The notes below the pieces were generated by a model that saw nothing but the letters and a program-made list of their open reading frames with translations, was not told the DNA's origin and did not search any database. A stretch of DNA of 64,000 bases from Eledone cirrhosa (lineage: Eukaryota), in contig OZ024740.1 of the NCBI GenBank assembly GCA_964016885.1, positions 135,036,001 to 135,100,000 on the forward strand. The letters are read 5' to 3'. Shown here piece after piece: positions 1-64,000 of this stretch. The number at the start of each line of letters is the position of its first letter. Positions within the stretch are counted from its first letter, which is position 1. A program made the position numbers and the translations under genes.

Positions 1-324
1 GACAGACTAAGAAAGAGAGGAATGTCGTATAACCGGAAGTGTTGACATTTGAAAATTTTAAAGTGAATATTTAAATAAACGATAAAATATCTTTAATCTT
101 TTAACGAAATTTAGAAGACAAAAATACCCTTTCTTACTTGGAAAAAGTTACATCTGTAGCGAAATCTGTCCGCGCCTTGAACCTTGGGTGACACCTAAAG
201 GTCAAATTCCGGGTCATCACCCTTTTGGTGTGAACAGGTTGATGCGTTGGCTATCCCCTCAAGGGGGGGGGGGGAGAGCGACAGGTATATAAAGCCTTTA
301 TCATTCCACGTTTATACAGAGACA

Positions 325-570
325 TCGGAGCACCCCACTACAGAACAAGCTATGTGAAAGATTCACCACTATCAACAGACCCCAGTGGTCTACAGAAAGA
401 CAGATACATTGGAGCTCTATGATACACAACAAACTATGTAAAGATTCACCGCTATCAACAGACCCTAGAGGTCTACAGAGAGATCAGAGCCCTACTACTA
501 CAGACCCGCTATGTGAAAGACACACCGCTATGAACAAGCCACAGTGGTCTACAATCAATTACAGACCATT
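325..570. repeat. Degenerate tandem units (gctatgtgaaagattcaccactatcaacagacccc..ggtctacaga), about 3 copies
   Basis: Visible repeats near 349, 433 and 508. Confidence 0.65.
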
Positions 571-2835
571 ACTCTCTCTCACTCACTATGGTCGCAGAAC
601 TACTAATACGGACTCCAACAACAACAACATTATCTGTTCGCTCGCTGTTTTCACACCAACAACAACAACAGTCAACTACTACATACTACAACAGCCTCAT
701 GAACCAACAACAAAAATAACAGTCTACCTTTTCAAATCTTGGTAACTGTTTTATTGTACTTTTTTAATCAATTCACGTGAAGTAAATCATATATAAACCA
801 AATCAATTATTCTTATTATACTTGGTATTACATCTAACAACTCTGTTATAATCAGTTCTAATAACCACATATCACCATCTAATTACTTTAAAAAACCCTT
901 CGTTAAACATCTATGGTGCACATTTGGTGTTTTTTGGTCTAGCCGTTTAGCGAAAAGTTTGTTACATACATACGGCCGTCAGCTTTATAATATAGATATG
1001 ATAATAAACATTGTTGCGTTAACTGACTACGCATTCAGTGTTGGGGGTCAATCAAATAAATAAAATATAATTGTCGACTGCAATCAACTACAAGACCCTT
1101 TAACCTTTAGAGAACAATTTCAGTGGACAGCTTTTATAAAAGTCAGGGTTCAAGTATTTTGGTAGATATGTCGTTATAAAGCAAAATATTAAAAAAACAA
1201 ACCCTCGTGCAGAAACGGACTGGGTTTTACAATCAGAGTGCTCATTCGTCATCTATCAGATCGACCTATTGTTCATTAATGTTTTTCAGGGACTTATCGG
1301 GCATTGCCCAAATGGCCGTGTGTGACCAGTTCATCTCTTTCATGCTCTGTGCAAAACATCAAATAGATCTCCACCGGGCAGAATTACGAATTGTTACCAC
1401 GGAGGAGACGCGCTGAAGTTGCCAGTCCATCTCGCAGCGCTCGTTCTTCTAGGAAAGTTAATTATCGTTAATTTCTTAATAAAGTTCCAGAGTTATCAAC
1501 GTATGTATGTAAATTAGACTATTGAAATGAATCTGGTAATTTCACTATAAAATCGTACCCGTTAACAACTAAAATTCAGTAATTTTTTTTTATACATAAA
1601 ATTAATTTTATAGTCATTAATTGCAGTTAATTCTGTTACAATAGTTCTTTCCAACGTCATAACAGTTAACATGGTGAGGTAAATAAATATATATATTATA
1701 TACCAGCTCCGAACACAATGGAACCTAACTCCTACTGTCCCTGCTTCCGTCTCACTATAGTGAGCAAATATGGGCCCACGCTGGCCGCCCCGCGGTCCCG
1801 GCGGACAGAATAGAGAAGACGTTTCGCCGGAGGATGGTGAGGGAAAGCTGCTGGAAGAGCCATTCCAGCTTGCAAGGCTCACCCTGACAGGGCGGTGTAT
1901 CTCAGCTATGCCGTGCGTACTTGATGACAAAAAGCAGTGCTACGGCAGCATGTTAGTAGCAATTATGTTTAGGGAGCCTGTTGAAGCTAAACAGAAATGT
2001 TGAAATAAACAGAATTAATGTCTGCATGCATATATATTTATTTTACAGCAAACAACCAATCAACATCAATTGTAATGTTGGTGTCGAAAAGTAAGGTAAC
2101 GCGTACTATTAAGCTACACCGTGTCAGTAGTTTTTCTAACTTGTAACCTATTTCATAACCTCAAACGAGGTTGGAAAGGACAATAAGTTCACATTGAAGA
2201 TTTTTCGAACACGTTTAATTTTAATTTAATTTTCTTTCATGCTGTCACTTGTTTTCATTATTATTATTATTATGAATGTGTGAAATAAAATAAAAATGAA
2301 TATATTCTGACTAAATGCATTTAGATTGTTTTGACATTTCAATTTTGAATCCTACCTTTTAAAATGTGCCTATCGTTCTTCCAGAATTAATCAACTAATA
2401 CTATAAACATTTAATTTTATTCATAGTTGTATAAATAACTGTTTCTACTTTTGGCACAAGGCCGCCAGCAATTACCCAGTTCATTACTGGTACTTTATTT
2501 TATCGACCCCGTAAGGATGAAAGGCAAAGTTAACCTCGGCGCGATTTGAACTCAGATCAGAACATTACAAATCGTTTGCAATTCTTTCAGAATGAAAATA
2601 TAAATAGAGCATATAAATAAATTTACAGTGGAATAACATAACAAATATGTTTTAAATATATACATAAATAGCATTACAAATGCTTAGATAACATTATAAA
2701 TAGCTCGCGATTCATTCAGAAAGATATATTCTTTTAATGTTACAATATTAAAGTAAATGTAAAGGAAGGGGTGAACAACCGAGCCAACACTAGAGCAAAA
2801 GACAGCAGCGTCGCGAATACTGGACAACCTCTCTA

Positions 2836-2998
2836 ATGATTTTTTAGGCAAGCCAGCATACTCCCAGCATTGCCTCGGGTGATGGCTAGGCTGATGCGCT
2901 GAAACAGCCAAGCAACCTCGCGAGATTCGCCAGTCACCTCTATTAGGCGAGCCGCCAGTGAAGAGAGGAACCTCGCAGTCAGCGGCCCGACTCCCCCG
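2836..2998 (-). mobile_element. C-terminal remnant of an RLE-type (CRE-like) non-LTR retrotransposon
   Basis: GGVGPLTARFL..LAARL..TGESRE..WLFQRISLAITRGNA. Confidence 0.7.
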
Positions 2999-3974
2999 TA
3001 AGGATGAAAGGCAAAGTTAATCTCGACGGGATTTGAACTCAGATCATAAAGGGACGTAACTCTATGCTTCAAAGCATGGCGTCCGATACTGCCAACCACC
3101 GCCCATAACTACATAAAATAATGCAATAAAATACAACTTGCTTATACATACTGTTGGCAATTCAACCGATTACAATTTCTATATAAATCGACAAGGATTT
3201 AAGTTAAAAAAATATAATGCAGGATGTTAGGAAAATATGGTATGGGACAAAAAAAATTTAAGTGTACATTTTAACTTTAAAAACAAATCGTCATTGGTCA
3301 ATGTTAAACTTCCAGGAAGAATGATTTCCTTGATGAAATGCATCAAATTATGAAGTGGATGCGGAAACCTCAGCTCTTGATATTAACCAATGAACTATTT
3401 ACCGGTTCTTCAATAATTTTGACAATTGATATATTCCTAAAAATTCCATGTTAAATAAATTCTCAGAAGACAAATAAATATCTGTTAAAAACATCTGAAA
3501 TAGGATGAACAAAATGAAAACTAACCTCTTTTTTTACAAAATGCTTCTTTTTGTGTGTGTGTTTACACCACCAGACACTTTCGTCTGCTTCTTATCCTGG
3601 CCTTCAAAGTTCTGTAATTGAGTTAATATACACCAAATAGTACGAAAGTAAGACGGTTTTTATTTGCGGTTATAAATAAAATGCATATTTATTTACAGAA
3701 TGAACATATACACACAAATAATATATACAATACTTAATTTCATAAATATTTCACATTAAAGTATAGAATCAAAACGAAAGAAAATATTAATTCAACAGTA
3801 AGCGTTTTATTCGGTCACACACCACCAGAATGTAAAAATGTATTTTAAATCTTATATTTAACATTTATAAACTAATCAGAAATCCACCAAAATTTCTGTT
3901 ATAAAAATTTACAAAATAAATAAATAAACACTTAAGATTACGAAAACAAAACAATGGACTAAAATCCTGAATTC

Positions 3975-4766
3975 TATTGCTGATGTCATTTCCGGTAAAC
4001 GTGACATCAGAGCGAAACGGTGATCAGCTGACAACTTAAGACCACCAAGCCTAGCAGTCCTTCTTGTTTATATATCACATCCATACACTGTCATTTAGTT
4101 ATATCAGCAGGTGCTTGCTTGTGTGTTCACCCCCCGTCCCCAGTGCAGACGACAAGTCAACCAGTGGTAATATCAAACCACAAGTCTGTTTCTAGATTTA
4201 CCCGCACAAAGATATTTGTTTACGTTTTAACACCGTAATAATACCAAATGAAAAACAAAAAAAATTGCAAACCGGTGACCTTATCCAGTTTTTCATGATA
4301 ATCATTAATATTCTTTTGTTCTTTCTAACTTGTCAATTTACGTTCATAATGTTTTCTGTCACATAAATTGTTATGCATTTACCTGCATGTACACGTATAC
4401 ATATATAAATATACACATTAAAAAATATATATTCATATATAAATATACATATATAAATAGACTCATAGTTATATCGAGACCACATTCGTCATTGTTATTG
4501 ATGTTACTGATAGTGTTGCTGATGCATTACTACGGTTACCTTTAAAGCATGCATTTGGAACTACACAAGTTAGTATTTATTAACTTAAATCATATAAAGT
4601 CATCGCCGAAGAAGAAGCTTGATTTTCGTCCTCTCTAATAACGCTGCCTCGTGACAACATTGATCGAATGCTAAGTTGATTCAGACTGGATTGAATAACA
4701 TGATATAATATTATGAATAATACAACAATAATGCCGAGGATATTACTTTGAAATAATTATTGCGAG
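3975..4766 (+). promoter_or_regulatory. Candidate promoter and non-coding first exon of STK11IP
   Basis: CTGATGTCA/TGACATCAG inverted repeat (3980-4010) around an ETS-type TTCCGG, E-box CAGCTG nearby, CpG-retaining DNA, strong donor GAG|GTAAGA at 4766/4767. The ATG exon at 26933 has an acceptor, so an upstream exon is expected. Confidence 0.35.
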
Positions 4767-6291
4767 GTAAGAATTAAACAAAAGCAATACGAAAAAGTGA
4801 ATGATGACAAAAAAAATTACCTTCTCGCTTAACTTCGTTCGTTGTTGTTTTCTTGTATTTTAATTTTATCCATATCTAGGGTGCATTATAGTAATATAAA
4901 TTGACCCCAGTACTTGACTAGTATTTTATTTTCTCGACCTCCCACCCCCACGGGAATGAACGTCAAATTTGCGCCTCATCAGGATTGAACTCTGAATATA
5001 ACGAGTCGTAACTAAGCACTGCAATTCTGTCTATCCACCGCCTTATATATTATTCGAAGTTTATTTTTCTAGGGCTGTAAAATAAAGACCAGTCAAGTAT
5101 TAAGGTCAATATCGACTGCACCCTTTCCCATAAAAATATGTGACCTAGTGCCTATGATAGAAATAATATTTATGTATTTTTATTATAGGCAGGACCGTAC
5201 GTTTGTAATAGTTCTTTCATGCCAGCTTGTCCCTCTAACCCAATATTTCGCTAATTGACGCATCTCTCTGTCTCGATCGTCGGATTATACCATTGAATGT
5301 GATGCAACTATATAGGTTTCCTCAGGTAATCTCTGATATTTGTTTATGTATGATAATTTATTTTTAGTTATGCCATAACGACTTACTTCAACAGTACCGA
5401 CGAAAATTAAAGGATTATTAGTGAGGATAATTTTAGTTGATGTTATTATGTAACTTAGTCGTGTTAGTATTCACCCACCCTCTCTTTACATTGTTTGTTT
5501 ATTCAGAGTGCTGACTCTGAAGGTTTGTTAAGTTGTCTTTATTACATGTTCGAAGAAAACTATTCTGGTATCTGAGCATACACATAGCTGCATGTTAATC
5601 ACGTATTTACATAGGTATATACTATACATATCTGTAGGTCTAATAGGAAGTGTGTATTTTGAGAGATTAATGTATACATGTTTACGTATCGTGTGTGTTT
5701 AATATATGCTTATATATCCAATAAGAAATTTATTGAGCATCATTTAATTATTCTTAAACTTTTGCTGTCAATAGCGCTCTCATCCACTTTGGTCCTATAT
5801 ATCACCCCAATACACTCGACTTTGCAGTATTACTTAAAAGGTTGACTCATGTATTACCACAACATGGATATTTCAAACGTTAAACAACTCTACGTTATAA
5901 ATGTTTTCCCTCATAACTACAGTAATTTTCCCCTTCATGGAAGAAGGATTGGTTGATGGTAGCTGACTTAATTGAAGTCGTTGTAGTCCTCACTACATCC
6001 TCTTTTTGTTTTTATCAAGCAGTGTATGGAGAACTATATTATGCAATATGTCATCCCATTCGTTTTTTAAAAGACGGGAGTATGATTTGAGGAAGATGTG
6101 GCTGCTATTTCTAACAGATTGAACAACCACGCAGAGGCTCATGTGTTGGTTCGTATATAGGAATGCTCCATTTCCAATATTGATAGATGATGTATTATTG
6201 CCAGTATTATGACTCAAGCAAGTTCGAAAACTCCTATACGCTATTCGATGTGAATGAAAAGCAAAGCTGATCGTTGTGGTGTGTGTTAATA

Positions 6292-6420
6292 ATTGTTTCT
6301 ACTTTAGGCACAAGGCCAGCAATTACCCAGTGCATTACTGGTACTTTATTTTATCGACCCTGTAAGGATGAAAGGCAAAGTCAACCTCGGCGGGATTTGA
6401 ACTCAGATCATAAAGGGACG
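6292..6420 (-). mobile_element. Second SINE family (Deu/Nin-domain-like); other copies ~2438-2560(-), 2990-3105(-), 4905-5045(-), 8330-8440(+), 36692-36790(+), 45830-45990(+)
   Basis: B box GAGTTCAAATCC followed by GGTTGACTTTGCCTTTCATCCTT..GGGGTCGATAAAATAAAGTACCAG. Superfamily label is from memory. Confidence 0.75.
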
Positions 6421-9400
6421 TGGTGTGTGTTAATAATGTTTTGTTTCTAGCTTTGGCACAAAACATTTTATATGAAAGGTAAAGTTGATATATTCGAGCC
6501 TAGTATTTGATTGATATTAATTTTATCAGCATCAGAAGGGTGAAACATTAAGTCGACCGTAATGGGATTTGAAAATAGATGATGAATAAATACATCGTAC
6601 GGCGCTCTAAAGTTTCCGATTTGCGTCTATTTAGAGTACATTTTCCAATTTCACTGAGAGAAATAACAAACATCATCTCTCTCTTTGTCCCCCCCCCCTC
6701 CTCTCTCTCGGTTGTAATAGTTTAATCCTAATTCGGTCTTAATCGAACAGACCTATGATCAAAATATTTTGGGGAGGAATGGCTGCTATGTTTACCAAGT
6801 TTAACGACCCTATAGAGGCCACCCCTTAAGTACTTCATCTCTTAAATCACCTCGTGGTTTTGGTATCTAATAGTATCATCTATATATTTTCGTCATGAGA
6901 AGTTTTGTTGTTTGATGCCTTGGTGTTGGCAAGCAATAAAGGTGTCAAGGAAAAATATTGTGATAGTTCTTGTTTAACTCGTACTGAGTAAACTTATCAA
7001 AAATGTTCCAGTCAGTTCATAAAAAAGATCACAGGGTAACCTTTCACTGGAGACAACTTTCACTCTCTGCCGTACACCTAAACAAACTTAAGCGAGAAGT
7101 TTCTTCGTTTGTTCATTCCTTTCATATTGGCAATGCAAAGTAAAAGGTTGAAACCAGGAATTACCATTTGACCGCTGCTTTTGAGCAACTGTTAGAATAG
7201 CTTTAAAAAGTTACAAGAGGATTTTAAGAGGTGGTGTTTATCGCCATTTTCAGGACGAGAGATAATTTTCTCTCGGGATTGGGCATCGATCTAGCTCAGA
7301 TAACATTTCCAACATATTGATGTGCTGAGGCATGTTTGTTAAATGAACTGGAGCCTTTGAGTTACATGTCCAATGAGATATATTCAGTGATGCAAATGTG
7401 CAGGGTGGGGTTGAATACGGAGGGCAACGGCGTTCCCCTATTATCTAGATGTTCAATTTCTATTCTAGCAAGGAGCCAGAGACTTTTATTTGCTAGCCTT
7501 TGTGAAATTTCTAGCTATTAAACTATTAACTTGGCTTTCATAAACAACACCTAATTAAGTTTTACATGTTATCTTACTTTCATTGATTTACTGATACAAT
7601 GTAATTGAATTCATCACAGCCAGTGCATAGAGACTCGACATGCCCCTGAGATTTACCGTATAACAAAATATTTCGCATGATGGTGGTTGGGGCTTATAGC
7701 AACAGTGCTCATTATGAATTGTTAAGTTGCTTAGTCGAATGAAGACAACCATGTTTATTCATCCATCGCAGTTGTAGAAGATAGCCGAGCCTGTTGTTCG
7801 TACTACTGGATCCAGGTTCCCTAAACAGTATGTGCGACTGTCCGAACACAAAATAGTTCTTCCATTGTAAACTCACCCAGTCCTGGTCTACCTAATTGTA
7901 TGTTTTTGTTTTTGCTCAATCATGACCACACTGTCTTCCTAGGGTTGTGTCTACATCTATATTATCCAATAAATCTATTCCTTTTTAAGACGGTAGGCTG
8001 TGTGCGTTGAGGGGGATTTGGCTGTAAAAGCTCCTGTGGTAACAGATAATCAGTTGTTGTTTAACTCTAGGATAACCTTGACCGAGCAGATCTATGATCA
8101 GTCATTCCATCCGTGATATTTTTTCTATGTGCTGGGCGCACAGAACCACATTCTCTAACATATCCCTTTTCCGTGATTTAAGGGAGATTTAGCTGTTATT
8201 TTTAACAAATCAAGCGAGTACGTAGCAGTTGGTTCGAGTTAATCGGTTGATATTTCAAGGCGTTACAGATAGCGGTGCTTCCCATGTCCGATAAGATTAA
8301 TGGATTATTGTTATACTATATTATCTCTTCCAATCCCGCCGAGGTTAACTTAGCCTTTCATCCTTACGGGGTCGATAAAATAAGGTACCAGTAATGTACT
8401 GGGATAATTGCTGGCCTTGTGCCAATAGTAGAAACAATTATCTCTTCCAGGTCAACTTATCTTGTCATCGTTTCCCTGCTCGATACAATAAATAACAGGC
8501 AGCTATTTGAACACGATTTTTTTCTATCCTCACGGTTTTAATGCTGTCTTCTCTCACTCCACAATTTGTGCATTGTACGTATTATAGCAATCCTAAATCA
8601 TTAACATAGTTGATCTTATTGTTATTACTACTATCCCAGCCCCAGTAATCAATACTACATAAAAACCCCCAGCGTTTTTGCAATAATGTTCCCTCTAACG
8701 TCGGCAAACGAAGAAATAAATTATTATTATGACCAATAAAAGAAATCCTTATTTTGATTATGTTTAAAATTTGCTTATGTTGATTAGAGATTCCAATCAA
8801 TATTGGCGAAACATTGGTTGTAATACAATGTGTGTATGTGCACGCGTTCACCCCTTGTCGCTGTTTGTTTTAGTTATCATGTGATGGAATTCTTGCCGTA
8901 TTCTTAATTCAATATCAGAATAGGTTGAACGTTGGACAAATTGCAATGTAGTTACGTCCTTTTACGTCCCGCGTTCAAACCTTATCGAGGTCTACTTTAC
9001 CTTTTTCCTGTGTCACCTATTTTATACAATAAACGTATCACAGGTTTGTAGACATTAAGAATTTGTTATTTTAGATTAATTCAGAGAGGAAGGTGATATG
9101 AACAGTCCTCCTCGCAACATTATCTTTTGCTCTGGTAGCGGTTCGTTTGTCCACCCTTTTCGCCTGTCATTTGAAATCGGGTTCGAAATCGATTTCAGAT
9201 TACCGTGTCGCTAAAATAAAATACCAGCCAAATCAGTAATGAAAATGGATTTTAGAAAATAACCAGCTACCATGACACTAAGATTGGCTCCAGCCCTTTC
9301 CACCATTGAGTCAAATGCTGCAACACAACAACGTTGTTTTTACTTGGTCAGTCAACCAGCTTAAAATACCACTTGCGACGTGAGCCCCTGGCACATATGA

Positions 9401-10318
9401 GAGGTCCTCAGTGACGCCAATTAAGTACTGATTTGCTATGTGATGACTCACCCAGCCCATGCCATTCTGGAAGAGCAGATGTTAAATGATGATGTTGATG
9501 GTATATATATATATATATATACAAAATCATAATGTCGTGGGTTCAATTCCTGGACTGGGTTGTGTTGTGTTCTTGAGCAAAACACTTCATTTCACATTGC
9601 TCCAGTATACTCAGCATGAGCACCAGCAATAGCTTGGGGTTTAACCATACGTTGGACTGGCCTCCTGTCCAGAGATGTGTCTTGTACTCTCAGTCACTTC
9701 ATGTCACGGAAACTGGGATAAGCATGGCTTGGGACAGTTTTTGGACTCGACCAGTGAGTGAAATTGATGAAGCAGAAACTGTTTTGAAGCCTGTTGGATG
9801 AGGTATACTTTTAATTCAACAGGCCAGCATTGTCATATACTGTACCACGCTGAACCTCCCCAAGAATTACATTCTGGGTACATGTGTTTACAGAATAGTC
9901 AGCCACATGTTGATTTCATTAAGAACTGGGACACTCATTATCAAAACTGATAGAAGTCCATACCACCCCTTAGTATAGAAACATGAAGAGAAGATACTTA
10001 ATATACAAATCTAGTTAAATATAATAACAGCAGTAAGACGACTGAGACCTTAATAGTTGTTTACTGCAAGTTTCACATGACTGCTAATCCAAAACAACGT
10101 TTGGAGTAAACAATTGTGAAGGCCTCAGTCATACTATTTTACACACACACAAATGTTCATGCACATAGTCATCTATTAATATATGTGAATACATACACAC
10201 ACACACACACAAGTGTGTGCGTGTGTACATGTGTGTGCATATATATATATATATATATAAATTATTAAAAAAATAATGAATAAACAAAGAAACAGTTCCT
10301 TATGTTAAAAAAAATCTC

Positions 10319-10456
10319 ATTATTTTACGATCGTTTCTAGGATATATATGTGTTAGAGTTGGTATGCATATTCTATAGATCTATGTACAATATTTATACA
10401 AACTATCAGAGGGAATATACATACCTACACATATATATGCTGTCTTCAGAAATAAT
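10319..10456 (-). ncRNA. Type-I hammerhead motif, long-stem-II family A
   Basis: Minus strand: AUUAUUU-CUGAAGA-[105 nt rod]-GAAAC-GAUC-GUA-AAAUAAU. Confidence 0.78.
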
Positions 10457-10475
10457 ATATATATAGACAGGGATA

Positions 10476-10815
10476 GAGGCACATGGCTTAGTGGTTAGAG
10501 CATTGGGCTTGCAATCGAAAGGTTGTGAGTTCAATTCTCAGACCGGGTGATGTGTTGTTTCCTTGAGCAAGACACTTTATTTCACATTGCTCCAGTTTAC
10601 TCAACTGTAGAAATGAGGTGATAGGACTGAGTTCCCTATCATTCCACTGCAAAGTGGTCGTGGAGGTGCCACGGCAAAAAAGCACCCAGCACTCACTGTA
10701 AATGAGGTTGGTGTTAGGAAGGGCATCCAGCTGTAGAAATCAAGCCAGAAGCAGTTCCCGTCCCACCCTTGCAAGCAGGGAAAAGCAGACGTAAAATGAA
10801 ATGATGAACGATGAG
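10476..10815 (+). mobile_element. tRNA-derived CORE-like SINE with RTE-derived tail
   Basis: A box TGGCTTAGTGG, B box GAGTTCAATTC, core CCTTGAGCAAGACACTT..CAGTTTACTCA.CTGTAGAAATG, tail GGTGTTAGGAAGGGCATCCAGC shared with RTE. Confidence 0.88.
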
Positions 10816-10869
10816 ACAGCTCTCTCTCTATATATATAGTAATAGTTATATTTATATATAGTATTATAA

Positions 10870-11288
10870 ATAAGATAAGGGTAATATTGGATATTATCCA
10901 ATTACCAGTAAGATAATTAGCTCAATGTAAATAGCATATACTACAGAGCAGAAATATAACAATCAAATTTTGTTTAAGGCATTTAATTGCTTACAATCGT
11001 TTCTTCCAGACTTAGGCCTAGAATCATCGGCGCATATAAAATGTTAACACAAATTATATTTTATTTTATTACTATCTTTTCATTATAATCATTTCAGTAT
11101 AATATTCTTTTGCTCTTACTCTTTAATATATTGCAACTGACACTAACAATTTTAATTAGTCTTCTCACATATAATGTATCCTGTTGAATGTTCTAATGAT
11201 TAGGAATTTATTTGTTTTAACATTTTATACGCTCTGATGATTTCAGACTTGAGTCTGGAAGAAACGATCGGAAGCAATTAAATGCCTG
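10870..11288. mobile_element. Inverted pair of PLE-like pLTR fragments, each with a hammerhead motif
   Basis: 10977-11048 is the diverged reverse complement of 11217-11288. Confidence 0.65.
11231..11275 (+). ncRNA. Minimal hammerhead, mutated (GGA at the site); inverted twin at 10989-11033 has GUA but core CCGAUGA
   Basis: GCU-CUGAUGA-UUUCAGAC(uuga)GUCUGGAA-GAAAC-GAUC-GGA-AGC. Confidence 0.65.
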
Positions 11289-11334
11289 CAAGCAGGGAAA
11301 AGCGGACGTAAGATGATGATGATGATATATATAT

Positions 11335-12106
11335 CATCATTATCATCATCATCCTTTAATGTCCATCTTCCACGCTAGCATGGGTTAGACGTTTTTTTTT
11401 CCATTTGATGCGAGACTGGTCGGGAGACCATGTCTCGTTCATACGGAAATGTCTCTGGCAGGTTTTTTTTACAGCTGGATGCTCTTCCTAACACCAACCA
11501 CATTTACAGTGTGGACTAGGAGCTTTTTCACCGTGTCTTTTACATGGCCACCTTACAGTGTGGACTGTTGTGTCATCGACACAGTGGACGGAACGGGAGA
11601 GGGAGGGCGGAGTAGGGTGTGGCGGTGGGGTGTGCATTGAGTTAAGAGGTGCCTACTAACTGTAGGTTTGTATGCAATGCAGTCGGGTCTTCTGTTCAAC
11701 TGCATGGTGCCAAAGGTCTCGAACCAGTGTCATTGTTTTAGAGAGGTGCAAGGTTAGATTTTATCAGCTCGTCCCAGGTTTTTTTTTCGTCTACCCACTC
11801 TGCAGCTTCCATCAATTTTCAATACTCTGCACTTTTTTATACAGCTGTCGTCCTTCATACACATCACATATCCATACCAACGCAATCTCCTCTCCAGAAC
11901 ACAACATTTGATACCTCTTATGCTTAGTCTCCCTCTTAGTTCGTTTATGCTTTGCTTTTCGTGCACATTACTATTACACATCCATCGGAGCATGCAAGCT
12001 TCCCTTCTTTCTAATCTACACAGGTCTTCAGCACACAATGCCCAAGTCTCACTACCATGTAACATTGCCGTTTGTATACATGCATCATACAATCTGCCTT
12101 TCATTT
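11335..12106 (-). mobile_element. RTE 3' fragment
   Basis: MKGRLYDACIQTAMLHGSETW...RLRWYG peptide, 3'UTR and (CAT)n tail. Confidence 0.92.
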
Positions 12107-12139
<33 letters not shown>

Positions 12140-12143
12140 CATT

Positions 12144-15100
12144 AAAAAACGATGTTATAAGCTTTTCTGGGTGGGAAACGACGATGGGCTGGGTGGAGTA
12201 GGAATCATGGTAGCAGAAAAGTGGGCGGATAAGATAATAGACGTAAATAGAGTGAACGACAGAATAATTAAAATACGACTTGTCCTCAATAGAACTACGG
12301 TGACAGTAATATCTGCGTATGCACCCCAATCCGGACTGCCCGGCACTATAAAAGACAGATTCTATGAGACACTGATGCTCACTACCTCCCAAATATCTGA
12401 CAGTGACTATATAATTATTGCAGGCGACCTAAATGGTCACGTTGGGCAACATTGTGACGGCTACGACGAAATCCATGGAGGCTATGGGTTTGGTACTAGA
12501 AATGAGGAAGGCTCCAGAATCCTGGAATTCTGTGATGCAAATAACCTAACTATCTGTAACACTAACTTCAAAAAACGTGACAATCACCTGATCACCTATA
12601 GATCCGGGGAACACACAAGCCAGGTAGATTATATCCTTACCAGAAGACGTGACAGAGTGTCTGTTGTAAACACTAAATCCCTCCCCCATGAAGAATGCAC
12701 CTCCCAACATAGACTGATAATTAGCGACCTCATAGTCAGGTCGAGACGTACTCGACAGCAGAAGAGGACTATCCTCAGGAGAAAAATATGGAAGCTAAAG
12801 GACCCCACAGCCAAAAATAAATTTCAAAACATATTACTTGATGCTTTCGACAGTAAGGAAGAACACTTAGAGTCGGACAATATAGAGGGACAGTGGGAAT
12901 TTCTGAAAGCAAACCTGCTGTTGGCCACAGACGAAGTCTGTGGCTGGAGCAGGCCTGTAGGCAGGAGGAGAGTAACATGGTGGTGGAACAGTAAGGTGGA
13001 GGAGTCAATTAAGGCCAAAAAGCAGGCTTGGAAAGTATGGCGGGATGGGGGAAGTAGAGTAGACTATCAAGTGGCCAGGAGGGAAGCTAGGAGAGAAGTG
13101 TACTTAGCAAGAAGGGAAGCTGAGGAAAGAAAGTTCAAGCATGTCCTACAACGCGATGACCAAAAACGTGAGGTGTTCAGGATTGCTAGGCAATGCGTCA
13201 AGGAAAACCGTGATATTGTCGGGGAGAAGTGTGTACTTAACGATGATGGCATACTTGCCATCACCGACACTGATAAGAAGGCAGCTTGGAAGTGTCACTA
13301 TGAAAGGCTACTAAATGAGGAGAATAAATGGGAGAAAGACAGTCTCCCCCATGTCGACCCAATAGAGGGACCAGCAGTGTTAGTCGAGGGGAGTATAATA
13401 AGTAAGGCAATCAAGGATATGAAGACAGGTAAGGCGGCTGGGCCTTCGGAAATAGTTGCTGAGATGCTGAAGGCATCTGGCACGGTGGGACACACCATGG
13501 TCACCCGCATAGTTAACCAAGTCGTACAGAATGGGGTTGTTCCGAAGGACTGGCATAGCAGCATCATCGTTAACTGTTATAAGGGTAAAGGAGACGCCCT
13601 AGATAGGAGTAACTATAGAGGCATTAAATTAATCGACCAGGTCATGAAGGTCACAGAAAAAGTAATAGCGCAACTAATCAGAGAGAGAATTGACCTAGAT
13701 GAAATGCAGTTCGGGTTTGTGTCAGGCAAAAGTACCACAGACGCTCTTTTCATAGTACGACAACTACAGGAGAAGTACCTAGCTAAAGGTAAACCCCTCT
13801 ACTTAGCTTTTGTCGACTTGGAGAAAGCCTTCGACAGAGTCCCCCGCTCCATTATCTGGTGGGCTCTTAGAAAACTAGGCGTTGACGAATGGCTTGTGAG
13901 GGCTATACAAGCCATGTATAAAGAAACAGTCAGCAAGGTTAGAATTAACAACGAATATAGTGAAGAGTTTAGCGTAAAAGTTGGCGTCCATCAGGGCTCT
14001 GTTCTCAGCCCCCTACTATTTATTATTGCCCTTCAGGCTATAACAGAGGAGTTCAAGACAGGCTGCCCATGGGAACTCCTATACGCAGACGACCTGACAC
14101 TCATAGCGGAATCAATGGCCGAGCTAGAGAAGAAATTCCAAACATGGAAGCACGGCCTAGAGTCAAAAGGACTTAAAATTAACCTGGCTAAGACCAAAGT
14201 TCTAGTTTGTAGGAAAGAAAACAAGGCGGCGGTCCCTTCTGGGAAATGGTCGTGCTCGGTGTGTAGGAAAGGCGTAGGTAGAAACTCCATTTTGTGTCCT
14301 AAATGCAAAGTATGGGTGCATAAAAGATGTAGTGGGATCACAGGTAAGCTAACTAAGAACATAGATTTTACATGTGGCCGGTGTTCTGGTGCAATAAGTA
14401 GCAGCAAGTGCCCACACAATACTAGCTCTTTCAATTGCGCAGAGGGTTCTATAGAAATAGTGGACAGCTTCCGTTACCTGGGCGATAAAATCAGCAGTGG
14501 GGGAGGGTGCTCTGAAAGTACTGTAGCTAGAGTCAGAACTGGTTGGAAAAAGTTCAGAGAGCTTATACCACTATTAGCTGCTAAAGGGTTCTCCCTAAAA
14601 ATGAAAGGCAGGTTGTACGATGCCTGCATACGAACAGCAATGTTGCATGGCAGTGAGACCTGGGCATTGTGTGCAGAGGATATACGCAGACTAGAGAGGA
14701 ACGAAGCTTGCATGCTCCGCTGGATGTGTAACAGTAATATACGTGAACGGCAAAGCATAAACGAACTAAGGAAAAAATTAGAGATAAGAGGGATCAGATG
14801 TTGTTTACTCGAGAGAAGGCTACGTTGGTATGGACACGTGATGCGCATGAAAGTCGATAGCTGTATAACAAAGTGCAGGGCAATAAAGATAGACGGTAGC
14901 CACGGAATAGGCAGACCTAGAAAAACCTGGGACGAGCTGATAAACTCCGACCTCACACACTTACACCTCTCCAAGACAATGTCACTGGACCGAGACCTTT
15001 GGCGGTACTCAGTAACAGAGAAGACCCGCCTTGCCAGTAGGCATCTCTAACAAAATACACCCCGTCCCACCACCACCACCCCCACCCCATCCACACCACC

Positions 15101-15412
15101 CCGTCCTATGTAAAGTTATGTTGGTGCCGCGCCATCCGGGCCGAAACAAATGAGATCGTGTAGGTGTCACGACAAAAAAAACACACAGTCCACGCTGTAA
15201 TGTGGCCGTGTAGGCAACACGGTAAAAACCTCCCAGACCCACACTGTAAATGTGGTTGGTGTTAGGAAGGGCATCCAACTGTAGAAAACCTGCCAGACAG
15301 TCCTATGCGAGCAAGACAATCACTCTTGCCTCAAGTGGGACTACCCCCGTCCAAACCCATGCAAGCGTGGAACACGGACGTTAAACGTTGATGATGATGA
15401 TGATGATGATGA
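12144..15412 (+). mobile_element. RTE-clade LINE, young, slightly 5'-truncated; reading frame open to stop at 15050 (APE endonuclease, RT, PHD-type finger)
   Basis: SAYAPQ, GDLNGHVG, SQVDYIL (APE); FVDLEKAFD, QGSVLSP, YADD, RLRWYGHVMR, GRPRKTW (RTE RT and C-terminus). The 3'UTR ends in (GAT)n and the 5' end abuts (TA)n. Confidence 0.97.
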
Positions 15413-15862
15413 TCATTATCATCATCATCATTTTATGTCCGCTTTTCCCTGCTTGCAAGGGTGGGATGGGTCCTATTCAGCACAGCATCTCTCTACTTGT
15501 CACGGTCCTTCATCAGCTCTCACCACCTCCTCCCATGTTTTTTGTGGTCTTCCTCTACTGCGTCTTCCTTCTACTGGGATTTCTTTGCACTTCTTTACCC
15601 AGTGGTCATCCTCCATGTGCATCATATGTCCATACCAACGCAGTCTTTTCTCCCGCACACAACAACTTATCCCTCTTATACACAGCTTCTCTTTCAACTC
15701 ATCTATGCTTTGTTCTTCACGCATATTGACATTGCACATCCAATGGATCATGCTTGCTTCATTTCCAACCGTCGCATATCCTCCACAGTTGCTGCCCACA
15801 GTCGCGCATCTCACACAGGCATCATATAACTGGCCTTTCGTTTGTAGGGAGAAACCCTTCTT
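15413..15862 (-). mobile_element. RTE 3' fragment of a different family
   Basis: NEASMIHWMCN...RLRWYGHMMH...GRPQKTW. Confidence 0.88.
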
Positions 15863-17349
15863 TATATATATATATATATATATAAATATTAAAATGATGG
15901 GGTATATAATTCCTGAAAAAGGGATAGAAAGGTCATAGAGGAAATGCTGAGATCTGTTTGATTAGCACTAATCTAAGGCCAAACAATAAACCATATTAGA
16001 AGAACCCCTACAAAATTTATACTGTGGACTGTGAAAGACCGAACCAAATACTGTATTGTAGCTATACAACCCAAGTAGAGCAATGTAAGAATAAGTACTT
16101 TGCTGAAGGACACAATATGTTCAGTATATGGATTGAGTCTTTAACCTTACTATCTTAAGACTAGTACTGTTACATAACAGCGCGTGAACACTACCTAGTC
16201 ATTGAAATTATTTTTGCGTACATTGACTCCACACCTACAAGATTCCCAGGAAAGTTGTGTTTATTTAAACAAAATGATAAATACTTAAGTACAATTAAAA
16301 CTAGATTATGAGGTTTGCCCTACTAGGATAGGCATATCCGTGCATTCACACACACTCCAGTAATATTATTAGTTAGAATTTGTTTGTTTTTCCAGTTTGG
16401 AAATATCACAACTAGATATGGAGGTAGATCCCTCACCACCCATACCTGTTGCTGACCACCAAATATCACCGACTTGATACACAATCCAGTGGGGACACCT
16501 CTATATCGTCGCTTACTGAAACAATCATATTCCTGAATATAGGGAAGTGCATTGAATAATCTAGTCCTTATATGAAAAAAAGATGATATGGTCATGGGGA
16601 GGGGCAAAGGGGGAATTTGCGTGGGCCTCTTGCAGTATGGCTATAGCCGTTTATTTGTGATCAGTGATGGCTATAGCAGTTTATTTGTGCCCTCAATTGG
16701 GCTATTTAGTTTTACGATGGTTAGAATTTTTGAATATAATACCTGTAGGTATAGATTTTTATTTCCAATTATTTATGCCAAGCTAACTTTGATATGTAAA
16801 ATTGTGGGTTTGCTGTGTATTCTAATTTTTTTTGTATGAGGGGCCCCACAAACCTGAAGTGCCAGGCTCCCCCCAAGGTCTAAATCCAACCCTGCATTTG
16901 GTCAAAGGTCTGCTCAATTAAGTTCTCTACCTGGGGTTAAACAACAGCAGGGTTTCTAATAGTATCATAGTGACATGGATTTGTACAAAAATGAGCAATC
17001 AGGTGAGACTAATCATTGCTATGTCTTCTGTCATGTCAGAGATAGTGGAATTTTCATTGTGTTTGTATATACGTGTGCCAACATGTGTATATACACGAGT
17101 ATGTTTGTGTCCAAATGTTTGTGTGTACTTGTGTTGTGTCTCTGATTTCTCGCTATCTCTACTTCAAGGAGAAATTAATATAATTAATATAAATATATGG
17201 TATCTATTATATATCTATATGTGTTTAATGTACAAATCTGTATGTATGACGTAGATCATCATCATTACTTTCATGGCCACTTTTCTATGCTGGTATAGGT
17301 TTTATCAATAGCATAGAAAATGGATGTAAAATGATAATGATATATATAT

Positions 17350-18681
17350 ATCATCATCATCATTGCCGTTTTATGTCCATTCTTCCACACTAGCATGGGT
17401 TAGACGCGTTGTCCTGTTGTGGGCAATGCTAGGTCAGGTGACCATGCCTTGCTTATACAGAAATGATTTTGGCTTGATTTCTACAGCTGGATGCCCTTCC
17501 TAATGCCAACCTCGTTTACAGTGAGTACTGGGTGCGTTTTGTTGTGACACACACCTACACCACCACTTTATAGTGTGTACTGGGTGCTTTTTCTCGTGAC
17601 ACCTACGCGAGCACTTTATAGTGAGTACTGGGTCTTTTTGTTGTGACACCTACACGACCACTTTATAGTGAGTACTGGGTCTTTTTGTTGTGACACCTAC
17701 ACGACCACTTTACAGTGAGTACTGGTGCTTTTTGTTGTGAAACCTACACGACCACTTTACAGTGAGTACTGGTGCTTTTTGTTGTGACACCTACACGACC
17801 ACTTTACAGTGAGTACTGGTGCTTTTTGTTGTGACACCTACACGACCACTTTATAGTGTGGGCTGGGTGCTTTTCGTCGTGATACTTACACGACCACTTT
17901 ATAGTGAGTACTGGTGCTTTTTGTTGTGACACCTACACGACCACTTTATAGTGTGGGCTGGGTGCTTTTTGTTGTGACACCTACACAACCACTTTATAGT
18001 GTGGGCTGGGTGCTTTTCGTCGTGATACTTACACGACCACTTTACAGTGAGTACTGGTGCTTTTTGTTGTGACACCTACACGACCACTTTATAGTGTGGG
18101 CTGGGTGCTTTTCGTCGTGAAACCTACACGACCACTTTACAGTGAGTACTGGTGCTTTTTGTTGTGACACCTACACGACCACTTTATAGTGTGGGCTGGG
18201 TGCTTTTCATCGTGATACTTACACGATCACTATGCAGTGGGAGGGTGGGGCAGGGTATACTGTATATATGCTTCAGCTTTGGCCTGTGCCTCTGGGAAGT
18301 CGGATCTTCTGTATTACTGCATAACGCCAGAGATCTCGGCCTTTGAAAGGTGCAACTGGGCAAGGTCCGATTTTATCACCTCATCCCAAGTTTTCCTGTG
18401 TCTTCCCACTCCAAGGCTTCCAACGACTTTGAGCGCTCTGCAGCTTTTTAGGCAGCTGTCATCCTTCATACGCATCACATTTCCATACCAACGTAATCTC
18501 CTTTCTTGCACACAGTTCATTTATGATATGCTGTTCACGTATATTACTATTACACGTCCATTGGAGCATGCAAGCTTCATTTCTTTCCAGGCTATGCAAG
18601 TCTTCAGCTCACAGCACCCATGTTTCACTACCATGCAACATTGCTGTTTGTATGCACCCATCATACTGTCTGCCTTTCATT
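17350..18681 (-). mobile_element. RTE 3' fragment whose 3'UTR holds an expanded minisatellite
   Basis: RRLRWYGNVMRMKDDSC peptide at 18314-18520 and shared tail GGATGCCCTTCCTAA. Confidence 0.9.
17510..18240. repeat. Tandem repeat of ~42-45 bp (gtgacacctacacgaccactttatagtgagtactggtgctttttgtt), about 16 units
   Basis: Directly visible units, two alternating variants. Confidence 0.95.
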
Positions 18682-19265
18682 TTGGTTTTCGCTTCTGTAT
18701 CTTTTATATCTCCATTGTTAATTTATTTGGCAATCAACATTTATCATTGATTGACCAATGGTTAAAAACTGTAAAACTAGAAATGTAGTCTATAGCATAA
18801 GATGTACAGAGGGTACTTGCAGAAACAAAATGACATACATAGGTGAGACAGCTCGAAGCATAGGAGAAAGAATAGACCAACACTAAAACGACAAAAAACG
18901 GTTCAGTACTATATGAACACGCCAGACAAAGACATGACAGTAATATAGACAACATAGAAATTAAAATAATATCTAAACAGCAATGACTCAACAGGAAGGC
19001 AAATCAGAGAAGCAACTGAGATGGAGTTAAGAAGACCAAAGTTAAACAGAAAAAATGAATGGAATAACAACAACAACCATACCCAAACAAACAATACTGA
19101 CTTAAGGGAAATATAAATAAATAAATATATACACAAGTGCAATAACAACAAACGCATATAAACACACACTAGTAAACAAAGATAGAACACATGCACTCAA
19201 ATGTGAACACACACACCAAACATTATACACACATGCAAACGCATGCTGAGAGATGGGGACAAGAA

Positions 19266-19296
<31 letters not shown>

Positions 19297-19900
19297 AATA
19301 AAAATGATGTAGACATTGCACTACAATACAATACAATACAATACAATAGGAGGGAACATAATAGTACCACTGATGATGTTGCAGATGTGCAATGAAAGAA
19401 CTTTGATAAACTATATATATATCATCATTTTTTTCATTTCATTTTACGTCCGCTTTTTCCCCGCTTGCAAGAGTGGGACGGGAACTGATTCTGGCTTGAT
19501 TTCTACAGCTGGATGCCTTTCCTAACACCAACCTCATTTACAGTGAGTGCTGGGTGCTTTTTTGCCGTGGCACCTCCACGACCACTTTGCAGTGGAATGA
19601 TAGGGACCTCAGTCCCTAACATCTCATTTCTACAGCTGAGTAAACTGGAGCAATGTGAAATAAAGTGTCTTGCTCAAGGAAACAACACATCACCCGGCCT
19701 GAGAATTGAACTCACAACCTTTCGATTGCAATAAATTAACTATGGAGATATAAAAGATATAGAAGCAAAAACCAACCAAACAGTGAATGTGTTCTGTTAT
19801 TATTTCTGGCAATATTATTACAACAATATGACCCTCCCCAAGTATAACAATATTTGTTTCGACACACGATTTCATATCAAAAACCTTGCAAAACAAATTC
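18682..19900 (+). mobile_element. Degenerate Neptune/Nematis-like PLE 3' end with short inverted 5' piece; SINE inserted at 19423-19729
   Basis: CKTRNVVYSIRCT..YIGETARS coding remnant at 18770-18870. 18682-18727 is inverted relative to 19730-19775. Confidence 0.82.
19365..19408 (+). ncRNA. Minimal hammerhead in PLE 3' end
   Basis: UACCA-CUGAUGAu-GUUGCA(gaug)UGCAAU-GAAAG-aa-CUU-UGAUA. Confidence 0.68.
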
Positions 19901-20150
19901 ATATATATATGTGATGTGTTGTTTCCTTGATCGGACTCGGTGATGTGTTGTTTCCTTGAGCAAGACACTTTATTTCACATTGCTCCAGTTTACTCAGCTG
20001 TAGAAATGAGATGATAGGACTGGGGTCCCTATCATTCCACTGCAAAGTGGTCGTGGAGGTGTCACGGCAAAAAAGCGCCCAGCCCACATTGTAAAGTGGA
20101 CGTGTAGGCGCCACAGAAAAAAAGCATCCAGCGCTCACTGTAAATGAGGT
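19423..20150. mobile_element. Two truncated copies of the CORE-like SINE in opposite orientation (19423-19729 -, 19911-20150 +)
   Basis: Identity to the 10476 copy. Confidence 0.8.
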
Positions 20151-20419
20151 AGCATGGGAGGGGGTGTTCCGAGGCCATAGTATCTAGAATAAGGATGGGT
20201 TGGAAGAAGTTTAGGGAGCTGGTTCCTCTGTTGACAAAGAAGTGTTTCTCCCTGCGTATGAAAGGGCGGTTATATGATGCCTGTGTGAGATGCGCGATGC
20301 TGCATGGTAGTGAAACATGGGCAGCAACTGCAGAAGATATGTGACGGCTGGAGAGAAATAACTGTATGTGTGTCCTACCCATGCTAGCATGGAAGATGGA
20401 TGCTAAACGATGATGATGA

Positions 20420-22080
20420 TGTGTGTCTTGTTCCTTACTTGTGTATGTAGCTGGTTTGAGATCCTCGTTGTTCTTCTTATAAATATTCTCCTGTCTCTGG
20501 GATTAATATTCCTGTTGTACTTTCTTTCTGGGACAAACTTGGAGCATATGGCTTGTATCATTTCCATGAATAGCTCAAGTTGTATATTGACATCTTTCAT
20601 AGAAAGACTGTAGGTCCAGTTTTGAATCAGGAGCTCCTCCTGAATCCTTTTCCATTTAGCTTTGTGGAAGTTTAACCCTTTAACATTCACATTACTCTAT
20701 ATATACTATTGTATTTTCATGTTAAATGATTTATCTCACATAATATCGAATCTATGAGATTTTGAAATATTTATTTTGAGAACAATACCTTAACATCAGT
20801 TTGAGTGACCAGTTACAGCCAGTTTCAACAGAAAAAGGTAGAGAATTCTGGCTGGTTTTGGCCGGTTTGAACATTAAAGGGTTAAGCTGGATAAAGATCA
20901 GTGCTTTGTGTCAGCAGTATATCTACAGTCATCTTCAGACTATACATTCTTAGTTCTACTATGTTATAGTCCGAAAAAATCAGTGGTGTCTCTTTCACAT
21001 TGTGGATGAGCTCTGTGTTATTCGTGAAGCAGAGATCCAGGGTATTCTCACCTCGTGTTAGGTGGTATAGCATTTGTTTCATGAAGAATCTGTTTGTAAA
21101 GTCCAACAAGGATTCTGTCTGCCTTTGTTCAGGTGCCATAATTCCTGTAATGGGCTGGCCTTTGGGTCATTTGACCTTGGGGAGGTTGAAATCTCCCAGT
21201 AGTAGGATGTTGAGACTCTGATCCAAATTGATTAGCACTTCTTCCATCTTTCTGATGCTATCTTCAAACTTGTCCTCATGTCTGGGGGTAGCTGGTGGTC
21301 GATGTGACACATATTACCATTTTGAGTTGCTTCACATATACTATTAACGCATCACAGACCCAGTTGGAATGTGACAGCAGTACTAAAGATGTGACATCTT
21401 CACAGATGTACAAAGCAACTCCACCATGAGTTCTCCCTCTCCTGTCAGCATGAAATACAACATACTTTGGTATGTGTATTTCCACATCTGCAATGCTAGC
21501 TGTCAGGTGAGTTTCAGCTAGTGTCATGCATATTGCTTGTGGCTAGGTCTCAGGTAGGGGATCTTACACATGTTGGTCAGTTTTACCTGGCCACTGACAT
21601 TTAGTAGTAGCACTGGTGTGATATTTGGGGTGTCAGTGGTGGCTGTTGATATGGCATTTGTGTGGGTGTCAGTCATGGCCAGCCTGGGTGCTTTATTTGT
21701 GGTGGTCGCGAGTGTTGATGTGACTGGCTTTGTATTTGGTGAAGCCAAGTCAGCTGTCTCACAATCTTTTTTTCAACCATCTTGCTTGGATCTACCCCTG
21801 GGTCTCCTGCCAGCTGGTTTTGCCTGTCTAGCGATTCTTTCCTAAGACATTCTAACCACATGACAATATGAGAACTGTGATCTTTCAATTCAGAAAAGTA
21901 GTGGCTCAACCTGAAGTGACTCAACTGATTTCCGAGCTAAGCACTCTATTGAATAACATTACTCCAAAGACCATTCGAAGGAATCTCATTTCGGCTGCTT
22001 GTATTCGCAATCATCTTCTTTTAGTCTTTATCCAAAATTATGACCATAATTGTGGGTTGGCACGAATACCGAATTGAAGA
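20420..22080 (-). mobile_element. Degenerate CR1/L2-group LINE fragment (APE endonuclease region)
   Basis: LAETHL, DRRGRTHGGVALYI, LLGDFNLP.VKW, TRGENTLDLCFTN, NFHKAKW. Confidence 0.8.
20676..20881. mobile_element. piggyBac-like MITE with TTAA target duplication; related copies start at 25522 and 46698
   Basis: TTAA|CCCTTTAA...TTAAAGGG|TTAA; it interrupts the CR1-like reading frame. Confidence 0.8.
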
Positions 22081-22695
22081 TAGCAAGTTTGACTGAATGC
22101 TGAAGCTTATCATTACTGCACCATCTCTTCTAATTCTTGCACGTAATTGACCCTCCTACCTTCTATCACTCATGAACATCCCTTTGAGATACTTGAATTT
22201 CTCCATCTGTTTCAGTGGACTCACATGTAGAGTGCACTGTGCAGACTTCCTTGAGAGGATGTGTGTCCCAGCAGCACTGATTTTCATTCCTGCTGGGCAG
22301 CACTTAACAGAAAACCTATCAAGTGCATGTCAGATGAGCTATGTAGTAGCTGTAGTCTGCAAATTCCTTGAAAAGGCATATGGCCATGTATTATGGGACC
22401 TGTTGTGGAAGATCTGCACGAGTAAGGGATCGATGACCAGCTCTTTGTTGCACTGAAATCTGTATACGATTGTCCTAGTAATTTGTGTTCAGATAATGGT
22501 GCTAAGTCAAAGCCATTCAATATGGTCTCTGCCAAGATTGCATACTGTGACCTCTCCGGTTCATTATCTTCATGGACAGGATTGACATGTGCAACCTGGT
22601 TGGAAGTGGTATCAAGGCTGGGAAATCATAAATTGAAGTGAAACTCAACAGGTGTGTTTGTTTTTTATTGGTAGCATGATCCTCCCAAAGTATAA

Positions 22696-22730
<35 letters not shown>

Positions 22731-22733
<3 letters not shown>

Positions 22734-23247
22734 TCATCATCGTTTAATGTCCATCTTCCACGCTAGCATGGGTTAGACGGTTTTGTTCCATTCGATGTGG
22801 GAATGGTCGGGAGACCATGTCTTGCTCGCACGGAAGCATCTCTGGCAGGTTTTTTTTACAGTTGGATGCCCTTCCTAACACCAACCACATTTACAGTGTG
22901 GACTGGGAGCCTTTTCACCGTGTCTTCTACAGTGTGGACTGTTGTGTCATCGACACAGTGGACGGAACGGGAGAGGGTGTGGCGGTGGGGTGTACATTGA
23001 GTTAAGAGGTGCCTACTGAGTGTAGGTTTGTATGCAATGGTAGCGGGGTCTTCTGTACAACTGCATGGCGCCAAATGTCTCGATCCTGTGTCATTGTCTT
23101 AGAGAGGTGTAGGTGGGCAAGGTCAGTTTTTATCAGCTCGTCCCAGATTTTTCTTGGTCTACCCACTTCGCAGCTTCCATCAATTTTCATTGCCCTGCAC
23201 TTTTTTATACAGCTCTCGTCCTTCATACGCATCACATGTCCATACAT
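22731..23247 (-). mobile_element. RTE 3' fragment
   Basis: YGHVMRMKDESCIKKC...GRPRKIW plus 3'UTR and tail. Confidence 0.9.
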
Positions 23248-26159
23248 ATTTGATGGTATGCAGAATTTAACAATGCAGTGAGAGGTAGTTGATTAAGTAA
23301 TAATCCAGCTTTCATAGGCCATTGCATAACTGTATTGAAACACGTGTTAGAGACCCTATTGTAAAATAAATATTTCTTCAAACTTCAACAAGTGTTGCCT
23401 AGCTTTTCCTGATATCCTGTTCATATTTTATAAATATATATATATGAAAAATTTGGGACCCCAATGGCTGAGCTCCAGCCGTTTCAACAGTTAGACCCGA
23501 AGGAATTTTTCATATTATCCACTCTACTACCCCAAGTATCAAGTACTGTGGTGAGTAATGGTCTAACTGGTTTTTACTGCCTCCATTCTGATATATATAT
23601 ATATATATGAATAAAACCCATGCCAGAATGTGAATGTGGATGTAAAATACTGATGCTGATAATATATGTTTGTAGTTAATTTCTAAAATAGAAATGAGAT
23701 ACTCAATATATGAGACATTATAAGATTGTATGTACTAAATTTGATGTGTCTGTGTATAATTTTTGACTGATTATTTTGTGCATTGTGATGCCTGTAGCAG
23801 AAAGAAGTAAATGAGAGAGGGTGAGGATGGAGGAGAAGAATTTGCTGCGATGTTGATAAAGTATAACAGATAATTACAAAAATGTTTGATAGAAGATATG
23901 CCTCTCATCTTCAAGGGAAGGCTATTACTGTTGTTATTTTTCAATTAACAGGTTTTTTACTCTTTAGTTCCTTTATAATGTCAAATGTCATTCAGGATTT
24001 GTGTTGAAATTCTTGCAGTACTAAGATCAAAACTTATTGTGAACTCTGACCTTTGTTCTCCTGCTTCTTATTTGGCAACACAGGACTTTGTTATTTTCAT
24101 TATACAGAAAACATACTTGCATATTCAGGACTTTCATCTTTAAAAGAGAAATATTCTGAATTGTTTCTGCCATTAACACAAGTTTCAAAATAGTTTCCAG
24201 TGAAATCATCATCATCACACCATCATCAATGCCAACAACCCTCAACACCATATCCTCCTCCTACTTTATTTTAGTCCCTTCTTTTTTTTATTTTTATTTT
24301 TCTTTGTTACAGACATGGGTTAGACAGGTTTGTAGCAGTACTGCATATTGGCATTCATAATCCTGTATCATTTTCTCTGTAAAGCCTAACACAGCCTTAT
24401 ATCTGACCTCACTTTCTCTTTGTATGTCTTCTCTAATTGTAGTTTCCATTGCCCTTTTACTAGCCAGTATTGTCTTCACATATTGTTTGGAAAATAGTAA
24501 AATTAGTTGCAAATTTCTGCTAGTGCTTTGCTCTAGTTTCATGACATAGCATAGAGCAGAGATGATGAAATTATCCAACTGAATAGGATGCTGTTATTTC
24601 AGTTAGGGCTGCATGAAACTAGTTTGGCTTTATTTGGTTTATTTTGTTGTATTTGTTTTTCTTGGGTAGCTTAAATAGACTTATGTTGGTTCATGTCACA
24701 CCTGCATCAGTTTAGCTGCTCTCGCATGAGATTACGTCACCCTGGGTGTTACAGCTATTTGATAGCTGCCACTTTTCTTTCAGTCTTTCCATGCCTGTTT
24801 CTTGGCTTTAATGGCTTTATCTACAGCACTATTCCACCACCAAATCACCTGTGGCTGACAACTTGCTCCAGTCACATCTTTTGTCAGTAGTGCACAGCAG
24901 GTTGTCATGTAGAAACTATGTTATATGTATCTATTTACTCTGCCCATTCATTGTAAGCATCACTTAGAACTTTTCTGAACCAACATATAACAGAGACTAT
25001 TTAGCTTCCAAACCTTCCTTCTCTAGATTGTCTTGCATTTCTGATTTCAATTAGTTCCTAATCTGATGTCACTGATAAGCAGTTTCCCTTTTCCTGTGAC
25101 AGGAGATGAGATTTGATCTAAGAATGTACAGATCTGGAGCAGATACTGCATGGCATCTTGCTTGATGCTCTGACAATTCCACCATTCAACAATCCTTAGA
25201 CTGATACTTTATCAACCCTGCAAGAATGAAAGACAAAGTGGACTTCAGAGAAGTAGAGTATCCAGCATGTTTCTGTGGGTTAAATTCCATTGTTCTGGCT
25301 GGGGTTGCCAGGTTAATTTCATAGAAAATAGCACAATATTTAAAAAAACTAATGGATTGTGTTAAAAAGAAGCCCTAAATGAAATGTTGCTACTATATTT
25401 ATAGTAATAATAAATACAAAGACCAAAATCCAGAGAGGATTTGATAAGGGTTGTATATATATATAAGTATATATAAACTAGTAGACTAAATATTTATTAT
25501 TAGTACAGATTAAAAGTTTAACCCTTTAGCATTTAAAATGGCCGTATTTGGCCAGAATTCTCTGACTTCTTTCTGTTCAAACCAGCTGTAATTGGCCACT
25601 CATACCAATGTCGTATTGTTTTCAAAATAAATAACATCAAAATCTCATAGCTTTGATATTATGTGGGATAATTACAAGAGGTAAAGCCTTTAGTGCGAAA
25701 ATACAATAGAAAAATATAGAGTAATGTAAATGCTATATATTTCTGCTTTCACCCTATGCAGGAGCAAGATCATCTGAAACAAATGATCCCAATTAGGGTG
25801 CAAGAAATGTACTAATATATATATATAAAGATTGCCTGTAAATAGTTATAATTTACTTAGTTGATAATTTGATATGATTCTGACCTTTAAAATGTTGAAA
25901 TATCAAGGAGGCCAAATTAAAAATATAGTAGTGAGCAGTCATGAAAAGAAGCATAAACTGGTGTGCAGCTCAGTCTGGAAACTTTGTTTCTAGGTATGAC
26001 TGCCTTGTATCTGTTATACTTATCTTATCCTAGGCTGCAGGTCTCTTGAAAGTAGTTCAAGCAGACTGTTTTACATTGAAAATTAAAAAAAATTATTTTA
26101 GTTGATAAATTGTTTGTTGTTTGTTTATATTTGTTGTTGAGGAAAAAGAGTAGGAAGTA

Positions 26160-26520
26160 AAATAAGAAAATATGAAAAAAAAAAAAACGGAAAAGGAAGG
26201 AAAAGGCAAGGCTCTAGTGTCACAGAAGAATGGGGGGTGATGGGCTCTGGGCACAGCGGTGATGGGGCTGCGCCCCACGAACAGGACTGCAAAAGCATTC
26301 CCGAGGGCAATGGCCAGCAACACCCACTGCAACAGCCACCCCCACCTCGCGGGGCTCCTTCCTCAAATGGGCTACCGATGTTCCAATCTTGCAAAGAAGC
26401 TCGGCAGTACAGGGTCCAAGTACGCCTGAGGTCTCAATGGCAACCGGTGTGAAGAAGAAGCAGCTAGACAATCCCTGGTATTTGTTTATCTTCCTTTCCT
26501 CTGCATTGTGGGCTACAGTT
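26160..26520 (-). mobile_element. Second CRE-like C-terminal remnant
   Basis: FFTPVAIETSGVLGP..ELL.KIG...EPRE / LAIALGNA. Confidence 0.72.
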
Positions 26521-26959
26521 CAGGGGTTTGTGGCTGATATTTTAAAGATGTTTGATAACTGTTACATTGAACTGACACATGACTATAGAATCTGTGTTGT
26601 ATTTGTTGTCTGACATAGATCTGTTTCATGAACTTAATATTTTCAAGATATTTTTATTCTCTTCAAAGCTAAACAGAAAATAAATATTTTTAAAGTGTAT
26701 TTTCCCATTGTTTGAAATTCAAGCCATTTCTCGAAACAATGGGAAAACCAATACTAAAGGTCATTTTACCAAAAACATAAAATGTTAACACCCTACATAC
26801 ATTATATATATATATAATATAATATATTTCCTTCCTTCATTTGGTTTCTTAGAAGTCTCAGGGATAACCAAACCTCCTGTTGCTCTTGCTGTTTGTTCAT
26901 CTTAGTTATCACTATGTTTTGTTTTTTTTCAGTACTAAGATTGTGTGGTTTCAAAAACG

Positions 26960-27023
26960 ATGAGTTTAGAAACCAATGAAATTAACATGGTTCACCAACT
27001 TGCTGAAGTGGTGCATTACCAAA
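26960..27023 (+). CDS. STK11IP: STK11-interacting protein, first coding exon (MSLETNEINMVHQLAEVVHYQ, phase-1 end); exon starts at 26933 with 27 nt of 5'UTR
   Basis: Pyrimidine tract + AG at 26931-32, ATG at 26960, donor A|GTAAGT at 27024. Splices in frame to 28307. Resembles the human STK11IP N-terminus (recalled: ..LLWKLAGLLRESGD..). Confidence 0.8.
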
Positions 27024-28306
27024 GTAAGTTACATTTTGCCAATTTTAATAGTTCAACAACTTTTAATCAATGTTTTTCATTCTCTCTCTCATCTTTTTTT
27101 TAACATAACAGCAATACCATTCCACACTCCCACCCAAAATGATTATTTGAAAAGGAAAAAAGGAAGTTGAGAAATAATATTTGTGTTTTTATACAAATCT
27201 TATATGAATCTCATTTCTAACGACATTACAGTACAACAACAACAACAACCATTTTAAGGCCATTCTCCTTGGTGAAGCAGGGGTTACCCTTGTAGGATCA
27301 TACTTATCAAAGGGTCCTTTTGAGAAAAATGTTTTACAACCTGATGCCTAATCTGGTGCCAAACCTTTTTGTCATCTCTTACGACAACTAAAGTTACTAT
27401 TTTTTTCTTTAAATGATCAACATGATTTGACCCCATTTGCTTACCAAATGGGGTGGAACTTGTCAAACTAAATCAAGGAAACAATGTTTACATTGGTCTT
27501 TCAATTGCTGGTACAATTGACTGGCAGAAAGAGCAATGTGAAATAAAGTATCTTGTTCAAGGACACAATACATCACCCGGTCCGGGAATTGACCTCATAA
27601 ACTCATGATTGTGAATCCAGTTCTCTAACCACTAAGCCATGCTCCTTCACAAGGCTATTGTATACCTATTATAATAAAATTTCAATAACACTTACTAATA
27701 AGATATGTTAGTATGCTATGAAGAGATAAAAAGTTTCTACTGAAATATCCTCTTTCACTGCATATACATACCTTACCTTTTACATTTTACTTAATTTGTT
27801 CTTGCCAACACAAGCCACCACTTATCTCATTTAAATGAATGCAAGTATGGCTGAGTAGTTAAGAAGTTAGATTTGCAATCATGAGTCACTGCATTGCATC
27901 TTTGGTAATTGTCTTTATCATAGTCAAGAGTTGACTCAAACCTTGTGAGGGAAATTGGGCTGAAGGAAACTATATGGACGTATATGTACCTCAGATGGAT
28001 TGTATATGTACCTCAGATGGATTGTATATGTACCTCAAAGTTCCAGCCTTGTCACATATGTGTCATGCTGATTCAGCTTGGGGATTACATTAAGAGTATG
28101 TATGTCACAACCACTTATACATTAATTCATGAGATGTTCAGTTGATTGAAGAACTGAATGTTCATTGTTGAAACAGAGGATCCACCATCATTATTGTCAC
28201 CATCATCATATTTAAATTCTAGTTATGACTTCAAATTTTACTTATATATTATAATTTATAAAATGAAATCCATTATTTTATTTTCAATTTTATTTTTTTT
28301 TATCAG

Positions 28307-28509
28307 GTAACAAAATTTTCCGAGGGGAAGGCCGACTTAATCTTTCTACACACACATTAGTCTTTCTTAATCAAGCAACACAGGAAGGATTCCTCTCCAG
28401 TTATCACCAGGAAAATAGTCTTACAACTGAGAAACAGCAGGAACTAGATAAGTTAAAAAGTGACATTCATTTTGTAACAGATGTACTTGTGGACACCACT
28501 GCACTAAAG
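28307..28509 (+). CDS. STK11IP: STK11IP coding exon 2 (SNKIFRGEGRLNLSTHTLVFLNQ...IHFVTDVLVDTTALK)
   Basis: Acceptor tttttatcAG, donor AAG|GTTTG, 203 nt open (2 + 67 codons). Resembles human SGCSTLSLLTPTLQQLN...LQFLFDVLQKTLSLK. Confidence 0.9.
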
Positions 28510-29887
28510 GTTTGTTAATCTTGTTTTGGGTTTTTGGAGGGGTTTCCCTCCATTTTTGTTTAATTCAACTTAACTTCTCTAAAGTATACCAAAATCTTCA
28601 TTCTACAAATGAATTGCTTTTAAGATATGATTTACTCAATGTCTTTTCTCCAGCTGTTTGTTTGAAAATATAAGTTCATCACCATCATCATTTTACATTT
28701 GTTTTCCATGCTTACATGAATTGGTTAGGTCCTACCAACACTACATCTCACCACTTGTTGCATTTCTTTGTCATCTTCTTTGTGAGGTTCAGTGCCCTAA
28801 AGTTATCTTTCACCACTTCTGTTTATATTTTCTTTGGTATTCCTCTTCCACTTGGAACAGTTTAGCACATCTTTACCCAATTATCATCATCCATATACAT
28901 TACATGTTCAAACTAGTTTAGTTTCCTGTCTCATATGCTACATCTGATTCCTCATATGCTCCGGTTTTTTTTTCCCTTCAACTCATCTATGCTTCATTAT
29001 TTATGTATACTAACATTAGATATCCAACAGAGATTGTTTGATTCATTTCTTTCCAGTTTCCACACCCTTCCACATTTATTGCCCATATCTCACAACCATG
29101 CAATATCGTGCTATGTACACAAACATCATACAATCTATGGTTCATTCATATATACATTGAATATCAATGAGTTGTGAGATTTATTGATAGAAAGTGAGGA
29201 AACCATAGATTTATAAAGAAAGGGAGATAGAATGTTGTGTAGTTCATGCTTTTCACAAAGGCATTGGTAAGATTTATGGATTCCACACATCTAACTACTG
29301 AGCAGCAGGATCTCTGTTTATGTGAAATATATAGAGAAATGAAGAGACAAACACATACAGAGAGACAGACACACACACATGCACATTAGTTACATATGTG
29401 TAATGATAAAAGAAGAGAAATGCACTTCTTTCTATCTGTTTATATATATCATCCTATGGCTATGTATCTACTTTTCTCTCTCGCTCTCTCTTCTGTATAT
29501 CTCTCTATATAGATACACTTATGTAACAAGAAAAATATGCTACCTGTAAGATAGCAAGATCATACTAAGATAGCATCATCATCATTTAACGTCTGCTTTC
29601 CCTGTTAGAAAGGGTTTGATGGGTCTACATAGATCAAGTCAGTTTTGAAACTGGGCTACTGACCTCTCAGACAGGCCGAGGGGTCAATATCCCACTTACA
29701 TATGGCTATACCAAGTGTAGAGAAGTTTTCATATCTTTTTACACAAACTGAATGGTCCTCCTAACTCCCTGTTTGGCAAGATTTCTATGGTTGGATACCT
29801 TCCTAACACCAACCGCTTACATATGTATGTCCAACCCTTTAACCAATGCTGGCATGGAAGAACAAACATAAATGCTGCTACCACTGA

Positions 29888-29929
<42 letters not shown>

Positions 29930-29970
29930 GTAACCCATGTGCAAACCACGCAGTATTCTTCTTTCTTCTC

Positions 29971-30007
<37 letters not shown>

Positions 30008-30011
<4 letters not shown>

Positions 30012-33000
30012 ATAATAATAAATTTGAAGACTAAAATCCAAAGAGGGCTCGATAAGGATAAATATATATCAAATATATAAGAACCGTAGAGCAAATATTT
30101 ATTAAAATAACAGATTAAAGTTTAAGCAAAGAATCGCTGCTTTCATCCTTAATGGGATCTTCTGAAACTAACAAAGTCAATCTGTAAACGCAGAACTGGA
30201 TATTTCAAAAAACGTTGCAACCAGAGGAAGACAGGAAGACGATACTTTGGTTCGTGGAAACGTTCGCTGGCTATGAACGGGAAAAAACGAATAATACGTC
30301 ATTAATAGGAGCGGTGAAAAACAATACGCGCAAAGACAGAACCACGTTTATAGTATAATAGAGGTCGTAGACTAATGTTCTCTTAGGTGGTGCATAGAGA
30401 CGTTCTCTGGCGATAAACGAAAAAAACGAAGATAATACGTCATATGTGGAGCGTGGAGAACAATAGCACGCAAAGACAAAACCACGTAAATGGTATAGCA
30501 GAAGTCGTAGACTAAATTCTAACTAGGAGACCGAATGAATTTCCGCTACGGAGTTAAGAACAAAGTAAATAAATACAATACAGAAGTAATAGAAATAAAT
30601 AAATACATACACGCAAACAGAAACGTACATACACGAGCATACGCAAAAACTTACCATAGGTAAACAAAACCATGCACATATAAATATGTGTGTGTGTGTG
30701 TAAGCGTGTATACAAATAAATAAATAATTATATAAACGTATATAAATAAATAAATACGTATATAACAAGCGCACACACATACCTACATGTAAATACACGA
30801 ATGTTCGGAGACGTAAGTCAACCAAAACATGAAGTACACATATACATAAGCCCTACATACGTACGAACCTGCATACTCACACAGACGCAAAACTCCCGTA
30901 TACACATAGTCGCACCATATGTACCAGAATATATAAAAAAATTATACGCCAGAACAATCAAATATACGTACGAGAAGGTATACGTACCTTCACAAAACAT
31001 ACGGATAATATATACTTACCTATGCAAATAAGTAAAGGTATAAACAAAACATACTTAGCTCCCACATCGAGACGTAAAATATCCACGTATAGATCGTACT
31101 ATCCATTAGGGTATAACGTGGGGCTGTAATACAAGTAAGTTTTGTGCAATTTATGTTTACCAGCCGAAATTGCCTCAGATTTTTTGTTTAAGATGTGGTC
31201 TGTGGCGTAGAGTATTTCCAGGGCCTCAGCGGCGCAGAGGTCACATGGTCTTTTATTTCCGTTATACGATCTAGCCCTCGCTAGGATCTCCCAGTGTAAC
31301 TTATATTGGGTGTGGTTGTCTTTTAGACTCCAGATATAAGCTGAAAGTGACGTCATATTCCTTCTTAGAGGGTAACGAAAAGAATGGGTATGCATGTAAA
31401 GACGCTGCTTGAATCTATTGGCGGTTAACCCTATGTAGGCCCTACGGGACGTGGATGTTACAACCTTACATTTGTAGACAATGTTACCAGAGAGGCATTT
31501 CCCGGATAGGGGGCAATCAACCCGATTCCTACAATTACAGTTAGTACTAACTACAGGGTTGCACGTGTTCCTTATGGCTAGGTAGTTTAGCTAAATTTGA
31601 AGCTGTGATGTTATGTGCAAGGTTAGGAGTCGTAGAGTAAGAAATTTTAATAGTATTTCTATTAAAAATTTTACTATGTTTATGTGTAGGGGGAAAATGC
31701 TTCGTAATAAGGGAAAGAAAGATCTTAGCTAATGGTGTGGCCACCTCCATATTATATGGTGGGTTATACCAACAAATGCAACAGGATCTATTTCTTCTAG
31801 GTCTATTTTCGTACTCTGTATATGCTACCTTATCGACAAATCCACTTCGAGCAAGAGCTTCATTGTAATAAGTGGAATGGTCGTTGAAAATACGCTCGTT
31901 GGTGGAAAGACGGGAAAGCTAATGACGTATTATATTCGTTTTTTCCCGTTCTTAGCCAGCGAACGTTTCCACGAACCAAAGTATCGTCTTCCTGTCTTCC
32001 TCCGGTTGCAACGTTTTTTGAAATATCCAGTTTTGCGTTTACAGATTGACTTTGTTAGTTTCAGAAGATCCCGTTAAGGGTGAAAGCAGCGATTCTTTGC
32101 TTAAACTTTAATCTGTTATTTCAATAAATATTTGCTCTACGGTTCTTATATATTTGATATATATTTATCCTTATCGAGCCCTCTTTGGATTTTAGTCTTC
32201 AAATTTATTATTATTACTATTTGGCTCCCTCGATTGAGCACTCTACTGACTTATATTCATCATGCAGAAACAACATCTGAATATTTCTACAAAGAACATA
32301 CCCGTACCAAGCAGGAAAACATACCTAAAACTCCTGATACAGAAAATAGATGCGTTCATTAAAAGGTTGCGTTGGCGGGCCTTTTACTTCGATAATCCGC
32401 GAAAAGCAGACAACAAACAGGATAAATTTGGATTTAAAACCTATAATAACCCCCCTGTGTAACCCAGCATTGCTACCCTTCGAAAATGATGTCTTGGAAC
32501 TCATTCGGAGTATCAAATTTCGGAATAGGAGCAATTCCTTCCAGCTCGACCTGAAGAATAGAATTCGTTCTATTAAGGATTCTAATGCCGTGCACGTCCA
32601 TTCCGACAAAACTGGCAACCTATATCAAGTGGAGCACAGTACTTACCATCAACTACTACATAATGCTGTAACTAAGGATTACCGTAAAACTAATCGGTGC
32701 GTCATCAATGAAATCAACGATGCTGGGTTTAAAATCACATCTGATCTCAACATCCTGGACCGGACCGAACCTCTGGACCCTATTTCTCCCCACTTTACCC
32801 TGAAGGATCACAAATCCAATTTTCCGAACAACCCCTCTATTTGGCTTATTAACCCTACAAAGTCCGATTTAGGTAGACTTAGTAAGACGATTCTTGATAG
32901 AATTATACCTGAAATTAGAAGTTTGGCCCCTCTTGCACTGTGGAACAATTCCTTTGCGGTGATTGATTGCCGTTTTATCCAATTCGACATCAGCAATTAC

Positions 33001-35367
33001 TACTCCTCCATCACTTTACCACTTCTCCTTAGAGCTATCAATTTCGCTAAAACACTCACAGTGGTTAAGGATTTCGAAGTTGATGTCATCCTCAATGCCC
33101 GTAAGTCGGTGATTAATTTTGACGACTCTATTTGGATTAAAAAATCCAATAGTACCCCATTCGACGTGAGTATGGGCGCCAGTGATTCTGCGGAGGTTAC
33201 TGATCTTATCGGCCTTTTCCTTCTTTTCTCTATCAAGGACGAATTCCCCAACGCGGGCGGTGGTTTGTACCGTGACGATGGTCTTTTGACCATGACTAAG
33301 TGCGGACCTCGTGCTTGCGATAGGTTCAGAAAAGAACTCACAGCCTTCTTTAAAGGCTTCAACCTCTCTATACAGGTTGAGGCCAATCTCTCGGTCGTTA
33401 ATTACCTCGACGTTACCCTTAACCTATTGAATGGGTTGTATTACCCGTATAGAAAGCCGAATGATATGCTTAATTACATAAGTAAGCATTCCAACCATCC
33501 TGCCAGCATAACCAAGAACCTGGTAAGAAACGTTTCGTTGAGGCTTTCCCGTCTTTCCACCAACGACCGTATTTTCAACGACCATTCCACTTATTACAAT
33601 GAAGCTCTTGCTCGAAGTGGATTTGTCGATAAGGTAGCATATACAGAGTATGAAAATAGACCTAGAAGAAACAGATCCCGTCGCATTTGTTGGTATAACC
33701 CACCATATAATATGGAGGTGGCCACACCATTAGCTAAGATCTTTCTTTCCCTTATTACGAAGCATTTTCCCCCTACACATAAATATAGTAAAATTTTTAA
33801 TAGAAATACTATTAAAATTTCTTACTCTACGACTCCTAACCTTGCACATAACATCACAGCTTCAAATTTAGCTAAACTACCTAGCCGTAGGAACACGTGC
33901 AACCCTGTAGTTAGTACTAACTGTAATTGTAGGAATTGGGTTGGTTGCCCACTATCCGGTAAATGCCTCTCTAGTAACATTGTCTACAAATGTAAGGTTG
34001 TAACACCCACGTCCTGTAGGGCCTACATAGGGTTAACCGCCAATAGATTCAAGCAGCGTCTTTACATGCATACCCATTCTTTTCGTTACCCTCTAAGAAG
34101 GAATATGACGTCACTTTCAGCTTATATCTGGAGTCTAAAAGACAACCACACCTAATATAAGTTACCCTGGGAGATCCTAGCGAGGGCTAGATCGTATAAC
34201 GGAAATAAAAGACCATGTGACCTCTGCGCCGCTGAGGCCCTGGAAATACTCTACGCCACAGACCACATCTTAAACAAAAAATCTGAGGCAATTTCGGCTT
34301 GTAAACATAAATTGCACAAAACTTTCGTGTATTACAGCCCCACGTTATACCCTAACGGATAGTACGATCTATACGTGGATATTTTACGTCTCGATGTGGG
34401 AGCTAATTATATGTTTTGTTTATACCTTTACTTATTTGCATAGGTAAGTATATATTATCTGTATGTTTTGTGAAGGTACGTATACTTTCTCGTACGTATA
34501 TTTGATTGTTATGGCGTATAATTTTTTTATATATTCTGGTACATATGGTTCGACTATGTGTATACGGGAGTTTTGCGTCTGTGTGAGTATGCAGGTTCGT
34601 ACGTATGTAGGGCTTATGTATATGTGTACTTCATGTTTTGGTTGACTTACATCTCCGAACATTCGTGTATTTACATGTAGGTATGTGTGTGCGCTTGTTA
34701 TATACGTATTTATTTATTTATATACGTTTATATAATTATTTATTTATTTGTATACATGCTTACACACACACACATATTTATATGTGCGTGGTTTTGTTTA
34801 CCTATGGTAAGTTTTTGCGTATGCTTGTGTATGTACGTTTCTGTTTGCGTGTATGTATTTATTTATTTCTATTACTTCTGTATTTTATTTATTTACTTCG
34901 TTCTTAACTCCGTAGCGGAGATTCATTCGGTCTCCTAGTTAGAATTTAGTCTACGACTTCTGCTATACCATTTACGTGGTTTTGTCTTTGCGTGCTTTTG
35001 TTCTCCACGCTCCACATATGACGTATTATCTTCGTTTTTTTCGTTCATCGCCAGAGAACGTCTCTATGCACCACCTAAGAGAACATTAGTCTACGACCTC
35101 TATTATACTATAAACGTGGTTCTGTCTTTGCGCGTATTGTTTTTCACCGCTCCTATTAATGACGTATTATATTCGTTTTTTCCCGTTCTTAGTCAGCGAA
35201 CGTTTCCACGAACCAAAGTATCGTCTTCCTGTCTTCCTCTGGTTGCAACGTTTTTTGAAATATCCAGTTCTGCGTTTACAGATTGACTTTGTTAGTTTCA
35301 GAAGATCCAGTTAAGGGTGAAAGCAGCGATTCTTTGCTTAAACTTTAATCTGTTATTTTAATAAATA
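30008..35367 (+). mobile_element. Naiad-like Penelope-like element: inverted 3' copy (30008-31919, - strand), partial pLTR, RT/GIY-YIG ORF (32262-34362, one frameshift and one TAA), spacer, pLTR
   Basis: STKNIPVPS..RLRWRAFYF N-terminus, DKTGNLY, FDISNYYSSI, YRDDGL, NYLDVTLNL, CNCRN..CPLSGKC linker, IVYKC..YIGLT..FKQR..H GIY-YIG. Flanked by (TA)n on both sides. Confidence 0.93.
32057..32107 (+). ncRNA. Variant hammerhead (CAGAAGA core) in Naiad-like pLTR; copies at 35294-35344 (+) and 30119-30169 (-)
   Basis: AGUUU-CAGAAGA-uCCC(guuaa)GGGu-GAA-AGCA(9 nt)UGCU-U-AAACU. Confidence 0.65.
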
Positions 35368-35392
35368 TATATATATATATATATATATTATA

Positions 35393-35545
35393 TTTGATAA
35401 TTTGTATAATTTTGTATAATTTTGTACATAGATCTGTTGAATATGCATACCAATTCTAACACATATATGTCCTAGAAACGATCGTTAAATAATGAACTTT
35501 TTTTGTTTAATATAAGGAACTGTTTCATTGTTTTATTCATTATTT
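35393..35545 (+). mobile_element. 3' half of the family-A hammerhead repeat (no CUGA half)
   Basis: Matches 57570-57663 and, inverted, 10275-10410; contains GAAACGATCGTTAAATAATG. Confidence 0.8.
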
Positions 35546-36010
<465 letters not shown>

Positions 36011-37489
36011 TATATAGACACTTATATGAAATGAAATGATAATGATATTCTATCAAATAATGTGATTCTCTTTTCTGTTATCACTGTAGCATTTAGTATT
36101 GTATTTCAATTAGTATCGTTATTATTCAGCATTTCAAACAAAAGGACAATATGTAGCAATTGTTTTTTTAAATCGCAGCAGATTTAATAAATATTTGGTC
36201 GTATTTTTTAAATTTATTTATTCAAACAGAAACAAGTGACATAGTTAACTTCATCAGCATCGTCATAAGCAATTTCACCATCATCACCATCTCATAACCA
36301 TAATCATCATCACTATAATCATTATCATTGTTGTTATTTTGTTACTTTTAGCACATTTGTTATTTTTTCAGTTTATTTTATTTCTTCATTTGAAAAAGAA
36401 GAGGGTGGATTAGACAGGGACATTAGTATCAGACAAAATACTGTACTCCATTTAATCCCCACCACTTTCTGCACTCAAGACTCATGGAAATAGACTTTGC
36501 TTTTCATGACTTTTGTAATTTGAAATTTGAAAATATAGTCACTACATGCAGATAACTATAATAATAGTTGGATAAATTGGGTAAAGAGGTCTCTGTCCAA
36601 CTTTTTCTGCCCCTAGGGGTACTTTAGTCAATTGGTATTATTTTAGTTAATGTGGTACAAAGGTATTATTTTAGTTGTCAACTATTATTATAGTTGACTT
36701 TGCCTTTCATCCTTACGGGGTCGATAAAATAAAGTACCAGTAATGCACTGGGTAATTGCTGGCCTTGTGCTTAAAGTAGAGACAATTATTATAGTTATCT
36801 ACACTGTGTAACTATATTTTGTACCACATTAAGATCACTGAATAACTAATGCAAACTTGACTTTTATCTGTAAAAAAAAAAGAGAAAATACACGGGAGTG
36901 ATTTTCAGTTTCCTGTTTAGGTCTTTAGATGTATTCCAGTTTGGTACTGATTAGCAATGTTTTTATGTCTTGTAAGCCAACGCAAATAAAGAATGAAACC
37001 ATTATCATATAAAACTATAGACACAGCTTTTTTTCTTAATTACTTCAATATTTTTTATTATAAGCATTAGCTGTAGATTAAAATATATGTATTTTGCTAA
37101 AGCCTTTATTTGCACTTGGGAACATTTTTGTCTCTTACTGAAACATTGCTTTATTTGAGGCCACTCCAAAAACTAGACTTTCTTTCAATAATCAGATTGA
37201 TAAGGAAAATAAAGATATTTTTATGCCACATCACATATTCAATGAAGTGAGCTGACTAGATGAAATAAACCTGTGGGCCAAATTTGACCCATGGGTCATA
37301 GTTAGCTGAACCCTAATGAAACAATTATACACTGTCCCTTGTCATTTCATACATTTTTTGAATGTGACCTATTTACTATTTACAAATATCTAGAACAGGC
37401 TAGTGAGAGTTACATGCTATTGCCAGAGACAATACTATATTGGTTTTAGGATAGAAATGTTTTTATTTTCCAATCTATTAACATTCACC

Positions 37490-40400
37490 TCATGCTGCCG
37501 GACGACAAGGCAAGGACTCCTCCTCTTTATTTCGGCCGCAGATGGCCAACATACCCCCTCCCCCCGTTCCCACCCACCAAACGCAACCCAAAACTTCAGA
37601 GTTGGTACCATGAATGTAGGCACCTTAAAAGGTCGCTCTAATGAGGTTGTAGAAATGCTTGAGCGTAAGGAGGTTGATGTTTGCTATATCCAAGAGACCA
37701 GGTCGAGGGGTGGGTCTGCTAGATTCATTGTGGGTAAAAAACGATGCTATAAGCTTTTCTGGGTGGGAAATGACAATGGGCTGGGTGGGGTAGGAATCAT
37801 GTTAGCAGAAAAATGGGTAGATAAGATAATAGACGTAAATAGAGTGAACGACAGAATAATTAAAATAAGACTTGTCCTAAATAGAACTACTGTGACAGTA
37901 ATATCTGCGTACGCACCCCAATCCAGACTGCCTGGCGTTATAAAAGACAGATTCTATGAGACATTGATGCTCACTACCTCCCAAATAACCGACAGTGACT
38001 ACATAATTATCGCTGGCGGCCTAAATGGTCACATTGGACAACATTGTGATGGCTATGACGGAATCCATGGAAGCTATGGGTTTGGTACTAGAAATGAGGA
38101 AGGCTCCAGAATCCTGGAATTCTGTGACGCAAATAACCTAACTATCTGTAAGATAAACTTAAAAAAACGAGACAATCACTTGATCACCTATAGATCAGGG
38201 GAACACGCCAGTCAGATAGATTATATCCTTACCAGAAGACGTGATAGTGTCTGTTGTAAACACTAAATCCCTCCCCCATGAAGAATGCACCTCCCAACAT
38301 AGACTCATAGTCAGCGACCTCATACTCAGGACAAGACGTACTCGACAACAGAGGAGGACTATCCTCAGGAGAAAAATATGGAAGCTAATGGACCCCACAG
38401 CCAGTAATAAATTTAAAAGCATATTACTTGATGCTTTTGACAGTAAGGAAGAGCAATTAGAGTCATACAATATAGAGGAACAGTGGGAATTCCTGAAAGC
38501 TAACCTGCTGAAGGCAGCAGATGAAGTCTGTGGCTGGAGCAGACCTATAGGCTGGAGGGGAGTAACGTGGTGGTAGAACAGTAAGGTGGGGGAATCAATT
38601 AAGGGCAAAAAGCAGGCTTGGAAAGTATGGCGGGATGGGGGAAGTAGAGAAGACTATCAAGTGGCCAGAAGGGAAGCTAGGAGACAAGTGTACTTTGCAA
38701 GAAGGGAAGCAGAGGAAAGAAAGTTCAAGCATGTTCTACAACGCGAGGACCAAAAACATGAGGTATTCAGGATTGTTAGGCAATGTGTCAAGGAAAACCA
38801 TGATATTGTCAGGGAGAAGTGTCCTTAATGATGATGGTGTACTTGCCATCACTGACGCTGATAAGAAGGTAGTTTAGAAGTGTCACTACGAAAGGCTACT
38901 AAATGAGGAGAATAAATGGGAGAAAGACAGTCTCCCCCACACCGATCCAATAGAGGGACCAGCAGTGCTAGTTGAAGGTAGTATAATAAGTTAGGCAATC
39001 AAAGATATGAAGACGGGTAAGGCGGCTGGGCCTTCGGAAATAGTTGCTGAAATGCTGAAAGCATCTGGAACGGTGGGATACACTATGGTCACCCGGATAG
39101 TAAACCAAGTCATACAGAATGGAGTCGTTCCGAAGGACTGGCGTAGCAGCATCATCATTAACTGCTACAAGGGTAAAGGAGATCCCCTAGATAGGGGTAA
39201 CTATAGAGGCATTAAATTAATCGACCAGGTCATGATGGTCACAGAAAAAGTAATAGCGCAACTAATCAGAGAGCGAATTGATCTAGATGAAATGCAGTTC
39301 GGGTTTGTGTCAGGTAAAAGTAGCACAGACGCTCTTTTCCTTGTACAACAACTACAGGAGAAGTACCTAGCTAAAAGTAAACCCCTATACTTAACTTTTG
39401 TTGACTTGGAGAAAGCCTTTGACAGAGTCCCCCGCTCCATTATCTGGTGGGCTCTTAGAAAACTAGGTGTTGATGAATGGCTTGTGAGAGCTATACAAGC
39501 CATGTATAAAGAAACAGTCAGCAAGGTTTAAATTAACAACGAATATAGTGAAGAGTTTAGCGTAAAAGTTGGTGTTCATCAGGGCTCCGTTCTTAGCCCC
39601 CTACTATTTATTATTGCCCTTCAGGCTATAACAGAGCAGTTCAAGACCGGCTGCCCATGAGAACTCCTATACGCAGATACATAGCTGAATCAATGGCTGA
39701 ACTAGAGAAGAAATTCCAAACATGGAAGCATGCCCTAGAATCAAAAGGCCTTAAAATTAACCTGTCTAAAACTAAAGTTCTAGTTTGTAGGAAGGAAAAT
39801 AGGGCACCGGTCCCATCTGGGAAATGGCCATGCTCAGTGTGGAGGAAAGGAGTAGGCAGCAACTCCATTTTATGTCCCAAATGCAAAGTATGGGTGCATA
39901 AAAAATGTAGTGGGATCACAGGTAAGCTAACTAAGAATATAGATTTTATATGTGGCCGGTGCTCAGGTGCAATAAGTAGCAGCAAGTGCCCACAGAATAC
40001 TAGCTCATTCCATTGCACAGATGGTTCTATAGAAATAGTGGACACCTTCCGTTACCTGGGTGACAAAATCAGCAGTGGTGGAGGGTGCTCTGAAAGTACA
40101 GTAGCTAGAGTCAGAACGGGATGGAAAAAGTTCAGAGAGCTTATACCACTATTGGCCACTAAAGGGTTCTCTCAAAAATGAAAGGCAGGCTGTATGATGC
40201 CTGCATACGAACAGCAATGTTACATGGCAGTGAGACTTGGGCATTGTGTGCAGAGGATATACTAGAGAGGAACGAAGCTTGCATGCTCCGCTGGATGTGT
40301 AATAGTAATATACGTGAACGGCAAAGCATAAACGAACTAAGGGAGAAATTAGGAATAAGAGGGATCAGATGTTGTTTACTCGAGAGAAGACTACATTGGT

Positions 40401-40968
40401 ACGGTCACGTGATGCGCATGAAAGACGACCGCTGTATAAAAAAGTGCAGGGCGATAAAAATAGACGGTAGCCACGGAGTAGGCAGACCCAGAAAAACCTG
40501 GGACGACTTGATAAATTCCGACCTCACACACTTACACCTCTCCAAGACAATGTCACTGACCGAGATCTTTGGTGCTACGCAGTAATACAGAACACCCGCC
40601 TTGCCTAAGTACAAAGCGAAAACCTACAGTCAGTAGGCACCTCTAACAAAAATACACCTCCGTCCCACTACCCCCACCTCATCCACACCACCCCTTTCAA
40701 TGTAAAATTATGTTGGTACCACAACATCCAGTCCGAAACAAATGAGGTCGTGTAGGTGTCACGCTGTAATGTGGCCGTGTAGGTAACACGGTAAAAGCCT
40801 CCCAGTCCACACTGTAAACGTGGTTGGTGTTGGGAAGGGCATCCAGCCGTAGAAAACCCGCTAGACAGTCCTATACGAGCAAGACAACAATCTTGCTGCA
40901 AGTGGGAAAATTCCCGTCCAAACCCATGCAAGCGTGGAAGATGGACGTTAAACGATGATGATGATGAT
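37490..40968 (+). mobile_element. RTE-clade LINE, near full-length, degenerate (stops and frameshifts), same family as 12144
   Basis: Fragmented ORFs 37403-40585 are collinear with the 12144 protein and include the APE start RVGTMNVGTLKGRS; (GAT)n tail. Confidence 0.96.
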
Positions 40969-41058
40969 TAATTCAACTAGCTGTGACACTCAAGAAAGCA
41001 AAATAAACATATATAGAGTGAAATTATGTTTATATTTGCTTTATATGTCTAATTTCAG

Positions 41059-41226
41059 TTGTATCATCAGTTGCATACAATCCAAGGGCCACTTGAAATT
41101 GGCATGTTCCAAGCATTAACTGAACTGAATATTAACCGTGTTCCTATTCATCTTATACAAGGGATTGCAAAGCTAAGGTTAACATTGAAACAGATTACAA
41201 TCAGTCGAAGTTTGCAGAACTTGGAG
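41059..41226 (+). CDS. STK11IP: STK11IP coding exon 3 (LYHQLHTIQGPLEIGMFQALTELNINRVPIHLIQGIAKLRLTLKQITISRSLQNLE)
   Basis: tttcAG / GAG|GTAAGG, 56 codons. Resembles human [47 protein letters not shown]. Confidence 0.92.
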
Positions 41227-41516
41227 GTAAGGAAGTCAAAATTTCCCATTTTAAAGTCCACTTTAATTTGTTTGTTTGTTTTTTCGTTGTTGTTTGTGTT
41301 TCTATTAATCCATCCTTAAGTTTCATTTATGGTGGTGGCATGTGGATTAGATTTACTTCTGTAAGCATGATTTGTAAAAAAGTGAAAACATTTAATAGTA
41401 ACTCTTCCTCCTCACTCACTATATACATAACTTATTCCCCCCCCCCCTCTCTCTCTCTCTATATATATGTAACTTACACTCTTTCCCCTCACTCACTATA
41501 TATAAGTTACTCTGGT

Positions 41517-42113
41517 ATGGATGTGTAATAGTAATATACGCAAACGGCAAAGTATAAACGAATTGAGAGAGAGACTGAGCATCAGAGGAACCAATTGCTG
41601 TGTGCAGGAGAGGAGGTTACGTTGGTATGGACATGTGATGCGTATGAAGGATGACAGCTGCATAACAGTCGATGGAAGCCGCGGAGTGGGGAAACCCAAG
41701 AAGACCTGGGATGAGGTGATAAAGGCCGACCTTACCCAATTGCACTTCTCAAGAGCAATGACACACGACCGTGACCTCTGGTTTCACGCAGTAATACAGA
41801 AGACCCGACCCCCCACAGGAACAAGCCGAAACTGAAGCATATAGACAATATGCCCCCACACCCTCCCACTGCAAAGTGGTCATAGAGGTGCCACAGCCAA
41901 AAACACCCAGCCCACACTATAAAGTGGACGTGTAGGCGCCACGGAAAATGAGATTGGTGTTAGGAAGGGCATCCAGCTGTAGAAATCAAGCCAGAATTAG
42001 TTCCTGTATGAGCAAGACAAGGTCAGTCGACTGGACACTACTCACAACAGGACAACCCGTCTAACCCATGCTAGCGTGGAAGAACGGACGTAAAACGGTG
42101 TTGATGATGATGA
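41517..42113 (+). mobile_element. RTE 3' fragment inserted in a small CT-rich tandem repeat
   Basis: WMCNSNIRKRQSINEL...RLRWYGHVMR; tail; ctctc..atatatgtaacttactct units on both sides. Confidence 0.9.
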
Positions 42114-43964
42114 CTCTTTCCTCTCTCTCAATATATGTAACTTACTCTCTTCCCTCTCTCAATATATGTAACTTACTCTCTTCCTCTCTTTATGTTAGCT
42201 AATGTCAGATAGTTTAAATATTAGTCTGTATTCTTAAAGCAAACGTTTATACAAATGTCTATCTCAATATAAACCAGTCAATCTTATGACATTACAATAA
42301 GTAGAATGTTAGTAGAAACAGGAAAAGGTTGAACTAAATGCTGTGTAGTATATACTGATTTCAGACTCTTTCTGGGATTGACTTTGACTGCCATCTGTAC
42401 TGAATCAATAAGAAAGCTACTAGTATTGTACCAATGTTGGTCTAAAAGTCTGTCTTGAGCCTTGTGGCTCATCAGGCCAGTGCTTATCCTGGTTTCCGTG
42501 GCATTAAGTGACTGAGAGTACAAGACTTACCCCTGGACAGGACGTCAGTCCACTACAAGATTATACCCCCAGATATTGCTTGTATTCATTTTCAGCTGAG
42601 TATATTGGAGCAATGTGAAATGAAGTGTTTTTCTCAAGAACACAACACACAACCCTCTCCAGGAATCAAACCCACAGCATTTTGATCATAAGCCCAGAAC
42701 CCATACCACTAGGACACACGCCTCCAATGTTGGTGCAACTAACTATAACTCCATTTTATTTCAACTACTAGCTTTATGCTGAAGTAAAAAAAACAGTGTC
42801 TTTAAGTCATATCCTGAAGAAAGTTTGGCACAGTCATGACTGTGTGGTTAAAAGTCTCCTCTACAACTATGCAATTCCATGTTCAGTCCCATTGTTTGGT
42901 ACTTTGGGCAAGTTTTTTCTACTGTAACCTCAGGTTGACTAATATTTAGTGAATAGAATTTCATGGATAGAAATTCTTCATCCACACACATATGTACAGG
43001 CATATATAGAATATCTTTTGAGTATACCTTTTTTGCAAAAGATGTAAGACTTCCTTGAGAAAGAAAAAAAAGATTGGTGATTTAAAAAAAAAATGAACTC
43101 CTTTATAATATTTGTTCTGTACCAAGTTGCAAACACTCCCATGCTACTCTTGTTATCAGAAATGTTGCGCAACAAGAGTAAAAATAAAAAGGTATAGTAT
43201 ACCTTACCCACAACACTATGCTAGCAATAAACTGTAAAGTCACCCTTTCTAGTATTTAAGTACTGTATCTTTCTAGATAACTTTCTTGCTTTTCATTACT
43301 AGAATTAAAAGGATTTAGCTTTCTTTATATAATGATTTACCATTCTGGCATTTTGACTGGTTACTTACATTCTGAACTCATTTACCACTCAGGTCAACTT
43401 TTACCTTTAATCCTTCAGGGGATGGGTTTGATGAATAAGGTACATGTCTAGGACAGTGGGCTGGTGGAGATGTTAGGGTGTCAGATAGGGTGATACTTCT
43501 TCCAGCTCTTTATATTGTAAATTCAAATACCACTGTGTTTCAACTGGGTGGTAGACTTAATCCACCACCCATTTTAACACCACTACCTGACCTTTAGGTA
43601 CCTTAAGTCGGGCCCAATCTGTTGCAAGCATGTAGGCCAGATCTCTGGTTTGATGATACCTTCCTCTTTCAACTCCATCCCACAAGTTTCCAAAAGCATT
43701 AAAAATAGGTCATAGTTTCTGCCCTTCCTTCCCTGACTAAGAGGTAAAACAAAGATACCAGTAGTAAATGGAAATTCTTGATAGTCCTCCTTAAACAATA
43801 AGCTTAGATATTGATTAAGAGCTACTTGTTAAAGATATGAAATATTTTGATGTTGTTACTTCCTTTGTATTTAAATTTAAAAATATTTAAACATTAACTT
43901 TACTACACAATTCCATATAACTTTTATATTTGTGTCTTATTTCTTAAATCTTCTCTCTTTTCAG

Positions 43965-44072
43965 TCTCTGTTTGAATTATGTGGAGGTGATAGAAGTGAG
44001 CCCTCAGCTTGGCATCAACTAGTTTATGCGAATCTTAGTCAGAATAGTATCCAAACCTTGGATTCATCTTTG
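43965..44072 (+). CDS. STK11IP: STK11IP coding exon 4 (SLFELCGGDRSEPSAWHQLVYANLSQNSIQTLDSSL)
   Basis: ctcttttcAG / TTG|GTATTT, 36 codons. Carries the CGGD...W..L..AN.S.N....LDSSL signature. Confidence 0.93.
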
Positions 44073-45038
44073 GTATTTTCACATTTATTTACTTGTTTAC
44101 CATTATTATTTTGTAAAGGCATGTTGCTTGGTAGTTAAGGTGTTTGACTCACAATCATAAGTTCATGAGTTCAATTCCCAAACTTAGTAGAGCATTATGT
44201 CTATGAGTAAGATGATTTATTTCACATTGCACCAGTCTACTCAGCTGGCAAAAAAGAGTCGTACCTGTTATTCAAAGGGTCAGATTTGTTACATAGTGTC
44301 ATACTGAACTTCTCTAAGAACTACAATAAGGGTGCACATGTCTGTGGAATGCTCAAACACTTACATGTTGATTATTCAAGCAAGCAGTTCAGTTGATTGA
44401 ATCAACTGGAGCACTTGCCATTAGAAATGATTGAGGTTCAACTGCAACAATCTTTATTTTACTTTTTATTAAAGGTTGTTCACACTTATTATCATCATCA
44501 TTATCATTTAACATCCACTTTTTCATGCTGACCTAAAAAGGTATAGGCATGGCTGTATGATTTGGAGTCCAGTCCCACTACATGACCCCTTGGATAAATG
44601 TTTTTCACTATAGTTCCTGGTCAATCAATGCCTTGTGAGAGAATTTGATTGTGAAAAACTATAAGGAAGCTTGTTGTCTGTCTGTCTGTAAGTATGCATG
44701 CCAGTCATATTGACACTGTTTATAAATATTGCTGTGATTATTGTTTATCTCTCCATAAACATATCATTTTGACAAATGTCAGTGGCATATATCATTCTTA
44801 GAATAAGGTATGGATTGGTTTCAGGAAGAGCATCTTGTTGTAGAAAACTTACTACAAAAGAATCTCATTCAAGCATGGAAAAAAAATAAAATTTATGATG
44901 ATGATAATAGAAAAGAATACAGTACTGAACACATTTTTTTTTACTTTAATCATTTGTAACCATTTTCAATATTTACTTATAACTTATACTTTCCATATTA
45001 TGAGCTCTAAAATGAATCCTATGAACTCTTAATTTCAG

Positions 45039-45110
45039 AGGTTGTTGCCAGTGCTGAAATATTTGGATCTGAGTCACAACAACATTCAGAATCCCGAGAG
45101 ACATTTAGAG
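45039..45110 (+). CDS. STK11IP: STK11IP coding exon 5, one LRR (RLLPVLKYLDLSHNNIQNPERHLE)
   Basis: tttcAG / GAG|GTAAAT, 72-nt exon with LxxLxLxxN. Confidence 0.92.
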
Positions 45111-46337
45111 GTAAATATTTGTCCTCCTTGCTATTTATAAACAATCAAAAACATATTGGGTCATATATTACACACAGCTATAGTGTGTAATGTGCTTGGC
45201 TTGCCTTAAACATTTTTAGAAGGCTTTAATCAAGTATGTTGAACTGAAATGAAAAATGTATAGCATTGTTCCAGTTTATTGAGTTAACTGCAACTATAAA
45301 AGATTAAAGTGGGCTTTAAACAATATGATGGGAGTCATAAATAGTGTGTGTACATTTATTTTGATATATATATAAATACACACATACATAAATGAAACAA
45401 TGGAAAATGTAAATAATTGTTTATAGAGAAAATAAAAAAGTTAATATTAATAGCTTAGAATGTACAAAGGTGATGGTAGTATTCATATAGTAACACTGAT
45501 GTAGAAATATTCACTTTGAATTTTTTTTAAATTACAAGTGAAGATGTATTGTGTGGGGGATAAGAGCAAAATCTGAAATTTGACAGAATATTTTGGTAAC
45601 ATGTATGAGTGATGAGATACTACAGAGTATAAAGTAATATGAACAATGGTGTTATTCTAATTGGAATCAGTATAGAGTTGTCATATTTTATTTCACAATG
45701 TTGAGGCTAGATGGTTTTGGGGGATATTAACACAAGATGTTAAAAAAATAATAGGTATCATTATAGTATTTATGTATGTTTTTATCTTAAAGATAGTATT
45801 GCTGTATTATTTGGAATGATGGATCAGCATTAGACAAAATACATTGCTAGTATTTAGTTACATCCCTTTATGTTCTGAGTTCAAATCCTGCTGAGGTCAA
45901 CTTTGCCTTTCATCCTTTTGGGCTTGATACCAGTCAAATACTCATGTCAATATAATAAATTTTATCCTCTCCTAAAATATTGGCCTCATACTGATATTTA
46001 AAATCAATATTTTGATACAAAACTTAAAAAAATATACAAGGAAGATGAGTCAATACTATTTAATGATGTTCTATTTGTCTAGATTCAACACCAATTTCAA
46101 CTATAGTTAGTGAATTCAAATCAGTATATTACTGGTATTTACTTGATCATTTCTAGATGGTGTGTGAAGGTGGGGTGGGGTGTAAAGTGGACGCTAGTGG
46201 GGCTGGAGAACTTGGAGAAACAAAATTATATAATTGCAAGGATTTTAGCCTAAAAGCTTATTGTTTCCGTGAGTGTGTCACCTTAATCTTCCTGAATGAT
46301 AGTCAAAGTCTTTTTTCTTTTTAGTTAAAATTATTTT

Positions 46338-46681
46338 AAGAAATTCAATACAATGTAAGTTAGAAATAAAGGAGTGAAAACAGGAGTGAAATATAAGACA
46401 AAACAAAACAAAAGTTTACATACTTTTACTTAATGTTTCCTGATAAATTGGAGTTAAGAACCCTTTTTCAAAGTAAAAAGGGAATCAAGTGTGATGGTGG
46501 TGGTCAGCAAAAGAGTTCAACTTGCCCCCACCATCACACTCCACTCCCTTTTTTCTTTGGAAAAGGGTTCTTAACTCCAAAATATAATGAAATATAAGGT
46601 AAAAGTGTAAACTGTTGTTTTGTCTTACTTTGCTCCTGTTTTCATTTCTTTATTTCTAACTTGTATTGTATTGGTTTCTTT
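46338..46681. repeat. Imperfect fold-back of ~345 bp
   Basis: TTGGAGTTAAGAACCCTTTT / AAAAGGGTTCTTAACTCCAA, AGTGTGATGGTGG / CCACCATCACACT, AAGTTAGAAATAAAG / CTTTATTTCTAACTT. Confidence 0.9.
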
Positions 46682-47023
46682 CCTAAAATTACTTTAACCC
46701 TTTAGCATTTAAACTGGCCATATCCGACCAGAATTCTCTCATCTCTTTCTGTTCAAACCAGCTGTAATCGGCTGCTCATACTGATGTTAAGGTATTCTCA
46801 ACATAAATATCAAAATCTCGTAGATTCGATATTATGTGAGGTAAAGCATTTACCATAAAAATACAATAGTAAATATAGAGTATTCATCATCATCATCTTC
46901 GTTTAATGTCCACTTTCCACGCTAGCATGGGTTAGACATGGGTTATTGTAAATGCTAAAGATTTAACTACATATCTCATATGAACTATACTACTCTGTTT
47001 TTCTTTTAATTATTTTCTTTCAG

Positions 47024-47153
47024 AATCTGTTACATATTGAACAACTAAACCTAGCCTTCAACCATCTGACAACACTTCCTTCATTGTCTACTCATACAAA
47101 ATCCTCAATCAAAACTCTTATTCTTAGAAACAATGATTTAACTGATTTGAATG
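47024..47153 (+). CDS. STK11IP: STK11IP coding exon 6, two LRRs (NLLHIEQLNLAFNHLTTLPSLSTHTKSSIKTLILRNNDLTDLN-G); gene continues past the window
   Basis: ttttctttcAG / G|GTAAGA, 43 codons + 1 nt. Resembles human LHHLDISYNRL...LILRGNELRSLHG. Confidence 0.92.
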
Positions 47154-47380
47154 GTAAGATATCAAATTATCATATTTTTCTTCTCAATTTTGCATCATAA
47201 TTAAGATTCCTCCTCCTCATCATCATCATTGTTGTTATTAACCCTTGTTAACAGGGAAAGTACTGTTGGTTCACCCAAGTGAGCACTCGATTCGTAGTTT
47301 CCAGTCTGTAAAGAGGTGTAGAGCTAAACAGAGTAAATATAATAATAAAAGGACGATTTGTTATGTCTTCACTACCACAA

Positions 47381-47473
47381 CAGAGGTCTGATGAGCTTTT
47401 GATACCCGAGTTGGGCTAGATTGATACAGATCGAACCTTGAGCTGATCAATAGCGAAACGCGCGTTACTACTG
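47381..47473 (+). ncRNA. Type-I hammerhead with 60-nt stem II inside a larger inverted repeat (47346-47510)
   Basis: CAGAGGU-CUGAUGA-GCUuUUGAU..AUCAAuAGC-GAAACGCGCGUU-ACUACUG. Confidence 0.75.
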
Positions 47474-47511
47474 AATAAACATAATGAAGACATAACAAAT
47501 CATTCTTTTAT

Positions 47512-48227
47512 CATTCATCATCATCATCATCGTTTAACGTCCATCTTCCACGCTAGCATGGGTTAGACGGGAATTGTTCCACTTGAGGCAAGATTGGTCG
47601 GGTGACCGTGTCTCACTCGTATAGGACTATCTGGCAGGTTTTCCACGGCTGGATGCCCTTCCTAACACAAACCACATTTACAGTGTGGACTAGGAGCTTT
47701 TTACCGTGTTACCTACATGGCCACATTACAGCGTGGACAGTGTATTTTTTTGTCGTGACACCTACACAACCTCATTTATTTAGGACTGGATTTTGTGGTA
47801 CCAACATAACTTTACAGAGAAAGGGTGGTGTTGGTGGGAGTAGGAGTAGTGGGTTGGGGTGTATATTTGCTTAAGAGGTGCCTACTGACTGTAGGTTTCA
47901 CTTTGTACATAGACAAGGTGGGTCTTCTGTATTACTGCGTGGCGCCAAAGATCTCAGTCCAGTGACATTGTCTTAGAGAGGTGCAAGTATGTAAGGTCGG
48001 AATTTATCAAATCGTACCAGGTTTTTCTGGGTCTACCTACTCCGTAACTTCCATCAATTTTGATTGCCCTACACTTTTTTATACAGCTGTCATCTTTCAT
48101 GCGTATCACGTGACCATACCAACGTAGTCTTCTCTCATGTAAACAGCATCTGATCCCTCTTATTCCTAATTTCTCACTTAGTTCATTTATGTTTTGTCGT
48201 TCACGTATATTACTATTACACATCCAT
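47512..48227 (-). mobile_element. RTE 3' fragment
   Basis: WMCNSNIRERQNINEL...GRPRKTW plus 3'UTR. Confidence 0.9.
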
Positions 48228-48228
48228 A

Positions 48229-48743
48229 TAAATATGAGTGGAACAGCAACATCACAACTTACAATTAAGGACAAAATGAAAACACACACACACATAGAAC
48301 AAACAACCAACCAACAACATGTAAATAAATAAATAAACAAATAGATAAATGAACACAAACACACACAGACACCCGGATGTGGCGCATGCGCAAACTGAGC
48401 ACACAACACACACACAGAAACAAAATGGCGTAGGACAGAAGAAAGGAAAGGCACAGAAACAAAGAAAGGAATCCCCAGTCACTGAAGAGGTCACAGAGTG
48501 TGTGACGAAAGGACTATGACTATATATAAACAACTATCTGGTTGTGGAACCAACCAACCAACCAGAAATTTATAAGTTTGTAGATTTGTAAATTTATAAA
48601 TTTATAAATATATAATAAATTGAAGTGAAAGCAACTGGTGCGTGTGTTTCTTATTGGCAACATGACCCTCCCAAAGTATAACAATATCGGTTTCAACACA
48701 CGATTTCAGATAAAGAATCTTGCTAAACAAATTCAGAAACGAA
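48229..48743 (+). mobile_element. Solo 3' end / pLTR of the same PLE family as 61687
   Basis: Near-identical to 62459-62960. Confidence 0.92.
48477..48521 (+). ncRNA. Minimal hammerhead in Neptune/Nematis-like pLTR (second copy at 62699-62741 has core CUGAAGU)
   Basis: AGUCA-CUGAAGAg-GUCACA..UGUGAC-GAAAG-ga-CUA-UGACU. Confidence 0.78.
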
Positions 48744-48783
<40 letters not shown>

Positions 48784-49019
48784 GTGTATATATGTATATA
48801 TATATGTGTATATATGTATATATATATGTGTATATATGTATATATATATATGTGTATATATGTATATATATATATGTGTATATATGTATATATATATATG
48901 TGTATATATGTATATATATATATGTGTATATATGTATATATATGTGTGTATATGTATATATATATATATATGTGTATATATGTATATATATATATGTGTG
49001 TGTATATATGTATATATAT

Positions 49020-51582
49020 TATCATCATCATCATCATCACCGTTTTACGTCCGTTCTTCCACGCTAGCATGGGTTAGACGGGTTGTCCTGTTGTGGGCAG
49101 TGTCTGGTTGGCTGACCATGCCTTGCTCATACAGGAACTGATTTGGCTTGATTTCTACAGCTGGATGCCCTTCCTAACACCAACCTCATTTACAGTGAGT
49201 GCTGGGTGCTTTTTCGTGGCGCCTACACGTCCACTTTACAGTGTGGGCTGGGTGCTTTTTTGCCGTGGCACCTCCACGACCACCTTGCAGTGGGGCTGTG
49301 GAGGCATATTGTCTATATACTTCAGCTTGTACCCATCGGAGGTCGGGTACTCTGTATTACTGCGTGACGCCAGAGGTCATGGTCGTGTGTCATTGCCTTT
49401 GAGAGGTGTAATTGGGTAAGGTCGGCTTTTATCACCTCATCCCAGGTCATCTTGGGTCTCCCCACTCCGCGGTTTCCATCAACTTCTAGTGCTCTGCACC
49501 TTTTTATGCAGCTGTCATCCTTCATACGCATCACATGTACATACCAGCGCAACCGCCTCTCCTGCACGCAGCATTTGATTCCTCTTATGCTCAGTCTCTC
49601 TCTCAATTGATTTATGCTTTGTCGTTCACGTATATTACTGTTACACATCCATCGGAGCATGTAGGCTTCGTTTCTCTCTAATCTACGTAAGACTTCCACC
49701 TTCAGCGCCCAGGTCTCACTACCATGCAACATTGCTGTTCGGATACACGCATCATACAGTCTGCCTTTCATTCTGATGGAGAAGCCTTTATGCAGCTAGA
49801 AGTGGTAGTAGTTCCCTAAACTTCTTCCATCCCGTTCTTACCCTAGTTATTGTACTTTCTGAACACCCACCTCCGCTGCTAATTCGGTCACCTAGGTAGC
49901 AGAAGCTGTCTACTGTTTCTACAGAGCCCTCCCAGAGATTGGTGTGGCTGTTTGCTGCTTGCTGTCTCAGCATAGCTGCTGCATGTGAAGCCTACATTCT
50001 TAATTAAGCTTCCTGAGATCCCGCTACTTCTCTTGTGTACCCATTGTTTGCATTTGGGGCAGAGAATGGAGTTCCTACCTACACCTCTCCTACATACTGA
50101 GCAAGGCCATTTCCCTGAGGGGATCTGGGTTCTGGTTTCTCGTCTACTTACAAGGACCTTAGTCTTTGTCATGTTGACTTTGAGACCCTTTCCTTCTAGT
50201 CCCTGCTTCCAAGTTTGGAATTTATTCTCTAGTTCTACCATAGATTCAGCTATGAGTGCGAGGTCATCAGCATACAGGAGTTTCCATGGGCATCCGGTCT
50301 TATACTCCTCCGTTATTGCCTGCAGGACTATGATGAACAGGAGGGGGCTAAGAACAGAGCCTTGGTGGACCCCAACCTGTACGCTAAATTCCTCGCTATA
50401 CTCATTGCTAATCCTAACATTGCTGACTGCTCCCCTATACATGGCTTGTACCGCTTTCACAAGCCATTCATCTACTCCTAGTTTTCTAAGAGCCCACCAG
50501 ATTACAGCACGTGGAACTCTGTCAAAGGCTTTCTCAAGATCGACGAATGCCAGGTAGAGTGGCTTACTTTTAGCTAGGTACTTTTCCTGTAACTGCCTCA
50601 CAAGGAAGAGAGCATCAGTGGTGCCTCTTCCTGGTACAAACCCAAATTGCATCTCATCTAGTTTCACCCGGTCCCTAATCAACTGTGCTATAACTCTTTC
50701 TGTTACTTTCATGACCTGGTCCATCAGCTTTATACCTCTATAGTTTCCTCTATCTAATGCATCACCTTTACCTTTGTAGCAGTTGACAATGATGCTACTG
50801 CACCAATCTTTTGGTATGACACCTTCTAGTATTACCTGGTTAACAATACGTGTGGTTATAGTGTGACCTACAGACCCAGATGCCTTCAGCAGCTATACCC
50901 GATGGACCGGTTGCCTTCCCCATCTTCATATCTTTGATTGCCTTACTTACTACGCTGCTGCTGACTTGTACTGCTGGCCCCTCTATAGGGTCTACTTGGG
51001 GTAGGGTCTCTTCTTCCCATGCATTCTCCTCATTTAGTAATCTATCATAATGACTCTTCCATGCATCTTTCTTCTCAGCACTTGTGAGGGCAAGCTCACC
51101 TTTATCATTCCGGATTCACTTCTCTCCAATGACATCACAATTCTCTCTGACACACTGCCTCGCAATCTTGAGCACCTCCTGTTTCTGGTCCTCGCGTTGC
51201 AAAACATGCTTGAATTTTATATCCTCTGCTTCCCTCCTAGCTAAGTATACTTGTTGCCTAGCTTCCCTCTTGGTCTCTATGTAATGTACCCTGCTCCCCC
51301 CGTTCTTCCATTCTTTCCATGCCTGTCTCTTGGCCTTAACTGCCTCATCTACCTTATTGTTCCACCACCAAGTCACTCTCCTCCTGCTTATGGTCTTACT
51401 CCAGCCACAGACGTCATCCGTCGCCTCTAGTAAGTTATTTTTTAGGAACTCCCAGTGTTCTTCTACATTTAATGTCTATATTTGTTCTTCTTTACTGTCA
51501 TAGGCGTTGAGTAAAATATCTTTAAATCTGTTACTGGTTGAGGGGTCTTTCAGCTTCCAGATCTTTCTTCTCCAGGTTGGCC
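49020..51582 (-). mobile_element. RTE LINE, sister subfamily, 5'-truncated and degenerate
   Basis: Minus-strand ORFs with YADD, QGSVLSP, PHD cysteines, RLRWY; (CAT)n tail at the left end. Confidence 0.95.
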
Positions 51583-51611
<29 letters not shown>

Positions 51612-51613
<2 letters not shown>

Positions 51614-52300
51614 CATCATCATCATCATCATCAACGTTTAACGTCCGTGTTCCACGCTTGCATGGGTTTGGACGGGGGTAGTCCCACTTGAGGCAAGAGT
51701 GATTGTCTTGCTCGCATAGGACTGTCTGGCAGGTTTTCTACAGTTGGATGCCCTTCCTAACACCAACCACATTTACAGTGTGGGTCTGGGAGGTTTTTAC
51801 CGTGTTGCCTACACGGCCACATTACAGCGTGGACTGTGTGTTTTTTTGTCGTGACACCTACACGATCTCATTTGTTTCGGCCCGGATGGCGCGGCACCAA
51901 CATAACTTTACATAGAACGGGGTGGTGTGGATGGGGTGGGGGTGGTGGTGGTGGGACGGGGTGTATTTTGTTAGAGATGCCTACTGGCAAGGCGGGTCTT
52001 CTCTGTTACTGAGTACCGCCAAAGGTCTCGGTCCAGTGACATTGTCTTGGAGAGGTGTAAGTGTGTGAGGTCGGAGTTTATCAGCTCGTCCCAGGTTTTT
52101 CTAGGTCTGCCTATTCCGTGGCTACCGTCTATCTTTATTGCCCTGCACTTTGTTATACAGCTATCGACTTTCATGCGCATCACGTGTCCATACCAACGTA
52201 GCCTTCTCTCGAGTAAACAACATCTGATCCCTCTTATCTCTAATTTTTTCCTTAGTTCCTTAGTTCGTTTATGCTTTGCCGTTCACGTATATTACTGTTA
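51612..52300 (-). mobile_element. RTE 3' fragment, almost identical to 14730-15410
   Basis: Same C-terminal peptide (MRMKVDSCITKCRAIKIDGSHGIG...RLASRHL) and same 3'UTR. Confidence 0.95.
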
Positions 52301-52326
52301 CATATATATATATATATATGTGTGTG

Positions 52327-52357
<31 letters not shown>

Positions 52358-52410
52358 GTGTGTATATATATATATGTGAAAATTGCAAACTTGACTGTCA
52401 CCACATATTA

Positions 52411-52449
52411 TGAACCTGAAGATTGCGAAAGCATGAAAGTACTTGTTCA
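52411..52449 (+). ncRNA. Minimal type-I hammerhead
   Basis: UGAAC-CUGAAGA-uUGC(GAAA)GCAu-GAA-AGUACU-U-GUUCA; GNRA-capped stem II, palindromic stem III. Confidence 0.82.
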
Positions 52450-52671
52450 ATTAACACTTAGAATTTAATATTCTATCATACTATTTCATTATAATACCAT
52501 TATATATTTTAAAGGATTGTAAATAAAACGAGTAAATCAGACAAAGTTGGAATTCCTCTTATTAATATAATCTTCTATACACAATCATACACACCCGTGT
52601 ATATTTACCTATCTATCTATATATATATATATATGTGTGTATATATATATATGTGTATACATATATATATA

Positions 52672-52715
<44 letters not shown>

Positions 52716-52724
52716 CACATATAT

Positions 52725-52763
<39 letters not shown>

Positions 52764-54639
52764 GATAAATCTACCAAGAGTTTACGGTAGTGTCCAATCC
52801 GTATGAAGAACTCAATGTAATCCGGATATCATGGAAAGAAGAGATGCAATGAAAAATCACTTTCGGTGAAAGATAAACGGAATACAGAGTCAAGATAATA
52901 TTGCTAAAAAATTTTTTTATATCCTAGAGAAAAACTTCCCGCCAAACCACAAATACCATCAAATCTTAAATAGGTCTACAGTTAAATTCTCATACTCAAC
53001 AACAAATAACATGAAACAAAATATAAGTGCCTATAATGCATATAAATGTAAGAAAACCATAAGTATACCACCAATACATCAAACTAACCATAATATCTCC
53101 TCAAATACAGAATTAACGAAAGGTTGTAACTGTAGAAACAAAGCAAACTGCCCATTAAAAGGAAATTGTCTTGTTAACAACATAGTTTATAAATGTAATG
53201 TTAAAACTAAAGATTCTATTTGCTCATATATAGGAGCTACTTCTAACAATTTTAAGACAAGGTTTAATACCCACAAACATAGTTTTAAAAATGCCGCACT
53301 AGCTAATACAACATCTCTAGCAGAAAAAATCAATAGTTATAAAAATAAGAATATAGAATATGATTTGACCTGGAGTGTGCTCAAAAGAGCCACCCCTTAT
53401 CAAAATAATAGAAATGAATGTAGATTATGTTCCCAAGAACTATTTGAAATAATGAAATCTAAGGATATCCTATTAAATAAACGACAGGAATTAATTATAT
53501 CGTGTAATCATAAACTAAAAAAAACATTTAAATATTATAAACCTAATTAATAACATTATTTTAGAAATTAATATATAATTTAATTTAAATGTTAGTTAAC
53601 CTATAAATTTAATTTAATTAAAATTCTACTACAGTTGAGAATATAAAATATTGTGTAATCATAAATTGTGAAAAACCTTTAAATATTACTAATATATACT
53701 TAGTAATTTAATTTATAGATTAATTTTAATTTATTTAACCCTTTATTAAAATTCCTTTACAGATAAAATATAACAAAATATCGTGTATTCAATGACAGAG
53801 AAATAATTTTTAGTATTATAGACCTAATTAATATACATTTTAGAAATATATTTATAATTTGGTTTTAAATTTGGTCAACCTAAAAATTTAATTTAATTGG
53901 CTTAAAATTAGTATCCTAATACAGACGGATTGCAGAGTGTCATGTAATCATAGAATGGGATGGGTTTTGGATGTATACCTAGTTAATATATTCTTTGCAA
54001 TTTTTGAAAAAATATGTATATGTATGTATATATGTGTATGTGTATGTATGTATATATATGTGTATATATATATGTATGTATATGTATATGTGTATGTATT
54101 AATTTTAATTTCTGTTTACATATAATTATATTCTACTATTGATAAAATACAATATCTGTTTTATTTATTATATACCTAATTAACATATACTATAGAAATT
54201 AATATATAATTTTTAATTTAGTTAACCTATAATTTATATTCTACTACCGATGTAATACTTTATTTGTTTTTTTCCCTATTACTAAATTCATTTCCTAATA
54301 TTGATACCATAACGTTAATAATTTTAATTTAGTTATACTATAATTAATACTCTACTACTATTTAACTTCAAAATTCTGCTTCAAATATTATAAACCTAAG
54401 TAATTTACACCTTAGAAATCAATATATTAACTATCTTTAGTTTAGTTAACCTATAATTAATGGTATACTTATATTGAAATGCATAATTTTGCCTTCTTTC
54501 TTGCATTTCCTAATACTGAAACTATGTAAACACATATTGAGATCCAAATACAGATTAATATTCTATGTTTCTTGAAACATATATTTACTATAATCCCCCC
54601 CCCCCCCCCTTTCCCCCCTACTATTATTATTTGTATTTG

Positions 54640-54757
54640 TAAGCGTGTATGTATGTATGTATATGTAGGTAGGTGTATATATGTTTGGGTGTTTATTTGT
54701 AAGTATAAAAATACATATATGCGCATGCAAATAAGGGTGTATGATTGTGTGTATATA

Positions 54758-54828
<71 letters not shown>

Positions 54829-55142
54829 ATGTGTGTGTATACGTGTATGTATATATATGTATGTGTGTATGTATGTATGTGTGTGTATATATGTGTATGT
54901 ATATGTATGTCTCTCTATATATATGTGTATCTTTGTATCTATGTGAGTATATATGTGTGTATGTACATGTATGCACATGTATATGTCTATGTGTGTATGT
55001 GTATATGTGTACGTATGTGCGCATATATATGTGAGTGTGTGTGTGTGTATATATATGTATGTCTATATATATATATATATATATATTATTTATTATTATA
55101 ATATAATATATGTATATATATATATATGTGAAAATATGTATA

Positions 55143-55175
<33 letters not shown>

Positions 55176-55441
55176 TGTATATTTGTAGTTGATGTGTGTA
55201 TATGTATGTATATATATGTGTGTGTGTATGTATGTGTGTATATATATGTATGTGTGTGTGTGTATGTGTGTGTGTGTATATATATATATACATATATGTA
55301 TATGTATGTGTGTGCATATTTGTCTGACTGTGTGTATTAATTTTTTTTTGTTTTTTTTTTTTGTTTATATATATGTATGTGTATGTATGTATGTATGTAT
55401 GTGTGTGCATGTCTATATATGTGTATGTGTATGTATGTATA

Positions 55442-55490
<49 letters not shown>

Positions 55491-55571
55491 CTTTGTGTGT
55501 GTGTATATATATGTATGTATGTGTGTATGTATGTGTTTGTATGTGTGTTTATGGTTGTACGTGTGTGTGGG

Positions 55572-55604
<33 letters not shown>

Positions 55605-56065
55605 GTGTATATGTATCTCTATTTATATGTGTATATATGTATATGTATATACCTTTTTCTTTGTATGTCTGAGTTGTGTGAGCGTGTAGTGGTGTTTGTA
55701 TGTATATACGCATATATGGATGTGTATGTATTTGTATATATGCGTATATGTAAGTGCGTATGTGTGTGTGAGTATATATCTATGTCTATGTATGAGTATG
55801 TATGTGTGTGTATGTATGTGTGTGTGTATGTATGTATGTGTGTATGTGTGTATGTATATGTGTGTATATATATGTATGTATATGTATGTATGTATGTATA
55901 TGTGTATGTATATGTATATATATGTATATATATATATATATATATTTATTATATGTGTGTGTGTGTGTGTGTATATATATCTTTATATATGTGTATGTGT
56001 ATGTATGTGTAGGTGTGTGTGTGTGAGTATATATGTATGTGTGTATATGTGTATGTATGTGTATG

Positions 56066-56116
<51 letters not shown>

Positions 56117-56261
56117 ATGTGTATGTGTGTATGTGTGTGTATATATATATATATATATATTTATGTATATATATATATTTATATGTGGGTATGTATGTGT
56201 ATGTGTGTATATATATGAGTGTATTTTTATATATATATATGTATGTAGGTGTGACTGTATA

Positions 56262-56302
<41 letters not shown>

Positions 56303-56364
56303 ATGTATATGTGTGTATATGTATGAGTGTGTATATATATACGAGTGTTGTGAGTGTGTATATA

Positions 56365-56425
<61 letters not shown>

Positions 56426-56920
56426 ATATATGTATATATATGTATGCGTGTATGTGTATATGTGTGTAAAAAAAAAATATATATATATATATATGTGTTT
56501 ATGTGTGTATGTGTCTATGTATTTATATGTGTATATGTATGTGTCTCTATATGTATGCGTCTATGTATGTGTATGTGTATTTATATGGTATGTGTATGTA
56601 TATGTATGTGTATGTATGTGTTTATATATATGTGTATGTATATGTATGTATATGTATGTGTGTGTATGCTTGTGTATTTATTTATATGTCTATATGTATG
56701 TATATCGATGTATACTTTTTATTTTACTTGTTTGTATATATATATGTGTGTGTATGTATATGTGTGTATATATATATATATGTGTGAGTATATATGTGTG
56801 TGTATATATGTGTATATGTATGTGTATATATATATGTATGTGTGTATATATGTGTATATATATATGTATATGTATATATATGTGTGTGTGTGTGTGGATG
56901 TATATATATATATATATATT
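54640..56920. repeat. Long (TA/TG)n compound microsatellite
   Basis: Directly visible. Confidence 0.98.
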
Positions 56921-57520
56921 TTCTTGATATATTTCTTTTTTCTTTTTCTTTTCTTTTTATTTCTAAGTTTATAGATACATCTATAAATAGGCAGTCTGCC
57001 GAAACCGTTGAATACTGACCTCTCCCCCCCTCCCACCTAATTTCTGTATCCTGATCTAAATATGTGTGGCAGTGTTTATGTGCGTGCATTAATGTCCATA
57101 TGCTTATGATAATACTATATGCACATATATATGTGTGTGGGGGTGTGTGTGTGTATGTATGTTCGTAGTTATGTGTATGTTTATGCATATACGCGCGTGT
57201 GTGTGTGAGTGTACGAATAGGTGTGAGTATATGAATGTGTGTATACATTTATTTCATATTTATGTGTCTATACGCATTTTATCTGTGGATTATAGACTTA
57301 CAGAGACATTAGCCTTGAATTTTTGTATTTGCATACATCTTTTTGGCATGCGTATGCATGTGAACATATATCTTTATGTAAATATGTGTACGAAGTTAAT
57401 TACATGTATATACACACACCAAACTGCATAAAATTTTTTGTATTTTCATTGGTCAATTTGAACTCTGTTCCCAAACGGACCTGAAATTTTGAATTGTTGT
57501 TATTATCAATAAATATATTT

Positions 57521-57663
57521 CATTATTTCTGAAGACGGCATATATATGTGTTGGGTATGTATATTTAATTTTGATAGTTTGTATAATTTTGTATAATTTT
57601 GTACATAGATCTGTTGAATATGCATGCCAATTCTAACACATATATATCCTAGAAACGATCGTT
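57521..57663 (+). ncRNA. Hammerhead family A; 3' strand of stem I replaced by (TA)n
   Basis: CAUUAUUU-CUGAAGA-[116 nt]-GAAACGAUCGUU then TA repeat. Confidence 0.68.
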
Positions 57664-57692
57664 TATATATATATATATATATACACATATAT

Positions 57693-57747
<55 letters not shown>

Positions 57748-57872
57748 TATATATATACACATATATTAACATTGCAGCCCTACCAAGAACTGACACCGTC
57801 CAATGGACGGGGGTCATTTGCTAGTATATATATATATGTGTATATGTATATATATATGTATATATATATGTA

Positions 57873-57904
<32 letters not shown>

Positions 57905-57905
<1 letters not shown>

Positions 57906-58750
57906 CATCATCATCAGCTTCGTTTAACGTCCATTTTCCAGGCTAGCATGGGTTAGATGGGAGTTGTCCCACTTGAGGCAAGGTTGGTCGAGTGACCGTG
58001 TCTCGCTCATATAGGACTATCTGGCAGGTTTTCTACGGCTGGAAGCCCTTCCTAACACCAAGCACATTTACAGTGTGGAATTGGGAACTTTTTACCGTGT
58101 TACCTACATGGCTACATTACAGCGTGGACGGTGTGTTTTTTCTCAATCTCATTATCTCGTTTATTTGGACTGGATGTTGTGGTACCAACTTTACAGAGAG
58201 AGGGTGGTGTTGGTGGGAGGATAGGGTAGGGGTAGTGGATTGGGGTGTATATTTGGTTAAGAGGTACCTACTGACTGTAGGTTTCGCTTTGTACATAGGC
58301 AAGGCGGGTCTTCTGTATTACTGCGGGGCACCAAAGATCTCAGTCCAGTGACATTGTCTTAGAGAGGTGTAAGTGTGTAAGGTCGGAATTAATAAATCGT
58401 CCCAGGTTTTTCTGGGTCTACATACTCTGTAACTTCCATCAATTTTGATCGCCCTGCACTTTTTTATACAGCTGTCGTCTTTCATGCATATCACGTGACC
58501 ATACCAAACGTAGTCTTCTGTCATGTAAACAGCATCTGATCCCTCTTATTCCTAATTTCTCACTTAGTTCATTTATGTTTTGCCGTTCACGTATATTACT
58601 ATTACATATCCAGCGGAGCATGCATGCTTCGTTCCTTTCCAATCTGTGCAGGTGCTCTGCACACAATGCCCATGTCTCACTGCCATGTAACATTGTTGTT
58701 CGTATCCAGGCATCATACTATCTGCCTTTCATTTTTAGAGAGAAACCTTT
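57905..58750 (-). mobile_element. RTE 3' fragment
   Basis: MLHGSETWALCAE peptide plus 3'UTR and tail. Confidence 0.9.
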
Positions 58751-58807
58751 TGTGGACTAAGCTCTGCTGTCGGGGTCATACTTTTTCTTATATATATATA
58801 TATATAT

Positions 58808-59139
58808 TTCATTTCATTTCACGTCCGCTTTTCCCTGCTTGCAAGGGTGGGACGGGAACTGATTCTGGCTTGATTTCTACAGCTGGATGCCCTTCCTAAC
58901 ACCAACCTCATTTACAGTGAGTGCTGGGTGCTTTTTTTCTATGGCGCCTACACAACCACTTTGCAGTGGTATGATATGGATCCCAGTCCCTAGCATCTCA
59001 TTTCTACAGCTGAGTAAACTGGAGCAATGTGAAATAAAATGTCTTGATCAAGGAAATAACACATCACCTGGTCTGAGAATTGAACTCACAACCTTTCGAT
59101 TGCAAGGCCAATTCTCTAACCACTAAGCCATGTGCCTCC
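58808..59139 (-). mobile_element. Same CORE-like SINE, full length
   Basis: Reverse complement of the 10476 copy. Confidence 0.88.
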
Positions 59140-59350
59140 AATATATATATATATATATATACTTGGGGAGGGTCATATTTGTGTAATAATATTGCCAGAA
59201 TTAATAACAGAACACACTGACTGTTTGGTTAGTTTTCGCTTCTGTGTCTTTTATATCGGTTAATTTAATTTCTTTATACGGTAATTCGATATACAGTAAG
59301 GGTTTCAGGAACGCATATATACCGTATATCGAGGACTCACTGTATATATA

Positions 59351-59383
<33 letters not shown>

Positions 59384-59673
59384 TTTTTGCCCGAGAAAAT
59401 ATCTGTGTGTGTCATCAAATGTTGTACACACATAGATATTTTTTCAATTTCCAATTGAGTTCTTAGCACGTGGCCTGAATCCCTTTCAGAGTTCATTGTC
59501 ACGCGCATGTATTATTTTTTTGACGGTAATTCACTTCCTCATTTTTTGAATCAGTTCGAGCACTTCTTTCAGAACTGCTGGACTGGCTACCTGACAGATA
59601 CCTCAGACACAGAAAGTGATTATCGCTAAATGCTGATGTTGGTTAGATTATCAATATTAGTGTTATTGGGGCA

Positions 59674-59800
59674 CCCACTGATGAATTATAGGAGCCCACT
59701 TGAATATATATCTATTGATGGTATACAAGCTCCTACATAAGTTGGTATAATTTCACCCAAATTGTAGGAGTCCTATAATGAAACGAGACGTCCGTCTGGG
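59674..59800 (+). ncRNA. Type-I hammerhead with canonical core and GUC site; branched 95-nt stem II
   Basis: CCCA-CUGAUGA-AUUAUAGGA...UCCUAUAAU-GAAACG-agacguc-CGUC-UGGG. Confidence 0.85.
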
Positions 59801-60039
59801 AAGAGATATATTAGATGTATCTCATATGAAATAATACAGCCAATTTTCCACGCAATACTTTTAGTTAGCACCCCAAACTCTTAATTTGGAATATAATCAC
59901 TTATTTCCTAATGTTTGTTGAGGGAGTTGGAATTTGGCCGGAGTATCGCTATAAAGCTTTCTCCGATATTGTATTTATATATATATATATGTATATAAAT
60001 TAATAAAAGCAAAGAACAGGTTCCTTATATTAAAAAAAT

Positions 60040-60183
60040 CATCATTTTACGATCGTTTCTGGGATATATATATGTGTATGTTAGTATGTATATCATATTA
60101 AAGATCTATGCAAAAAAAAGATTACAAATTATCAGAAGAGATATACATACCTTCACTTATATATGCCATCTTCAGAAATGATG
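60040..60183 (-). ncRNA. Type-I hammerhead motif, long-stem-II family A (covariant copy)
   Basis: CAUCAUUU-CUGAAGA-UGG..[109 nt]..CCA-GAAAC-GAUC-GUA-AAAUGAUG. Confidence 0.82.
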
Positions 60184-60328
60184 AAGTATGTTTATTGAAA
60201 GAAAGCATTACTACAAAAAGTTTGTTTGGGAACAGGTTTTAAATTGACAAATAGAAAGTTAGAGGTCAAGTTGATAGAATAACTATAGGAGAAATTTTAT
60301 GCTAGGAGTGGAGGAATATATATATGTA

Positions 60329-60659
60329 TCCGTCCCACCACCCCCACCCCATCCACACGGCCCCTTTCAATGTAAAGTTATGTTGGTGCCACAACATCCA
60401 GGCCGAAACAAATGAGATCGTGTAGGTGTCACGACAAAAAAACTCACAGTCCACGCTGTAATGTGGCCGTGTAGGCAACACAGTAAAAACCTCCCAGTCC
60501 CACACTGTAAATGTGGTTGGTGTTAGGAAGGGCATCCAGCTGTAGAAAATCCGCCAGACAGTCCTATGCGAGCAAGACAACCACTCTTGCCTCAAGTGGG
60601 AAAACTCCCGTCCAAACCCATGCAAGCGTGGAACATGGACGTTAAACGATGACGATGAT

Positions 60660-60660
<1 letters not shown>
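60329..60660 (+). mobile_element. RTE 3'UTR-only fragment
   Basis: Matches 15062-15400. Confidence 0.9.
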
Positions 60661-61686
<1,026 letters not shown>

Positions 61687-62960
61687 GTTATACTTTGGGA
61701 GGGTCATGTTGCCAATAAGAAACATACGCACCAGTTGCTTTCACTTCAATTTATTATTATAATAAATTTATAATAAATTTATAAATTTATAAATTTCTGG
61801 CTGGTTGGCTGGTTCCACAACTAAATGGGAAAAAATGGTAAATAATGACATAAATGGGACCTGCCCCTTGTATAGGAGCAAATTTTGGAATAGAATAGAA
61901 AGAACTAGGAACAAGGCTAATAGAATAAACTCATGGTATGATAGCAATAAATACCAGAGTGTAATGTTCATCGATACAACCCCTAGAGGTGAATTAGCTT
62001 ACAAATTTAGAAGGGCCCTAAATAAACATAAACTCAATATTAAGATAGTAGAAAGACCAGGTACCTCCGTAAAAACACTTATTAGCAAGACATACCCTTT
62101 TCAAAGACCCTCATGTATAGATAAGAAATGTATAACCTGTAAAATAAGCCCCCATATTAACTGTAAAACTAGAAATGTAGTGTATAGCATAAGATGTACT
62201 GAAGGACAATGTAGAGACAAAAATATAGTGTACATAGGTGAGACAGCTCGTAGTGTAGGGGAACGGATAAATGAACACTGGCGAGACCTTCAAGATAGTA
62301 AAGAATCATCTGTACTCTACCAACATGCTAAAATAGAACACAAGGGTAAATTAGAGAACATAGAAATAAAAATAGAATCTACACACAGAAAAGACGCAAT
62401 GTTTAGACAAATTACAGAGGCAATAAACATAAAAGAATTACAACCAAAATTAAATCGAAAATATGAGTGGAACAGCAACATCACAACTTACAATTAAGGA
62501 CAAAATGAAAACACACGCACACATAGAACAAACAACCAACCAGTAACATGTAAACAAACAAATAAATAAATGAACATAAACACACAGAGACACCCGGATG
62601 TGGCGCATGCGCAGACTGAGCCCACAACACACACACAGAAACAAAATGGCGTAGGACAGAACAAAGGAGAGGCACAGAAACAAAGAAAGGAATCCCCAGT
62701 CACTGAAGTGGTCACAGAGTGTGTGACGAAAGAACTATGACAATATATAAACAACTATCTGGTTGTGGAACCAGCCAACCAACCAGAAATTTATAAATTT
62801 ATAAATTTATTATAAATTTATTATAATAATAAACTGAAGTGAAAGCAACTGGTGCGTGTGTTTCTTATTGGCAACATGACCCTCCCAAAGTATAACAATA
62901 TCGGTTTCAACACACGATTTCAGATAAAGAATCTTGCTAAACAAATTCAGAAACGAAATA
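61687..62960 (+). mobile_element. Neptune/Nematis-like PLE, 5'-truncated, with inverted pLTR piece (61687-61822); GIY-YIG ORF ends at 62497; pLTR runs into ORF start [11 protein letters not shown]
   Basis: C..CxxC..C linker, NVVYSIRC, YIGETARS..ER..EH, RQITEAINI..LNRKYEW. 61687-61822 is the reverse complement of ~62761-62898. Confidence 0.92.
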
Positions 62961-63003
62961 TATATATATGTATATATATATATATGTATACATATATATA
63001 TAC

Positions 63004-63055
<52 letters not shown>

Positions 63056-63077
63056 GTATACATATATATATACATAT

Positions 63078-63164
<87 letters not shown>

Positions 63165-63807
63165 ATTTTTGACTTTAAATTTTCCAACCTCTTTAATATT
63201 GAATATTGATTATTAATTTTTTAACTTCATCCTATAAGTCTAAACATTGTAACACACCGACCCCCAATATATTCACCTCTGCTAAGATGCGGGTCCCTGT
63301 GAAAATTTTCTCGCACCACTCCTGGCCTGACTGTGGTCTGACATTAATATCGACCTTTCTCCCTCTTTCTTTCTATCTTCCTTCTTGTAGCCATCAACCC
63401 TTACTTTTCTACTTCTCCCTTCTCTTCCTTCTCTTCTCCCCTCTTCCTGTCTTCTTCCCGCAGACTTATCTTCCTTCCCCCTTTTGTTTGCCTATATCTG
63501 ACCGGTAGTAGTTGTCTTTCTTCTTATAGCTGACATTAACCCTGGCTTCTCTTCTTCTTCCTTCCCCCTTCTTCTCTTTCCTTCCTTTCTTTCTTTCTTT
63601 TATCTTGTGGCATGAGATTGACGCTAACTTATGTTCCCATCCCTTTCTGTTTTCGTTTATCTGACCGGTAGTAGCACACTGTAAACTTTAGCCACGTCAC
63701 TCAAGGGCGACCGGCTGAGGTTGAAGGAGCAGAATAGCGGTCGACCTCGGGTCCTCGATTTTCAGCCCCATGGATTTTATCTATTACCTTCACGTATTAT
63801 ATTTCGA

Positions 63808-63865
63808 ATACCTGATGATATCACCGGATTCATACGGAACCCGGTCATTGAAATGATCATAGTAT
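63808..63865 (+). ncRNA. Type-I hammerhead (AUA site)
   Basis: AUAC-CUGAUGA-..ACCGG..CCGGU..-GAA-AUGAUCAU-A-GUAU. Confidence 0.78.
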
Positions 63866-64000
63866 AATAAACCTTTCAAGGATTTACACAAGTCCAGCCT
63901 CCTGTCATTCCATTATAATATTTAACTCCGTAATAGCACCACCAACTACAAAAACAAAGACGGTTGAACTGCTTTACGTTGAGTACTCTCTATATTATTA

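Follow-up and report, generated by a model that had tools for sequence, protein, structure and literature searches.

Hammerheads of Penelope-like elements

Hammerhead ribozymes of Hydra-clade and further Penelope-like elements (PLEs), their action as dimers, the U3-A8 core variant and a tail defined by two start sites are all already in print, and the role of PLE hammerheads is treated as an open question (PMC8557442, PMC11167929). The Hydra clade is defined by an RWK-like motif, DKT, a CxCx5C linker, CxxC plus CxH near the protein end and a (TA)n target, and by having neither CX2-5CxxC nor CCHH (PMC8557442). In that study Craig et al. searched for hammerheads with spacers of 7–17 nt and noted 35–50 nt at most; by our own count in its table, published Hydra motifs have a stem II of 12–26 nt and the longest PLE entry reaches ~54 nt, compared with 99–116 nt in the elements analysed here. 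In the Hydra clade, the range of natural hammerhead stem II lengths is thereby extended four- to five-fold.

The architecture is an outlier, while the motif itself is real, selected and ordinary in kind. As in the Hydra PLEs (PMC8557442), it is a type I hammerhead on the sense strand near the 3′ end, in an element with (TA)n targets and the same protein diagnostics, and it has a short, mostly palindromic stem III and a frequent mismatch at the base of stem II. With minimal PLE hammerheads (PMC4209133) it shares the pLTR position, a dimer-type design and the U3-A8 variant, known there from Schistosoma PLEs; in that work a helix II of 7–8 bp is called larger than usual, whereas 30–44 pairs are predicted here, and the conserved distal motif in stem II sets the present family apart. 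PAc of the lizard Anolis (PMC11167929) belongs to the Poseidon clade and carries a small hammerhead overlapping its start codon, whereas here the ORF begins 360 nt after the cut. The PAc hammerhead cuts only with the element's protein and is dispensable for insertion (PMC11167929). Non-LTR retrozymes (PMC7229834; bioRxiv 10.64898/2026.07.22.740005) are, like many of the copies below, short non-coding hammerhead-bearing derivatives of PLE pLTRs; they differ in forming head-to-tail tandem repeats with a unit running from cut to cut, whereas those of this genome occur singly or head-to-head, with starts at −3 to −8.

In the literature searched, which included few subscription papers, the text available describes no PLE hammerhead with a ~100-nt stem II, a competitor strand or a 5′-end hotspot at −7. 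Long variants could be contained in the alignments of Lunse et al. 2017, and the supplements of Cervera and de la Pena 2014 could likewise contain them.

Hammerhead copies in the window

The window, the whole 64-kb stretch of DNA that was analysed, contains a focal hammerhead copy at 60040–60183 (−), reading stem I, CUGAAGA, 109 nt, GAAAC-GAUC-GUA and stem I again. This is a type I hammerhead in the pLTR of a Hydra-clade PLE: it lies in the 5′-truncated 3′ end of a subfamily-A element that ends in (TA)n (59996–60323, −), of which 60002–60323 is 92% identical to the 3′ end of an endonuclease (EN)-bearing copy. The copy is decayed, and a short deletion removes its downstream competitor strand. 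Hammerhead position numbering is used throughout. The 5′ strand of stem I (60176–60184, −) forms 9 bp with the 3′ strand (60039–60047, −), and is followed by the core C3–A9 (CUGAAGA; 60169–60175, −). The 109-nt rod-like stem II (60060–60168, −) opens with a U-A pair, two G-C pairs and a C-C mismatch and continues as two variable helices. A distal motif (60103–60134, −), made of GAU/AUC, a 4x3 internal loop and UGUA/UACA, carries one change in the focal copy. The GAAA core, the 8-nt palindromic stem III and H17 occupy 60048–60059 (−), and the cut is predicted at 60048/60047 on the minus strand. Cleavage after GUA, as the sequence-only reading had it, suits the focal copy; the triplet is GUU in the youngest subfamily.

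That reading had listed four dispersed copies, all of which were located at their positions, and had overlooked a fifth. A short copy at 10257–10456 (−; motif 10319–10456) has a 105-nt stem II, ends in (TA)n and starts exactly 7 nt before the core, the hotspot position discussed below. The copy given as a half at 35393–35494 belongs to a subfamily-B copy at about 35378–35559 (+) that is truncated within the rod and lacks the 5′ core. The hammerhead at 57521–57663 (+), with its core at 57529 and a 116-nt stem II, closes the 3′ 4.8 kb of a young subfamily-B element (52883–57663, +), which ends at the predicted cut. Here the end of the ORF (52882–53547, 96% to the intact protein P0001) is followed by a 4.2-kb microsatellite-rich 3′ UTR, and an inverted arm of the same insertion, composed of the tail region, lies at 52680–52912 (−). 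The fifth hammerhead (59669–59805, +; motif 59678–59796) is of subfamily G, with a branched 95-nt stem II and a 4-bp stem I. Its copy (59669–59990, +) stands tail-to-tail with the focal one, and it has a changed stem III that exceeds the family palindrome in length.

The 105–116 nt between the cores of the three whole copies listed earlier do pair as a rod, with z-scores against shuffles of −3.3, −3.7 and −5.4, each copy folding better than all 200 shuffles; the half copy gives −0.3. In a scan of the window with Rfam covariance models, no hammerhead family appeared among 114 matches at E≤1, and the same window contains four long-stem motifs with both core halves plus the half copy. The suspicion that length-limited searches would miss the motif is thus borne out by Rfam as well as by the 7–17-nt spacers of Craig et al. 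As the long-stem class escapes both Rfam and published descriptors, PLE families scored as hammerhead-free may need re-checking with open spacers.

The element and its protein

Flanks of the best motif matches in the genome are alike upstream, where fragments of reverse transcriptase (RT) and nuclease are found. At one complete locus (L080) the order is motif, 5′ UTR, an 813-aa ORF, the 4.2-kb microsatellite-rich 3′ UTR, motif, tail and (TA)n. The proposed link to PLEs is upheld by this intact ORF flanked by the motif, a single frame joining a telomerase-like RT to a C-terminal GIY-YIG nuclease as in EN+ PLEs. The predicted fold of the protein (pLDDT 82.6) has telomerase RTs (TERT) as its top Foldseek matches, and the nuclease was identified by motif only. 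Pfam gave no relevant match for P0001 and one weak RVT_1 match among seven fragments, and a sequence search of the PDB returned nothing useful. The arrangement is also that of EN+ PLEs, with pLTRs, tandem and inverted 5′-truncated arms and an optional tail.

Among Hydra diagnostics, the protein has RWR at 37, DKT at 115, CxCx5C at 673, CxxC at 771 and CxH at 799, and lacks CX2-5CxxC. By these motifs and its (TA)n insertion target the element can be assigned to the Hydra clade; Naiad, Neptune and Nematis were ruled out by domain order and motifs. The subfamily-B element, at ~7 kb with its 4.2-kb 3′ UTR, exceeds Hydra elements, which are generally <3 kb (PMC8557442). About 3 kb of (TA/TG)n microsatellite is integral to its 3′ UTR (window 53550–57500; L080:4320–8450), and this 3′ UTR is copied with the element, at 94% identity over 4,972 columns, so that the element spreads its own target sequence. 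An older, second Hydra-type ORF remnant in an inverted arrangement lies at window 31120–34341 (45–49% to P0001), and no hammerhead was found adjoining it.

Genome-wide abundance

The 3.0-Gb genome was searched for the two cores at fixed spacer ranges, with the reversed pattern as a control. The pattern CTGANGA-N95-125-GAAACGATCGTH gave 12,590 exact matches against 13 for its reverse, so the motif is present far beyond chance. Other spacers gave 501 matches at 55–94 nt, 162 at 6–54 nt and 184 at 126–170 nt (controls 13, 11 and 9); the last class was rejected as a set of longer stems, being mostly duplicated cores. Stems II of 99–116 nt fall into six subfamilies (A–F). The same stem III is found in the genome with stems II of 20, ~40, 63, 85–95 and 99–116 nt, the long ones are either rods or branched, and a 10-nt repeat in the subfamily-B loop varies in copy number.

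Subfamily B is young, with 29 of its 40 best copies identical over 173 nt; 6,876 copies have a common 33-mer across the cut and 345 carry the 5′ UTR. Subfamily A, that of the focal copy, is older, and 39 other scored matches are 92–96% identical to that copy. The young family offers insertion ends by the thousand, stems of graded natural length and compensatory mutants that arose naturally, and cleavage, switching and template choice are therefore directly testable.

Selection on the fold

Selection on the fold is well supported. In 15 natural representatives, 98.4% of 314 cells are paired and 4 of 21 pairs have changed on both sides, as against 25–46% paired in slid controls; the covariation score was reached by 0 of 500 shuffles, which is not a probability because the aligned rows are related. 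The type I arrangement is present, with CUGANGA and GAAA cores in order, a NUH triplet, three helices around the core and the open end in stem I. Covariation across genomic copies, the check that the sequence-only reading had proposed, is found in stem I and the base of stem II. Stem I shows three double swaps in all: pair 5 differs between A (C-G), B (U-A) and C (U-G), and in subfamily F pairs 3 and 4 read C-G and G-C. The first of these is the U-A to C-G swap noticed earlier, which proves to be a fixed subfamily difference genome-wide (C-G in 21/22, U-A in 51/53 and U-G in 9/16 copies); within the window it rests on only one other whole copy, because that at 57521 ends at the predicted cut and lacks the 3′ side of stem I.

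The strongest sign of selection is the core of subfamily F, which has a 107-nt rod. Among the first 100 of its 271 matches, U3 occurs in 99 and A8 in 99, with C3 or G8 in none, so that the tertiary pair C3-G8 of subfamilies A–E is replaced by U-A. The swap is known from active hammerheads, where it keeps the core tertiary pair (PMC3088659), and it occurs in Schistosoma PLEs (PMC4209133). Conservation of the core in A–E follows from the construction of the search patterns and is not counted as evidence, and stem III is invariant for the same reason.

The rod tells a similar story. Its arms are 41–54% identical between lineages, and the predicted duplex is −19.7 to −27.9 kcal/mol with its own partner versus −9.8 to −16.4 across lineages. 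In a column test B and F pair 7/7 with themselves and D, represented by four decayed copies, 4/7; in B, nine shared variants fall at paired rod positions, and two of them disrupt the pairing. Nine of ten stems II have z below −2, and in 15 of 19 representatives the sense strand gives a better fold than the antisense. At position 4 of stem II, the commonest state in all six subfamilies is a C-C mismatch; equally common in all six is the distal 4x3 internal-loop motif, whose near invariance means that it could be an RNA site or a DNA-level site. Together, covariation over six subfamilies and the U3-A8 swap sustain the earlier suggestion that the giant stem II variant is selected. A-to-I editing of the rod was considered and dismissed, rare A>G and T>C changes numbering 6 and 8 in B; only C had an excess, 16 against 11.

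The base of stem II departs from the usual form. A G10.1-C11.1 pair is usual in hammerheads, though not obligatory, and here the position holds U-A in A and a C-A mismatch in B–F. U-U mismatches occur in Hydra (PMC8557442) and in other natural hammerheads (PMC3088659).

Origin of the long stem II

A metagenome scan with a single protein as query found no relative, and the relatives used here, 77 in number, come from the best 80 of 413 metagenome matches kept in an alignment-based scan. Of these metagenome-contig relatives, 60 have the motif with 10–25 nt between the cores, 16 are without it and one has a 68-nt match that is unstructured inside the ORF. This last and three long matches in metagenome loci were rejected as spurious, having a short motif inside or lying unstructured within the ORF. 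In a tree of endonucleases from this genome and the metagenomes only, those of subfamilies A–D and F group together (86/86, a fork that is not strongly supported) and are separated from the metagenome relatives (99/97, with midpoint rooting), while differing among themselves by up to ~40%. Given this grouping and the short stems II of the relatives, elongation is likely to be derived in this host lineage.

Probable cleavage, dimer design and a predicted off-switch

The motif is probably a working ribozyme whose activity is conditional, cutting being predicted only for dimers or in the presence of the element's protein. Its stem III is an 8-nt palindrome with a predicted probability of at most 0.25 in the monomer and a predicted duplex energy of −10 kcal/mol; it would be unable to form alone and would pair between two motifs, a dimer design described for PLE hammerheads (PMC4209133, PMC6765202). 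In 9 of 11 representatives of A, B, C, E and F, the predicted probability of stem I falls from 0.65–1.0 to 0–0.07 once the RNA extends to +75; the 3′ strand of stem I is then predicted to be taken over by a competitor strand lying at about +38 to +58. A helix of at least 8 bp from +1 is predicted for 134/136 copies in B, 27/39 in C, 15/26 in A and 16/22 in F, and for 28%, 23%, 19% and 4% of the respective shuffles. Among metagenome relatives, 4 of 53 have the competitor helix. In one F copy (L526) and one B copy (L228) the competitor does not prevail; it is weak in D, and most I, G, J and K representatives lack it. The strand is conserved, without covariation.

By folding onto the 3′ strand of stem I, the downstream strand would keep the motif off in the finished transcript. 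With stem III needing two motifs and the competitor holding the motif off, cleavage would be restricted, and might trim or monomerise tandem transcripts only part of the time. More tentatively, the long arm may have grown stepwise in this lineage, tolerated by the core, with the distal motif serving as a binding site. Confidence is lower for the off-switch, and for what the arm does, than for the working ribozyme. Activity may also be low, given the C-A opening of stem II in five of six subfamilies and no evident loop–loop contact.

Genomic traces of cutting are faint. Nearly all copies retain an uncut site. Of 28 loci whose ends fall within 30 nt, counted by hand among the first 100 of 122 matches, 8 terminate at the cut (nominal P=0.003, ignoring TA microhomology); in B, 114 of ~7,000 copies have their start in the 6 nt preceding the cut, many via ambiguous microhomology; 3 of 14 truncated ORF-bearing copies lie within −10 to +13 of it (P=0.056); and one of two whole 5′ ends examined starts 2 nt after it. 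A pile-up of copies at the cut was set aside as a cleavage trace, being weak or ambiguous.

Several other accounts of the motif can be weighed against a working ribozyme. That chance core words surround an AT-rich inverted repeat is extremely improbable: the region is AT-rich and partly (AT)n-like, hence self-complementary, but the match counts of 12,590 versus 13, the U3-A8 swap and the pairing statistics already refute the idea, and both the covariation and the hammerhead at the same place in 60/77 relatives oppose it. It is possible, if rather doubtful, that only the ribozyme is selected and the long arm is nearly neutral, stem II tolerating any paired insertion; growth would then come from slippage and template switching in an AT-rich element, with pairing kept to spare the core. 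Stems of 20 to 116 nt coexisting with one stem III, long forms of different shape and a variable repeat number in the B loop would all fit, but the length stays at 99–116 nt while the arm sequence turns over, and the C-C mismatch and distal motif remain commonest in all six subfamilies, whose endonucleases diverge by up to ~40%. We think it unlikely that the fold is kept as a structural signal, for protein binding, template definition or 5′-end protection, with cleavage negligible in vivo. The uncut sites, the predicted off-switch and the non-canonical 10.1-11.1 pair are compatible with such a signal, as is the lizard PLE, which inserts with dead ribozyme mutants and gave no RNA reads ending at the cut (PMC11167929). 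The U3-A8 double change, on the other hand, preserves a pair important in the active core, H17 takes A, U or C, as the search pattern demanded, and position 7 is free to vary; these points favour a ribozyme that cuts.

A 5′-end hotspot at stem I

Among the first 100 B copies found with a 3′ anchor, 36 begin 3–8 nt before the core, 15 of them at −7, the A of UC-AUU, and 13 begin inside the rod. The −7-type end recurs in subfamilies C, E, F and G; one contig under a second organism label has it too, as a loose end. ORF-side copies behave differently: of 70 sampled from the 345, 57 reach the hotspot and none begins there (short versus ORF-bearing copies, Fisher P=4e-10, tandem copies not being independent). 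The available text on PAc (PMC11167929) describes no such hotspot at stem I. Neither the hotspot nor the competitor strand figured in the sequence-only reading. The hotspot is likely to be an RNA 5′ end, as repeated short re-priming at its junctions agrees with a physical end of the RNA. Our best guess for it is a transcription start, because Penelope has a pLTR-internal promoter near its hammerhead (PMC2377424, PMC4209133). Many RNAs starting at the first base of stem I might then give rise to thousands of hammerhead-only insertions of 220–350 nt, though this step is the weaker one. A plain start at −7 predicts some ORF-bearing copies beginning there, and with 0/57 a further assumption is needed, such as multimeric, cleaved or circular templates. 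A cap-derived G at −8 was looked for and rejected, G being present in 6 of 23 B junctions, mostly by templated re-priming, and in 0 of 15 in C.

Exonuclease trimming back to the folded ribozyme, or an RT stop caused by fold-back of the new DNA, could produce the hotspot with no transcription start; we are inclined to doubt this, without dismissing it. The 0/57 ORF-bearing copies stopping there, the location of the end at the border of stem I (in B, C, E, F and G) and the missing cap G would all be expected. Yet a C-A step precedes the end in each family, the end being 3 bp within a 10-bp stem in B and just outside a 4–5-bp stem in G, a local fold-back should affect ORF-bearing copies too, and a pLTR-internal promoter is known in Penelope (PMC2377424). 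A more elaborate version of the transcription start, to which we give a small probability, would make the hammerhead a 5′-terminal module. Transcription would start at the first base of stem I, with the giant arm as internal promoter or protein-binding site; a lone motif would be held off and copied into hammerhead-only mini-elements, and two motifs on an ORF-bearing transcript would pair via stem III and be cut to unit-length or circular templates. If true, this would explain why ORF-bearing copies never begin at −7 and would make the ribozyme a counter sorting short from full-length templates. The insertion ends bear on the open mechanistic question of what PLE hammerheads do.

Six −7 junctions in subfamily C (L117, L219–L222 and L231) have a common upstream end joined at −7, which we take to be a SINE-like 3′ end, and were left out of the count of independent truncations; these copies probably form a chimeric sub-lineage. 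The SINE-like end resembles family M, with a 20-nt stem II, in a common 10-mer plus GAAAC.

Insertion 3′ ends, the tail and neighbouring repeats

Of 99 insertion ends after the cut, 52 lie at +73, 43 at +210 and 4 run on, and all 18 close head-to-head pairs have one arm of each end type. The +73 and +210 positions are thus reverse-transcription ends downstream of the cut, and the template is therefore normally read through uncut. This resembles PAc, in which two internal RT starts define the tail, both strands are primed and uncut RNA is the main template (PMC11167929). The 137-nt tail between the two RT start sites (L080:1516–1730 for +73 to +210) has predicted stem-loops and is four times the 30–40 nt usual in Hydra elements (PMC8557442). 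A few arms end near +294–300 instead.

Head-to-tail arrays of three ORF-bearing units with a 6–7-kb period occur at C1:126.84–126.86, 183.74–183.76 and 420.38–420.40 Mb and at C2:170.43 Mb, and are candidates for active source loci. Within the window, a family of dispersed repeats headed by a tRNA-like segment (31 bits to Rfam tRNA at 10484–10541) is present at 10415–10807, 35614–35998, 58809–59156 and 19434–19731, adjoining hammerhead copies twice. A tandem array at 17460–18191 has a unit of ~47 nt that is related to a dispersed repeat.
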